Assembly: GCF_004010195.1 (NCBI RefSeq)
Contig: NC_057718.1
Span: 102,689,165 to 102,753,164, forward strand
Source of the DNA: Chiloscyllium plagiosum
Taxonomy: Eukaryota
Direction: 5' to 3'
DNA: 64,000 nt
This document shows positions 1-64,000 of the stretch, in pieces; position 1 is the stretch's first letter; each line of letters opens with the position of its first letter. The position numbers and the translations under genes were made by a program. The notes under the pieces are model-generated. The model was not told where the DNA came from and did not search any database. It saw only the letters and a program-made list of their open reading frames with translations.

Positions 1-980
1 GGGTGACCTCGCCTTTCCTATTCCTAACCTCAGCCCAAACTACCTCAGATGGCGAGTGTTCATCCATCGTCCTTTCCACAGCTGTAATACTATCTTTGAC
101 AAGCAATGCCACACCTCCCCCTCTTTTACCCTCACCTCTGACCCTACTAAAACATTTAAACCCTGGGATCTGCAACAGCCACTCCTGTCCCTGTTCTACC
201 CATGTCTCCGTAATAGCTACAACATCGAAGTCCCAGGTACCAACCCACGCTGCAAGTTCACCTACCTTATTTCGTATACTTCTTGCATTGAAGTATACAC
301 ACTTCAAGACACTTTCCTGTTTACAGGCACCCTCCTTTGAGATTGATGCCATGTTCCTAACCTCCCTACACTCCAGGTCCTGCACCCTAAAGCTACAGTC
401 TGGGTTTCCCATGCCCCTGCAGTGTTAGTTTAAACCACCCCCAAGAGCACTAGCAAACCTCCCGCCAAGGATACTGGTGCCCCTCAGGTTCAGGTGTAGA
501 CCATCCTGTTTATAGAGGTCCCATCTTCCCCAGAAAGAACCCCAGTTATCCAGATACTGGAATCCCTCCCTCCTGCACTATCCCTGTAGCCACACATTTA
601 ACTGTTCTCTCTCCCTATTCCTCGACTCTCTATCATGTGGCACGGGTAACAAACCAGAGACAACAACTGTGTTTGTTCTAACTCTGAGCTTTCAACGTAG
701 CTCCCTGAAAGCCTGCCTAACATCCTCATCCCTCTTCCTACCTCTGTCGTTGGTGCCAATGTGGACCACGACTTCGGGCTGCTCCCCCTCCCCCTTAAGG
801 ACCCGGAAAACACGATCAGAGACGTCACGTACCCTTGCACCTGGGAGGCAACATACCAAACGTGAGTCTCTCTCGCCCCCACAAAACCGCCTATCTGTGC
901 CCCGAACTATCGAGTCCCCAATAACTATTGCTCTGCTCTTCTCCACCCTTCCCTTCTGAGCAACAGGGACAGGCTCCGTT
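1..980 (-). mobile_element. CR1-type LINE fragment: ORF1 SGNH esterase region and start of ORF2 endonuclease
   Basis: ORF 692-946(-) contains IVIGDSIVRG...CLPGARV...VVVHIGTND, the esterase motifs of CR1 ORF1; homologous sequence recurs at 44205-45780. Confidence 0.85.
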
Positions 981-1435
981 CCTTATTGTTTCTTAAGGAA
1001 CCTGGAAATTGTTTCTAAGACTGAGCTATATCCTAGTGGTCCATGTTGGTGTTTATAATCAATTGAAACATCCTCCCATCCCTCTTTATTTAACCCTACC
1101 AGCATAATCTTTCATTCCTTTTTCCCTTGTGTTCATCTAGCTTTCTCATAGATGCAACACATTGTCCTTTCGACCCCTCAGCTAGGTTTTGATTCTCTGC
1201 GAAGACTGCAGTCAAGCAGACATTTGTCCACATTTGGCTCAATCAAAAGACATAATCATCCATACAGCTTTTCCTCGATTTCCTATAGGTTGTTTGGCTT
1301 TTCAAAACAGACACCCAGGGCTTAAATTTAACTCTGGGCATTTTTATCAAGTTTTGATGGTTTATTGCATTAAAAATGCTACATAAATGCAATTTATTGT
1401 ATATGAAGTTCATTAAAACAACATTTAACACTTAC

Positions 1436-1585
1436 AAGTGAAGAACTTGTTCGGGAGACATTGTTCTTTCAGGTAATCCTGCTGGTGGGTTGAAGAGAAA
1501 TGTTCCTAGCCTGTATATCCCTTTGATCAACTGAATGTTCTGAAGAGAAAATGTATCTAAAGCCCGAAGAAATGAGAGTTCATGA
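1436..1585 (-). CDS. Unnamed cadherin-like/U-box-like/TRAF-ZnF/TPR gene, last exon found in window (NHELSFLRALDTF...PEQVLH)
   Basis: Acceptor tttttcccgtctag, donor gtaagt, 150 nt open frame; phase 2 start matches the exon ending at 5960. Confidence 0.75.
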
Positions 1586-2139
1586 CTAGACGGGAAAAAT
1601 GGATAAAAATTTACTTACAAACTATTCAAAACATCAGAATAAACTTAATCTGCTAACCCACTGAAATAAACAGAGAGATAATGGTTAACCATGGGTAAAC
1701 AGGGCAACATTAGAATCATAACATAGAGGTTTACATGATGCTGCTGGTCCTGCTTATGAGTTGGCACACTTTTGCGGCAACCCTGCCTTGACCAATTCTA
1801 GGTAGCTTGACTTGTTGGTTAGTTGGTGACAGGATGCCTATACCTTGAAAGGACTTGCAGGATTGGTGGTCACAGCTGAGACTGTACCCAGTTCGCAGCA
1901 GCATCATGGAGGCCAATCTGGAATGAAGATAAGTGTTACAGAGGAGGTGCTATTGCTTTGAGAGCAGCACCTTGCTGGAAAGCTCTCCATACGATGCATG
2001 AATGCACACATGCACACCTCACCCCCTTGCTTTTTGGTCACCCCATTTCCAGATCACAACTCAAACGTTACTATAATGATTGCTACCCAGTTGATGCTGC
2101 ATAGAGGAGATCATTTGGTCCACTGGATTCATACTATCA

Positions 2140-2560
2140 CTCTCTAGAGCTCTGTCAGCCTTGTCTGACATTACCACCAGAGTCAGTGCAGTCTCAGTTG
2201 TATGTAGGAATGCTCAGCAGAGTAGGAACAAGATTAACAACTTTGTCCACTCCATCAGGTTAAAGTGCCACCATATTGATCTCTGCTTTCATAGACTGTG
2301 CACTCTCATGGAAGGTGGCTAACACACTCACTATCACAAGCAAATCTTGCCTCAGTTTCATCCCCACCCTATTAACTCATGCAATGGCCTTTGCCCCTCC
2401 TACTCACTCCCTCGGAACATCTCACCACCTTTCTCCCAGCTTCACCAGTATGGACAGCTGAGAATCCTACCTTCATTTCTCTTAATACCTCTCTTTCCCT
2501 CATTACAGGAGAAGACTACCTACAATAGGACAGAGTGTCCCAAAATTGGTGACAGCTATC
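2140..2560 (+). mobile_element. Degenerate Harbinger-like Myb/SANT ORF remnant
   Basis: About 2180-2260 translates RVSAVSVVCRNAQQSRNKINNFVHS, resembling the VSA.S...R...QCRKK.NDL motif of Harbinger Myb proteins; boundaries approximate. Confidence 0.35.
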
Positions 2561-3989
2561 AAACATTTGTGTCCTTGTCCCTCATGAGATGAACCGGATT
2601 CGGATTGTCCTGAGGAACTGACTGACTAAGTCCAAGTTCCTGGTCTGACTTTAGAGGTTGCCCTGGACCTACATTACCTCTAATTTCACCTTTTGCTCTG
2701 TGGACCTCCCAGGTTCCTGCACAGCAGTTGGTTCTGGAACCAGAAGTCAATGTATCTCTACACCAATTGCTTTTCACAGACATTTGGTGTGGCTGCATGT
2801 GGCAATGTGTTTGATTTTCTGTGTCAGGACCACCTGACTGAAGAGTATCTTTTGACTTGACTGAAGACTGCTAACACTTGGCTTTGTATCTACATTAAAA
2901 GGCAAGAGAATATAACAATACTGTGAGCATGGTAGCTCTGGCTGAGAAGTCAAACCATAAAAGGCAAGACAAGGCCAGAAAAAGTATGTGAGCATACAGG
3001 TAGACTCAATGTGTGTGAGTGCTAAGAGATTGACAAACAGACCTGAGGTGTACCCCACAACTTCAGTCCATGTCCCTGCATGCAAAGTATCCTTGTAAAG
3101 ATGTTGCAATGATAGGTGCCAGAGCACCCTGAAGTTTAAAAAAAAAAGTGCTGCAAATGAATCCAAGATGTGCCATGATAATATAGTGAGGCTATTATGT
3201 ATTAGATGTCAATAGCTGTGAAACTGGGGTGTGGGCAGTTCTGAGGCACTGTAGCATGTGTCAAAGGTGGGACCCCAGAGGAGCAAACAGCAAGCTGGAG
3301 TCACGAGGTATGCGTTCTCACTTTCGTGACAGGAGTTTTCAGCATCTAGTTCCCTTGTGGCAGGTGGTAGCAAATGAAGCTGCGTATTTATGAGGCTGGA
3401 TTTGCAAATAATAGAAGAGTATTAACAAGCAATAATTCTTCTTAACAGACATCTTGCCAATCCCTAGCAAGAATCTTGTTTGATGCCTGGAACTCTATTG
3501 AAAAATAATAATCAGTTACTCCTGATGTCAAGGAAAACCTCACTGAAGGACTCAAGATTCTACCAAATTTCTTGCCAAAGCCCACATCATTCAGACCCCT
3601 ATAAAGATTCTGTCCCCACTATTCCCATTGTGAATCTAATATGGATTGAGTGAAGTTTTGACAGTACAGACCTGATGGACCAAAGGGCCTTTTCTATATT
3701 ATTTGATTCTACATCTCAAGTGATTTAATTTGTAATGTATCGAGTGCCTGTTGAGAAGCATTTAAAGCACATGGTGTGGACCAATTTTAAACTTCCACCA
3801 AAATGACTTATGTCATTCACCCAATTTCAGGGTCAGAGGGTGTATATCATTTTAGCTTATTCTCTGTTTGGTTGCGATGTTCAACTAAATTCTCCATGGA
3901 ATGGAGAAAAGCATAAACATTCACATTAAATGACCGACTATTAATCAATATCATACAAGAAAGGCCAAAAGAATTACTGGTAAAGGAAG

Positions 3990-5430
3990 ATTACCTCAGA
4001 GTACAACAAGGTATTGGTCAGAGTGTTGAGTACAGGAGTTGAGAGGCCATGTTGTGGCTGTACAGGACATTGGTTAGGCAGCTTTTGAAATATTGCGTAC
4101 AATTCTGGTCTCCTTCCTATAGGAAGGATGTTGTGAAACTTGAAAGGGTTAAAAGATGTACTAAGGATGTTGCCAGGGTTGGAGGATTTGAGCTATAGGG
4201 AGAGGCTGAATAGGCTGGAGTGTCACAGGCTGAGGGGTGACCTTATAGAGGTTTATAAAATCACGAGGGGTATGGATAGGATAAATTGACAAAGTCTTTT
4301 CCCTGGGATGGGGGAGTCCAGACAGCATAGGTTTAGGGTGAGAAGAGTAAGATTTAAAAGGGATCTAAGGGGCCACATTTTCACAGAGGGTGGTGTGTGT
4401 ATGGATCGAGCTGGCAGAGGAAGTGGTGGAGGCTGGTACAAATACAACATTTAAAAAGGCATCTGGAGGGGTACATGAATAGGAAGGGTTTGGACGGATA
4501 TGGGAAAAGTGCTGGCAAATGGGACTAGATAATGTTGGGATATGTGGTCGGCATGGATGAGTTCGACTGAAGGGTCTGTTTCTGTGCTGTACATCTCTAT
4601 GACTCTAAATCCTTGATAAGATGTGCCAATGCGCTAAGGAGTGGATGATGGAGTTTAATTTAGATAAATATGAGGTGCTTCATTTTGGAAAGGTAAATTC
4701 AGGGCAGGATTTGTACTCTTAATGGTAAGGTCCTGGGGAGTGTTGCTGAACAAAGATCTTGGAGTGCAGGTTCATAGCTCCTTGAAAGTGGAGTCCCAAG
4801 TTGGCTGGATAGTGAAGGCGGCATTTGGTATGCTTTCCTTTATTGGTCAGAGTATTGAATACAGGAGTTGGGAGGTCATGTTGTTGCTGTACAGGACATT
4901 GGTTAAGTCACTTTTGGAATAGTGTGTGCAGTTCTGGTTTCTTTTCTATTGGAAAGATGTTGTGAAACCTGAAAGGGTTCAGAACAGATCTACAAGGATG
5001 TTGCCAAGGTTGAGGGTTTGAGCTATAGGGAGAGGCTGAATAGGCTGGGGCTATTTTCCCTGGAGCATTGGAAGCTGAGAGGTGATATTATAGAGGTTTA
5101 TAAAATCATGAGGCGCATGGATACAGTGAATAGACAACACCATTTTTTTTGGCATAGTGTTAAGCTGAGAATGAAAAGAAATAAAAAGGACCTCAGGGGT
5201 AACCTTTCCACTCAGAGGGTGGTGTGTGAATGGAATGAACTGCCAGAGGAAGTGATGGAGGCTGTGCAATTACATTTAAAAGTCATCTGGATGGGTATGT
5301 GAATAGGAAGTGTTTAGAGGGACATGGGCCAAATGCTGGCAAATGAGATTAGATTGATTTTGAATATCTGGTTGGCATGGACAAATTGGACCAAAGGGTC
5401 TGTTTCCATGCTGTACAGCTCTATGACTCA
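3990..5430 (+). mobile_element. Two adjacent 5'-truncated CR1 LINE 3' fragments
   Basis: RT C-terminal peptides (YRSWEVML.LYRTLV; RLRGDLIEVYKI; FTQRVV..WN.LP), each ending in a ctatgact-type tail near 4605 and 5430. Confidence 0.85.
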
Positions 5431-5959
5431 GAGAAATGTCATACTGGTGCAGTATGTGCATTCCCTTGAGATTAGGAGTAAACAAAATTGCTGGGAGAAT
5501 GGAGGGAGCTTCACACTCAATCTAGAAGTACTAGGAATGTTTGTTCCTGGAAGCTGGTATTGAATTTCCCATCTGGAACGATGAAACACTAAGAGGCCAT
5601 TCATACCCTCAAGGCTATTCTGCCATTCAATCAATTCATAGCAGACCCATACCTGAACTCCATCTATGTGGAGAAACCCCTTATGCACTAATAGAGAAAC
5701 AAAAACAATGCTGTACATTACCAAACAGTGTCCCCTCAATAGACCCAGCATTGGACTAATCAACTCAAGCTCTGCAAAATGAGGTTGGCTCCAGGGATTT
5801 GTGAAAAAAAAATCTACTTGCCCAGATTCAACGACCCTGATGGCCTTATCTGTATGAAGAGTGTTTAGTCTCAGTTTCAAAATTTTGGAATTTAATTCAG
5901 AAATGTGTTATATCTCCAAACATGTATCTAGTGTATTATTGTGGACAATAAAAACTTAC

Positions 5960-6094
5960 TTTGCTGAGTTGTCACTTGGAGTTTGAAGGTCAGTTAGTAA
6001 TTGTTCTAAGCCCTGTTGGAGGTATTGAATGGCATAGCGTGTTTGAGGACCCAGGCCATCATCCTGATCTAGCACAAGCAAGCCAGCATAAAAT
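5960..6094 (-). CDS. Unnamed gene exon (R-FYAGLLVLDQDDGLGPQTRYAIQYLQQGLEQLLTDLQTPSDNSA), TPR-like helices
   Basis: Acceptor ttatcttcag, donor gtaagt, 135 nt, phase 2/2; continues the TPR begun in exon 11529-11737. Confidence 0.85.
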
Positions 6095-7205
6095 CTGAAG
6101 ATAAATAAGCAATATGTACATTTACGTCCCATTTGTTCAACTAAAATATCAGGATAGATTATCACAATGCATATATCTAAGGTTGCACAAATCCTCAATT
6201 GTTAATTAATACTTTAAATTTATATGGGCTAACCTGTTGGGGAAAATATCACCAAGAAATTCTATTAATCTTCATTCTCTTGTAGGGTGAGTGCCATTAG
6301 CTAGGCCAACATTTGTTGCCCATTCCTAATTGCCCTTGAATTGAAAGGCAGGCTGGGTCATATAACAGGACAGGTAAGAGTCAACCACGTTGTTGTGGGT
6401 CTGGAGTAACATGTAGGCAAAACTAGGTAAGGACAGCAAATTTCTTCCCTAATAGACATTAGTGAACCAGACAGCCTTGCCTTCACTGATGACTAGCTAT
6501 CAATTCCAAATTGGAATTAAGAACATAGAACAGTTCAGCACAATAGAGGCCCTTCAGACCTCAATGTTTTGCCAACCTTTTATCCTACTCTAAGATCAAA
6601 CTAACCTACATACCCTTCATTTTACTATCATCTATGTGTCTATCCAAGAGTCGCTTAAATGTCCCTAATGTATCTGGTTCTATTACTGCTGCTGACATTC
6701 CACGCACCTACCAATCTGTGTAAAGAACCTACCTTTGACATCGCCCCTAAACCTTCTTCCAATTATTCTAAAATTATGCCCCCATTAGCTGAATTGAAAT
6801 TTCTCCTGATGTCTTGGTGTGATTTGAATTCACGTCCCCAGAGCATTGGCTTAGGTGTCTGGATTACAGTCTAACTCCAATAACATTATCACTGCCCCGC
6901 CATTTCCCTAATTTAGTTATTATTCAGGTGGGAGTGTGCAAATCACATTTACAGACACAGGTTTTGGACACAAGGTATTTGGTCTCTGGTCACAGTTAAA
7001 GGCTTCTGGGTCACTTTCCCATGTCTACTAGCATTGTTCCTGTGGTCCAAATGATGTATCAGTCTGACACTTGTCAGCACCTCAAGACCATTCAATCAGG
7101 GATCAGTAGAACAGCACAGGAAATGAAGCTAACTACTATATAGTGGAGTGCTGCAGTGATCAGTGCTTGGGTCTCAGCTATTTATGATTTATATTAATGA
7201 CATTG

Positions 7206-7541
7206 GGCAGCACGGTGACTCAGTGGTTAGCACTGCTGCCTCACAACACTAGGTACCCGGGTTCAATTCCAGCCTTGGGCGACCGTCTGTGAGGAGTTTG
7301 CACATTCTCCCCGTGCCTGCGTGGGTTTCCTCTGGGTGCTCCGGTTTCCTTCCACAATCCAAAGATGTGCAGGTTAGATGGATTGGTCATGCTAAGGGTT
7401 CAGGGTTGTATAGGTCAGGTGCATTAATCAGGGGTAAATGTAGAGTATTGAGGTAGGAGAATGGGTTGTGTTGGGTTACTCTTCGGAGGGTTGTTGTGGA
7501 CTTGTTGGGCCAAAGAACCTATTTCCACATTGTAGGGATTC
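7206..7541 (+). mobile_element. tRNA-derived V-domain SINE (HE1-like)
   Basis: tRNA-like head (gtgactcagtggttagc...ggttcaattcc) followed by the V-domain gagtttgcacattctccccgtg...gctccggtttcc. Confidence 0.85.
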
Positions 7542-9059
7542 TATGACATAGATGAGAGAACAAGCAATATTGGAGACAAACTTTCGATGATGATCTTTTT
7601 GAATGGTGTAGCTGCCTTAATAGGCCAAAACTTTCTCCTACTTTTTGTGATCTCATGACCAGGGTAAGTATTCAATTGCTTAGTTTCTGCTGAGTGGAAA
7701 GAGAGGTAAAATCTCCTCCTTACACCAACAGCAGGCCATTTAATAACACAAGAAAACATAAAATGAGGAATTAAGACTGCTTCCCACACAGAACAACCAT
7801 TTTGGAGGTTACATCCATTTAATACCTGAAGGGAATGCCCTGCACACATATTTTAATTTGCAAAAAGAATCATTCAATATTTTAGGATATTCATGCATCA
7901 TGATGTTATGTTATAAAAGTATTCCATAATATTTGTATAGCCCACTAGGCCCTTAATATTTATGTTCTACAATAGCCCCCATTACCTTTTCTCAACTAAT
8001 CCCATCAAATTATTCTTCTGCTCCTTTCTCCCTCAATTGTGTAGATTTGCTTTCCTTTAAATGCAGCCATGCTTGTCACATCAGCACCTTGGTCTTGTTT
8101 CACCACAACTGCAAATCCCCTGACCCTCGCCCCAACATGAGAGAACTATTATATCATATGGAATCATTTGAACATGTCAAATTGTATCTGAAAAATCATC
8201 CCAACACATTTTTATCAAAACCTTTTTTTTGTACAAGTAGGTTTTCTCAGTCTCAGCTGAGATAGGAGGAGGAGTGTAATTGAAACATTAACACTTCCTT
8301 TCACTACTGATGCTGCCAGATCTGTTGACGCTCTCCAGCATTTGTTTTCTTTTCAGATATCCAACATTCACAGCATTTCGTTCTTGTTTTAGTCTCAATT
8401 GATTTAGCCAGGAATTCACTATCCTGTGACTATATAGCTCCTCCAAACCTGTTGCCTGACTTGGGCATTGTTAGTTATAAAGCTACATCCTCTTGCACAA
8501 AATAGCTTGCTCTTCAAAAGGCTTTTTCTACCCTGCACAGTAGATTCTTATCTATAATAATGAAAGGAAAAGTGCTGCCCAACATCAATATTAGAAATAT
8601 TTAACAGATGACCAATTTGGTATTGAATGTGAGCCAGCCTAATAAAACATCAAAATTGCCTTTCCTTATAGAAACAATCCAGAGACAGGATTAGTCTGAG
8701 AGAGATTTGGACCTATGAACATCAATAACCTTTATCTATATACTGTAGATCCTTTAACATAATGAAGCCTCCCAAGGCATTTCACAGAAGCTTATAGAAT
8801 TAAGTCAGACACCAAGCCAGAACAGGAAATATTAGACAAGATGATCAAAAGTTTAATGCTTTAAGAATTGTTTAAAGGGAGGAAAATGAGGCAGAAAAGC
8901 AATGGTGTATTAGGAGCAAATACCGGAGCTCAGGTCCAGGCAAATGCTGCAGGAATACTGCATATTGTCAATGACAGAACTCTGCTGTCAAGCCAAACAG
9001 ACATTCTGCTAATCACAGAAATGACTAATGTGCTATACAAATTTAATTGCCGAGTGAAT

Positions 9060-9612
9060 AGGTCATACATCTTGCCTTCATTAATCAGAATATTAAGTAT
9101 AGAAGTTGGAACATTATGTTGTGGCTGTACAGGACTTTGGTGAGGCTACTTTTAAAATACTGTGTGTAATTCTGGTTGCCCTTCTGTAGGAAAGATGTTA
9201 AACTTGAAAGGGTGCAGGAAGGAATTACAAGGATGTTGCCAGTACTGGAGGGTTTGGGTTATAGGGCGAGGCTGAATAGGCTGGGGCTTTCTTCCCCCGG
9301 AGTGTTGGAGGCTGAGGAGTTATTATGGGCATGGATAGAGTGAATAGCCAAGGTCTTTTCCAGGGGTGGGGTGTCCAAAACTAAAGGGCATAAGTTTAAG
9401 GTGAAAGGGGAAAGTTTTAAAATGGAGCTGAGGGATACTTCTTTTCGCGCAGAGTATGGTGCGTGCACGTAATGAGCTGCCATTATAACATTTAGATTGC
9501 ATCTGGACGGATATATGAATAGGAAGTGTTTAGAGGGATTGGTTGGGATGACTGGTTGGCATGGACGAGTTGGACCGAAAAGTCTATTTCTGTGCTGTAT
9601 GATTCTATGACA
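9060..9612 (+). mobile_element. CR1 LINE 3' fragment
   Basis: Homologous to the 3990-5430 copies; ends in a gattctatga tail. Confidence 0.8.
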
Positions 9613-9999
9613 TGGCCATTTTGTATCCTAATCACCATAAACAGTGAGATGGCCTAGTCAAAACTGAAGTATGCTTAGGTTTGTGTAAGAGGCTGACATA
9701 TATAATGAACAGAATGAAGATAAATTTCTTTCCCTTTAAAATATTGTAAAACATCTTGTCTATTTTTAAACCAATGATGTGTATTTCCAGGGCAGTAACT
9801 ACACTAACTTAGAGCGCATAAGTATATTGTGCTTAACAGGAATATGGCAAATTAGTTCAGAAATAGTGGAACTCAATGTACTTGAGACAGCAAAGTAAAA
9901 CTCAAGATGATAAATTCATCACTGTACACTTGCCGGCACATAATTAAGATATACCTGGGAATAGATCTTCCCACCTTTGTCCTTGCAAATGAACTGTTA

Positions 10000-10110
10000 C
10001 AGGAGAAGGTGAGGATTGTAGATGTTGGAGATCAGAGACGAAGAGTGTGGTGCTGGAAAAACACAGCCAGTCAGGCAACATCCAATGAGCAGGAGAATCG
10101 ACATTTCGAG
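10000..10110. mobile_element. Truncated copy of the short foldback (hammerhead-bearing) family
   Basis: gtgaggattgtagatgttggag...tgctggaaaaacacagcc...ggagaatcgacatttcg matches the left arm of the 47000-47220 element. Confidence 0.7.
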
Positions 10111-10769
10111 CTTTGTCAGAAAATGTATTGTTATGCAGAATTACAAAGTATTTATGGCACTCAAGCAGATGATTTGACCTCACTGGTTTATACTGGTGTT
10201 TTATAGCCCAGAGAAACCTCACCTCACTTCATTCCACCCTATAAGTAAATACTTTCATTCTTTACTTCCTCTCGCGTTTATCTCACTTCTACCTAAACGT
10301 ATCTGTACTATTCACATCAACTGTTTCCTACAGTAGTGAGTTCCATGTACTAAGCACTCTGAACTTTCTCCTGGATTTCTTACTGACTTTATGAGCAACC
10401 ATCTTAGATTTATAACCCTAGCTTTGTTTAGTGGAATTATTGATCAATCATTTTAATAATTATATAATTTGAAATAAGTAGTGCAGAACACAGTGAAAGT
10501 CTATAAAAACTTAAAAATACGATGCAAGATTTTTTCATTAATTGTAAAGAAAATCAAGACACTTGTCCTTGTACACAACTTCAATATTGCTGGAAAAAAA
10601 ACATTTTATTGGACCTTTTCATCTTACAATCATCAAGATAATTCCTAAGAATACCAGTGTAAAAGGAGAACCACAATATGAAAAATGCTGATTGGTTGAC
10701 AAGTGGATGGTGATTGGTGAAGCTGTTGCCATGTTTCATGCTGGTACAATGCAATATCAACATGAGTGG

Positions 10770-11480
10770 TGTTTATCACTGACAGGACATTGCTGTCAAG
10801 CCAAAAAGACATTCAGCTAATCACAGAAATGAATGATGTGCTATACAAACTCAATTGTCCAGTGAGTAGGTCATACATCTCAGACTGGGAGATCGTACCA
10901 AACAGCATATCCATTTGGTTTGCACATTCAGCAAGCTACTAACCATACCAATCAGCCTGTGCTTGTGAAACTCAAAACACAGTATCCAACTTTAGTTGTG
11001 CATTTGTGATTGGTCATTGACTAAATAATTCTGAGTGTGCTAAGAATCAGGCTGACAACCAATTTATGAATGTCATTTGGGCTTGCAGTGTGATATATGT
11101 GTGTGTACTGGAAGTTGTGTCTACTAATACACTGGGTCCTGTTATTTGCAGTCAGAAAATAATAATAATATTGTACCTGTTTCAACTAAAAAAAAAACTT
11201 AACCATTCTCTGGTTAATTTCTCAGGGAAATGACTGGACTCATCATAGCCAATTTAACTGGTTTAAATTTAAACAAAGCTTGGCAATTATTGTCAACTGT
11301 CATCTAATGAATGAATGTCCTGTGGTAACATCTCTATTCATCAGAGTCGACTTACCAACCAATCAACACTCTCTTCTCAATCACCATAAAATGTTGATTT
11401 TCCCAACACATTAGTATTTCCTGTGAATTTTCCTGAAAAAATGCAAAATGTTTTGACAAATGTGTTGTTTTTCAGCAATA
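10770..11480 (+). mobile_element. Degenerate Penelope-like element (GIY-YIG endonuclease end plus terminal repeat remnant)
   Basis: Frameshifted peptides NDVLYKLNC...RLGDRTKQHI...LNNSECAKN...GPVICSQK fit the Penelope GIY-YIG domain. Confidence 0.6.
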
Positions 11481-11528
11481 ATCCTTACCAAGGTGATGTG
11501 AGCAAAGTCTGTGGTTTTAGCTGCTCAC

Positions 11529-11737
11529 CTGATGGAAGGTTCTGTTGGTTTCTGTGCTAGTGCCACCTGTAAATGTTTCAGTGCATCATTGTTCTTTTTT
11601 TGGAACAGGTATAACCGACCAACATGAAAATTGTATTTCCAACTCTGAGGTTGAAGAGACAAGGCATCTAAGTATTTCAGCAGAGACCATTCGATGTACT
11701 TATGCTCATCGGAGACCACTGGTTTCAATTTACCATC
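11529..11737 (-). CDS. Unnamed gene exon (DGKLKPVV...YLDALSLQPQSWKYNFHVGRLYLFQKKNNDALKHLQVALAQKPTEPSI), TPR repeats
   Basis: Acceptor aatatag, donor gtgagc, 209 nt, phase 0/2; TPR signature (AL.L.P; G.LY......A...L..AL...P). Confidence 0.9.
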
Positions 11738-12395
11738 CTATATTATATAGCCAGTCAATAAAAATAAATAATATAGAGCATTAGTTATGTGATCAAAGCT
11801 CTTGCCATTAAATTACATATGTAAGGATTTATGCAGAAGTGGATCACAGAAATAAACTATTTTTTGGTGCTGGATCAGTGTTTTTCATGTTACATGTTTT
11901 GTATTTCACGGCTTCCAAATTTTGTGTTATATTACATACATGCTTATGAATCCATCAAGGCAAATTTTCACTTATTCATGCTGATGATTTATGCAGACTG
12001 TGTAACAATCAGCATTATTGCCCAATTCAATCCACTCAACTGAGTTCAATGCAAAGGACTGAATTCTCGTCTGGGACATATAACAGGTTCTCAAAGGTCA
12101 CCATCTCAGAATCATGATTTCTGGTGTAATTGTGTGTGAGAATGCAGAGAAGCTATAGCATGTGATTCTCTCACTGTGACTGAACTATAAGAAAGCAACC
12201 GGGCAAGTACAGTCTGGACAAAGCCCACTGGAAAAGGATGATGTGATCAGCTGTGGTTCACAGGTCAAGTAGTACTGGGATGGCCAGTGTACAATCTTCC
12301 CTGAGATATCATGCAGGCAAATGAAGTTCAATTTGTCTCAATCTGTTTGGTATTTTTTGAACATACAATATTAACAGTAATTTCTAGATTCATAC

Positions 12396-12620
12396 CTTCC
12401 CTGCTTGCTGAGCTTTCCAGCTGTAGAGTGACTGTACATAATCAGATTTGGCAGCCTGTCCCTGTTCCTTTAATTGGTGGTATTCCATGTCCAATGCCTT
12501 CAGTTGTTGCTGTAGTGTGCAATCTGCTTTGAAGCCATGAAGTCTACAAATGACTGCAATTTCATCATTTCTACCAGAGGTCTCAGCTGCAGAGAGCTTT
12601 TCTGCACCCTGTTCTTCAAT
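12396..12620 (-). CDS. Unnamed gene exon (IEEQGAEKL...YSWKAQQAGK)
   Basis: Acceptor ctgccctcag, donor gtatga, 225 nt, phase 0/0, open frame (ORF 12390-12641). Confidence 0.85.
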
Positions 12621-14666
12621 CTGAGGGCAGATTAAAATCATCCTAATGTTAAAAATTAATAGACCAATTCTCTAAGGTGGTTTAAATTGTAACAATCCTG
12701 AACACAAAGGGAAATGTTCACAAAGATTACTGCCAAAACATGTTTTATTAACATAAATGAGATTCAACCCTTAGAATGTTAGCAGATAACAGGTTTTGGA
12801 AATTATACATAATTTATCCACATAAATAACAGTTAAAAGGACAAAGCATTGTTGCAATGACTGGTGAGATAAACTGCATTACTTCAGTGGTGTATATCAG
12901 TGCAACTAAGACCCAGTTGTGATTCATCTTAGGTAAGAAAATCTAAACAAGATAATTGGAAGAATTGCAGATCCTGGAAATCAGGAACAAAATCAGAAAT
13001 CCCTGGAAAAGCTCACCTAGTCTGGAGTATGTGTGGAATGAAATCACAGTTAATATTTCGAAGAATGGTCATAGAATCATAGAGATAGAGTGCACAGAAA
13101 CAGACCTTTCAGTCCAACTCGTTCATGCTAACCAGATATCCTAACCTAATCTAGTCCCATGTGCAAGCACTTGGCTCATATCCCTCAAACATTAACTTGG
13201 ATTTCTATCCACAGATGCTGCATCTTTTCAGTTATTTCTGTTTTTGTAAAAAAGATAACTTATTTATCCAGTATGTTCAGAATTGATAAGGGCAAGAAAT
13301 AAAAATAGTAGTGAAATCTTCAATCTGAACTTTTGTAGACTCATGATTTCGGTTGTATAGGAGGACAGAATAAGGACTCAAAGATTTACATGGAGAAAGT
13401 TGTGAAATCTGATGAGCAAAGTCATGACTAAGATAGACATTGCAAATAATTTAATTGGAACTCGATCTCTTTAAGTACATCAGGACATAACATGGTTGAG
13501 AAAAGCTGAAGATTTTGAGGTCTTTACTTTTAAAGATAATTTAAAACCTAATGGAGCTATTTTTGAGTTCTGTACGTAACAGCCTAGATGGTGAACAGGA
13601 AAACTGCACATCTGTTGATGGCTCCAGCAAGAGGCATAACCTGGTTCAACACTCTTAGCTTATCTATTGATCTTAGTTGCTGCCAGCAATTAAAAGGGGC
13701 TGGAAGGCTTCTCTCAAATTTTGAGTTGGGAGAGAAAGCAAATTTAGCTTTCCTGTGTCCATAGCACAGAGCTAGTTAAATTTAAAAGGACAGGAGGCAA
13801 TCCAAGGAGGAGGGAGGTCACTGAATGGGAGGTCACAGAGCCTTGGAAGATTTCTTTAGGTCTAACATAATTTCTACAACAGCTACTGATATTCCCTTAT
13901 TAAGGCTAGGGATTGGAGTGCTCTGCATCAACTGCAACAGCAGTACTGTCTACTAATTTATCTAAAAATTGTATTGGTGGAGCCTGAGGTGTCCTCCATT
14001 TGGTTTCCTGTTGATTTGGGAGCAAGTACTATTATTTTGTTGAGATTTTGGGATCTAACTCTGTTCAGTTCCCCCAAAGTAGCACTCTTGGATCTTATGG
14101 AACGATTTGCAAAAACTCTATTTCTGTCTTGATCTTTACTCACATTCTCTTCACTCTGTACAGCAGAACTACTCTCTTCCTGCTTACTCTATTTAATCAT
14201 GTAACTTTGACATCATCATCATGGGTGCTTCTGATGCTAATCCCATTATTCTACAAGCACCAACCAAACTATTTTGAAGTCCATTCAAATAAAGTCATGC
14301 ATGACTCAAGTATTCAGTGTACAGGAGATATTCCAGATGAGAAAACTTACCACCTACCATACTCATTTTCCAGTTTAGACAACACAGTAAGCAGATTAAA
14401 AATCTCTGCCTGTGTGCTCACTCAAGAGGAGCCCTGTAACAAACATCTTTCTCAAATGAAGATCCAAAGCTTTCAAGAAACTTCTTAATTAAAACAATTC
14501 AATTCTCATCATTTCCTTCAGAAAACATCACCATCTTGGAAAATATTAAGGTATCAATAAAGAATGGAAGCATTATCTCTCATATTTGGTAACAGAAATT
14601 TTAATACTTTGACAAGTGTGCTTCCTTTTCAGATCTATAGGGTTTAGCCTGCTACAGTTATCTTAC

Positions 14667-14836
14667 CTTTTTCACCACACCATATATCACAGCCGCATAG
14701 TAATGTTCCTCTAACACCACACCTAGGTGGAAATGCAGCTCTGGGTCCTTTGGTTTCAATTTTACAGCCAAGGCATAGTCTACCGCTGCCTTATGTAAGG
14801 CATCCAGAGGTGATTTTCCTTCTTCATAGTAAGGCA
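14667..14836 (-). CDS. Unnamed gene exon (PYYEEGKSPLDALHKAAVDYALAVKLKPKDPELHFHLGVVLEEHYY...KK), TPR repeat
   Basis: Acceptor atgattag, donor gtaaga, 170 nt, phase 1/0; TPR pattern A...Y..A..L.P......F.LG. Confidence 0.88.
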
Positions 14837-14885
14837 CTAATCATATATTAGAAAATAATCAAAATATATAAAGAAAAGCAACAAA

Positions 14886-15385
14886 NNNNNNNNNNNNNNN
14901 NNNNNNNNNNNNNNNNNNNNNNNNNNNNNNNNNNNNNNNNNNNNNNNNNNNNNNNNNNNNNNNNNNNNNNNNNNNNNNNNNNNNNNNNNNNNNNNNNNNN
15001 NNNNNNNNNNNNNNNNNNNNNNNNNNNNNNNNNNNNNNNNNNNNNNNNNNNNNNNNNNNNNNNNNNNNNNNNNNNNNNNNNNNNNNNNNNNNNNNNNNNN
15101 NNNNNNNNNNNNNNNNNNNNNNNNNNNNNNNNNNNNNNNNNNNNNNNNNNNNNNNNNNNNNNNNNNNNNNNNNNNNNNNNNNNNNNNNNNNNNNNNNNNN
15201 NNNNNNNNNNNNNNNNNNNNNNNNNNNNNNNNNNNNNNNNNNNNNNNNNNNNNNNNNNNNNNNNNNNNNNNNNNNNNNNNNNNNNNNNNNNNNNNNNNNN
15301 NNNNNNNNNNNNNNNNNNNNNNNNNNNNNNNNNNNNNNNNNNNNNNNNNNNNNNNNNNNNNNNNNNNNNNNNNNNNNNNNNNNNN
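14886..15385. other. Assembly gap (500 N)
   Basis: Run of n characters. Confidence 1.
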
Positions 15386-16690
15386 GTTCCAAAGTGCAAG
15401 GAAGATAAGATATTTGATTCAGCTCTACGGCCTGCTTGCCATTTTTACCAATAGAATGTTTAAGTTTCAGTACAGCTCTTTAATCTTTGAAGTGTGTTTC
15501 AATTGGATTAATAAATGCTGGCCTTAACAGTGACATCAATAAAAAATAAATTTGGTTAGAAGACTTCAATATATCAAGAATTGAGTAAAACATAATATGA
15601 TTTCACACTGCAAATGAGTGTGACTTACTATGTTATTTAAAAAATCTCCAGTTTAGTTAGCTGATTAAACTATTATAATTTGCACCTATCAATATGCTTA
15701 GATTTTAATCAACTTTTGTTAGTAATTACACAGAACAGAGTAATTTGGCCTAAATCAGTGCCAGGTCTTTATTCTATATCATACTCTTATTTCTGACTAT
15801 GTGATGAACTGAACTGTGATGAACTTTGGCTTTATTTTACTTTTTTAAAAAATCACTATGTATGACTTCTGTCATTGACACTGTAGATATTGTGATGGGG
15901 TGATGTATAAAACTTCTCACTGTATTTTTCATGTAAAAGTACACGGGACAATAAATTTCTATTTTATTTTGTTCTGTTATATTCTATATTTTAAACAGTT
16001 ATCAACTCTTAAGAAAAAGTGCAATGTCCCCTGTCTCTCATATTTCTTGCAGCAAAACATAAGCTTTGACAACTCTTCGTATCTCAAAAAATATTTTACA
16101 CATCCACCTTAAACTCTTAATGATAATTTTGAACCTAATGACCTTTTGTCAATCATTCCCTCGATTGTTACTGGTATTTACTGGAGCTGATGGGGCTTTG
16201 TCTGCTGGACAGAGAGCCAGTAATTGCCTCAGGTAACCGTTTTTAGGGAAGGCCTGCTTCATTGCGTGAGATCTCCACCCTACCTCTGCCTTCCCAATTA
16301 TATGGGTACCACTCTCACTCATCCCACCCTGCCTTCAGAGGAAAGCAGTAGTTACTACTCAATGAAATTACAAAGTTGTTATTTAGGAAAGTTAATATGC
16401 TATCCTTATTTGGTCTGGCCTATGTGGGATTTCAAACTCAATGCTGTGGTTGACTCTTGACTACAATCTGAGATGGTTTAGAAATCCATTCAGTTCAAGG
16501 ACATTAAATGCTGGCCTCATGAGTGATATCCACAAACTGTGAATGTATTTAAAACAAACAGCTCAAATTACATAATTTATTAAGATTCCCCATAGATGGT
16601 CAAACTGATGTACAGTAGTTGCAAATTAACATTACTCACTGAGAGTGCAAAAACAATTAGAAGCTTATTTAGTTTCCTCAAATAACTGAC

Positions 16691-16776
16691 CTTTGAATCC
16701 AGTTCACTTGGTGGCTTAAATGGACACTCCAATGCATGTTTTCCAAGTTCTGACAGCTCAAATGTACCAGTACAAC
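16691..16776 (-). CDS. Unnamed gene exon 6 (G-CTGTFELSELGKHALECPFKPPSELDSK), second half of a TRAF-type zinc finger
   Basis: Acceptor ctcctgttaag, donor gtcagt, 86 nt, phase 1/0; completes C-x6-C-x11-H-x3-C with exon 5. Confidence 0.88.
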
Positions 16777-19700
16777 CTTAACAGGAGTAAGATGGTGAAT
16801 ACAGAATGTGGTCACAGGACTATAAAGGCTCAGAATATCTAAGAGTGATGGTAATTTATATGTGCACAAAGAAAACCAGCATTTTAGCAGCAAGATTCAA
16901 ATGAAAATGAATAAAATTTATTCCTGGATCTCCATGTTGTGCATCATTGAATGCGGGATTGCAGATTGACATTCACAACTTTTTAAAACTGATTTTGCTT
17001 TTGAGAAATAAGACAGTGCTTTCTTTCAAGAAAGGGAGGGGGGGGGGGGAAATTCAATCAATATGGGGCATTCTGGTACCTGCTGTCTCAGTGGATTCAA
17101 CAGAAAGTCCCTTCTCCTTACACTCTAGGGAATGGCACATTGCCATGAGAAATCAAGTAAAATGAATGACAGGAAAATGTGAAATATCTGAAAGACAAAT
17201 TCTGATCAAAGGTATATATCTTGCAGATATTACTTTTTTGAAGGAGTTCTAAACTAGCATTCAAGTCAAACCTCACAGCTATTTGTTCCTGTTTGCCTCA
17301 CTGGTGGGTTTGTTTTAGCACCCCTGTCCAAACTCAAATTTGAAGAAATGGACTGCAGGAGAGTAGGTACAAATCAATCAAATTTGCTAATATGCATTCT
17401 CCTTTCAATAGTATGGACAGCAAATTAGAAGGAATCTTGCTGCATATGGATATTACTCCAGTAACTGGGGAGTGCAATCATCAACAAAACATTCCCACTT
17501 CTGATATCATAATCGATAATGTAGATGCTAATGTAACATAATAATTACAATTGCATTGAAAAAATACTCAATTATAAATATATCAACGATATTTACAGTG
17601 TATTTTGGTAACCTTATTGGAATTTTAGCAGTTTATTGACATTGATTTAGGATTCAAATCATGCTTACTTGCTGAGTTAATATTCTCCATAATAGATTTT
17701 AATTATCAAATTAATACATATATATCAGTATTTTATAAGACTCGTGATACCTTTGTTCAAGTAACATGTCCAGAGGTATGTGATAACATCCCTGAGCAGG
17801 TTGCTTACAGAGTAAAACAGCTACTGTATTTGTGTGAATATATAGGCTTTTTATGCAGAACGTAAAGTAAGAAATTAAAACTGCCTGTAATCAATCCTAC
17901 AGGCTTAGATATTTATCAGGATATTTTTGAATTCCTGTTAGACAGACAATAAAATGTTGGATTGTCCATCTTTGGTGATCAGCTGCAAAGGTATCGTAAT
18001 TAATTGAACCAAGGCCATTAGTCTACTCCTATTTATACTTGATATATGAAACTTATGTGCAATGATCTTCATCACTAAATAAAATGAGTAAAGATAAAAC
18101 GTTACTCAAATAGTGCATGTGTCAATATAGAGAAAGGACTTTGAAATCATTTCATGAGGACTGTGGATATAATCTTTGTTCGTTATTTGGTAGAATTTCA
18201 GCGTTCCCAAATTTAAAAGGAAAAAGAATTTTGTTCCAATAAATCTGGCCACATAGTTTGTAATAGAAGCATTCTATACACATTCGAAACTGTTGTGGGA
18301 AACATATCTGTAATCATGCCCTGATTTTAACCTAACTGGTCTGAAGAGAATGGAAATGAAATAAAAGTGTCAGTCATGAATCAGTTAGTGACACTTGTCC
18401 CTCTAAGGCAAAAAGGTAGTAGGTTTAAGTTCAACTCTGCAGAGGTGAGCTTGAAAATCTTGTCTGATACTCCAGGGCAAAACTGAGAGACTGCTGCTCT
18501 GTGGGAGATATTGCCTTCAGATTGAAATGTTAAAACAATACTCAACATAAATGTATATGGTGACTCAAAGAACCCAGCACAATTTCAAAGTAGGACAACA
18601 GAGTTGTCTGTGGTGTCCTGGCTAGTATTTATCCCTTAACCAAGAGCTTTAAAAGAAATTATAAGTCAATGCTCCATTGGCTTTAAAACATTTTGAGGCA
18701 TCCTGAAGTCACAGGCTGAAACATACTTCTCAGTTTTTTCTTCAAAAATATGTTTTAGACAGGAGTATCTGATGACAGTTTCATATTCCACCTGATTCAA
18801 CTCTATATTGACCACAAAATCAGAATATTATCAGAGCTGAAAATTTGAAATGAAAAAAGATGCTAGAAATATTCAGGAGGTCATGTACATCTCTGCACAC
18901 CATAAACGGAGTGCACACATCAATGACCTTTCATCAGAATTGCTGTGAAGAGTAGAATTGGGAGTGCAAAATGGGCTTCATTCCCTATTTCCTTTGCGGC
19001 GAGGGTAGGTTAAACCTTGGTGAGATAGTCCACTTTTCCAGTATGCTCGTGTCTTATTTCCTCTATAATAACGGACATTTTTAGGTAGTAAATTTCAGCT
19101 TCATTCTCTTCCAGCATAAAAAAACACAGGGTAACAGTTTCATTTTCCTAAATGGTGCTCCTTAAGTTTAGAATGGACAGAAACCAACCTGTTCAGGGGG
19201 CTGATTTTGAATTTCATTGCCTGGATAATGTGCAGTAGGGGTTCCCATTAAGTTTAAGCCAAAGATTGAACGCCTAATGTGTTCTATCAAGGATGGGTGA
19301 ATTGCTTCAGTATATTACTACCTGGCAGTAAAACTGACCACCACCCCATTCCATGTTATTATTATTTTTCTTTCTTAAATAAAGAGTTGTATGAGCCCCT
19401 TCATAAAGCTCAGAAGAAAAGGATGGTCTTTTCATATATTAGACTAGTGGAGCAAACTAACTGGTCACCTGACAGTGCCAATGTGGGATTGGACTCAGGT
19501 AACGGTGGGCTCTAACAAAACTGCTCCATTTTTACCTTGCAGTACCAGTTAAAATCTTGCCCATGTAATTGAACTCAACAGAAGTACACATTCCACTTAT
19601 ATCAAATCAGGAAGATTGAGGAATCCTCACAGGATGAAGCCATTCAGCATCATTCATTCGCAATTCACTTCCATGAACTAATGACTCTTTTAATTTGGGA

Positions 19701-20498
19701 TTATGCAAAAAAGGTGGAATAGGTTTCAAATAATGATGTGGAAAAGCAAGATTATTTCACTGATCCTTTTAGATGGGTGATTTACATTACTGTTGTGCTC
19801 ATCAGAATAAGAAGTAACTTCAAGTAGGAAATGAAAACTGAAATTTGTAATGCAATAAATACGTTAACTTAACCCACAGATGTGCTGAACGGGACAAAAA
19901 AAGATGGACAAGGACCTAAGACAAAGAGAAACACAACAGTACTGAAAAGACTTTCAATAGCATGGAGTTGGCATTGTGAACTGAGCCCCATTGAGCTTTA
20001 ATTAACTTCGATTTGAATTAAATATTTATTAAGTGCTTGACTACAAATACATACTTGCAATACCAACAGGAAGATTCGTTAAGGATAAAGCAAAAAACAA
20101 AAGCACATGACAACTATTTGCAAACACTATGTTAACTGAAAATTTAAAAAAATCCCTGCAACCAAAACTAGCCAGTGTTGAAACTGCCCTACAATCAACT
20201 TATGCCTAGAAGTATACTACATATCCCATCCACAAATGGCTAAGGATATCTCAATGAGCAATGCACACAGTACTGTAGGTTACTACATACATGGCTCAAG
20301 TGTGACACTTCAAAGATATTAATGGAAAGTGCTGCACAGGCCTAGTTGGTAGCAGCCTATGGGCTGGCTGCACTTGGGGAACACATGGAAGTCTGATTAT
20401 AATGTGAATGAACTTAACTCCTCATAAAGTTCTTAAATGGCTTGATAGAACGGATAATGGGTAATGGACCTGCTGGTCACAGTCTAGAACTATGGATC

Positions 20499-20724
20499 GT
20501 ATCACCTTACCACTCTCTGAGAACAAGAACAGGAAATCACATCACCAACCCAAGGAAACCTAAACACATAAATAGAAAGTAGTTCATAACACCAGTGCTT
20601 CACTGGAAGCTCACTGATGATGTTACCTAGTATGGTGACGAAACATCTGAAAATGAACCTTCCAGCTCAGCGAACAAACTTACATCTAGAACCTCAACCT
20701 GAGCTACAAATCTTATCAAAACTC
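20499..20724 (+). mobile_element. Penelope-like terminal-repeat fragment with hammerhead motif
   Basis: Flanked by actatggatc (20489) and actaaggatc (20725); homologous to 27790-27987. Confidence 0.75.
20611..20650 (+). ncRNA. Minimal type-I hammerhead ribozyme motif (family A)
   Basis: tca-CTGATGA-t-gttacc-tagtat-ggtgac-GAAA-catc-tga; stem I tca/tga, stem II gttacc/ggtgac. Confidence 0.7.
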
Positions 20725-21424
20725 ACTAAGGATCACATTCTCAGGATTGAACACACTATAGGATAAAGATGAGTAGAAATTCTTTCAAAAAGTTATGAAC
20801 CAAAGGCCAGAAATGTTGAGTTGAGGGGTATTTTCAAGTTGTAGATCGAAAGATTCTTGGGTATTACAAGGACCAACGGAAATGGAGATATGGTGGGAAA
20901 GTGAAGTTGAGGTAGAAGATCAGCTATGAGGTCAGCAGACGAGGTCTAATCTACTTCAATTTCTTGTATTCAGTTTTTGACCTCAGTCATGTTGCATCTA
21001 TACAGATAAAAACAAAATATTGTAAATGCTGAAGATTTAAAAAACAGAAAGTGCTGGAGTAACCCAGTAGTTTCGGAACCATCGACTGAGAAAGAAACAG
21101 AGTTAATGTTTGAGTCCAAATTATTCCTCTTCAGAACCAAGAATCACAATGAACTGGAAACCTTAACTCCATCTCTCTGAGCAAATGCAGCCAGACCTGA
21201 TGAGTTTCTTCAGCACCTTTACAGAGATTGTTTGAAATGTGTTTTATTCTGTGTAGATTAATGATAAAAATGAACATATACCTAAAGCTGAAGAATTAGA
21301 GGAACTTTTTTTTGTAATACGCCTAAACTAATGAGACAGTAAGGTTTCCTTCAATGTAATCAACACAATATTTCTATTTGAACTTTCAAAAATGTTGTAA
21401 AATATTCCCAGAAGGGGGCTGTAC

Positions 21425-21591
21425 CTCTATATCTGAAGCAACAGTAAACAGAAGCAGCTGACATTCTTTTGTCCACCTCATATTCTGGGACACACCACTG
21501 TCCATCAAAAGGAGTATCATCGAAAGGATTACACTTTGTCTTTCGAGTGAGGAACTTAATTAACGATGATGAGAATATGTGCTTGGGATCA
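21425..21591 (-). CDS. Unnamed gene exon 5 (S-DPKHIFSSSLIKFLTRKTKCNPFDDTPFDGQWCVPEYEVDKRMSAASVYCCFRYR), U-box/RING-like C-half and start of ZnF
   Basis: Acceptor cttattgccaag, donor gtacag, 167 nt, phase 2/1 matching both neighbours. Confidence 0.88.
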
Positions 21592-23929
21592 CTTGGCAAT
21601 AAGAAACAGTAACAGTAATTAGAAAGATGTACAATCATAATCTAGTTTGTACACAGTAGATTGGTATTGTGAGAGCACCACTTTGTATGATTAGGGCATT
21701 ATGATCTGGTTCAAAATTCAGGTTGTTGTTCCAAATATAGCCTTAACCACAGAAGTACTGTTCCATTAAGTAGAAACTTTCAACAAAAACAAATTGTGTT
21801 ATAGAAGAGTCAATAGCTGATCAGAAAGCTGGTTAACAATCTCGGAGTCATGTCATTAGACTTGATTCTTCACTGGTGTTCTTTTTTTGGTTTCTAATAT
21901 CTATATTCCTGGAGTTTGGTGGGACAACACTTGCTGGTGCCTTCCAGCAGCAATCCTGCTAAAGCTCCTGTTGTCAAAAAATTAAACCTTAGTTGCATAG
22001 AGAATGGAATACTCTTTGTCAATGCAGATAACCTCCATAGTCGATGATCCATTTATTTGGAAAGTTGTGTCTGCCCACCACTGAAATAGTTTTCACAGCA
22101 TAACTCCCTCTAACCCCACCCTTCATCACTCTATCAAAGAATACATTCATGTCCCAGGAGCACCCTATGTACAGGATGATAATTAAGAAGTTTAAACAAA
22201 AAGGTCTCATGTTTCAGGGGGCCCAGTCTGTTTGTGTTGTCATAGGCAAGTCTGATCTCACTGGATCTATCATGCTCCGAGATAATTCTTTGTCCTCAGA
22301 AAATCAGAGAAGTTGGGGTCACTGCTCTGGTTACAGACAGAAGACATATGCTTTGTGGGTAGAAAATCCATCCCCATTGAAAAAAATCATTGAAATGATG
22401 TGATGCCTGGAGCCTCTGAATCCTGGCCAAATTCTAATGAGCTATTTTGATCTGACCCTGGAATTACAGCTGAAAGCTACAGATGCCCTCAGAACATTTG
22501 TCATCATCACCTCTTTTTCTTAGTTCTCCCAAGATGGCGGCGGATATCTACAACCAGGGTACACAGACTCGGAATAAAAAACTCATTGAGATGAGAAGAA
22601 AATTCTTCATTCATAAGGAGATGAATCCTTGGAATTCTCTACCCCAGTGGGGCTGTGGGAGCTAGGTCATTGAGTAAGTTTATGATAGAGTTTGAGGGAT
22701 TTTGTTATTATACTGACATTAATAAATATGGGCATAGCATGTTAATCTGGTATCAAGGTGGATGATCAGCCATGATCTAATATGGCAGGCTCAAAGGACC
22801 TACTTATGCTCCTATGTTCCTCACCCTAAGCAGTGACATTTTCATGAGAAAGCTGGATAATATTTTAGTTCTTGTTACTATTTTTTTGAACATAAATAAT
22901 TTAAAAGAAAACAGTTACTAAACAATGCAGCTAGTAGTAGCTTACAAGTGGATCGTGGAAATCAACTGAAAGGGTCTATTGCTATGAGAACACATTGTCT
23001 TTGTTAAACCTTTATAACTGGATGCAGATATCAAAGAGTTTACCCACCAAGAAGGTATACAGAATCATACAGATCACTAGGACAAGAACAATTGATAGCC
23101 TATGTGTTTTTTATTGGAGTTATTTCCACTGCTAGAGCTATCTCTTCCATTTCCCTTCTTTTTTCATGGACTCTTTAACATGTTTCTCTTCTAGATATTT
23201 ATCCAACTCCCTCTTAAATGTAGTAATAGTTTAGATTCAATGTTAAAGTTTGGTAAAGGATTTCATTGCTCAAGAACTTTTTGTACAAAATAATTCCTTA
23301 ATGCCCTTCTTACACTCGTCACTGCTGAGTGTAGTACTTTTCACCAATTAATGGACATAATCATCCACAAATTTGCCCTTGCATAATTTGAGAAACTTCT
23401 CTAAGATCCTCCTCAACCTTCTCTTAATTCAGTAGTTTCTCAATTTTGTTTTACTTAAGAAAGACCAAAGGATAAATTCCACATGCCAAATTGTTAGCAT
23501 TCAGTACTATTGGGAGTATTTGGAAGCTAAACGTATCTGATATTTAACATCTCATTCTAAAAACATACCTTGAGACTAGAATGTTTATCAAGGAATAAGA
23601 GAAGTAAAATGGCTTAAATTCAAAATCTGGAAAAATATTTCTTAAAAGGATTGATTTGCCTCTTGTTAGCTAATTCTAGGTTTTTATACTGAAGATTCTT
23701 CTCTTCAGTATTTCATTGTTTATTCTCAATTCTGTGAATGATTTTTAGCTGTGAATAAATGACTAGCTCCTTCTCATACAAATGCTCAAGTCGTTGAAGT
23801 TAATAGGCACATTCAGGACAGCAATTTACTGTGATTTAATTTAATTGTTAGACTTGTTTTTTTCCCATATGATTTAAATTAAAACTACTGACTTTAACTG
23901 GTAGGAAATGGATCTTCTCAGTGAAATTA

Positions 23930-25100
23930 GACAATAGGTGCAGGAGTAGGTCATTCAGCCCTTCGAGCCTGCACCGCCATTCAATATGATCATGGCTGAT
24001 CATTCCTAATCAGTATCCTCTTCCTGCCTTATCTCCATAACCCTTGATTCCACTATCTTTGAGAGCTCTATCCAACTCCTTCTTAAATGAATCCAGAGAC
24101 TGGGCCTCCACTGCCCTCTGGGGCAGAGCATTCCACACAGCCACCACTCTCTGGGTGAAGACGTCTCTCCTCATCTCTGTCCTAAATGGTCTACCCCATA
24201 TTTTTAAGCTGTGTCCTCTGGTTCGGCACTCACCCATCAGCGGAAACATGTTTCCTTCTGCCAGTGTCCAATCCTTTCATAATCTTATATGTCTCAATCA
24301 GATCCCCTCTCAGTCTTCTAAACTCAAGGGTATACAAGCTCAGTCGCTTCAGACTTTCAGTGTAAGGTAATCCCGCCATTCCAGGAATTGACCTCGTGAA
24401 CCTACGCTGCACTCCCTCAATAGCCAGAACGTCTTTCCTCAAATTTGGAGACCAGAACTGCACACAGCTGTACAGTTGCAGAAGCACCTCTTTGCTTCTA
24501 TACTCAATTCCTCTTGTTATGAAGGCCAGCATGCTATTAGCCTTCTTCACTACCTGCTGTACCTGCATGCTTGCCTTCATTGACTGGTGTACAAGAACAC
24601 CCAGATCTCTCTGTACTGCCCCTTTACCTAAATTGATTCCATTGAGGTAGTAATCTGCCTTCCTGTTCTTGCCACCAAAGTGGATAACCATACATTTATC
24701 CACATTAAACTGCATCTGCCCACTCACCTAACTTGTCCAGGTCACCCTGTAATCTCCTAACACCTCATCACATTTCACCCTGCCACCCAGCTTTGTATCA
24801 TCAGCAAATTTGCTAATGTTATTGCTGATACCATCTTCTATATCATTACCATATATTGTAAAAAGTTGCGGTCCCAGCACGGATCCCTGCGGTACCCCCC
24901 TGGTCACTGCCTGCCATTCCGAAATGGAGCCGTTTATCACTACCCTTTGTTTCCTATCAGCCAACCAATTTTCAATCCAATCTAGTACTTTGCTCCCAAT
25001 ACCATGCGCCCTAATTTTACTCACTAACCTGCTGTGTGGGACTTTATCAAAAGCTTTCTGTAAGTCCAGGTACACTACATCTACTGGATCTCCCTCGTCC
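23930..25100 (-). mobile_element. CR1 LINE ORF2 (RT) 3' fragment, relatively well preserved
   Basis: ORFs give VYLDLQKAFDKVPH...GVPQGSVLGP...KFADDTKL and the RT C-terminus. Confidence 0.92.
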
Positions 25101-25339
25101 AAATTGGCACCAATTATGCAAGGAAACTAAATAAAAAGTCAATTGTACCAAAATGGAGTACATTTTTTGTAACTCTTGTCAACTCCTTCTAAAATTATTA
25201 AACACTGAAATGCCTGGCTCCACGCAATTGATGTAGTTCCTCCGGTCATTCCTTACCGCTGAACATGGGACTTTAATAGAGGAACCAAGAGGGCAAATCA
25301 ATAATTTACTTTGTAGAATAATCTGAAAACTTTTCTTAC

Positions 25340-25470
25340 CTTCCTTTGATAGAGACAGGTCGGTAGTAAGCCTTAAGGGATATTGGGCACTCATATTCCT
25401 GGACATCATTAAGATCTGAGAAAGTAATAGACCACGGAAACTGTACCCGGGAGATAACGATCTGATATAT
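25340..25470 (-). CDS. Unnamed gene exon 4 (IYQIVISRVQFPWSITFSDLNDVQEYECPISLKAYYRPVSIKG)
   Basis: Acceptor tttcctgaacag, donor gtaaga, 131 nt, phase 0/2; YECPISL...PV is U-box-like. Confidence 0.88.
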
Positions 25471-26370
25471 CTGTTCAGGAAAGTTTGAGAATTATTATTT
25501 TAAAAGGTTTTGTTAAAGGGCTGGCTTTAGAAGTTGGCACGATCAAACAGCATGTCAGAAACTGGACTAAGAACAAATTTCAATCATGCCCCACCATTTG
25601 AAAATGGCCGGGCTTCTGCTTTGGCTCCATTTCTCCCCATCTGTTGCCTACATCTACTTACTCACCAATTCCAACAAACTCAGCCTGATTCCTTCACTGT
25701 TGCTGGATAAAAATCCTGGAATTTCCTCCCTAATAGCATGGTGGGCTTATCTACATTGTAGATTGCAGGGGTTCAAGAAGGCAGCTCACCACCACCTCCA
25801 CAAGGGCAACTAGAGATGGGCAATAAAGACTGGCCAGCCAGTGATGCTCATATCCCATGAAAGAATTTTTAAAAACTCAGCACTAGAGTACCACGATGTC
25901 GAGGTTGAAAATTTCAAATTGAAGGATGGCCTGGGGTCTTACAGTGATTGTGTATTCTATGCTTCTCAAACTTTTGCCAATTGTCGTTGGAGGCCACTCC
26001 TGACAAAGTCCACACTGCTGTTCCCTACAATGAGTTTATGGCTAAGTGCCTAAAATGCCAGAACTTACCCAATACTGGAATAATCTGCTTACAGTGCCAT
26101 AATTAGCATGTTTCAAATCCCATTCCAGGAGGTTGCCACTACTTCCAATGGCAAACATTTTGGGTAATTGCAGTTTACATTGTACAATAACTTTCACATC
26201 TAGTGCTCATCGAGTAAACAAAGGCCCAATGTGTTTCAAACGCAGAAGGGAAAAAAAAACTAGTGGGGTCAATGATTCATGTTTTCAGAAGATCATGTTA
26301 AATGCCTTTAAATTGCTAGAAAACAACAAATTAAAGGAAACTTTGGCCAAGCAGATTGATTGCATTGTAC

Positions 26371-26537
26371 CTGTGAATTAGTGCCATCTGCTGATGTAAC
26401 ATTCACCTCCACTTTGGTATGTCCTACATTTAGGTACGTTTGATTCCCGACTTCTGAACCATTAACAGTCACATGCATATTATGGTCTGGGGCAATTGGT
26501 TCAACGATTACACTGATCATATTTAGTGGTGCTGTAC
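26371..26537 (-). CDS. Unnamed gene exon 3 (C-TAPLNMISVIVEPIAPD...LNVGHTKVEVNVTSADGTNSQ), cadherin-like repeat 2
   Basis: Acceptor ttaactttag, donor gtacaa, 167 nt, phase 1/0. Confidence 0.88.
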
Positions 26538-27538
26538 CTAAAGTTAAGAGAATAATTTTAAATATGTGAGCATGACTTTACCTCTGATTTAAAAAAACAA
26601 ATAGCTCCAAACTGCTTTCACCATGTATTGTACACATATATTGGAACCTGCATGGATATATAATTAAAATACAACTAAACCGATTGTTAAATCTCACTGT
26701 ATAGCCACACTGCTTCAGACAATTGAGATGTCGTAGCTGTTCATACACAAACATCTACAGTCTCATAGTTAACAACTTAATATTTCAGCATCCACGCACA
26801 TTAATAAGCTCTAAAGTAAAATGGGAATTATTAGAAAATACAGGATAGATAATGCTCAATAGATCCTAAGAACTCTTATGTTCTTAATACATTTCCTCAT
26901 GAGAATGTGTTGTGCATTTTTCCATTGGATTCTAAGTTTTAAAAGGAGGTTGCATCTGCACATGCACTATGAGAAAGCACCCTGCCAGAGGATGTTTTAT
27001 TTATAGTCATACTCCTGGTCACAAATAATCTCAAAAATTTTTCATCTGGTAAAGAGTGACAGTAATGTGATGCTTCAATGCTTTTGCGGATTTGCTGCGC
27101 ATAGTGTTGGAGCAGGTTGCAAATTCACGTTTTTATCGTTCCAAAAGGTATTGCATGTCCACAACTATTCACGGTATTCTGATCCATATTGTTCCCCTCG
27201 TCTCCCTTACAGCATTACCCTGGTGTTTCACTGGCTTCCTCAGTTGGTTCTCAATGAATGTTTCAAAATCCCACAATTTCTAGATTAACAAACTTTACAT
27301 AACTTGACAACCAGTTGAATCGCTGAACTGTTTAAATTTGATATTGTACTGTAGTAAAATTCGAAGATATTTTTGAGATTGTAATTTTAGTCTAGGATCT
27401 ATAAATTGCTTATATGAATTTCAACTAAATTTGGCCAGCTTCCTGATTAAAATTCAAAGATGTTGTACTGTACTAGATTGTTAAATAATTTTAGAAAATA
27501 AGTACATAAGTTAGCTTGCTGAGCTGCAAGGTTTGTTT

Positions 27539-27579
27539 TCAGATGTTTCGTCACCATGATTAGATAACATCATCAGTGA
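27539..27579 (-). ncRNA. Hammerhead ribozyme motif (family A)
   Basis: Reverse complement reads tca-CTGATGA-tgttatctaatcatggtgac-GAAA-catc-tga. Confidence 0.65.
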
Positions 27580-27869
27580 TAATCTCCAGTGAAGCACTGG
27601 TGATATATCCCACTTCTCTATTTGTAGGTCTTGGTTTACATACATAGATAGTTTCCATAAATACAGACAAAGGAGGACACCACTTTGATTGGGACAACAC
27701 ACACGAGAATTCCTAGAGGCGTTCTAACCAGAACTCCATCAATAAATACATCGACTTAGATCCCATCTACCTTTCCTTAAAAAATACAGAAATGACATCA
27801 CCCACCTTAAGAAACCAAGACCTATAAATAAAGAGGCTGGACATACGACCAGCGCTTCACCAGAGACTC

Positions 27870-27910
27870 TCACTGATGATGTTACCTAGTCATGGTGACG
27901 AAATATCTGA
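27870..27910 (+). ncRNA. Hammerhead ribozyme motif (family A)
   Basis: tca-CTGATGA-t-gttacc-tagtcat-ggtgac-GAAA-tatc-tga; palindromic AUAU helix III. Confidence 0.7.
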
Positions 27911-28294
27911 AAACAAACCTTCCAACTCAGCGAGCTAACTTACATACTTATTATCAATCTGAGCTACAAATCTTTCAAAATCACTATTTTTAGAAAATAT
28001 TTAATTGTTTAATGTCAAAACAGTATTCCATTGATCTGCATTTTTTTTTGCTTAAAAGCTGGCAGGCTCTTAAGAAGAACGTGAGGCCATTATTGAGTTG
28101 TGTTAATAGACAGTTTTCAAGAAACCAAAAGATTAGCAAACATGGATGTTATGTAAAAACGCCTTTTGGAATGTTTTGCTAATGGGACTAGACTATTTTG
28201 CTGCTAAAGAAAAAAATCAGAAGTTCACATTTTAAGGTATTTTTATACTACTTGTATACAAATGATATAAGCATGATATTTGTAATGGCTTCAT

Positions 28295-28735
28295 TAGAGA
28301 GTCTGAGCTATCAGGAGAGGCTGAATAGGCTGGGGCTATTTTCCCTGGAGCGTCAGAGGCTGAGGGGTGACCTTATAGAGGTTTATAAAATCATGAGGGT
28401 CAGGAATAGGGTAAATAGACAAGGTCTCTTCCCTGGAGTGGGAGAGTCCAGAACGAGAGGGCATAGGTTTAGGGTGAGAGGGGAAAGATCTAATAGGGAG
28501 TTAAGGGGCAGCTTTTTCACTCAGAGGGTGGTGCATGTATGGAATGAGCTGTCAGAGGAAGTAGTGGAGACTGGTAAAATGACAACATTTAAAAGGCATC
28601 TGGATGGGTTTATGAATAGGAAGGCTTTAGAAGGATATGGGCCAAGTGCTGCCAAATTTGATTAATTTAGGATATCTGATTGGCATGGACAAGTTGGACT
28701 GAATGGTCTGTTTCCGTGCTGTACATATCTATAAC
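28295..28735 (+). mobile_element. CR1 LINE 3' fragment
   Basis: SYQERLNRLGLFSLERQRLRGDLIEVYKIM...FFTQRVVHVWNEL. Confidence 0.88.
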
Positions 28736-29203
28736 TGTTTAAATAACACATGAATAAAGCAGTCAAATTCAGCATGCACATCTCTCCTCTTGCATTTGAT
28801 ATTTCTATCTTCCAAATGAGACTGCAAATATCAAAGTTATGGAAAGTTAAGTTTAATGCAATTAAAAGCCAGTGATAATTCTGGGATATGCAAGTTCTGA
28901 AGACGTTGTTCATAAGAACAAAATTGGCACACTGAAAGCACTGTCTAATCACTGAAAAACAAGGGTTAATCTGCAAGAAAGAAAACAATTAGACTTTCTG
29001 GCAGGGCAGTTGATCAGAAAGTGAGGGAATTGAGGTAGATAACTTAATTTTAATTTTGGTGAGCTTGATGTTAAGTTTGTAGATTGCTGTGAAACATTTT
29101 GTTCTTTGTCTCTCCAGCCTTGCTAGTGCAAGGTCATTGACCAACCTACAATGGAGAAAACTTAATTTACTTCCAGGATTCAACAAAGAAACCACCCACA
29201 TAC

Positions 29204-29408
29204 ATGTATATTTATATTCACTGATAGAAAATGGAGGATCAAGTGTCAAGTTTTCAGCTATTTTCAGTCCACTTAGTACTGGGGTGTTTGCACTGAGCTT
29301 GGTTGCCTCTATTTTATACCGCTTCAAAGTTCCATCTTCTGCAGCAACTTCAATCTCAATTTTATTTAGACCATCTTGGAGACCGACCGTTTTACTGCCA
29401 CCTGTACC
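29204..29408 (-). CDS. Unnamed gene exon 2 (GTGGSKTVGLQDGLNKIEIEVAAEDGTLKRYKIEATK...LDPPFSISEYKYT), cadherin-like repeats 1-2
   Basis: Acceptor tttctcctctag, donor gtatgt, 205 nt, phase 0/1; L..G.N.I.I.V.AEDG....Y.I motif. Confidence 0.9.
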
Positions 29409-30959
29409 CTAGAGGAGAAAAAAAAGCAATAATTTCACCAAATTATGGAATATTTCACGGACAATTACTTTCTTAATTGTTTGGATGTACAGTTGTTACC
29501 TGATAAGGCATTAGGAATGAGCTCATTGGTCAGTATATCAAGCCCTAGCACTATTACTTAAATACTCTCAACAAGCAGCGAAAGTACATTTACTATTAGT
29601 GACACTTGGGGAAATGCAGGACACTTGTGTGAGCAATTTCTTGTTAAGGAATGTCCCAGAAGTGTCAGCTGTTTGCATTTAGCTGCAGCATTGTCCACCT
29701 ACAGACCAGCAGATTGTACGCTCAAATCCATTCCTGCATTGGATAAAGGAGTCAAGCTGACGCTCAAGAGCAGCACCGAGACATGGTGAACCGATACCAT
29801 TCATCTAGGTAGATGAGATCTACGGTATTACTTGAAAATGATCTGTACTTTTTCCCTGTGGCTTGCTACCATTCATCTCTCTCAGCTAATACCACCATAA
29901 CATTGAATTTCTTCATTGTTGGCAATTCCATGCGAAGTGCAAGGTAGTGATTAGGTTTCCTTACAAAGCAACAGTTCAAATATAATTAAATCTGTGCTAT
30001 CAAAGTGATAATGTTTGCCAAATGAAAGATTTCATAATCTAATTGTTCATCAAATGCAAAAATTGATGTTGCATTTTGCCAGAAGAGCAAGTTAGAGACT
30101 GGGAATTCTGCAGTTTGCAGCTCATCTCTTGTCTTCACCATCTAAACGTCAGGCATATGATGGAATACTCTAAAGTCACCTGAATGAAAATAGTCAATTG
30201 GCTTGACTCCATCCTGAACAAAGCAGCCTGGCATCCTATCTACTGACTTAAGCATTCACTCACTCCAACACCCATACAGAGGAAGCAGTGCATACTGCCT
30301 ATAAGATACACAGCAGCAATTCATTAACACCTCTTTGACAGTGTCGAGAGTGTGATGCTGGAAAAATCACAGCAGGTCAGGCAGCCTCCTGCTCCTCGGA
30401 TGCTGCCTGACCTGCTGTGCTTTTCCAGCATCTGCAGTCCTCACTTTCTCATAGCTTCTTTAACAGTACCTTCCAAACCCATAACCTCTACCACCTAGGA
30501 GGACAAGGGCAGCATATACATGGGAACACATCACCTCTAATGTTTCTGGTCATTTTGCCGACCTCCGAGGTCCATGTGTGCAGGTGGATTATGGAAGCAT
30601 TTGCAATTGGCATGTGCAGAACTTGCCAACTCTCATTTCTCAAAGATTTTCCTTCAATCTTATCTCTGTGCCCAAGCTTTGGGCCATCTGCCCTAATATC
30701 TCCTTACACAGCTTACTATCAAATTTTGTTTGACAATACCCTTGTGAAACAACTTGGAATGTTTTCTAGGCATGATATAAATGCAAACTATTGTTTAATA
30801 GAACAAACCATGGAGAAACATGATTATCCATCTTACATGATTGCAGAACCTACAGCAAGAATGGGTAGTAAAGGCCTGGCAAGATACTCAGTTTTATTCA
30901 ACAAAGTGACATACTACCATTTTGTCAAGGGACAGTCAAGAAATAGGCAACACCCTAAT

Positions 30960-31725
30960 GAATCTCTTCAGAATACCCTCTTATACTATCACATCCTTCC
31001 TATAGTGTGGCGACCAGAACTGCACACTTTACGCTAACTGCAGCCTAACTATACATACAATTCCATAATAACCTCCTCTTCTTGTATTCAATGCCTTGAC
31101 TAATAATGCAAGCGAGTGGTGCTGTAAAAGCACAGCAGGTCAGGCAGTATCTGAGGAGCAGGAAAATCGATGTTTCGGGCAAAAGCCCTTCATTCCTGAT
31201 GAAGAGCTTTTACCCGAAACGTCGATTTTCCTGCTCCTCGGATGCTGCCTGACCTGCTGTGCTTTTCCAGCACCATTCTAATTTTGACTCTAATGTCCAG
31301 CATCTGCAGTACTCGCTTTCACCTAATAATTAAAGTATCCCATATGCCTTCTTAAGCACCTTAGTGACCTCTTTTTCTGCCTTCAAAGAACTACGAACAT
31401 CCGCACCAAGGTCTCTCTGATCATCTGTACTGCCTAGCGTCCTACCAGTTGAACTGTATCATCTTGTCTTGTCAGTCCTCCCAAAATGCCTCACCTTGCA
31501 CATTGCAGGTTAAGATTCCACTTACCACTGTGCAGGCCATCTGACCAGCTGCCTATCCTGTCCTGTAGTTGAAGGTCTTTCCTTCTCATTATTTACCACA
31601 ACAACAATTTTTGTACCATCTGTAAACTTACGAATCATACCTCCTACAGTCATGTCTCGATTATTAATGTACAAAACAAACAGCAAAAGAACCAGTATCA
31701 AACCCTGTGGTGTGCTATTAAATCC
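30960..31725 (-). mobile_element. Old CR1/L2-type RT fragment interrupted by a foldback element
   Basis: Antisense similarity to the other LINE RT copies (ccagaactgcaca...; ttgtaccatctgtaaactt). Confidence 0.6.
31108..31322. mobile_element. Short foldback element with hammerhead core (family B)
   Basis: Inverted arms around cCTGATGAagagcttttacccGAAAcgtc; flanked by a ctaataat duplication. Confidence 0.75.
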
Positions 31726-31735
31726 ATTAAATCAG

Positions 31736-32010
31736 GGTGGCACGGTGGCTCAGTGGTTAGCAATACAGTCTCACAGTGCCAGGGACCTGGGTTCGAGTCC
31801 GACCTCAGGTGGCTGTGCAAATTCCACACAAACATTCTCCCTGCGTCTGTGTGGGTTTCCTCCCATAATCTAAAAGATGTGCAGGCCAGGTGAATTGGCA
31901 AATATAGGGTAGGGTAGGAGAATGGATCTGGGTGGGTTATTCTTCAGAGGGTTGGTGTGGACTTGTTGGGCTGAAGGACGTGTTTCCATATTGAGGGAAT
32001 CTAATCTAAT
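31736..32010 (+). mobile_element. V-domain SINE (HE1-like)
   Basis: gggtggcacggtggctcagtggttagc head, V-domain remnant, (aatct)n tail. Confidence 0.8.
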
Positions 32011-33545
32011 CATGAATTATCTCTTCTCAAAAAAGCAATCCTAAACTCAATTATCCTTACAAACAATTACCTCTGATTTCACTTTCCTCTCCATCACCTT
32101 GAAGTTCCCATGGATACAAAATATTGGATATCAGCTGGAAATTGGCAACAAAAATGGAAAATCTGGCAAGTGACCTTCTTTTGAACATAAATGAGTTCCT
32201 TTGTGAGTGCAACAAAAATAAACTATTCCTTAATTCCTCCTCATCGCTGTATTGTCCTATACCCCTATAATCCTCCAAGCTATTTGCATTTATTCAATTC
32301 CGGCCTCTTAAGCATCCCTGATTTTAATGATTCCACAACTGGTAGCTGTGCTTTTAGGTGTATAGTCCTTAAGATTCAGAGTTCCTTCCCTAAACTTCAA
32401 GGTGTGTTTACCTCTCTTTCTCTCCTCTTTTAAAATCACACTTCTGGACATCTGACCTGAAATCATTTATATGGCACAGTGTCACATTTTGCATTTTTAT
32501 GCTGCACAAGAACGTGGGCCATATATTTTTATAGTACCTTTTCTTAACAAATATTTCTATTCTTATTTCACTTTTGTCCAATGTTCCTCGATACCTTTGG
32601 TTACTAACAATCTATTAATCATAGATTTAAAATTAACACTTGATCTAGCAGCAACTATCATTTGCAGAAGGGAGTAAACTTCTACCACCCTTTGCATATA
32701 AAAATGTTTCCCAACTTCACTCCTGAAAGACTTGGGTTGAAAGTTTAGACAATTCCTCAGGTCATTGAGGTTCCAACGTAATTCTAACCCTAATCCTCTT
32801 TTTACACGAACGAGTCTCTTTCTAAACTTTAATTCAATTACACCTTAACCTTCCAAATTACAGGAAATACAACCTCAGTGTATGCAATCCCACTTCATTG
32901 AGGACACGACTATTAGGACACACATATGGAGCTGCAGTTAATCAAAACCCTGGTTCGACCTAACTTGGAGCTCTGAGAGCAGACCTAAGCACCACACTTA
33001 AGAAGGAAACGTTGGCCTTGGAGGAAGTATACTAACTAAAATCATGGCTAATCTGACTGTGGTCTCAACTTTACTTTCCTCCTTAGCTCACCCAGTACCT
33101 TTTGAATCCTTGTTAGTCAAGAATCAATTTATTTCTGTTTTAAAGATATTCAATGATTGTTTCCATTGGTCACTGGATGGAATTCCCAAAGATTCATGAC
33201 CCTCAGTGAAAATAAATTTTCTAATCTCCACCTGAAATGGAAGACCCCTTAGTTTTAAGTTGTCGAGTCAGAGTCATACAGCACAAAACAGACCCTTCAG
33301 TCCAAATCATCCATGCCGACCAGGTATCCTAAACTGAACTAGTCCCATTTGGCTGCGTTTGGCCACATCCCTCTAAACGTTTCCTATTCATGTGCCTGTT
33401 TAAATATCTTTTAAATGTTGTAATTGTACCGGACTCTACGACTTCCTCTGGCAGCTCATTCCATACAATGCAACTCACCCTGTGTGAAATATTGCCTCTC
33501 AGATCCCTTTTAAATCTTTCCCCTCTTACCTTAAACTATGTCCTC

Positions 33546-33731
33546 CAGCAAGGTTTGTGAAGGTTTGTAGTCAGGTTGAGGTTTAGGGTGTAGGTTTGCT
33601 CGCTGAGCTGTAGGTTTGATATCCAGACGTTTCATTACCTGACTAGGTAACATCATCAGTGGCGACCTCCAAGTGAAGCTTCACTGATGATGTTACCTAG
33701 CCAGGTAATGAAACGCGAGCAAACCTACACC
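33546..33731. mobile_element. Mini Penelope-like foldback insertion (family A)
   Basis: 10-bp flanking duplication ctatgtcctc (33536/33732); inverted hammerhead copies. Confidence 0.8.
33623..33662 (-). ncRNA. Intact minimal hammerhead ribozyme motif (family A)
   Basis: Reverse complement reads cca-CTGATGA-t-gttacc-tagtca-ggtaat-GAAA-cgtc-tgg; stem I cca/tgg, palindromic ACGU helix III, GUC site. Confidence 0.8.
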
Positions 33732-34209
33732 CTATGTCCTCTAATTTTGGAGTCCCCTACCCTTGGAAAAAGACCATGGCTATTCATCTGATCTATGGTC
33801 CTTATGATTTTATAAACCTCTGTAAAGATCATCCTTAGCCTCCAACTCTTTAGGGAAACAAGTCCCAGCCCTATCCTTATAATCCAAACTCTTCAGTCCT
33901 GACAACAACTTTGTGAGTTTTTTCTGCATCCTTTCTAGTTCAACAACATCCTTGCTTAGCAGAGTGACCAAAATTGCGCAAAGTATTCCAAAAGTGGCCT
34001 CACCAATGTCTTGTACAGTCACAACAAGACATCCCAGGTCCTATGCTCAATGCTCTGACCAATGCAGACAAGGGTGCCAAATGCTTTCTTCACCACCCCG
34101 TTCACCTCTGATGTCATTTTCAAGGAATAATGAACCTATATTCCTAGGTCCCTCTGTTCAACAATGCTCCCTATCTCTCCAAGAGAAAATACTCTTATAG
34201 CATCCAGTA

Positions 34210-34245
34210 GCTGGCTCAATCAGTACAGCGTGAGACTCTTAATCT
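34210..34245 (+). pseudogene. tRNA-Lys(CTT) 5'-half fragment
   Basis: gctggctcaatcagtacagcgtgagactcttaatct vs vertebrate tRNA-Lys GCTAGCTCAGTCGGTAGAGCATGAGACTCTTAATCT (31/36); no T-arm follows. Confidence 0.55.
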
Positions 34246-34789
34246 GCCAACAATGAGATCCAACCCAAATTAAGTGAGTTGCTTCTAACAGGGTTCTTGT
34301 CTCATTGCAGTAGTGTCCTAATCTCTAGCTGCCATTTCAAATCCCACCTACTATAGAGGTGTAGATATTTTCAAATCAACCCCTATTCAGTGAGGTTATG
34401 ATACATCTCAGGTGGGAGAGACACTACCACTGTGCCACAAGGGCCCAACCATCGAGGTATATTGCAATATCCATAAACATGTTGATTTAAAGCATTTTAA
34501 TGCATCTACCAAGTTGTTCTCCTGTTTACTTCCAGAAGTGCTCTTACACACAACTGAACTTATATTTTCCCCATCACCAAATCACCCGTATTTTCTTTCA
34601 TTTATTAACCACCACCAGTAAATTACCAGTGTTGTCCAATTGATTGATTTATATGCAAAGCCCATTAAGGTTGGGGGGTGCACGGGACTAAATCAAAATG
34701 GAATCGGAAGGTAAGATAAAGCATTATATCCACACCAACCAAATTGTTAGCAAACAAATTATATTCTATCCAATGTGACTCAGTTAGTA

Positions 34790-35910
34790 GCACTACTTCC
34801 TTTCCCCATGGTAGGCTGATGGATAAAGTGAAGTCGCATGCAGTCCAGGGTATACCAGCTAGATGGATAGCGAACTGGCCGGGCAACAGGAGACAGTAAT
34901 AGTGGAAGGGAGTTTCTCAAAATAGAGAACTGTGACCAGTGATGTTCCACAGGGATCTGTGCTGGGACCACTGTTGTTTGTGATATACATAAATGATCTG
35001 GAGGAAGGTATAGGTGGTCTGATTAGCAAGTTTGCAGATGATACTAAGATTGGTGGAGTACCAGATGGAGAAGGGACTATCAGAGAATGCAGCAGAATAT
35101 AGATAAATTGGAGAGTTGGGCAGGGGAAATGGCAGATGGAATTCAATCTGGGCAAATATGAGGTGATGCATTTTGGAAGATCCAATTCTGGAGCAAACTG
35201 TACAGTAAATGGAAAAGCCCTGGGGAAAATTGATGTACAAAGAGAGTGGTCAGGTCCATTGTACCCTGAAGGTGGCAACGCAAGTCATTAGAGTGGTCAA
35301 GAAAGCATACGGCATGCTTTCCTTCATTGGACGGGGTATTGAGTACAAGAGTTGGCAGGTCATGTTACACTTGTATAGGACTTTGGTTCGGCCACATTTG
35401 GAATACTGCATACAGTTCTGGTCGGCACATTAACAGAAGGATGTGGATGCTTTGGAGAGGGTGCAGAGGAGGTTTACCAGGATATTGCCTAGTATGGAGG
35501 ACGCTAGCTAGGAAAACAAATTGAGTAGATTGGGATTATTTTCATTGGAAAGACAGATGTTGAGGGGGACCTGATTGAGGTCGACAAAATCATGAGAGGT
35601 ATAGATAAGGTGGATAGCAAGAAACTTTTTCCCAAGTGGGGGACTCAATTACTAGGGGTCACTAGTTCAAGGTGAGAGTGGAAGAGATTAAGAGTAATAT
35701 GCACGGAAAGTTCTTTACGCAAAGGATAGTGGGTACCTTGAACACTTTGCCAGCGGAGGTGGTAGAGGTGGGCACAATAGCATCATTTAAGATGTATCTA
35801 GACAGATACATGAATGGGCAGGGAGCAGAGGGATACAGATGCTTGGAAAATAGGTGACAGGTCTAGATATAGGATCTGGATTCACGCAGGCTTGGAGGGC
35901 CTGTTCTGGA
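34790..35910 (+). mobile_element. CR1 LINE ORF2 3' fragment
   Basis: VPQGSVLGPLLF.IYINDL...KFADDTK and the RT C-terminus, frameshifted. Confidence 0.9.
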
Positions 35911-36239
35911 ATTTTTTTTGTTCTTTGTTCAACCAGTTCCCACATCCCCAAAGTTTTGTGGGTTCAAGCCGTCAGACAAGAGTACAAAAATACAGTCAGT
36001 GCGATCACTATGGTGAGCTGTAATATTGGAGGTACATCCTTTGGATCAGATACCAAACAGTGGCTCTGTCCAGCCAATGGATGTGAGAGATTTTAAAGAC
36101 AAGTTAGAGAGCTTCTTCAGAATATTTAGGCCTGAATCAACATTGTTAAAAATAAACAGATTATTGTGGTTCATTCTGGGCCAGAAAGCTTGGGTCCAAG
36201 TCCCACTTGCTCCTGAAGTGAGGAATAACATATTCCATA

Positions 36240-36560
36240 GAATCCCTACAGTGTGGAAACAGGCCCTTTGGCTCAACAAGTCCACATCAACCCTCTGAAG
36301 AGTAACCTACCCAGACCCATTCCCCTACATTTATCCGTGACTAATGCACCTAACGTACACACCTTTGAACACCATGGACAATCTAGCATGGCCAATTCAC
36401 CTAACCTGCATAACTGTGGGGAAAAAAACCCAGAGCACCCAGAAGAAACCCACACAGACACAGGGAAAATGTGCAAACTCCACACAGACAGTTGCCTGAG
36501 GCTGGATTCAAACACAGGTCCCTGGCGCTGTTAGGCAGCAGTGCTAACCACTAACCCACC
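36240..36560 (-). mobile_element. V-domain SINE (HE1-like)
   Basis: Reverse complement of the 7206-7541 family. Confidence 0.85.
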
Positions 36561-37132
36561 ATTATTGACTAGAAATATCGAAGGAGGGTCCATGACATTG
36601 CTGCTTGAGGGAGCTGGCTGTGTGTAAAAAGGCTGCTCTGCTGCATGCATCCTCGGGATAAGGTTATCCTGTTAGACCATTGGGCTACTTTCTCATTAGA
36701 TTATGACGATTGGTGGTGGTTTAACCTGAGGGTCACCATGCCTCAGGAGAGGAGTGAAGTTGAGAAGCCAGTTATCCAGCCAATAGAGCTAACCAACAGC
36801 AGCTTCACACGCACCGTCCCCATCCCAAACCAGTTACACTTCAAAATGCAGCAAAATAAATATGCGAAAGAAACTCAGCAGGTCGGACGACATCTGTGGA
36901 GAGAGAGAAACAAGAGTCACTAAACCCGAAATGTTAACTTCGTTTCTCTCAACTGCCAGACCTGTTTGACTTTCTAAGGCATTTTCTGCTTTCGTGCCAA
37001 AGTTTGGGGTCGAGCGACGCTAGAGCGAAGAAGAGAACTTTTTTTTTGGGGGGGGGGGAATTATCCAGAGGAGGTGACAGGCGCTATATCAATTCAGTTT
37101 ATCCTCTCTCTCTCTCTCTCTGCAGCACTCAC

Positions 37133-37294
37133 AATGATTTGGTACGTGGCGTGGTTGTCGCTGGTGACCGGGTAGATGGTCAGATTGACCGTGTCGTTGC
37201 CCAGTGTCACTCTGTAGTTGAGGATGGACGGGTTGAAGGCAGGGTCCAGCATCCCGGCCGAGAGCGACAACTCCTTCAAGTTGCAGTCGTCCAT
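37133..37294 (-). CDS. Unnamed gene first coding exon (MDDCNLKELSLSAGMLDPAFNPSILNYRVTLGNDTVNLTIYPVTSDNHATYQII), cadherin-like repeat 1
   Basis: ATG in good Kozak context (gcgATGg), donor gtgagt, 162 nt phase 0; L..L.LS.G.L.PAF.P....Y.V pattern of cadherin-like beta-sandwich domains. Confidence 0.9.
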
Positions 37295-37463
37295 CGCTGT
37301 GTCGCCGTCTCTTCTCCCTCTGTGTGTGTGTGTGCGTGTGCGTGTGTTGGGGCGGTGGGCACGGTGGTTACGGATGTGAAGCTGGGAGAGCAGCTTCTCC
37401 TCAGCCCGGGTCCACAGGGTTCACTCTCTCTGTATCCCGCGGTCAGCCTCTCAACATGTCGCC

Positions 37464-37477
37464 GCTCCCATGGCAAC
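37464..37477 (-). promoter_or_regulatory. RFX X-box-like motif
   Basis: Reverse complement GTTGCCATGGGAGC vs consensus GTTGCCATGGCAAC; about 170 nt upstream of the unnamed gene ATG. Confidence 0.55.
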
Positions 37478-37570
37478 CGACGCCTCTTTCATCCTTTCTC
37501 CCGCTTTCCGACCGCCGGCCACGGGACGATCGTCAAAACGCTACCACGACCGGCCGATTACCCTCTTCCC

Positions 37571-37594
37571 CCACCACCACCACCACCACCACCA
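37571..37594. repeat. (CCA)n microsatellite; (CT)n at ~37103-37120 and (TG)n at ~37321-37347 nearby
   Basis: Read directly from the sequence. Confidence 0.9.
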
Positions 37595-38177
37595 CTTCTC
37601 CTCGGTCGGTCGTGAAGCCGCACACTGAAGGCTCGGGGCGCGGGTTGATTGATGCCCCCAACGGACAGCCTTCCAACTCTCTCCCCCGACCCGGACTACA
37701 ACTCCCAGCTGCCTCTGCGCGGCGCGCGCACGCGCACATCCGAACGGCTGTTTCCTCCCCACCCAGGGGGAATTCTCCCGCCCGGCTCCTGAGTGAACGT
37801 CTAGCGCGCTCATCCTCGACTGAAGCATGCCCGTTCACGTTTGAATCCCCGATCTGAATTTTTATGACCCAATCCTTTACTTGACGCCGCAACCAAAACT
37901 ACCGGCATGCCCTGCGTTTCGACGCGGCGCATTGATAGCCGTTTCCCATATTCGAAAAAGTGGGATTATTTTATTATGTTATTCAAATACACTTGTAATA
38001 AACGATGATAAGTCGCCGGTTACAATTGTTCCGTGTAATGCTATTTCTTAAAGGATGCAAAACCTGAAGTGACTACAGATTCCGGCAGGCTCTGGGGCTG
38101 CGGCGCATGCGCGTGGCGAGGGGAAGGGGGCGGATGGTGATCCGGAAGTGGTTCCCCCTTTGTTCTGCTGGTGCAAG

Positions 38178-38312
38178 ATGGCCGAACCTGAGAGTGAGGA
38201 GTACCCCACCGAGATTCACGAGTTCCTGGTGGGATTCGAGGAGTCCCTGAAATCCGCCGATGGGACGCTGCAGTCTTTGATGTCGGTGCCCCGGAGCGAG
38301 CTGCTGCAAAAG
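38178..38312 (+). CDS. C1D: C1D nuclear exosome cofactor (Rrp47 homolog), first coding exon
   Basis: [45 protein letters not shown] matches the vertebrate C1D N-terminus; donor AAG/gtgagc, phase 0. Confidence 0.95.
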
Positions 38313-38410
38313 GTGAGCCCTGTCAGGAGGTGGCTGGGAGCTGCACGCAGTGTTCTCCAGGCTTCGGCCTCACGGGCACAGAGTTAGGCCACAGCTGGAG
38401 TACAGAATCC

Positions 38411-38625
38411 GAGGTAAAAACAATGACTGCAGATGCTGGAAACCAGATTCTGGATCAGTGGTGCTGGAAGAGCACAGCAATTCAGGCAGCATCCGAGGAG
38501 CAGCAAAATCAACGTTTCGGGCAAAAGCCCTTCATCAGGAATAAAGGACTGCCCGAAATGTCGATTTCGCTGCACCTCGGATGCTGCCTGAACTGCTGTG
38601 CTCTTCCAGCACCACTAATCCAGAA
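38411..38625. mobile_element. Short foldback element (family B) with antisense hammerhead core at 38507-38542
   Basis: Inverted arms; flanks tggagtacagaatcc (38396) and tggagtttagaatcc (38626); reverse complement CTGATGAagggcttttgcccGAAAcgtt. Confidence 0.8.
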
Positions 38626-38835
38626 TGGAGTTTAGAATCCCTACAGTGCGGAAGCAGGCCACTCGGCCCATCTTGCCTGCACTGCACCCCCCCCCCTCTC
38701 CCCGAAAGAGCATCCCACCCAGACACAGCCTCTCCCACTTTATCCCGTAACTCTGCGTTTCTCATGGCTAACTCACCTAGCCTGTTAAAAATCACACAAC
38801 ACCAGGTTATAGTCCAACAGGTTTCATTGGAAACA

Positions 38836-38870
38836 CACTAGCTTTCGGAGCGACGCTCCTTCATCAGGTG
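38836..38870 (-). ncRNA. Intact minimal hammerhead ribozyme motif (family C)
   Basis: Reverse complement reads cac-CTGATGA-a-ggagc-gtc-gctcc-GAAA-gcta-gtg; stem I cac/gtg, stem II ggagc/gctcc, palindromic AGCU helix III. Confidence 0.8.
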
Positions 38871-39446
38871 GTAGTGGAGGGCTCGATCCTAACACAATTT
38901 ATAGCAAAAATTTACAGTGTGATGTAACTTGACATTATACATTGAAAAATTGATTCTGTTAAGCCTTTTATCTGTTAGAATACCGTGATAGTTTCATTTC
39001 TTTCATGTGTAAATCACAAAACCTTTTCTTTTAAAAGGTTGCATTCTCAGGTTAGCTGTTAACAATGGCGATAGCTAGACAATATGTTGAAGGGGTTGGC
39101 CCCCTGTGTTGTCTGTCTACGTCATGACATTTAGATTGATTCTAAACAAACATTATCTCACTTTTTAGATTAGAATCAATCTAAATGTCATGACATAGAC
39201 AGAGAACACAGGGGGCCAACCCCTTCAACATATATTGTCTAGCTATCGCCATTGTTAACAGCTAACCTGAGAATGCAACCTTTTAATAGAACAGGTTTTA
39301 TGGTTTACACATGAAAGAAGTGAAACTATCACGGTATTCTAACAGATAAAAGGCTTAATAGACAATTTTTCAATGTATAAGTCAGTTACATCACACTGTA
39401 AATTTTTGTTATAAATTCTGTGTGTTAGGATCAAGCCCTCCACTAT

Positions 39447-39481
39447 CACCTGATAAAGGAGCGTCGCTCCGAAAGCTAGTG
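39447..39481 (+). ncRNA. Hammerhead motif (family C) with core mutation CUGAUAA
   Basis: cac-CTGATAA-aggagcgtcgctcc-GAAA-gcta-gtg; conserved G8 changed to A. Confidence 0.6.
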
Positions 39482-42400
39482 TGCTTCCAATTAAACCTGT
39501 TTGGTCTATAGCCTGGTGTTGTGAGATTTTTAACTTTGTATACCCCAGTCCAACACCGGCATCTCCAAATCACCTAGCCTGCACATCCCTGGTTGCTATG
39601 GGGCAATTTCTCATGACTAATCCATCCAGCTTGCACATCTCTGGACGTGATGGGGTAATTCCCCCATAGCTAGTCCATGTAACCTGCACATTCCTGAACT
39701 CTATGGGCAATTTAGCATAGCGAATCTACCCCAATCTGTGCATCTTTGGTTTCTGGGAAGAAACTGGAGCACCTGGAGGAAACACCCACACAAGTGGGGA
39801 AATGTGTAAACTCAACACAGAAGTTGCCTGAGGATGGAATTGAACCTGAGTTCCCTGACCCTGTGAGGCAGCTGCTAACCACTGAGTCACTGTGCCCCTG
39901 ACAAGTTGTGTGTGCAGTTCCAATCACAGCCACATAGGAAGAATGTGATTGCACCCGAGGGAGTGCAGAGAAGATTTTCCGGGATGTTGCCTGGGATGGA
40001 GCATCTCCACTATGAAGAGAGGTTGGATAAGCTCAGGTTATTTTCTTTGGAGCAGAGAAGTAGGGTGGTGGAATTTGATTTGAGGTGTATGGGATTATGA
40101 GGGGCACAGACAGACTGAATGGAGAGTTGAAGGAGTCATTGGACTCAACATTAATTCGATATCTCTCTCCTCATTTGCTGCCAGACCTGCTGAGTTTCTC
40201 CAGCTCTTTGTTTTTGTGGGTAAAAAGTACCTGTACCCTTTAATTTTAAGATTCAGGAACATGATGCCACAATTAAGGTGGAAGGAAAGGGGATTAGAGG
40301 AAAGGTTTTTCCACCAAGAAGTTGGTGGGGATCTGAAATGTGTAAAATATACTTGGATGGACACTTGTTTCATTACATTGAAGGCAATGGGACCAGTGTA
40401 GGTAGTTTTGTATTTTTTTTGGGCGTGTATGGATTCACTGGGTCTCTTCTGCATGTATGATTCACAGAGCTGAATTGTTAAGGTGCAGAAGGAGGCCGTT
40501 CGAGCCATCGTGTCTCTGTGCCCACAGCGGATATTCCCCATGAGCATTGTGACTTTTATAGAAACCCTCACTTCTATCATGAGATGTGGATGTCTCTTAT
40601 CAGAACAGACCAGAGAGTTTTCAGAAGAGGAAGTGCCTGTTTTTCCAGACAGGCATGTTACAGCCTTCAGGATCTCAACATTGGGTTCAGCAACTTCAGA
40701 GCATGGATGCTGTACTCCATCTTGACTATCAAGGCTCCTTAGCATTTTTTCAAACCCATGACCTCTACCATCTCGAAGGGCAAGGGCAGCAGGCTCATGG
40801 GGTGACTACTATCTGCGAGCTCCCCTCCAAGCCATCTTGATTCAGAAATATGTTTATTCCTTCAGTATCATTGGGTCAAAAACTTGGAACTCCCTCACAA
40901 ATTGCACTGTAGGCAGTGTTCCTGCTAGCTTTTACTTTTGCACAGATATTCAAGTCTATATGAGGCAGCGACTTCTAGAATCTGAATTAAATACTACAAA
41001 CTATGTCAGCTCACTGATAGTCTTATATAGACCTTTGGAGAGCTTAAGAATGTTGACCATGTGTCACTACACAAACTGGCTACGGTGATTCAAGGAGGCA
41101 ACTCGCCATCTTAAGGGCAATGAATGCTTACCCAACCAGTGACACCCACTTCCCATAAATGACATGAAAAAGCCTCACCACACTGCCTTATTCGTATGGG
41201 CTTGTTCACCACAAAATCAACCTTTTTTGACTCTTCATGCTTACCAGTGATCCCTATCTTATATCTCCATCTACCATCAGCACTGTCCTTGTCTTTTCCT
41301 CTGGACGCCCTCATCATCTGCTTCCCTCGTTGTCCCTAACTCTTGACGACAACTTAAAAACCGATGTGTCCAGCTCCCTTCAATCCTGAAGAGGAATCGT
41401 TGGACTCAAATGTTAACTTTTTTTTTCGCTGTCCACAGAAACTGCCAGATTTGCTGAATTTCGTCAGCACTTGCAGCTCTTATCTTTGATCTCTAGCATC
41501 AGTTAAATTTTTAAGCTTTGTGGAATGCTTTAGCATTGGATGCGTGAGCGAGGGTAATTTTGTCTCTGGAATCAAAACAGCTATTCAAGTCTTTCTGGAA
41601 TATACAATTTGAGGATTGCTAAAAAGGGACATATTGGAATCTAATTTGAGCAAGAGACCCCAGAGCATTACACTGGGCATTTATATTATTTTGGTTTTGA
41701 TTTGTTTATTGTCATGTGTATTTTGTTACAAATATAGTGAACAGTGTTGTATAGTGTCACCACTTTCTGGCGCCATCTTAAAAAACAAAGTAAAACCAAA
41801 ACATGGAATATAAAGGCAGAAAATAAAGAAATAAAGTTCACCTATAAGTTCGTTCTTGTTGAGTGCTCAGCCATGGCCCTGGATCCAGGCTCCTCCACCC
41901 CGAGGTTGAGACTGTCACCAGTGCAAAGCAATTGGCTAGGCTTGAGTCCTGCCCAATATTATCTTTAAATCAACACTACCAATACTGATTATCTGGTCAT
42001 TAACACTTTGTTAACCACCTTTATATTTAAAAAAACAAGAAGAAATATGGATTCTAGTCTGTACTGACACAACTAAAGCAGAGGATAAGATATTTCAATT
42101 ATTTGTAGTTGTTCAAAACCATAGTGTGGGTAGAGAGCAACTTGGTGGAATAACCCAAAGACATATACTTAATGTGATTGGCTAAAGAAATGGTGATCTG
42201 AGGATTTTCGACACAGTGAGCGGGCAGGAGCTGGGATCTGTGATGAAAACAGCTTCAATTATGGGTTTCAAACACGAATCGACAATTACCTGAAGAAGAA
42301 AGGTTTGCAGAGCTGCCAGGTGAAGGCAGGCCAGTGGTGCCAGCTAAATCAGGGTTATAGAGCTAATGAGCAAGGACTCTCTTCCTCTTCTGTAACCATT

Positions 42401-43484
42401 TCTGATTCTGTCACTTTGGAAGGTATCCATATTGAAATGGAATCACACATTGGCCAGACTGGAAAAGGATGGCCAATTTCCTTCTCTAAAGGAGTTTGAA
42501 GTAATCACCTACAGAGGTTATGAAGGAAATTTATGAGGATGTTACTCGTAATGGAGAATTTGTCACTGAAGAAAGATCGAATAGGCTGGGATGGTTTATT
42601 TGAAATAGTCATGGCTGGAACTCACTGCCTGAAAAGGTAGTGGAGATAGAAACTGTTATTGCATTTTAAAAAAATAAATCTAATGTGCTACTGAGCCACA
42701 TTACCACACAGAACCACAGTTCAAGATCAAGAAGGAATGTTTAAGCTGGATAGCTCTGTGAACACCTCCTGTTGTGTAAATATTTCTTTGGTTGTTAGTG
42801 AACCAGATCAGATCTTACTACAATCTCTTAATCACTTGGTTGCCACTACTGATATCAGCTTTTAATTCCAAATTCAATTTAATTCACTGCTTTCGATTTT
42901 AATTTGGCAAATTTAAAAGTTAAAGAGCATATCTATTTTTATACATGAAGTCTCATAGCCACTCTGTCTCAAAAATATTTGATAAAGGTAATGGTAACGT
43001 ACTTTGTAACAGATTATCATACTTTTAGTGAGAGCTTTTGTATGCAGGGTAATGTCCCTCTCTCTGGGTCAGAAGACATGGGTTCAAGGCCCACCTACTA
43101 CAGAGATGTACCATAACATCTCTGAAAAAGTTGATCTGAAAATACATTTAAACTGATCGCTGATCTCCAGTATGGCAAATCTAAGTTTCTTGGATGGTTT
43201 AACACTATGAAGTTGATTTTGGCCTCTTGAAAAGTGAGGGATTCTCAGCTGGCTGTAAGCTTTATTGTATTTGAATGCCTGAGTGTTTTGTTTCTAAGGT
43301 GAATTTTAAAGTGGAACAGGTCATGTACCTCTGGTTTCCTGATGAAGGGCTTATGCTTGAAAAGTGGATTCTCCTGCTTCCTTGGATGCTGCCTGACCTG
43401 CTCTGCTTTTCCACTACCATACACTCGACAGGTGCCTAAGGTTTCAAAGCTGAGACTGGTTCATTGACTAGAAGTTGCTCTTAG

Positions 43485-45780
43485 AACATAGAACATTACA
43501 GCGCAGTACATCCCCTTCACCCCTTGATGTTGCTTCGACCTGTGAAACTAATCTGAAGCCCCCCCAACTTATACTATTCCATTCTCGTCCATATGCCTAT
43601 CCAATGACCATTTAAATGCCCTTAAAGTTGACTGGTGTACTACTGTTGCAGGCAGGGTGTTCCACGCCCTTACTGCTCTGACTAAAGAAACTACCTCTGA
43701 CATTTGACCGATATCTATCACCCCTCAATTTAAACCCCTCGTGCTAGCCATCGCCAGAGGAAAAAGGCTCTCACTGTCCATCCTATCTAAGCCTTTGAAT
43801 ATCTTGTATGTCTCAATTAAATCATCTCTCAACCTTCTTTCTAATGAAAACAGCCTCAAGTCCCTCAGCCTTTCCTCCTAAGACCTTCCTTCCATACCAG
43901 GCAACATCCTAATAAATCTCCTCTGCACCCTTCCAAGGCTTCCACATCCTTCCTATAAATGCGGTGACCAGAACTGTACACAATATTCTAAATGTGACCG
44001 CACTAGAGTTTTGTACAGTTGCAGCGTGATCTCATAGTTTCGAAACTCAATCCCTCTACCAATAAAAGCTAACACACCCAATGCCCTCTTAACCCTATCA
44101 ACTTGGGTGGCAACTTTCAAGGGTCTATGTATCTAGACACTGAGCTCTCTCTGCTCATCTACACTACCAAGAATATCTCTGGAACTATAGAAAAGGCCCA
44201 ACAGGGTGACCTCTCCTTTCCTGTTTCTAATGTCAACCCATATTACCCTAGTAGACGAGTCCTCAAATGGCCTTTCTGCCACCGTAATACTGTCCTTGAC
44301 GAACAATGCCACACCTACCCCTCTTTTACTGTGTTCTCTGTTCTTACTGAAACATCTAAATCATGGAATCTGCAACAACCATTCGTGTCCCTGCTGTACC
44401 CATGTCTTCAAAATGGCCACAGCAAGGAAGTCCCAGCTACCAACCCATGCTGCAAGTTCACCCACTTTATTCCGGATGCTCCTGGCATTGAAATAGACAC
44501 ACTTCAAACCACCTTCCTGCTTGCTAGTGAACTCTTTCAATCTTGAAACCTCATTTCTGACCTCACTACTCTCAACCTCCTGGACCCTGGATCTACAATT
44601 TGGGTTCTAATCCCGCTGCTGAATTTGTTTAAACCCTTCCAAAGAACATTAGCAAATTTCCCCCCAAGCACATTGGTACCCCTCTGGTTCAGGTGTAGAC
44701 CATCTGATTTGTAGAGATCCCACCTACCCCAGAATGAGCCACAATTATCCAGGTATCTGAAACCCTCCCTCCTACAGCATCCCTGTAGCCACGTCTTTAA
44801 CTCCTCTCTTTCTCCCTATTCCTCACCTCGCTAGCATGTGGTACGGGCAACGCACCAGAGATAACAACTCTATTTATTCTAGCACTAAGCTTCCACCATA
44901 GCACCCTGAATTTCTGCCTTAAGTCCCCATCCCTTTTTCTACCTAAGTAATCAGTACTTGTGTGGACTTGGGGCTGCTCTCACTCCCTCTCAAGCATCCC
45001 AAAAACATGATCCGAGACATCATGAATCCTGGCACCTGGGAGGCAATGCACCTGTCATCTCGATTTTCCCCCCCCCCTCGGTTGAAGCAAAACACTCCAA
45101 GACACCATATAGTTTTACCTCCTTCAACTTTATTCCGGGCCTCAGAGGGAGAGAGAATGGTCGCCCATGTGCACAGAGATATGAGTTCTCGGTCTTCTCT
45201 TGAACACCAGTTTCTTAATGAATTATGTGGTCATTTACAGGGAGGATTAGCCAGATAAGGTGACATATGTATTGATTGGGTTACTGTTACAATCAGCGAG
45301 TCTCAATTGTAGAGATTAAGCCTTCTGCTGTTACACAATGAATGTTCTTAACCTTGTTAACTGGCTTCACATAATGAATACTTTTCACCTTGTTCACTGA
45401 CTTGACATACTGAATGCTTCTTCATCTTGTTAAATGGCTCTACATCTTGTTAACCCACTACCCTTGCCTCCGGTGCCTCATTGTTTACTGCAAGTTCTTA
45501 TCTGATCTGAGTCATGCTTAGCTGAACGTTTGTTTCTCAAAACGTAACCCTTTCCCTACCTGCTCATACCCTATACACTTTCTCACACCAACCATGAGTC
45601 TCTCTCGTTCCCATAGGACCTCCTATCAGTTCCCCTAAATATGAAGTCCCCAATGGCTCGTGCTCTGTTCATCTCCCCTCTTCCCTTCTAAACAATAGGG
45701 ACAGACTCTGTGCCAGAGACCTATACCCCATGGCTTACCCCTGGTAAATTGTCCCCCCTCCCCCACCCACTTAGTATCCA
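43485..45780 (-). mobile_element. CR1 LINE with a large internal deletion (3' end joined to endonuclease/ORF1 region), interrupted by a solo LTR
   Basis: 43485-44180 is the RT C-terminus and 3' tail; 44205-45050 and 45590-45780 align with the CR1 5' region at 1-980. Confidence 0.8.
45053..45585 (-). mobile_element. Solo LTR (533 bp)
   Basis: Starts TG, ends CA, 4-bp duplication CACC (45049/45586), cleanly interrupts CR1 ORF1; AATAAA on the - strand at 45129-45134. Confidence 0.7.
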
Positions 45781-46218
45781 AATCGGAATGGCTTTTGGTA
45801 GAATTGAGTGCAAAACAGCTTTAACTGATTCTTAAAAGCAGGCAATGCTATCTCACCATGTGGCTTTTCACATGTGCAATGTAGTTTCCAAGCGAGAAGG
45901 TAGTGATCATCTTGATTAACACACCCTGAGGCTTTGTAACACTGTTTTTGTTTTTAAAATAATCCATTCAATCTGATAATAACATTTGGATTGCTTTCAG
46001 TGAAGACCATTGATCGGTCCTGAATGGTTTTTGTTCCAACTTGAGGTATGGTGGTTTGTCTAATCCATGAGAAGTCAAGTGATCTTGCATCACTAGGTTT
46101 TTTTGTTCTGACTTTTGAAACTTAACACTAGTGTGTTCCAAATAGGGCAAAGTGATATTGGACGTAATTAATGAGAGTTGTTTGAAAAAATTACATCTAT
46201 GTAATACAGTTTGTTTTT

Positions 46219-46500
46219 GGGGTGACAAGGTAGCTCAGTGGTTAGCACTGCTGCCTCACGGGACCTGGGTTCATTTCCAGCCTTGGACGACTGGTTTGTG
46301 TGGAATTTGCTCATTCTCCCTACGTCTGCATGGGTTTCCTTTGGGTGCTCCAGTTTCCTCCCACAGTCTAAAACTGTGTAGGTTTGGTAGGTTAGCCATG
46401 GGAAAAGCAGGGATGGGGGCTGGGTCTGGGTACGTTGCTTTTTGGTGGGTCAGTGTGGACTTGATGGGCCGAATGGCCTGCTTCCACATTGTAAGGATTT
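46219..46500 (+). mobile_element. V-domain SINE (HE1-like)
   Basis: gtagctcagtggttagcactgctgcctcac head plus V-domain. Confidence 0.8.
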
Positions 46501-46789
46501 TATAATTGGAATACATTGAACATAATGCAGTGTCCCAAGATGCTATGGAATGATATTTGTAAAATAATATTTGATACTGAGTTACACAAGTAGAATTTAG
46601 ATCAGATGACCAAAAGCATGGGTAGAGAAGTAGGCTTTAGGAAAGAAAATGAGGTGAAGAGATGTAGGGGCCTAAGCAGTTGCAATTATGGTCATTGCTA
46701 GTTAAGTCTTTAAAGGTGGGAATTAAAAAGTAACTGGAAGGTTATGCATGAGGTTACAGAAAGGTAAGAAAAAGACAGTGAGCGATTCG

Positions 46790-47490
46790 AAAATGGGATT
46801 CACCAGGATATTGCCTGGAATGGAGCGTTTTAGCTATGGAGAGAGAGGCTGGATGAACTTATTTTCTTTGGAACAGAGGAAGTTGAGAGGGGACCTAATA
46901 GAGGTATATAAGATTGTCTGGTACGGACAAGGTGGATAGAAAGCAGCTGCTCCCTTAGCTGAAGGATCAGTCACATAAGGCCGCACTTTTAAAGTGAAAG
47001 TGAGGACAGCAGATGCTGGAGATCAGAGCTTAAAAATGTGTTGCTGGAAAAGTGCAGCAGGTCAGGCAGCATCAAAGGAACAGGAGAATCGACGTTTCGG
47101 GCATAAGCCCTTCTTCAGGAATCATTCCTGAAGAAGGGCTTATGCCCGAAACGTCGATTCTCCTGTTCCTTTGATGCTGCCTGACCCGCTGCACTTTTCC
47201 AGCAACACATTTTTAAGCTCACACTTTTAAGGTGGAAGGGAGGAGGTTTGAGGATTTTTTTTTTTCAAACCCAGTGTATGGTATGGTCTGGAATGCACTG
47301 CCTGGGATGATAGTTGAGGTGGGTAACCTTTTTTAAAAAAAAATACTTGAATGAGCACTTGAATTGTCCTAACAGCATTCAAGACTTTGGGCCCAGTTTT
47401 GGAAAGAGAGACTGGTGTAGATTTAACATAGTTTTGGTGGAACAGATTTAGTGGGCCAAAGGGCCTCTTCCAGACTGTGTGATTCCGTGA
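46790..47490 (+). mobile_element. CR1 LINE 3' fragment hosting a foldback element
   Basis: FTRILPGMERFSY.ER...LFSLEQRKLRGDLIEVYKI. Confidence 0.8.
46997..47221. mobile_element. Foldback element (family B) with near-perfect 97-bp arms and hammerhead cores on both strands
   Basis: Arms 47026-47122 and 47124-47220 (1 mismatch seen); CTGAAGAagggcttatgcccGAAAcgtc at 47128-47155; flanking cacttttaa(a/g)gtg duplication. Confidence 0.85.
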
Positions 47491-49609
47491 CAACTTTAAA
47501 ATAAAGAACCTACTTCACTGTGAACCACTGTAGGTCAGCGAACCAAAGGGCTAATTGGGAAAAGGACTTGCTGCAAGTTCATGTTGGGCATGCGCAGTTT
47601 TGAATGAACTCAAGTTATTGGAGGGTATAATGTGGAAGACTAGCTAGGAATCATTGGTGTGATCTTGCAGGGAATGGGTGAGGTTTCCAGCAACAAATAA
47701 TCAGATAGGGGTACAATCGAGTCACAATATGGAAGTAGGAATTGGCGGTCTTGGTACAAAGATGAGATCTGAAGCTCCTTTAGGATTCAAATGTGGTGCT
47801 ATGATCGTGGACGTACTGTCTTAAGCTCAGACTGTTGCCAAGGAGGCAATAGTTCGGCAGCAGAGTAGTTCTTCCAATGTTTAACTGGCACGTTCTCATC
47901 TAGCACTGGATATCAGACAAGTAAACTGCTAATTTCATGACGGTGAAGAAGTCGAGGGAGGTGACAGTGAGGTAGAGCTGTCTGTGCCTTCAAATGTTGC
48001 CAAGAGGGGCAGCACGTTGATGAAAAATTGGCAGTGGATGTGTGCAAAAATAATTTGTTGAAGGACAGTAAAGGTAACAGAATGGGAATTACAAAGTGAA
48101 GCCATGGCAGGTAATTGTCTTGTTGCAGGTAGATAAGAATAGAACTACATGACAGCAGTTCCACCCAGCTGGACAGTGGTGGGAAGATATTCAAGGAGCA
48201 TGGTGTAGTCAAAGGTTGCAGACAGGATGAGAAGGGCATGTTTTCCTTTGTTGCAGTCACATAGAATAGCATAGGTGACTTTGAGAGCCGTCTAGCACTT
48301 GCTCAGAGGACATATGCTTAAAATAAAAGAAAACTAACACTAGGATAAAATAATAAATTTTGTGGTAATGGAAATTGCTGAGTATTTTATGCAACCTTGG
48401 AGAGATGATACAGCTGATGTATTGGTTAAAAGCTCTGCTCATAAAATGGCACTCAATAACACTTAATGAAAAAAAAATAAAATTACTGCTGGCGTTGTAA
48501 TTCAAGTTCTGTCCTTATCCTGATGTATCAGCATTTGGCTAAGTTTCTCTGTCTTTTAATAAATGTGCATATATTTTTCTAGGGCTTTGCCTCAATTTTT
48601 CACAATGACCTCGGATTTACTACACAGCTTTGGAGAGCATTCAGTGCAATTACTGGAAAATGCCAAGATTTGTTGTTTTTGGGTTGAACTTGCAGATACT
48701 GAAGTAGAGTTGCAGCCAAGTTCTTATGTCGATCCAAACTTAAGCTGAGAAAATAGTTCAGAATAGATAAATGCCTGTCCTAATGCGAGAAACATTTCTG
48801 TGTGTTTGCTGTTTCATCGTGGACAATCTATTACATTCTACAGGTTCCGTAAACCTCTCTGTTGTGCAAGATAAGCTTCAGTGTTTTAACTCTGAAATGT
48901 TGCTGCAGTCTGCGGTGTTATTGCGTTTTTCATTGAGCGCACTGCAATTTTATTTTCCTGAAGAGTTTCTCTTTCTCTGGCCAAGTTCTTGAGGTTGGCC
49001 GCTGTCACTTAGTGTGCTGCTCCAATTGGAGATTTAGAACCAATCTGGTTTTGTTTTGCCTTTAATAAAACCTGTTTTCTCTTTTGTTTTTTCATCAAAA
49101 TACGGGTCTAATTTAAACTGAGGTGCACAAAAAAGGTCCTTTGAATGTCTGCAGTACAGAGAATAATCCTGTCTGGTGGTAAAATTGATTTCTTTTTTGT
49201 GTGCTGGCTTCATGAGTTTTTCTTCACTACAATGGTAAGGTAGCCAGTTTAAAAATTAAACTATGCCATGTACCTTTGGTGAATCTAGTTTAATCATTTT
49301 AATGTAAAATCCTAGTGTTTTAAAGCTCCTTCAAGCATCTTGACAACCCTTTCCCTATGCTCTGAAATACCACATGAAAGGTCTTTTGTTGGTGGTCAGA
49401 GCATGTGGAGTCATGAACCAATTAACAGAATACATTGAAAAATGCCTTGAAATTTTAACGTAAGAGCAGAAGTAGGCCATTCAGCCCCTCCAGGCTGCTG
49501 TGTCAGCCAAATTGTAGTGTTAAATGTAATGGCTGTGACTTTGATCAGTCCACCAACCAGACAGCTGGAGGTAACCCCATCACAGCCAGACAGGTGCTAG
49601 CATGCCTTA

Positions 49610-50150
49610 TAGTCAGAGTCATACACCTTCAGTCCAACTCGTCCATGCCAACCAGGTATCCTAAACTGAGCATTTGCCTGCCTTTGGCTCATATTCCTCT
49701 AAATCTTCCTATTCATATCCTTGTCCACAACCCTCCTTACCACTTCCTCTGGCAGCTCATTCCACATATGAACCACCCTGTGTGAAAAAGTTGTGCCTCC
49801 GGTCCCTTTTAAATCTTTCCCTTCTCACCTTAAACCTTTACTATATAGTTTTGGATTCCCTTTTCTTTGAAAAAAGACCTTGGCTATTCACTTTATCTGT
49901 GCCTCTCATGATTTTATAAACCTCTACAAGGTCATCCCTCAGCCTCTAACATCTAGGGAAAAAGTCCTTGCCTATCTAGCCTTTGCTTACAACTCAAACG
50001 CTCCTAGTCCCGTCAACATTCTTATAATTTTTGATTCTGTTTAACAATCTATGTGGTATTCTAAAAGTGCCTCACCAATATCGTGTACAGTCGCAACGTG
50101 ATGTCCCAACTCCTATACTCAGCTCTGACTAGCTTCACCACCCTGTCTAC
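49610..50150 (-). mobile_element. CR1 LINE 3' fragment
   Basis: Antisense homolog of the 33265-34180 and 28295-28735 copies. Confidence 0.8.
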
Positions 50151-50356
50151 CTGTATACCACAAAATGGAGCAACAGTACAATCAGTACTTTTGATTCCAA
50201 GTATTGATATTTTTTTGTTGGTTTTTCACTCTGTGGAAGAAGCTGCCCTTAGATAGCCATCTTTGTTATATTTTGGTGGGGAAATAACATGAACATGTGC
50301 TTTCAGGACCTATTGCAATATGGAATTACCAAACCAAATGCCTACTCAAGAATGCA

Positions 50357-50868
50357 ATGAGAAATCCTTTCTCTAAATAAACAGGAACACAGTGAATGAT
50401 CCTTATTCTAAATAAGCAGGGACGTAATGAGTAACCTTTACTTTAAATACTTGGGAATAGAGAGAAACCCTCTTCCACAAAAGAAACAGCAACACAGTGA
50501 GTAACCCTAACTCTAAATAAACAGGAACACAGAGGGAAAAACAGGCTGCAAGTAAGAAGGGTCACAAGAGTAACATCTACTCTAAGGAACCAGGGACAGT
50601 GAAAAATCCTTGTTCTAACTAAACATGAATACAGAGTATAACACTTGCTCTAAATCAGCAAGAACAGGAAAGGCAGACCTTGCTCTTAAAAAAACAGCAA
50701 TACAAAGTAACCATTACTTTAAATGAACTGAAACACAATGACAGACCCTTGCTTTAAGTAATTACAACAACAAAGACAATAAGGTTTACTTGAAATGAGC
50801 AGGAACATAGTAAGTAGCTCTTCCTTTAAATAAAGAGGAACACAGTGAGTAACCCTTAGTCTAAATAA
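50357..50868. repeat. Degenerate ~35-bp tandem repeat (about 14-15 units)
   Basis: Consensus approximately gagtaacccttactctaaataaacaggaacacagt, recurring through the interval. Confidence 0.75.
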
Positions 50869-50869
50869 C

Positions 50870-51160
50870 GAACAAGAACAAAAAAACTTACAGCACAGGA
50901 CCAGGCCCTTCAGCCCTCCAAGCCTGCGCTGATCCAGATCCTCTATCTAAACCTGTCACTTATTTTCTAAGGATTTGTATCCCTCTGCCCCCTGCCCATT
51001 CATGTATCTGTCTAGATACGTCCTAAATGATGCTATTGTGCCCGCCTCTACCACCTCCGCTGGCAATGTGTTCCAGGCACCCACGATTCTTTGCGTAAAG
51101 AACTTGCCATGCATATCTCCCCTAAACTTATTCCCCCTCACTTTGAACTCATGACCTGCC
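50870..51160 (-). mobile_element. CR1 LINE 3' end
   Basis: FFTQRIVGAWNTLPAEVVEAGTIASF; same subfamily as 35672-35910. Confidence 0.85.
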
Positions 51161-52388
51161 TAAATTGTCAGGCTGCTATCCAACATCTGGTACTACATGA
51201 ACAGACATTTCCTCCAGTTAAATACAGGGACGACAAATATCATTACTCCCAGTCCCAGCTCCAGACTCTGTTCCTTAGCTATTGAAACTCAGTCCCTCTC
51301 CCTAGCAGCAACCTGGGTTGAAACCTGTCTGTTTGTAATGCATTTAATCCTAAAATGAACTACTGGCCTCACATCTATGCCATTATTAAGCTCACCTCTC
51401 TCTACCTCCCTAACATTGCTTGGTCTCTCTCTCTCTCCTGCTGAAGCCTGCATTCATGTCTTTGTATCTAAATTCAGTGATTCCCTAATACATCTGGCTA
51501 TTTTCTCAAGCTCTACTGGATTAGAAAAAGAGTTTGTGACAGAACAGTAGAAATTAGGATAATTAATCAAACATTTACGATTGCCAGGCAGACTTGGAAA
51601 GTGTTTTATAAGGTGGTGTAACATGAACTTAATTTAAATATCTCTCCTAATGTTCATCGATCACAAATAGAGTTCAAAGCATTTGTAATTGTTACCAACA
51701 CCTTAAAATTTAATTTTTCACAAGCTACAGATTTATGGAATAATTTCATGCTCCAGGCATTCAGTTGACTGGATTTTGAGAGAATTTGAGAGTCAGTAGT
51801 AAATGCTGTGTTCGTTTGATTTGACCTTTTTCTTCTATTTGTTCATTGTGTGTTGGCTTTGCTGAGAGTATCAGCATTTATTGCCCATCCCTAATTGCCC
51901 TTGATGATGGTGGCGGCAGCTTGCCTTCATGAGCTGCTGCAGTACATGTTGTAGGTGCACCTCAGTGCTGCTAGGGATGAGGTTCCATGGATTTAAACTG
52001 GAAGCAACAGTGGTATAGTTCCTGGGCAGAATATTGTATAGCTTGCAAGGATCGGTGTACCCATTCAACTGATGCCATTGTTTGTCTGTTTTGCAGAGAT
52101 CACAGATTTCGAGCATTCTTATTTTGCTAGCAAGGTGGTTTTGTTGAATATCCACCCAGAACTTTGTGCTGCATGGAAGAGCACAGGCATGTGCAAGCGA
52201 ATGTATAATCTGTGATATCATAAACTAGAATATACGGGTTTGGAAATCAAATACTGTTTTGAATCAAGCAAGAAAAAGTGCTCTTTGTTCTGCTCTTCAA
52301 GTGAAATCTGAATTGTTTGCTTTCTGGCATTAAAGTTAGTTTCAGTATAAAATGACCTTGTATGATTTTATTTTTCCCTCTCTTTCAG

Positions 52389-52455
52389 TTGGGCCCTCTT
52401 GAACAAGCCAAGTTAGATTTGGCCTCTGCTTATGCATTGAATTCTATGTTTTGGA
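52389..52455 (+). CDS. C1D: C1D coding exon 2 (LGPLEQAKLDLASAYALNSMFW)
   Basis: Acceptor tctctttcag, donor gtaagt, 67 nt; matches C1D [22 protein letters not shown]. Confidence 0.95.
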
Positions 52456-52547
52456 GTAAGTATTGCTGATCTCTTCTGTGGCTGGTGGATATTATAATTT
52501 TTTTTTTGAAGGCATATTGTAATAAGTTGTTTCTTTTTGCTCCTTAG

Positions 52548-52603
52548 TATATCTCATTACACAAGGAATCAATCCTAAAGAACATGCAGTCAAACAGGAA
52601 TTG
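52548..52603 (+). CDS. C1D: C1D coding exon 3 (I-YLITQGINPKEHAVKQEL)
   Basis: Acceptor tgctccttag after a 92-nt intron, donor gtaagt, 56 nt; matches YLATQGVNPKEHPVKQEL. Confidence 0.95.
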
Positions 52604-55182
52604 GTAAGTAGCCTGTCCGTGATCACCATTTGGGTCACTGTGAATCGTCAGAAAGATCTCCATTAACACTCTAGCATGTTGCTGACTGTACTATCTCACT
52701 ACTGTATCACTATTCCAAGCTTCAAAACTATACAGTAGACTGACTTTCTATTGTTGTTACAGTTTTTCAGCATTTGTTTTTGAACAGAATGAGCTGAGTC
52801 AAGGATGCATCTAGTTTCTGCTGTCTTGTGAAGTCCTAGAAAATTACGTCTTTTGGAAAGCATTCTTTAAGTATTTCTAAAGTACGTATAACAGCTCATT
52901 GCAGTAATACATGAAGCATAATTTTGGACAATTTTCATTATTGTGATACATCCGAAATAGGACCAGGGGTCATCCATAAGCCTGCTCCACCATTCAATGT
53001 GATCATGGCTCATCTGATTGTAGCCCCAGCTCCACTTTCCAGCCTACATCTGATAACATTTTTGCTTCACTGTCAATGCTTTCAACTTTACCTTCATATC
53101 AAATGTGCAGACGATTTGTAACCTGCTTATTCCAGTTGTGAAATTTACAATAACTTATGGTCTGACACTTGAGTAATAAGATCTATGCAAGGTATCTCTG
53201 AACATTCACTAGATTTCTTTCGCACATTTTATGTCTGATGTGTGTATAGTAACATTTATCACTCTTTTATGTCTCGTATGGAGGGTGGGAAAGAAATGTA
53301 ATTATTTTAACAGTTTAGAATGACCCAGGCGTCTCATATTGGATTTGAGATAAATCCCATCTCAACATCATGAGCTGCTGTGGTGTGGGAGCCATGATTA
53401 CATACTGGATTGATACGTTTTATTGCTCAGATTCTTAACATTTTGCAATAGCAAGAAAAGTTCTAAGCAAATCATTGTGAAGGGACATAAAAGTTAATCT
53501 AGCACATGCTCTATTTATTTGATTCAGAAATTCCAGTCTTGCATAAATAACTCACATGGTGCCACGCGAGTGGCTAGAGTGATGTACGTGGGTTGGAGCC
53601 AGATCTTAATAAAAAGTAAATTTAACTCCCCAGAGTTATGAGAGGGAGTACAACTGATCTGAAAATATGATCCTAAGAAGAATTACTTGTGGCATGCTTT
53701 GAGTACTAAATATTAGGAAGTACTTTAATAATTCATTGACCAACGTTATTGTTTATAACTAGCGCACTGTTACTGTGAGTTTCTGTCCCTTAACTTGAGT
53801 TATCTTCAAATGTTTAATGGAGAATACTTAAAATAGTGAGAGAGCATCTCCCTGGACATTTCATATGTTCCCAGACAGAAATGACTAATCCATTCTTTTT
53901 ACCTTTGCGGCCTCAGATCTTTGTGACTCTCCGCTTTTGCATCATCCTAGAATGATTGACTGATTCCCAATAATCTGCTTCCAGATAAGGAGAGTGACAT
54001 TGTGCTAATCTAAATGTGCTGTCACACTTGATAACCGTGCTGTGAACAGAAAATTAATGCCAAAGTGACTAGACTAGGAACCAAGTCAGTAACTGGACTG
54101 CTCCCAGTTTTTGAATCTGTCTGGATGTTTCTGCTGTGATGTAACTTTCAGCAATATTCTTTGTGAAAACTGAGTAAGATGCCTCATTGGAGGTTAAACT
54201 GTAAAATGGGAAATAAGGGTGGGGAGGGTAATGGGATTAATCATAGCATTTTATCTGGTGCCTTTTCATGATTCAGATGTCATAGTGTTTTACAATCAAT
54301 GGATACTTCTGAAGTTTAATTGCTGTTGTAATGCAGGGAAATGAGTAATCATCTGTATTGCACGTCCCACTGGGAATAATGAAATAGAATAGTTTATGTA
54401 ATTGTTTTAAAGGAACGTCGATGGTCAGGGCACTGAAAAACTTAATTGCGCCTTACGGTAATATATGGAACGGTCTATCCACCTTTCGATTAATAGGTCG
54501 ATGGGCCGAATGGCATAATTCAGCTCTTAGAATTTACGGTCATCTTTCATGGGATGTGAATACCTCTAGCTAGCAGATGTTGCCCATCGTGAATAGCTGA
54601 TGAGCTGAGTAGCTAGCCCCCATTTCAGAGGGCATTTAAGATTCAACCACATTACTATAGATCTGGAGTCACATGTAAGGCACACCAGGTGGGGTTAATA
54701 GGTTTCCTTTCTTAATCTGTATTAGTGAGCCCCGAATAAGTTTCTATGCCAATTGATAGCTTTATGATCACCTGCTAGCTTTTAATTCCAGATTTTATTA
54801 GTTGAATTTAAATTCCACTAGTTGTTGTGGTAGTATTTGTATCTTTATCCCACACTATTTACCTGGGCCTCTAGATTACTCATCCAGTGCTGTTACCACC
54901 ATCTCCCTTATGGAGCAGATGGGGCCATCTTTTATTGGCTTAGATTGAGAGGCAGTACATCCAACAGTGCAGCAATCACCCCATGCTGCGTGAATGTGAG
55001 GCAAGTTTCGGTCTATTCTTGATCTGTGTACTCATATTTCTACTTCAGTGTTTGAACCTGCAATCTTCTAACATTTACCTGAGGAAGAGCTGATCCAAAT
55101 CCAGTCCTTAAAGCAATACAGTTTTTAAAACTTACATTCTCATCCTCCCTCAATACTGAGAAAGCTTGCCTGAGAATTGGAA

Positions 55183-55286
55183 GAAAGTGAGGATTGCAGA
55201 TGCTGGAGTTCAGTGTCGATTGTGTGTTGCTGGAAAAGCACAGCAGGTGAGGCAGCATCCGAGGACCAGGAGAATCAACGTTTCGG
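55183..55286. mobile_element. Truncated family-B foldback arm (similar remnants at 30340-30450, 43335-43430, 56548-56643)
   Basis: gtgaggattgcagatgctggag...tgctggaaaagcacagcagg...gaatcaacgtttcgg. Confidence 0.7.
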
Positions 55287-57254
55287 AGAGAGAGTATCCA
55301 TATATCTACCTGTTGAATTTCCCAGTTTAAGACTGAACTAAAACTGCTCTGCTCTGCTCAGCTCAGCTAGAGAACTGACCACTCCCCTTCCATTATACAG
55401 GTCACTTCTAACCACTTTGGCCTGAAGTCTCATCTGTTTACATACAAACAAAAGACCTCTCAAAATCCTTTTCATCTCTGTACCAAACCAGACTGATCGG
55501 AGCCCAACCCGGTTTATTGACCCTCTGAAGAAAATCAAGGACAGAGTCTCCTTGAGCCAAGGAACAGCTTTTAGAAAAAAAGACTAGTTTTGTGATGAGC
55601 TTTTAACTGTCCTCTGAAATGACCAAGCAAACCACTTAGTTCAATTGTAATTCAGTTGTGACTGTAGTCAGTGGACATACCTTGACATTGAGAGTCATTG
55701 TTTGAACTGCTCTACAGCTGCAGCCTGGATAGTCACGCAGTCCCTACTGATACCAAAACAGAAAGCACTGAAGAAGCTCTAAGTCTGGCAGCATCTATAG
55801 AAAGAACAACCAGCATTAACGTTTTGAGTCCTGTGACCCTACTGATGTTGGATGGCTGCTAACTGGTAAAGGCTAAGTCTAAAAAAAGCTTTGACTACCC
55901 ACTATGAACATCAAAGATCAACACAGCTGAACAAGCAGAGAGGTTTGTGATGACAGTGTGGTTTCTGGGGAATGTTTTGTCCTTCTAATCTTCCTCTATA
56001 GATCCTCAGTTTTTATTCCTCATTGTGGAGCTTTTATGCACATAAGGTGGGTGAGGGCAGCAAGCCGCATGTCATTTGCCTGTTTGCAGTCGCTCCCCCT
56101 GATGTAGAGGGAGCAATGGTGTGCAGGATTGGGAGCTGGGGGAGTTGGTTTGGCCACAGAATGCCTGTGATGGGGTCCTAAGCTGAATGTGACATGAAAG
56201 CTAGAGACTTTCAGAATCTAAAATGTTTTGTTGCTGTCAACAAATGTAAGATTGTAATTATGTCAATTTAGGTAGTGAACTATATTGAAAACTGGACACC
56301 ATCTCTTGCCAACTTTTCAGTCATTTTTATCCAACTATGAAGTCAGCAGTTTTCAGTGAAATTTACACAGCAAAATTGATGTTAGCTGTTCATATAGATT
56401 TTTTTTTAATTGGGAGTTCTGTATAGCATGTAATATTTTGGGCATTTTTATATTTCTTTATTTGCTGTGATGTCTTACAACAAGCTGCAGTTTTCTTTTC
56501 TTTAGGGTCTGGTGCCACTGGCAGGGTCAGATTTGTTGTTTGTTAAGCAAAAGTGAGGACTGCAGATGCTGGAAACCAGAGTTTTAGATTAGAGCGGTGC
56601 TGCAAAATCCCTTCATCAGGAATAGATCCTGCTCCTCGGATGCTTTGTTGTCTGTTGTTAGTTCAATTGAACTAAGTGGTTTACTCGGTCATTTCAGAGA
56701 GCAGTTAAAAGTCAACCACATAGCTGTGGATCTTGAGTCACATGTAGTCCACATCATGTAAGGATGTCAAATTTCCTTTCCTAAAAGGTATCAATGAACT
56801 AGATGGGGTTTTTACAACAACCCAACAATATACAACAATGGCTTCAAGGTCACCATGGCTGAGACGAGTGTTGAAGTCTATTTTATTTAATTGAAATTCC
56901 AACCTGTTGGGATTTAACCCTATTATCCCAGAACATTAGCTTGGATCTCTGGATCACTAGAACAGTAAAATTACTACCATATCATCTTAAATTATGGGAA
57001 ATAAGTAAATATCAGTAATGAGCTAGGTGTTATTCCTTCATACTTTCCATTCTTTTTAAAATAACAAACTATTTTCTGAGGAAAGGAGGAGGGCTTTGCA
57101 AGTAGTCTTCTCAAACTACCAATCACTGTATAGGTTGGACCTCATTTGCAAATTATTGAAACTTCAAATCTATGGAGTTTTCAATGGAACGGAATTCTGA
57201 ACATGTTTGTTAGTATGAAGAGAATCTGAACTGTATGGCCCAAGTGTGTTCAAG

Positions 57255-57948
57255 TGTTACGTCATTGGGTAAACCTCTCTGCTAATTTAAAACCAGCAAT
57301 ACCGAAAAGGTTTATCCCATGCAGTAATCTGAGAATTTGAGAGGCCAAGAACTAGTTAAAGTAAAACTTAATTTTATTTCTTAAAGTATAACAGAATAAT
57401 TAACTAACAACTATTTACAATTCCTTCCTCTAATCTATCTTTTACTTTCCCCTCTTTAATACTAGTCCAATAAAACTCCCAATTAAGATTTCTAAAACAA
57501 AACTACTTATCTCAAAACCAGGCAGCTTTCAGTTCTTCTCCGTATTCCTGTCGTCGTTGTCTTGGGAATTCTGTTTCACCAGTTACTGATCGATAGAGGT
57601 ACCTTTTAAGAGAGCTATTTTTCAGGCAGTCTTTACACACTGGTAGCTTGGCAGTTCTCCTCCCAACTGTTCAGTTTTTCCTGGCCTTATACCCCCCCAA
57701 AGAATCATTGGTTTAAGATTGTCAATATACTGAAATCAAACTTGATTGGGAAGTGGTACTTTTTGGGTGTATTTTAAATTGATTGACCAAATTCGAATTT
57801 GTTTTTGTCTCATAGCAACTCAACCAGTGCTACCTGTTCTGAATCAAAAGTTAGATTGTAAATTCTCTGTAAATTCTCCAACACTTGGTGTGCTTGCCTA
57901 GTCCTTCACTCTCTTGAAGGCACAGTACACTTCTACACCTTCATAACA
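57255..57948 (-). repeat. 3' LTR
   Basis: tgttacg...tcataaca termini; PPT aagggaggtgg (reverse complement of 57949-57959) directly adjacent. Confidence 0.9.
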
Positions 57949-58136
57949 CCACCTCCCTTAAGAAAAAAGAACCATCGTAACGAAAAGATGCCTTAATTTT
58001 TTCTATTCTTTAAACACATTACCCTAACATACCGATAACTTTAATCTAAGTTCACCTCAAGTTCTTCCCATATAACTGTGGGTGTGTGTGTATGTAAAAC
58101 ACTAAATAAATACAAATCTCATCAAAACTTTATCAA

Positions 58137-59700
58137 TTAAATCCGCAATAATGCATCTGCAATTACATGTATGATTTTTAAAAGTCTAACATAACACTGC
58201 AACAAAATAGTCTCATATTCATGTATTTAAAGCTTTCTAAGAATGTAAGTCGATTGTGATCCATGTACACGACTGTCTCCAACACATTGTTTTGTAACAT
58301 ACACGTTAAAATGTTGTAAGGCCAGGGCCAAACTCGATAGTTCCTTGTCAATTGTGGAGTATTTCCTCTGGTGGGTGTTGATCTTCTTTGAACAGTAACC
58401 ACCTGGTAGTTCAATCCCAACCTCCTCTTCCTGTGGGAGCACAGCTCCAACTCCAATGTCACTAGCATCAATGGCAACTTTAAAATGGTTTGAAAAGTTT
58501 GGTGTAGCTAAAATGGTTTGGTGGTTAATGTGGCTTTCAAATGGCCGAATGGCTCCTGGTATTGTTCTATCCGCCGAAACTGTTGTTCTTCAGCAAATTG
58601 GTTAACGGTGCCACTATACTGCTGAAGTTTGGAACAAACTTTTGATGGAATCCACAGAGTCCAAAGAATCGAAGCACCTCTTTCTTCGAGGTTGATCATG
58701 GAAATTCCTCGATGACCTTCATCTTTGCATTCCGTGGGGTCAACCTTCCATGACCAATGTTATGTCCCAAGGACATCACCTCTGCTTTTGTTCTATTTAG
58801 GTTTATCACCAGTTTTGCGTCTTGTAGTCGTTCAAAGAGCTCTGCCAAATGTACTATGTGATCTTTCCAGGATTTACTAAAGATCACTACATCGTCCAAA
58901 TAGACTGCACAGTTTGTTAACCCAGCCACAACTCTGTTCATGAGGCTTTGGAATGTGGCGGGTGTTTTCTTCATTCCAAAGGACATCACTTTAAATTGAT
59001 ACAGACCATTTGGGCTTACAAACCCAGACGTTTCTTTCGCCATCTCTGATAAAAGTACCTGCCCGTAACCACGCATTAAGTCCACTTTAGTAATGTAACT
59101 CGCTTGTCCGACTTTCTTCACACAGTTCTCCAATCTAGGAATTGGATATGAGTCTGATTTTGTAACGACGTTGACCTTCTGATAATCCATGCAGAATTGT
59201 TCAGTCCCACCCAGTTTGGGAGCTAGGACAATCGGCGAACTCCACCCGCTCTGGCTGGTTCGATGATGTGCTGGAAAAGTACAGCAGGTCAGGCAGCGTT
59301 CGAGGAGCAGGAAAATCGACATTTCGGGCAAAAGTCAATGAAAGGCTTTTGCCTGAAACGTCAATTTTCTTCTGCTCCTCCGATGCTGCCTGACCTGCTG
59401 TGCTTTTCCAGCACCACTCTCGTCTTGACTCTCAACTCCAGCATCTGCAGTACCCACTTCCGCCTCGATGATGTCCTTGTCAAGCATGGCCTCCATCTCC
59501 ATCTGCCTTTGAAAGGTTTAAGCCAATAGGAGTGTTGTTTTATCGGAGCAGTATTCCCTACATCGACTTCATGTACAAAAGCATTAGTCCTCCCCATCTG
59601 ATTGTTACATATGTCCTTATACTGCAGTAACAAATCTTTCAACTGCGTTCTATGGTCCTGAGACAGATAGCTTACTAACCTAGCCCACTCCTCAAGGACC
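58137..59700 (-). pseudogene. Retrotransposon RT and RNase H (frameshifted)
   Basis: WSSPIVL..K...DYQKVN...YPIP...VMSFG...YLDD; DASDIGVGAVL; ends VIADALLRI-stop at 58137-58139. Confidence 0.9.
59270..59464. mobile_element. Family-B foldback element nested in the gypsy pol
   Basis: 10-bp duplication tcgatgatgt (59260/59465); inverted arms with degenerate hammerhead cores. Confidence 0.85.
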
Positions 59701-59929
59701 TTTTTCATTTTTTAAATCTGTTTTGAGGTACATCAAAATCCACATCTGGATTTGATTCCTCACTCCCAAGGGGCAGTAACTAACACCTGTTTCTCCAGTT
59801 CTTTCTCTCAGTATAATATCGTTTCAGCATGTTACAGTGACATACCAGATACCTTTTTTTCTATCTGGCATCTTTACTAGATGGTTCTGATTCAACTTTT
59901 TCTCAATTTGATAGGGGGAACTAAACCTG

Positions 59930-60930
59930 ACTTTGAAGGGATCTCCTATCACTGGTAACGGTACTAACACATCATCCCCTCAGGAAAACATCCAAGTCTC
60001 AGAGCTCTTATCTGCCACCTGCTTCATTGTACACTGTGCTCTGTTTAGGTACTCTTTAGCTAACTCACCTATTCGATTTAATCTCTCCCTCACCTCTGAT
60101 ACATATTCTAAGTATGAGATCTCTGACTTTGGTCCTGTCAATTTTTCTTTAACTAATTTCAAAGGGCCTCTCACTTCATGCCCGAATATTAACTCGAAGG
60201 GAGTGAACTGAGTGCATTAGTTTGGGGAATCTCTAATGGTAAACAGTATGAATGGGATCCCTTTATCCCAATTATTTGGGTAATCCTGCAGTATGTTGTC
60301 AACATGGTCTCCAAGGTCTGATGCAACCTTTCTAAAGCTCCTTGGGATTCAGGATGATACGCACTGGATTTAAAGTGCTGTATACCTAAGCTATCCATAA
60401 CCACCTCAAACTGCCTTGCAGTAAAATTTGACCCTTGGTCAGACTGAATCTCTCTGGGTAGCCCATACCGTGTGAAGAAAGCTACTAACTCCTCTACTAC
60501 CCTTTTAGCCTTGATACTCCGTAGTGGAATTGCCTCCGGAAATCTGGTAGACCCATCCATTATTGTTAATAAATACTGGTTCCCACTTTTAGTTCTCAGG
60601 AGGGGACCTACACGATCAATTATAACCCGTGTGAAAGGTTCTTCAAATGCAGGAATTGGCAACAAAGGGGCTGGTTTTACTGTCGCCTGTGGCTTACCTA
60701 CCATTTGGCATGTGAGACACATACGGCAGAAGTTAGCCACACCCTTGTGCATTCCAGGCCAATAAAAATGCTTTTGTACCTTAGCCTGAGCCTTTCCTAC
60801 CCCTAGGTAACCTCCTCCAGATAGTTCATCTGCTACCCGTAACACTTCCTGTCTGTATGCTACCGGCAACACAATCTGGTGCACGTCGGCCCATTTCTCC
60901 TCTGCACTAACCTGCCATGGTCTCCATTTC
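59930..60930 (-). pseudogene. Retrotransposon integrase located upstream of RT
   Basis: HFYWPG...C..C..CQ; IIDRVGPL, IQSDQGSNF, PESQGALER catalytic D,D,E. Confidence 0.9.
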
Positions 60931-61245
60931 CACCTGTCTGTGTCCCACTCCATTAGTGAAAACACCTGAGGCTTTACCTTATTCCAGAATACTCTGCCTC
61001 CTTTTCAAAGTACACATCCACATATATATCTTTTATCATCTTGTCTTTCTGTTGCAAGTACCTTAGACTTTAAGGACTAAATATTTCTGTCTAGCCCTCT
61101 ACCTGTTCAGGTTTTTCCTGCAGCATTACATCAAACAGGGTATCCACTAACTGAACCTCAACTCCTTCATCTTTCTCTTTACTTTTCCCTTTTTTCTGTG
61201 ACTTATGATAGTTACTACGCAGTCTGGGAAAATACCAGGATATTT

Positions 61246-63050
61246 TTATTTTAACTCCTCAGTTTCTTGGTCTTTCTGGGGCTTCTCCACAAAAAGGGGT
61301 GTCGCTCCCACCTGGATCCTACCAAATAATTCCCAAGAACAAACTGAATTCCTGGAACTGACACTCTTGTCAATCACTCCCACTGTAACTTCCCCAGACT
61401 TGAGTTGGCACTCCAACCTGATCTTATGTAGGCGAATGCTAAATTTCTGTCCTTTTAACCCACAAATTACCACGTGCTTGGGTAACAGATCAGGAAGAAT
61501 GCCGATTGGCTTGTCCCTTACTATCAGCGACTGGTTAGATCTTGTATCTCTCAAAATTATAACTTCTTGTCCTTCTCCCCTGTTCTTTGAGTAAACTTTA
61601 CCCACAGAGTTGAAGTTAGATCTTGTATCTCTCAAAATTATAACTTGTCCTTCTCCCCTGTTCTTTGAGTAAACTTTACCCACAGAGTTGAATTCTTTGT
61701 AGGGCTTGGGTACTAACCCAGTCCCTGCCTAGGCTGTGCACTCTCCTGCAGCTCCCTTGGCTCTTCTTGGGGTCTCCTTTACTACCTTCACTAATGCCAC
61801 TGGCTTAGCTTCTTTGACCACATCTTTTCCCACGGCGCCTTTCTTTAACGACCAGCACTGTGTCTTTGTGTCCCACCTTCTGCCAGTGGAAACACCTTTT
61901 CCCAGTGCTCTTCTGAAACCACTGGCACAGTGATTGTCTGTGTCCCACTCCATTACAGTGAAAACACCTGAGGCTTTACCTCCTCTCCACCTCTTTGTCT
62001 TTTTTATCCTGTGGTAAGTTATTACCAGAGCTCTCTACTCTTGGTTTCGTAGTGTAGGATCTCCCCTTCTCCCAACGTCTATTCCTCACAGGGTGAAATT
62101 CTGGCCAGAAGCTTATCTGATGTACAAACATACTCATCTGCTAATTCTGCTGCCCTTCTCACTTCCTGAACTTTGTTCCTTCGCCTGAGTTCTTACCATC
62201 TCTGGAAGTGAGTTTTGAAACTCCTCCATCAGAAAAATCTCTCTTAGACCCTCAAAGGTTTTATCTATTTTCAAAGCACGCACCCATTGATCAAAAGACT
62301 GTTTGATTGTTTCGAACTCGATGTAAGTCTGACCTGGTTCTTTCGCTGTGTTTCTGAACCGCTGTCTATATGCTTCTGCTACCAATTCATAAGCAGTTAA
62401 AATAGCCTGTTTAATCTCATCATAAAGTCTTGACCCCTTATCTGACAGTGCGGTAAATACCTCACCAGCTCTGCCTACCAGTTTAGTCTGAACGAGGATT
62501 ACCCATAAATCCTCAGACCACTCGTCTGCCTAGCCAATTTTCAAATGAAATAAAGAAGACTTCAACATCTTTCACATCAAAATGTGACAGAGTTTTGACA
62601 TATTTGTGTATATCAGTAAGTTCTCTTTTAATCTCCATCCTGTCAACTTTGCTGATTAAGTCAAACTTCTCCAGTTCAAATTCTCCCACCTTTTATCTCT
62701 CCCTTTCTTCTCTCTCTCTTTGCTCAGTTAAAAACCTGTACTCTCTTTTTCCTCTCTTTCTTCTTGCTCCCCCGCGTGCTGCTCTCTCCCTTTGTTTACC
62801 TTCTAACTCCATTTTCCTCAATTATAATTTAAGTTTTTATACCTCTACTACACTTGTCTGTTTTTCTGATACACCTAAGTGAGTAACTCCCTTACAATTT
62901 CAGCTTTACTTTTGTCCTTAGTTAAACCCAAATCTGACTTAATGCTAATTCTAGAAAGTATGGCCTTTTTCTTTCCTTCTAAACTTTCTTGGCAAATTTG
63001 AGAATCATCTTCAAATCCCAGAACCTTTTCAGCAATTTTAAGAGCCATTT
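61246..63050 (-). pseudogene. Retrotransposon gag (SCAN-like capsid region, zinc knuckles) and protease
   Basis: EAYRQRFR...KEPGQTY.EF...FDQW...LREIFLMEEF; CFHCNGVGHRQSLC; ILRDTRSNQSLI. Confidence 0.8.
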
Positions 63051-63230
63051 CTCTCACTTTTAATTTAATTGCCCACAAGTCACCAAAAGTAAACAAATTG
63101 TCTCACCTACGTTTTAGTTAAAGATTTGGACACTAAACCTGCGAGTGTTTAAATCTGCTGGGATTTTTTGTACCCCAAAGTCTTCAAATCTGTCTAAACC
63201 AGTTCAGATCCCAGTGACGATCCCCCAAAC

Positions 63231-63914
63231 TGTTATGACACTGGGTAAACCCCCCTGCTAATTTAAAACCCAGAACACACAAAAGATTTAGTACAGTAAT
63301 CTGTGAAAATTCGAGTGGCCACAAACTATTTAAAGTAAAAATTAACAACTTTATTTCTTAAAGTATATCAGAGAATAATTAACTAACAACTATTTTCAAC
63401 TCCTTCCTGTAGCCTATGTTTCACTTTCCCCTCTATAATACTAGTCTGATAAAATTTCTGATTAAGATTTATAAAACAAAACTACTTATCTCAAAAAACT
63501 AGGCAGCCTTCAATTCTTCTCTGTATTCCTGTTGTCTTTTCTTTTTCTTGGGGATTCTGCTTCACCAGTTACTGATCGATAGAGGTACCTTTTAAGAGAG
63601 CTATTTTTCAGGCAGTCTACACTTTGCTAGCTTGGCAGTTTTCCTCCCAATTGTTCAATTTTCCCCGGTCTTATACTCCCAAAGCATTGGATTGTGTCAT
63701 TGGCTTTTAAGATTGTCAATATGCTTGATTGGAATTTGGTATTTTTGGGGTATAATACACTGGCCAAATTTGAATTTGTTTTTGTCTCATAGCAACTCAG
63801 CCAGTGCTATCTGTTCTGCAGCAAATGTTTATATGTAAATTCTCCAGCACTCTCTGTGCTTGCCAAGTCCTTCACTCTCTTAAAGGCACAGTATGCTTTT
63901 ACACCTTCATAACA
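63231..63914 (-). repeat. 5' LTR
   Basis: TGTTATGA...TCATAACA inverted termini; followed on the - strand by TGGGGGATCGTCACTGGGAT, resembling a tRNA-Pro PBS. Confidence 0.9.
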
Positions 63915-64000
63915 TGTATTTAGCCTTGCGAAATCAGGGTGCCCCCTATCTGCCTGAAGCTCCAATGTTACTTTCATGAGGGAGCATTAGCACACTGTAG

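Follow-up and report, generated by a model that had tools for sequence, protein, structure and literature searches.

A zinc-poor RING-like domain joined to a TRAF-type finger in an uncharacterised animal protein with cadherin-like and TPR domains

Gene organization and protein family

The 64,000-nucleotide stretch of contig NC_057718.1 from the shark Chiloscyllium plagiosum analysed here (hereafter referred to as the window, to which all plain coordinates refer) carries on its minus strand the exons of an uncharacterised animal protein of about 1,100 residues, comprising two cadherin-like domains, a RING-like domain, a TRAF-type finger and a TPR solenoid. Exon 1 (37133–37294, with the ATG at 37294), located by tblastn of the NCBI-named protein P0001 with its boundaries read from the DNA, encodes the N-terminal half of the first cadherin-like β-sandwich. 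Exon 2 (29204–29408), found by tblastn and represented by an exon-bounded contig piece (29201–29408) in run X4, encodes the end of this domain and the start of the second. Exon 3 (26371–26537) encodes cadherin-like domain 2 (PF12733, 27.8 bits against a cut-off of 24.2) and also has an exon-bounded contig piece in X4; Pfam detects PF12733 twice in P0001. Exon 4 (25340–25470) contributes a linker and RING loop 1, including C206 (25389–25387), the E2-contact residues I208 and L210, and a serine replacing ligand 2. Exon 5 (21425–21591) supplies the remainder of the zinc-free RING (H226, L236 in the central helix and P244–F245 in loop 2), the acidic linchpin position D247 (21518–21516), the linker helix and the first finger ligand C272 (21443–21441), and exon 6 (16691–16776) completes the TRAF/SIAH-type finger with C279, H291 and C295.

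The three introns among the four exons spanning 26537–16691 are all GT..AG, and the joined frame is open over 183 codons and identical to residues 124–306 of P0001. The RING-like and finger peptides quoted in the first-pass annotation proved to be real: they derive from three minus-strand exons (25470–25340, 21591–21425 and 16776–16691) that are in frame when spliced, and the outer ends, 25470 and 16691, are exactly the limits that it had given. In two of the four runs compared (X4 and X2), a single contig reads across the 21425/16776 junction, leaving out 4,648 bases bounded by CT..AC; the junction of exons 4 and 5 does not appear among the junctions listed. Single-cell runs X9 and X10, of which about 2% and 6% were covered, yielded no exon reads. 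The exact C-x6-C-x11-H-x3-C finger that had been proposed is confirmed across this junction and is created only there, since the motif is absent from every unspliced frame of the window.

Downstream minus-strand exons, all located by tblastn, encode TPR-region segments (14667–14836, 5960–6094 and 1436–1585), a helical region (12396–12620) and a TPR (11529–11737, the 3′ portion of which matches TPR_2 at E = 0.0045), and the gene extends past the window to about G000:C9:102660570. A coding stretch for about 65 residues that is seen in orthologues was not found in the window by tblastn, and a stricter first look gave no match for residues 179–242 of P0005 in G000. This stretch most likely sits inside a run of 500 Ns (14886–15385, placed by the N run itself and tblastn), across which P0104 is continuous. 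A pseudogene or a genuine 342-residue protein is ruled out, because the downstream exons are open and collinear and P0104 spans the gap.

The RING–finger module (residues ~204–298) forms the mid-part of a much larger protein, which the first-pass annotation had not described, and its RING region is more similar between P0001 and bony vertebrates (identity 0.54) than are the cadherin-like domains (0.41–0.44). A full-length profile search against 50%-identity representatives returned 13 family members among the best 150 rows, the remainder matching the cadherin-like part only, and a fold search with the whole protein yielded generic TPR and cadherin matches only (TM ≤ 0.16). In an Atlas search, the full protein fell into its own cluster; the module matched C3HC4 RING clusters at 0.95, which we treat as a lead only. 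The family tree that we used is a quick tree. In sharks, zebrafish relatives and Xenopus alike, members carry the annotation 'uncharacterized'; the protein occurs in fish and frog models, whereas amniotes apparently lack it. With regard to a possible ciliary role, the Xenopus multiciliated-cell tables, which are keyed to human identifiers, place C1D and WDR92 89 kb apart, with no gene model between them in the entries covered.

The first-pass annotation called a zinc-free U-box-like fold unusual next to a TRAF finger. The combination of a RING-like domain with such a finger is real, and this architecture has been on record since 2010 for the sea-urchin orthologue: the PMC2824669 supplement gives the LOC580673 family, which includes P0083 and has members in amphioxus, Lottia and Capitella, as 'CadL+CadL+ring+cart'. 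In the main text of that paper, the terms RING, TPR and U-box never occur, and we found no treatment of zinc loss, TPRs or function in the text or the listing. Our literature search found no description of the zinc loss in this family.

Zinc ligands and predicted fold of the RING–finger module

In P0001, two of the eight RING ligand positions are kept (C206 and H226), in agreement with the earlier description of a domain without most RING cysteines, and a canonical C3HC4 RING with two cross-braced zinc sites is thereby ruled out for this protein. Loop 2, which had been read as '.P...P', is present, but its last two ligand positions are Asn243 and Asp246; the cysteine of 'KCNPF' lies one residue off the ligand position and is not conserved. 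No complete zinc site occurs in 87 of 88 bilaterian rows, and former ligand columns are occupied by polar residues (S/T209 and S/T229 in 87/88 each, D/N243 in 85/88). P0084, P0269 and Saccoglossus P0245 have zinc site I only. All eight ligands are present in the four rows of the ctenophore group, among which the Bolinopsis orthologue P0384 is collinear with P0001 and passes the Pfam zf-C3HC4 threshold (22.4 bits; cut-off 21). These orthologues show that the domain descends from a true zinc-binding C3HC4 RING, as its suggested RING origin implied.

The C-x6-C-x11-H-x3-C motif follows the RING and a linker helix, as in TRAF/SIAH-type fingers; when the 183-residue peptide was shuffled 20,000 times, the motif appeared once. 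Its four ligands are kept in all cartilaginous (11/11) and bony vertebrate (52/52) rows and in none of the 22 mollusc and nemertean rows. Pfam gave no zf-TRAF or Sina_ZnF match above cut-off, the weak matches being PF02176 (E = 0.13, P0083) and PF15965 (E = 0.21, P0007); PF21361 appeared at E ≤ 1 in 3 of 29 members.

An AlphaFold model of the module has a pLDDT of 91.5 (88.5–91.5 over five models), and its top Foldseek matches are all TRAF6 (E = 4e-8, TM 0.74–0.77). VIA comparison with the TRAF6 RING–ZF1 gave a Z-score of 12.8 (r.m.s.d. 2.1, 109 aligned), and TRAF6 also came first (Z 12.3, r.m.s.d. 1.7, 100 aligned) when 48,161 chains were searched without Foldseek; other structural matches include Ring1b and TRIM21. 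By sequence alone, the PDB matches of P0001 are TRAF6 only (E = 0.034). The module is thus predicted to fold like the TRAF6 RING–ZF1, and the models bear out the RING/U-box-like fold expected of it. The label U-box-like would hold for this predicted zinc-free fold and fails for Pfam U-box membership, which is ruled out by the absence of a PF04564 match at E ≤ 1 in P0001, P0002, P0005 and P0006; for 29 members, PF04564 is absent from the 25 families listed (of 52) and so matches at most 1 of the 29. The TRAF-like identity of the protein was not upheld either. TRAF proteins are defined by a TRAF-C/MATH domain together with a coiled coil (PMC5702613); the full-length orthologues have no MATH match, and their C-terminal part is TPR.

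Predicted E2-facing surface and possible functions

With residue equivalences taken from sequence alignments, the positions corresponding to TRAF6 I72 and L74 are hydrophobic in 88/88 and 87/88 rows, respectively. Further E2-docking positions are kept at P244 (85/88), F245 (88/88) and L236 of the central helix (85/88), the last of which we take to be one. The anticipated conservation of E2-contact hydrophobics was therefore found at five positions in 85–88 of the 88 bilaterian rows, and an acidic residue, E205, precedes the first cysteine in 87/88. In TRAF6, mutation of I72/L74 blocks Ubc13 binding (PMC5702613). The zinc-complete ctenophore RINGs have serine in place of L210 and of L236, and threonine in place of F245, so the hydrophobics may be gains that replace zinc or pack on another domain, rather than residues kept for E2.

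The positions that prime ubiquitin present a different pattern. A basic linchpin, as expected of a RING/U-box E3, occurs in 0/88 rows; the residue is acidic in 67/88 (59/62 vertebrates) and glycine in 17/88. In RNF38, no linchpin residues serve E2~Ub binding less well than the four Asp, Gly, Asn and Glu, and trace activity is left with Glu (PMC12326332). The equivalent of TRAF6 ArgZF1 is basic in 1/88 rows and that of Arg-link in 53/88. As judged from these residues, the active TRAF6-like ligase implied by the first-pass annotation is doubtful. A non-arginine linchpin does not exclude strong activity, since TRAF6 has an asparagine there and is active.

The reading that we favour, which falls just short of probable, is a degenerate RING that has lost both zinc sites, docks E2 on a TPR scaffold and has weak or partner-dependent ligase activity. 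The polar residues S209, S229, D/N243 and D246, together with the gained hydrophobics Y214 and W254, would stabilise the fold in the manner of U-boxes, in which a network of hydrogen bonds and salt bridges occupies the former zinc sites. E2 would be bound by the central helix together with the two loops, and a client by the TPR solenoid or the cadherin-like domains. With an acidic cis linchpin, and with the trans-acting arginines of TRAF6 missing or variable, transfer would need an E2 with high basal activity or a partner RING; the outcome would probably be priming, mono-ubiquitylation or the tethering of E2, and not the building of K63 chains as by TRAF6.

It is somewhat unlikely, but credible, that the domain is instead a structural pseudo-RING without E2 contact, the conserved surface of which, within a rigid scaffold of the IFT172 kind, packs on the cadherin-like domains or the TPRs or serves to bind a partner such as ubiquitin. 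The full-length orthologue model has a pTM of 0.78 over 1,100 residues, a value that would fit tightly packed domains, and such packing could hide the face for E2, as happens with the TPRs of IFT172; in that protein, the U-box-like domain binds ubiquitin and its E2 site is occluded (PMC13290226). The lack of all known priming residues and the absence of the hydrophobics from zinc-complete orthologues point the same way, as does the loss of finger ligands in molluscs and nemerteans, given that ZF1 is required for TRAF6 activity (PMC5702613). However, the best-conserved columns (E205, I208, L210 and P244) map to the surface that usually meets E2, made up of the central helix and loops 1 and 2, a pattern that pure packing need not produce.

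The same predicted fold and E2 face would suit a fully active ligase of U-box or TRAF6 type that uses another priming residue, which we regard as unlikely. U-boxes are active without zinc (PMC13061254), linker-helix residue 263 or 264 is basic in 75/88 rows, and E205 is reminiscent of the acidic anchors for UBE2N (PMC6776665). The acidic or glycine linchpin and the absent ArgZF1 argue against such activity. Moreover, the position aligned to TRAF6 F122, presumably a dimer residue, is hydrophobic in 0/88 rows, which makes a TRAF6-type dimer doubtful. A SUMO (or other Ubl) ligase of the SP-RING/Nse2 type is very improbable. Of the RING-type Pfam families, zf-Nse (PF11789) does match vertebrate rows best, but with a score below cut-off (E = 0.0023) and in 4/29 members. 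SP-RINGs lack ligands 2, 5 and 6 and keep zinc site II (PMC13061254), whereas in this family site II was the first to be lost and survives in the ctenophore group alone. SP-RING structures come far down the structural ranking (Z 6.1 and 5.5), and ligands 3, 7 and 8 are lost too, which rules out an Nse2/PIAS domain.

A degenerate RING is in itself nothing new, and U-boxes are regarded as RINGs that lost zinc, the steps of which are rarely visible within one family. Here, eight-ligand, site-I-only and zinc-free orthologues coexist and lend themselves to parallel expression, which makes survival of a RING after zinc loss and its effect on ligase activity directly testable. With this family, the candidate E3s or pseudo-E3s gain a member that escapes profile searches. 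A bolder and quite improbable proposal is that it records a stepwise passage from RING to U-box-like fold (two zincs, site I only, none, then finger loss), in which the fixed acidic linchpin of vertebrates would mark an E2-binding anti-ligase that captures open E2~ubiquitin on a TPR scaffold; this anti-ligase might act in the motile-cilia cells of animals living in water and would have been lost in amniotes.

Comparison with known RING and U-box modules

The TRAF6 RING–ZF1 (3HCS, 3HCT and 5VNZ), TRAF2/5, LNX1/2, SIAH1 and RNF125 have in common a RING, a linker helix and one C-C-H-C finger. The modelled shark module has the same order and geometry as TRAF6-type modules (Z 12.3–12.8, r.m.s.d. 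1.7–2.2), and its family keeps the I72/L74 equivalents, but it differs in its two of eight RING ligands and its lack of ArgZF1. Unlike TRAFs, vertebrate family members have cadherin-like and TPR domains instead of a MATH domain or a long finger array.

U-box proteins (UBE4B/Ufd2, CHIP, Prp19 and plant PUBs) likewise have a RING fold without zinc ligands (E4B against the model: Z 8.9, r.m.s.d. 2.3, 75 aligned) and share the CPIS-type loop 1 and the D/N-P-hydrophobic loop 2. CHIP also combines a U-box fold with TPRs. The shark domain differs in having no PF04564 match, no basic linchpin and a TRAF finger behind it. Since it is traceable to its own C3HC4 ancestor, the likeness to U-boxes is likely convergent. 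The IFT172 U-box-like domain (PMC13290226) is also a zinc-free RING-like domain in a TPR protein with uncertain ligase activity, but it is C-terminal, has a helix in place of loop 2 in human and lacks a TRAF finger, and the likeness is one without demonstrated homology. The shark domain fits the broad 'degenerate RING' class as defined in PMC13061254; those of its relatives with one zinc site have retained site I, in which they are the reverse of SP-RINGs.

A spliced finger and the gene around it

Four exons on the minus strand (26537–26371, 25470–25340, 21591–21425 and 16776–16691) join across three GT..AG introns into a 183-codon open frame, which is residues 124 to 306 of P0001, named by NCBI as an uncharacterized protein of Chiloscyllium plagiosum; the last three make up the stretch first remarked on. 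The C-x6-C-x11-H-x3-C finger, which the first-pass annotation had reported as an exact motif after the RING-like part, is indeed formed, only once the exons are spliced, and arose in 1 of 20,000 shuffles. One contig from run X4 and one from run X2 read through the joint completing it (two of four sequencing runs, whose RNA origin is a guess), with shorter sides of 85 and 36 letters. The window DNA is eukaryotic and rich in repeats: within intron 4 lies a broken LINE-type reverse-transcriptase fragment (RVT_1; about 23930–25130, minus strand), high copy in the runs, and about 58180–61000 (minus strand) holds broken LTR-retroelement pieces with reverse-transcriptase and integrase matches in separate frames.

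By tblastn, 11 exons of the gene lie in the window, starting at the ATG at 37294, and a stricter first look with the orthologue P0005 placed 16 of 16 matches in the shark assembly at this single locus. About 65 residues lack a match, and a 500-N run within the gene (14886–15385) stands at their expected place; it probably hides coding exons and splits the NCBI model. Because the congener protein P0104 is continuous across this region, the 342-residue NCBI model is most likely an artefact of the gap.

A C1D-like gene (38178–38312, 52356–52466 and 52526–52663, plus strand) stands head to head with the studied gene, the two sharing an 883-base GC-rich promoter; we take its first exon to be C1D, and its later exons give weak matches to PF04000. 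At its other end the studied gene is tail to tail with WDR92, with PNO1 next (WDR92/DNAAF10 exons and one PNO1 exon downstream in stretches L018, L017 and L016, plus strand, and L014). The fish orthologue P0050 is named PNO1 and has no PNO1 domain. Sheep and chicken gene lists, which leave out unnamed genes, place C1D, WDR92 and PNO1 together with no other named gene between them, and no amniote, arthropod or nematode occurs among 81 organism-named rows (of 83) from a search restricted by length and by shared words; loss in the amniote lineage is likely. The sole match in the window to the RFX X-box palindrome (12 of 14 positions; 37464–37477, 170 bases upstream of the ATG) compares with 0.23 expected and at least one in 20 of 100 shuffles; shuffles of the promoter, a region picked after the match was known, gave 10 in 2,000. 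WDR92 intron 1 has an X-box-like site with three mismatches (L018:6553–6566). As a lead only, the promoter site would point to expression in ciliated cells.

Protein architecture and predicted fold

The orthologues, of about 1,100 residues, comprise two cadherin-like domains (PF12733 in 29 of 29 members), the module and then TPRs. The predicted structure of the orthologue P0007 (pLDDT 85, pTM 0.78) begins its first β-strand at residue 6, with no evident signal peptide, and had no whole-protein match in the PDB. Matches with a named organism come from fishes, amphibians, molluscs, nemerteans and echinoderms, to which a search of representatives adds amphioxus, a hemichordate and a ctenophore. 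Read by eye, P0083 (sea urchin), P0084, P0085 and P0246 carry further Cys/His finger-like motifs beyond the first finger, without counterpart in vertebrates. The TRAF-type finger is presumably the 'cart' of an earlier supplementary domain list. In that supplement the sea-urchin orthologue is entered as 'CadL+CadL+ring+cart' (PMC2824669); the literature searched, with most subscription papers and bioRxiv supplements outside its coverage, contained nothing on the family's zinc loss or function.

The 115-residue module, predicted from 72 alignment rows of which one (P0085) is zinc-complete, reached a pLDDT of 91.5. TRAF6 RING-ZF1 ranked first by Foldseek (E 4e-8), in a second structural comparison (Z 12.8, rmsd 2.1, 109 aligned) and in a separate search over 48,161 chains (Z 12.3, rmsd 1.7, 100 aligned), where LNX2, TRAF5, RAG1 and TRAF2 came next. 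U-box structures gave Z 7–9 over the RING part. With the P0001 sequence by itself as query, TRAF6 was the sole PDB match (E 0.034). The proposed U-box-like fold holds for the predicted structure, but U-box membership is rejected by profile despite that resemblance. Likewise, 'TRAF-like' describes the module model, which matches TRAF6 RING-ZF1 best, but not the protein: TRAF identity is rejected, the orthologues carrying TPRs after the module.

Loss of RING zinc ligands

The family set has 100 rows, counting isoforms and near-duplicates; 94 span the RING and six were dropped. All four ctenophore-group rows retain 8/8 RING ligands, and the Bolinopsis orthologue P0384 and P0085 pass Pfam zf-C3HC4. 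P0084, P0269 and Saccoglossus P0245 retain site I only. P0245 is the exception among the bilaterians, 87 of whose 88 rows have one to three ligands and no complete zinc site; in P0001 these are C206 and H226, from different sites, which substantiates the earlier impression of a ligand-poor RING. The finger is complete in 63/63 vertebrate rows spanning it, in 3/4 invertebrate deuterostomes and in 0/22 molluscs and nemerteans. P0245, with RING site I kept and three of four finger ligands lost, is the reverse of the vertebrates.

In a quick tree of 24 rows, all 20 bilaterians form a single clade (SH-aLRT 99); the remaining rows, ctenophore included, fall outside it on long branches. From the complete ctenophore-group rows, the site-I-only rows and this placement, site II was lost before site I; site I may have undergone one loss with a regain in Saccoglossus, or two or three losses. 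We conclude that this is a TRAF6-like RING–finger module whose RING zinc sites were lost within one orthologous family. Degenerate RINGs already form a recognised class (PMC13061254), and treble-clef folds commonly lose their zinc (PMC4999995); here, living intermediates of the loss survive within a single family.

Proposed E2 docking and the ubiquitin-priming positions

In TRAF6, I72 and L74 bind Ubc13, and two arginines from the partner protomer prime ubiquitin (PMC5702613). By sequence alignment of P0001 to TRAF6, the equivalents I208 and L210 are hydrophobic in 88/88 and 87/88 bilaterian rows, and conservation extends to L236 (85), P244 (85) and F245 (88); the predicted conservation of E2-contact hydrophobics is borne out (85–88 of 88). 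The linchpin position, after the eighth RING ligand, is basic in 0/88 and acidic in 59/62 vertebrates, and the positions of the priming arginines ArgZF1 and Arg-link are basic in 1/88 and 53/88. In RNF38, E2~Ub binding was weakest when the linchpin was Asp, Gly, Asn or Glu, and a Glu linchpin left only trace activity (PMC12326332). Because the docking hydrophobics are kept and the priming residues are not, and given the RNF38 data, we tentatively favour, at a little under an even chance, a module that would dock an E2, with the TPR part as scaffold and with low intrinsic ligase activity.

Three points count against this. At 210, 236 and 245 the zinc-complete ctenophore RINGs carry Ser, Ser and Thr, so the hydrophobics there may stand in for zinc or pack against a neighbouring domain; IFT172 offers a precedent for an occluded site (PMC13290226); and TRAF6 itself is active with an Asn linchpin. 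A scaffold that binds no E2, against which the kept hydrophobics speak, is less likely than the favoured module. A fully active ligase is somewhat less likely again, the priming residues and the RNF38 data speaking for the low-activity, E2-docking module. A SUMO ligase is very improbable. SP-RINGs keep zinc site II (PMC13061254), the opposite of the site-I-only relatives here.
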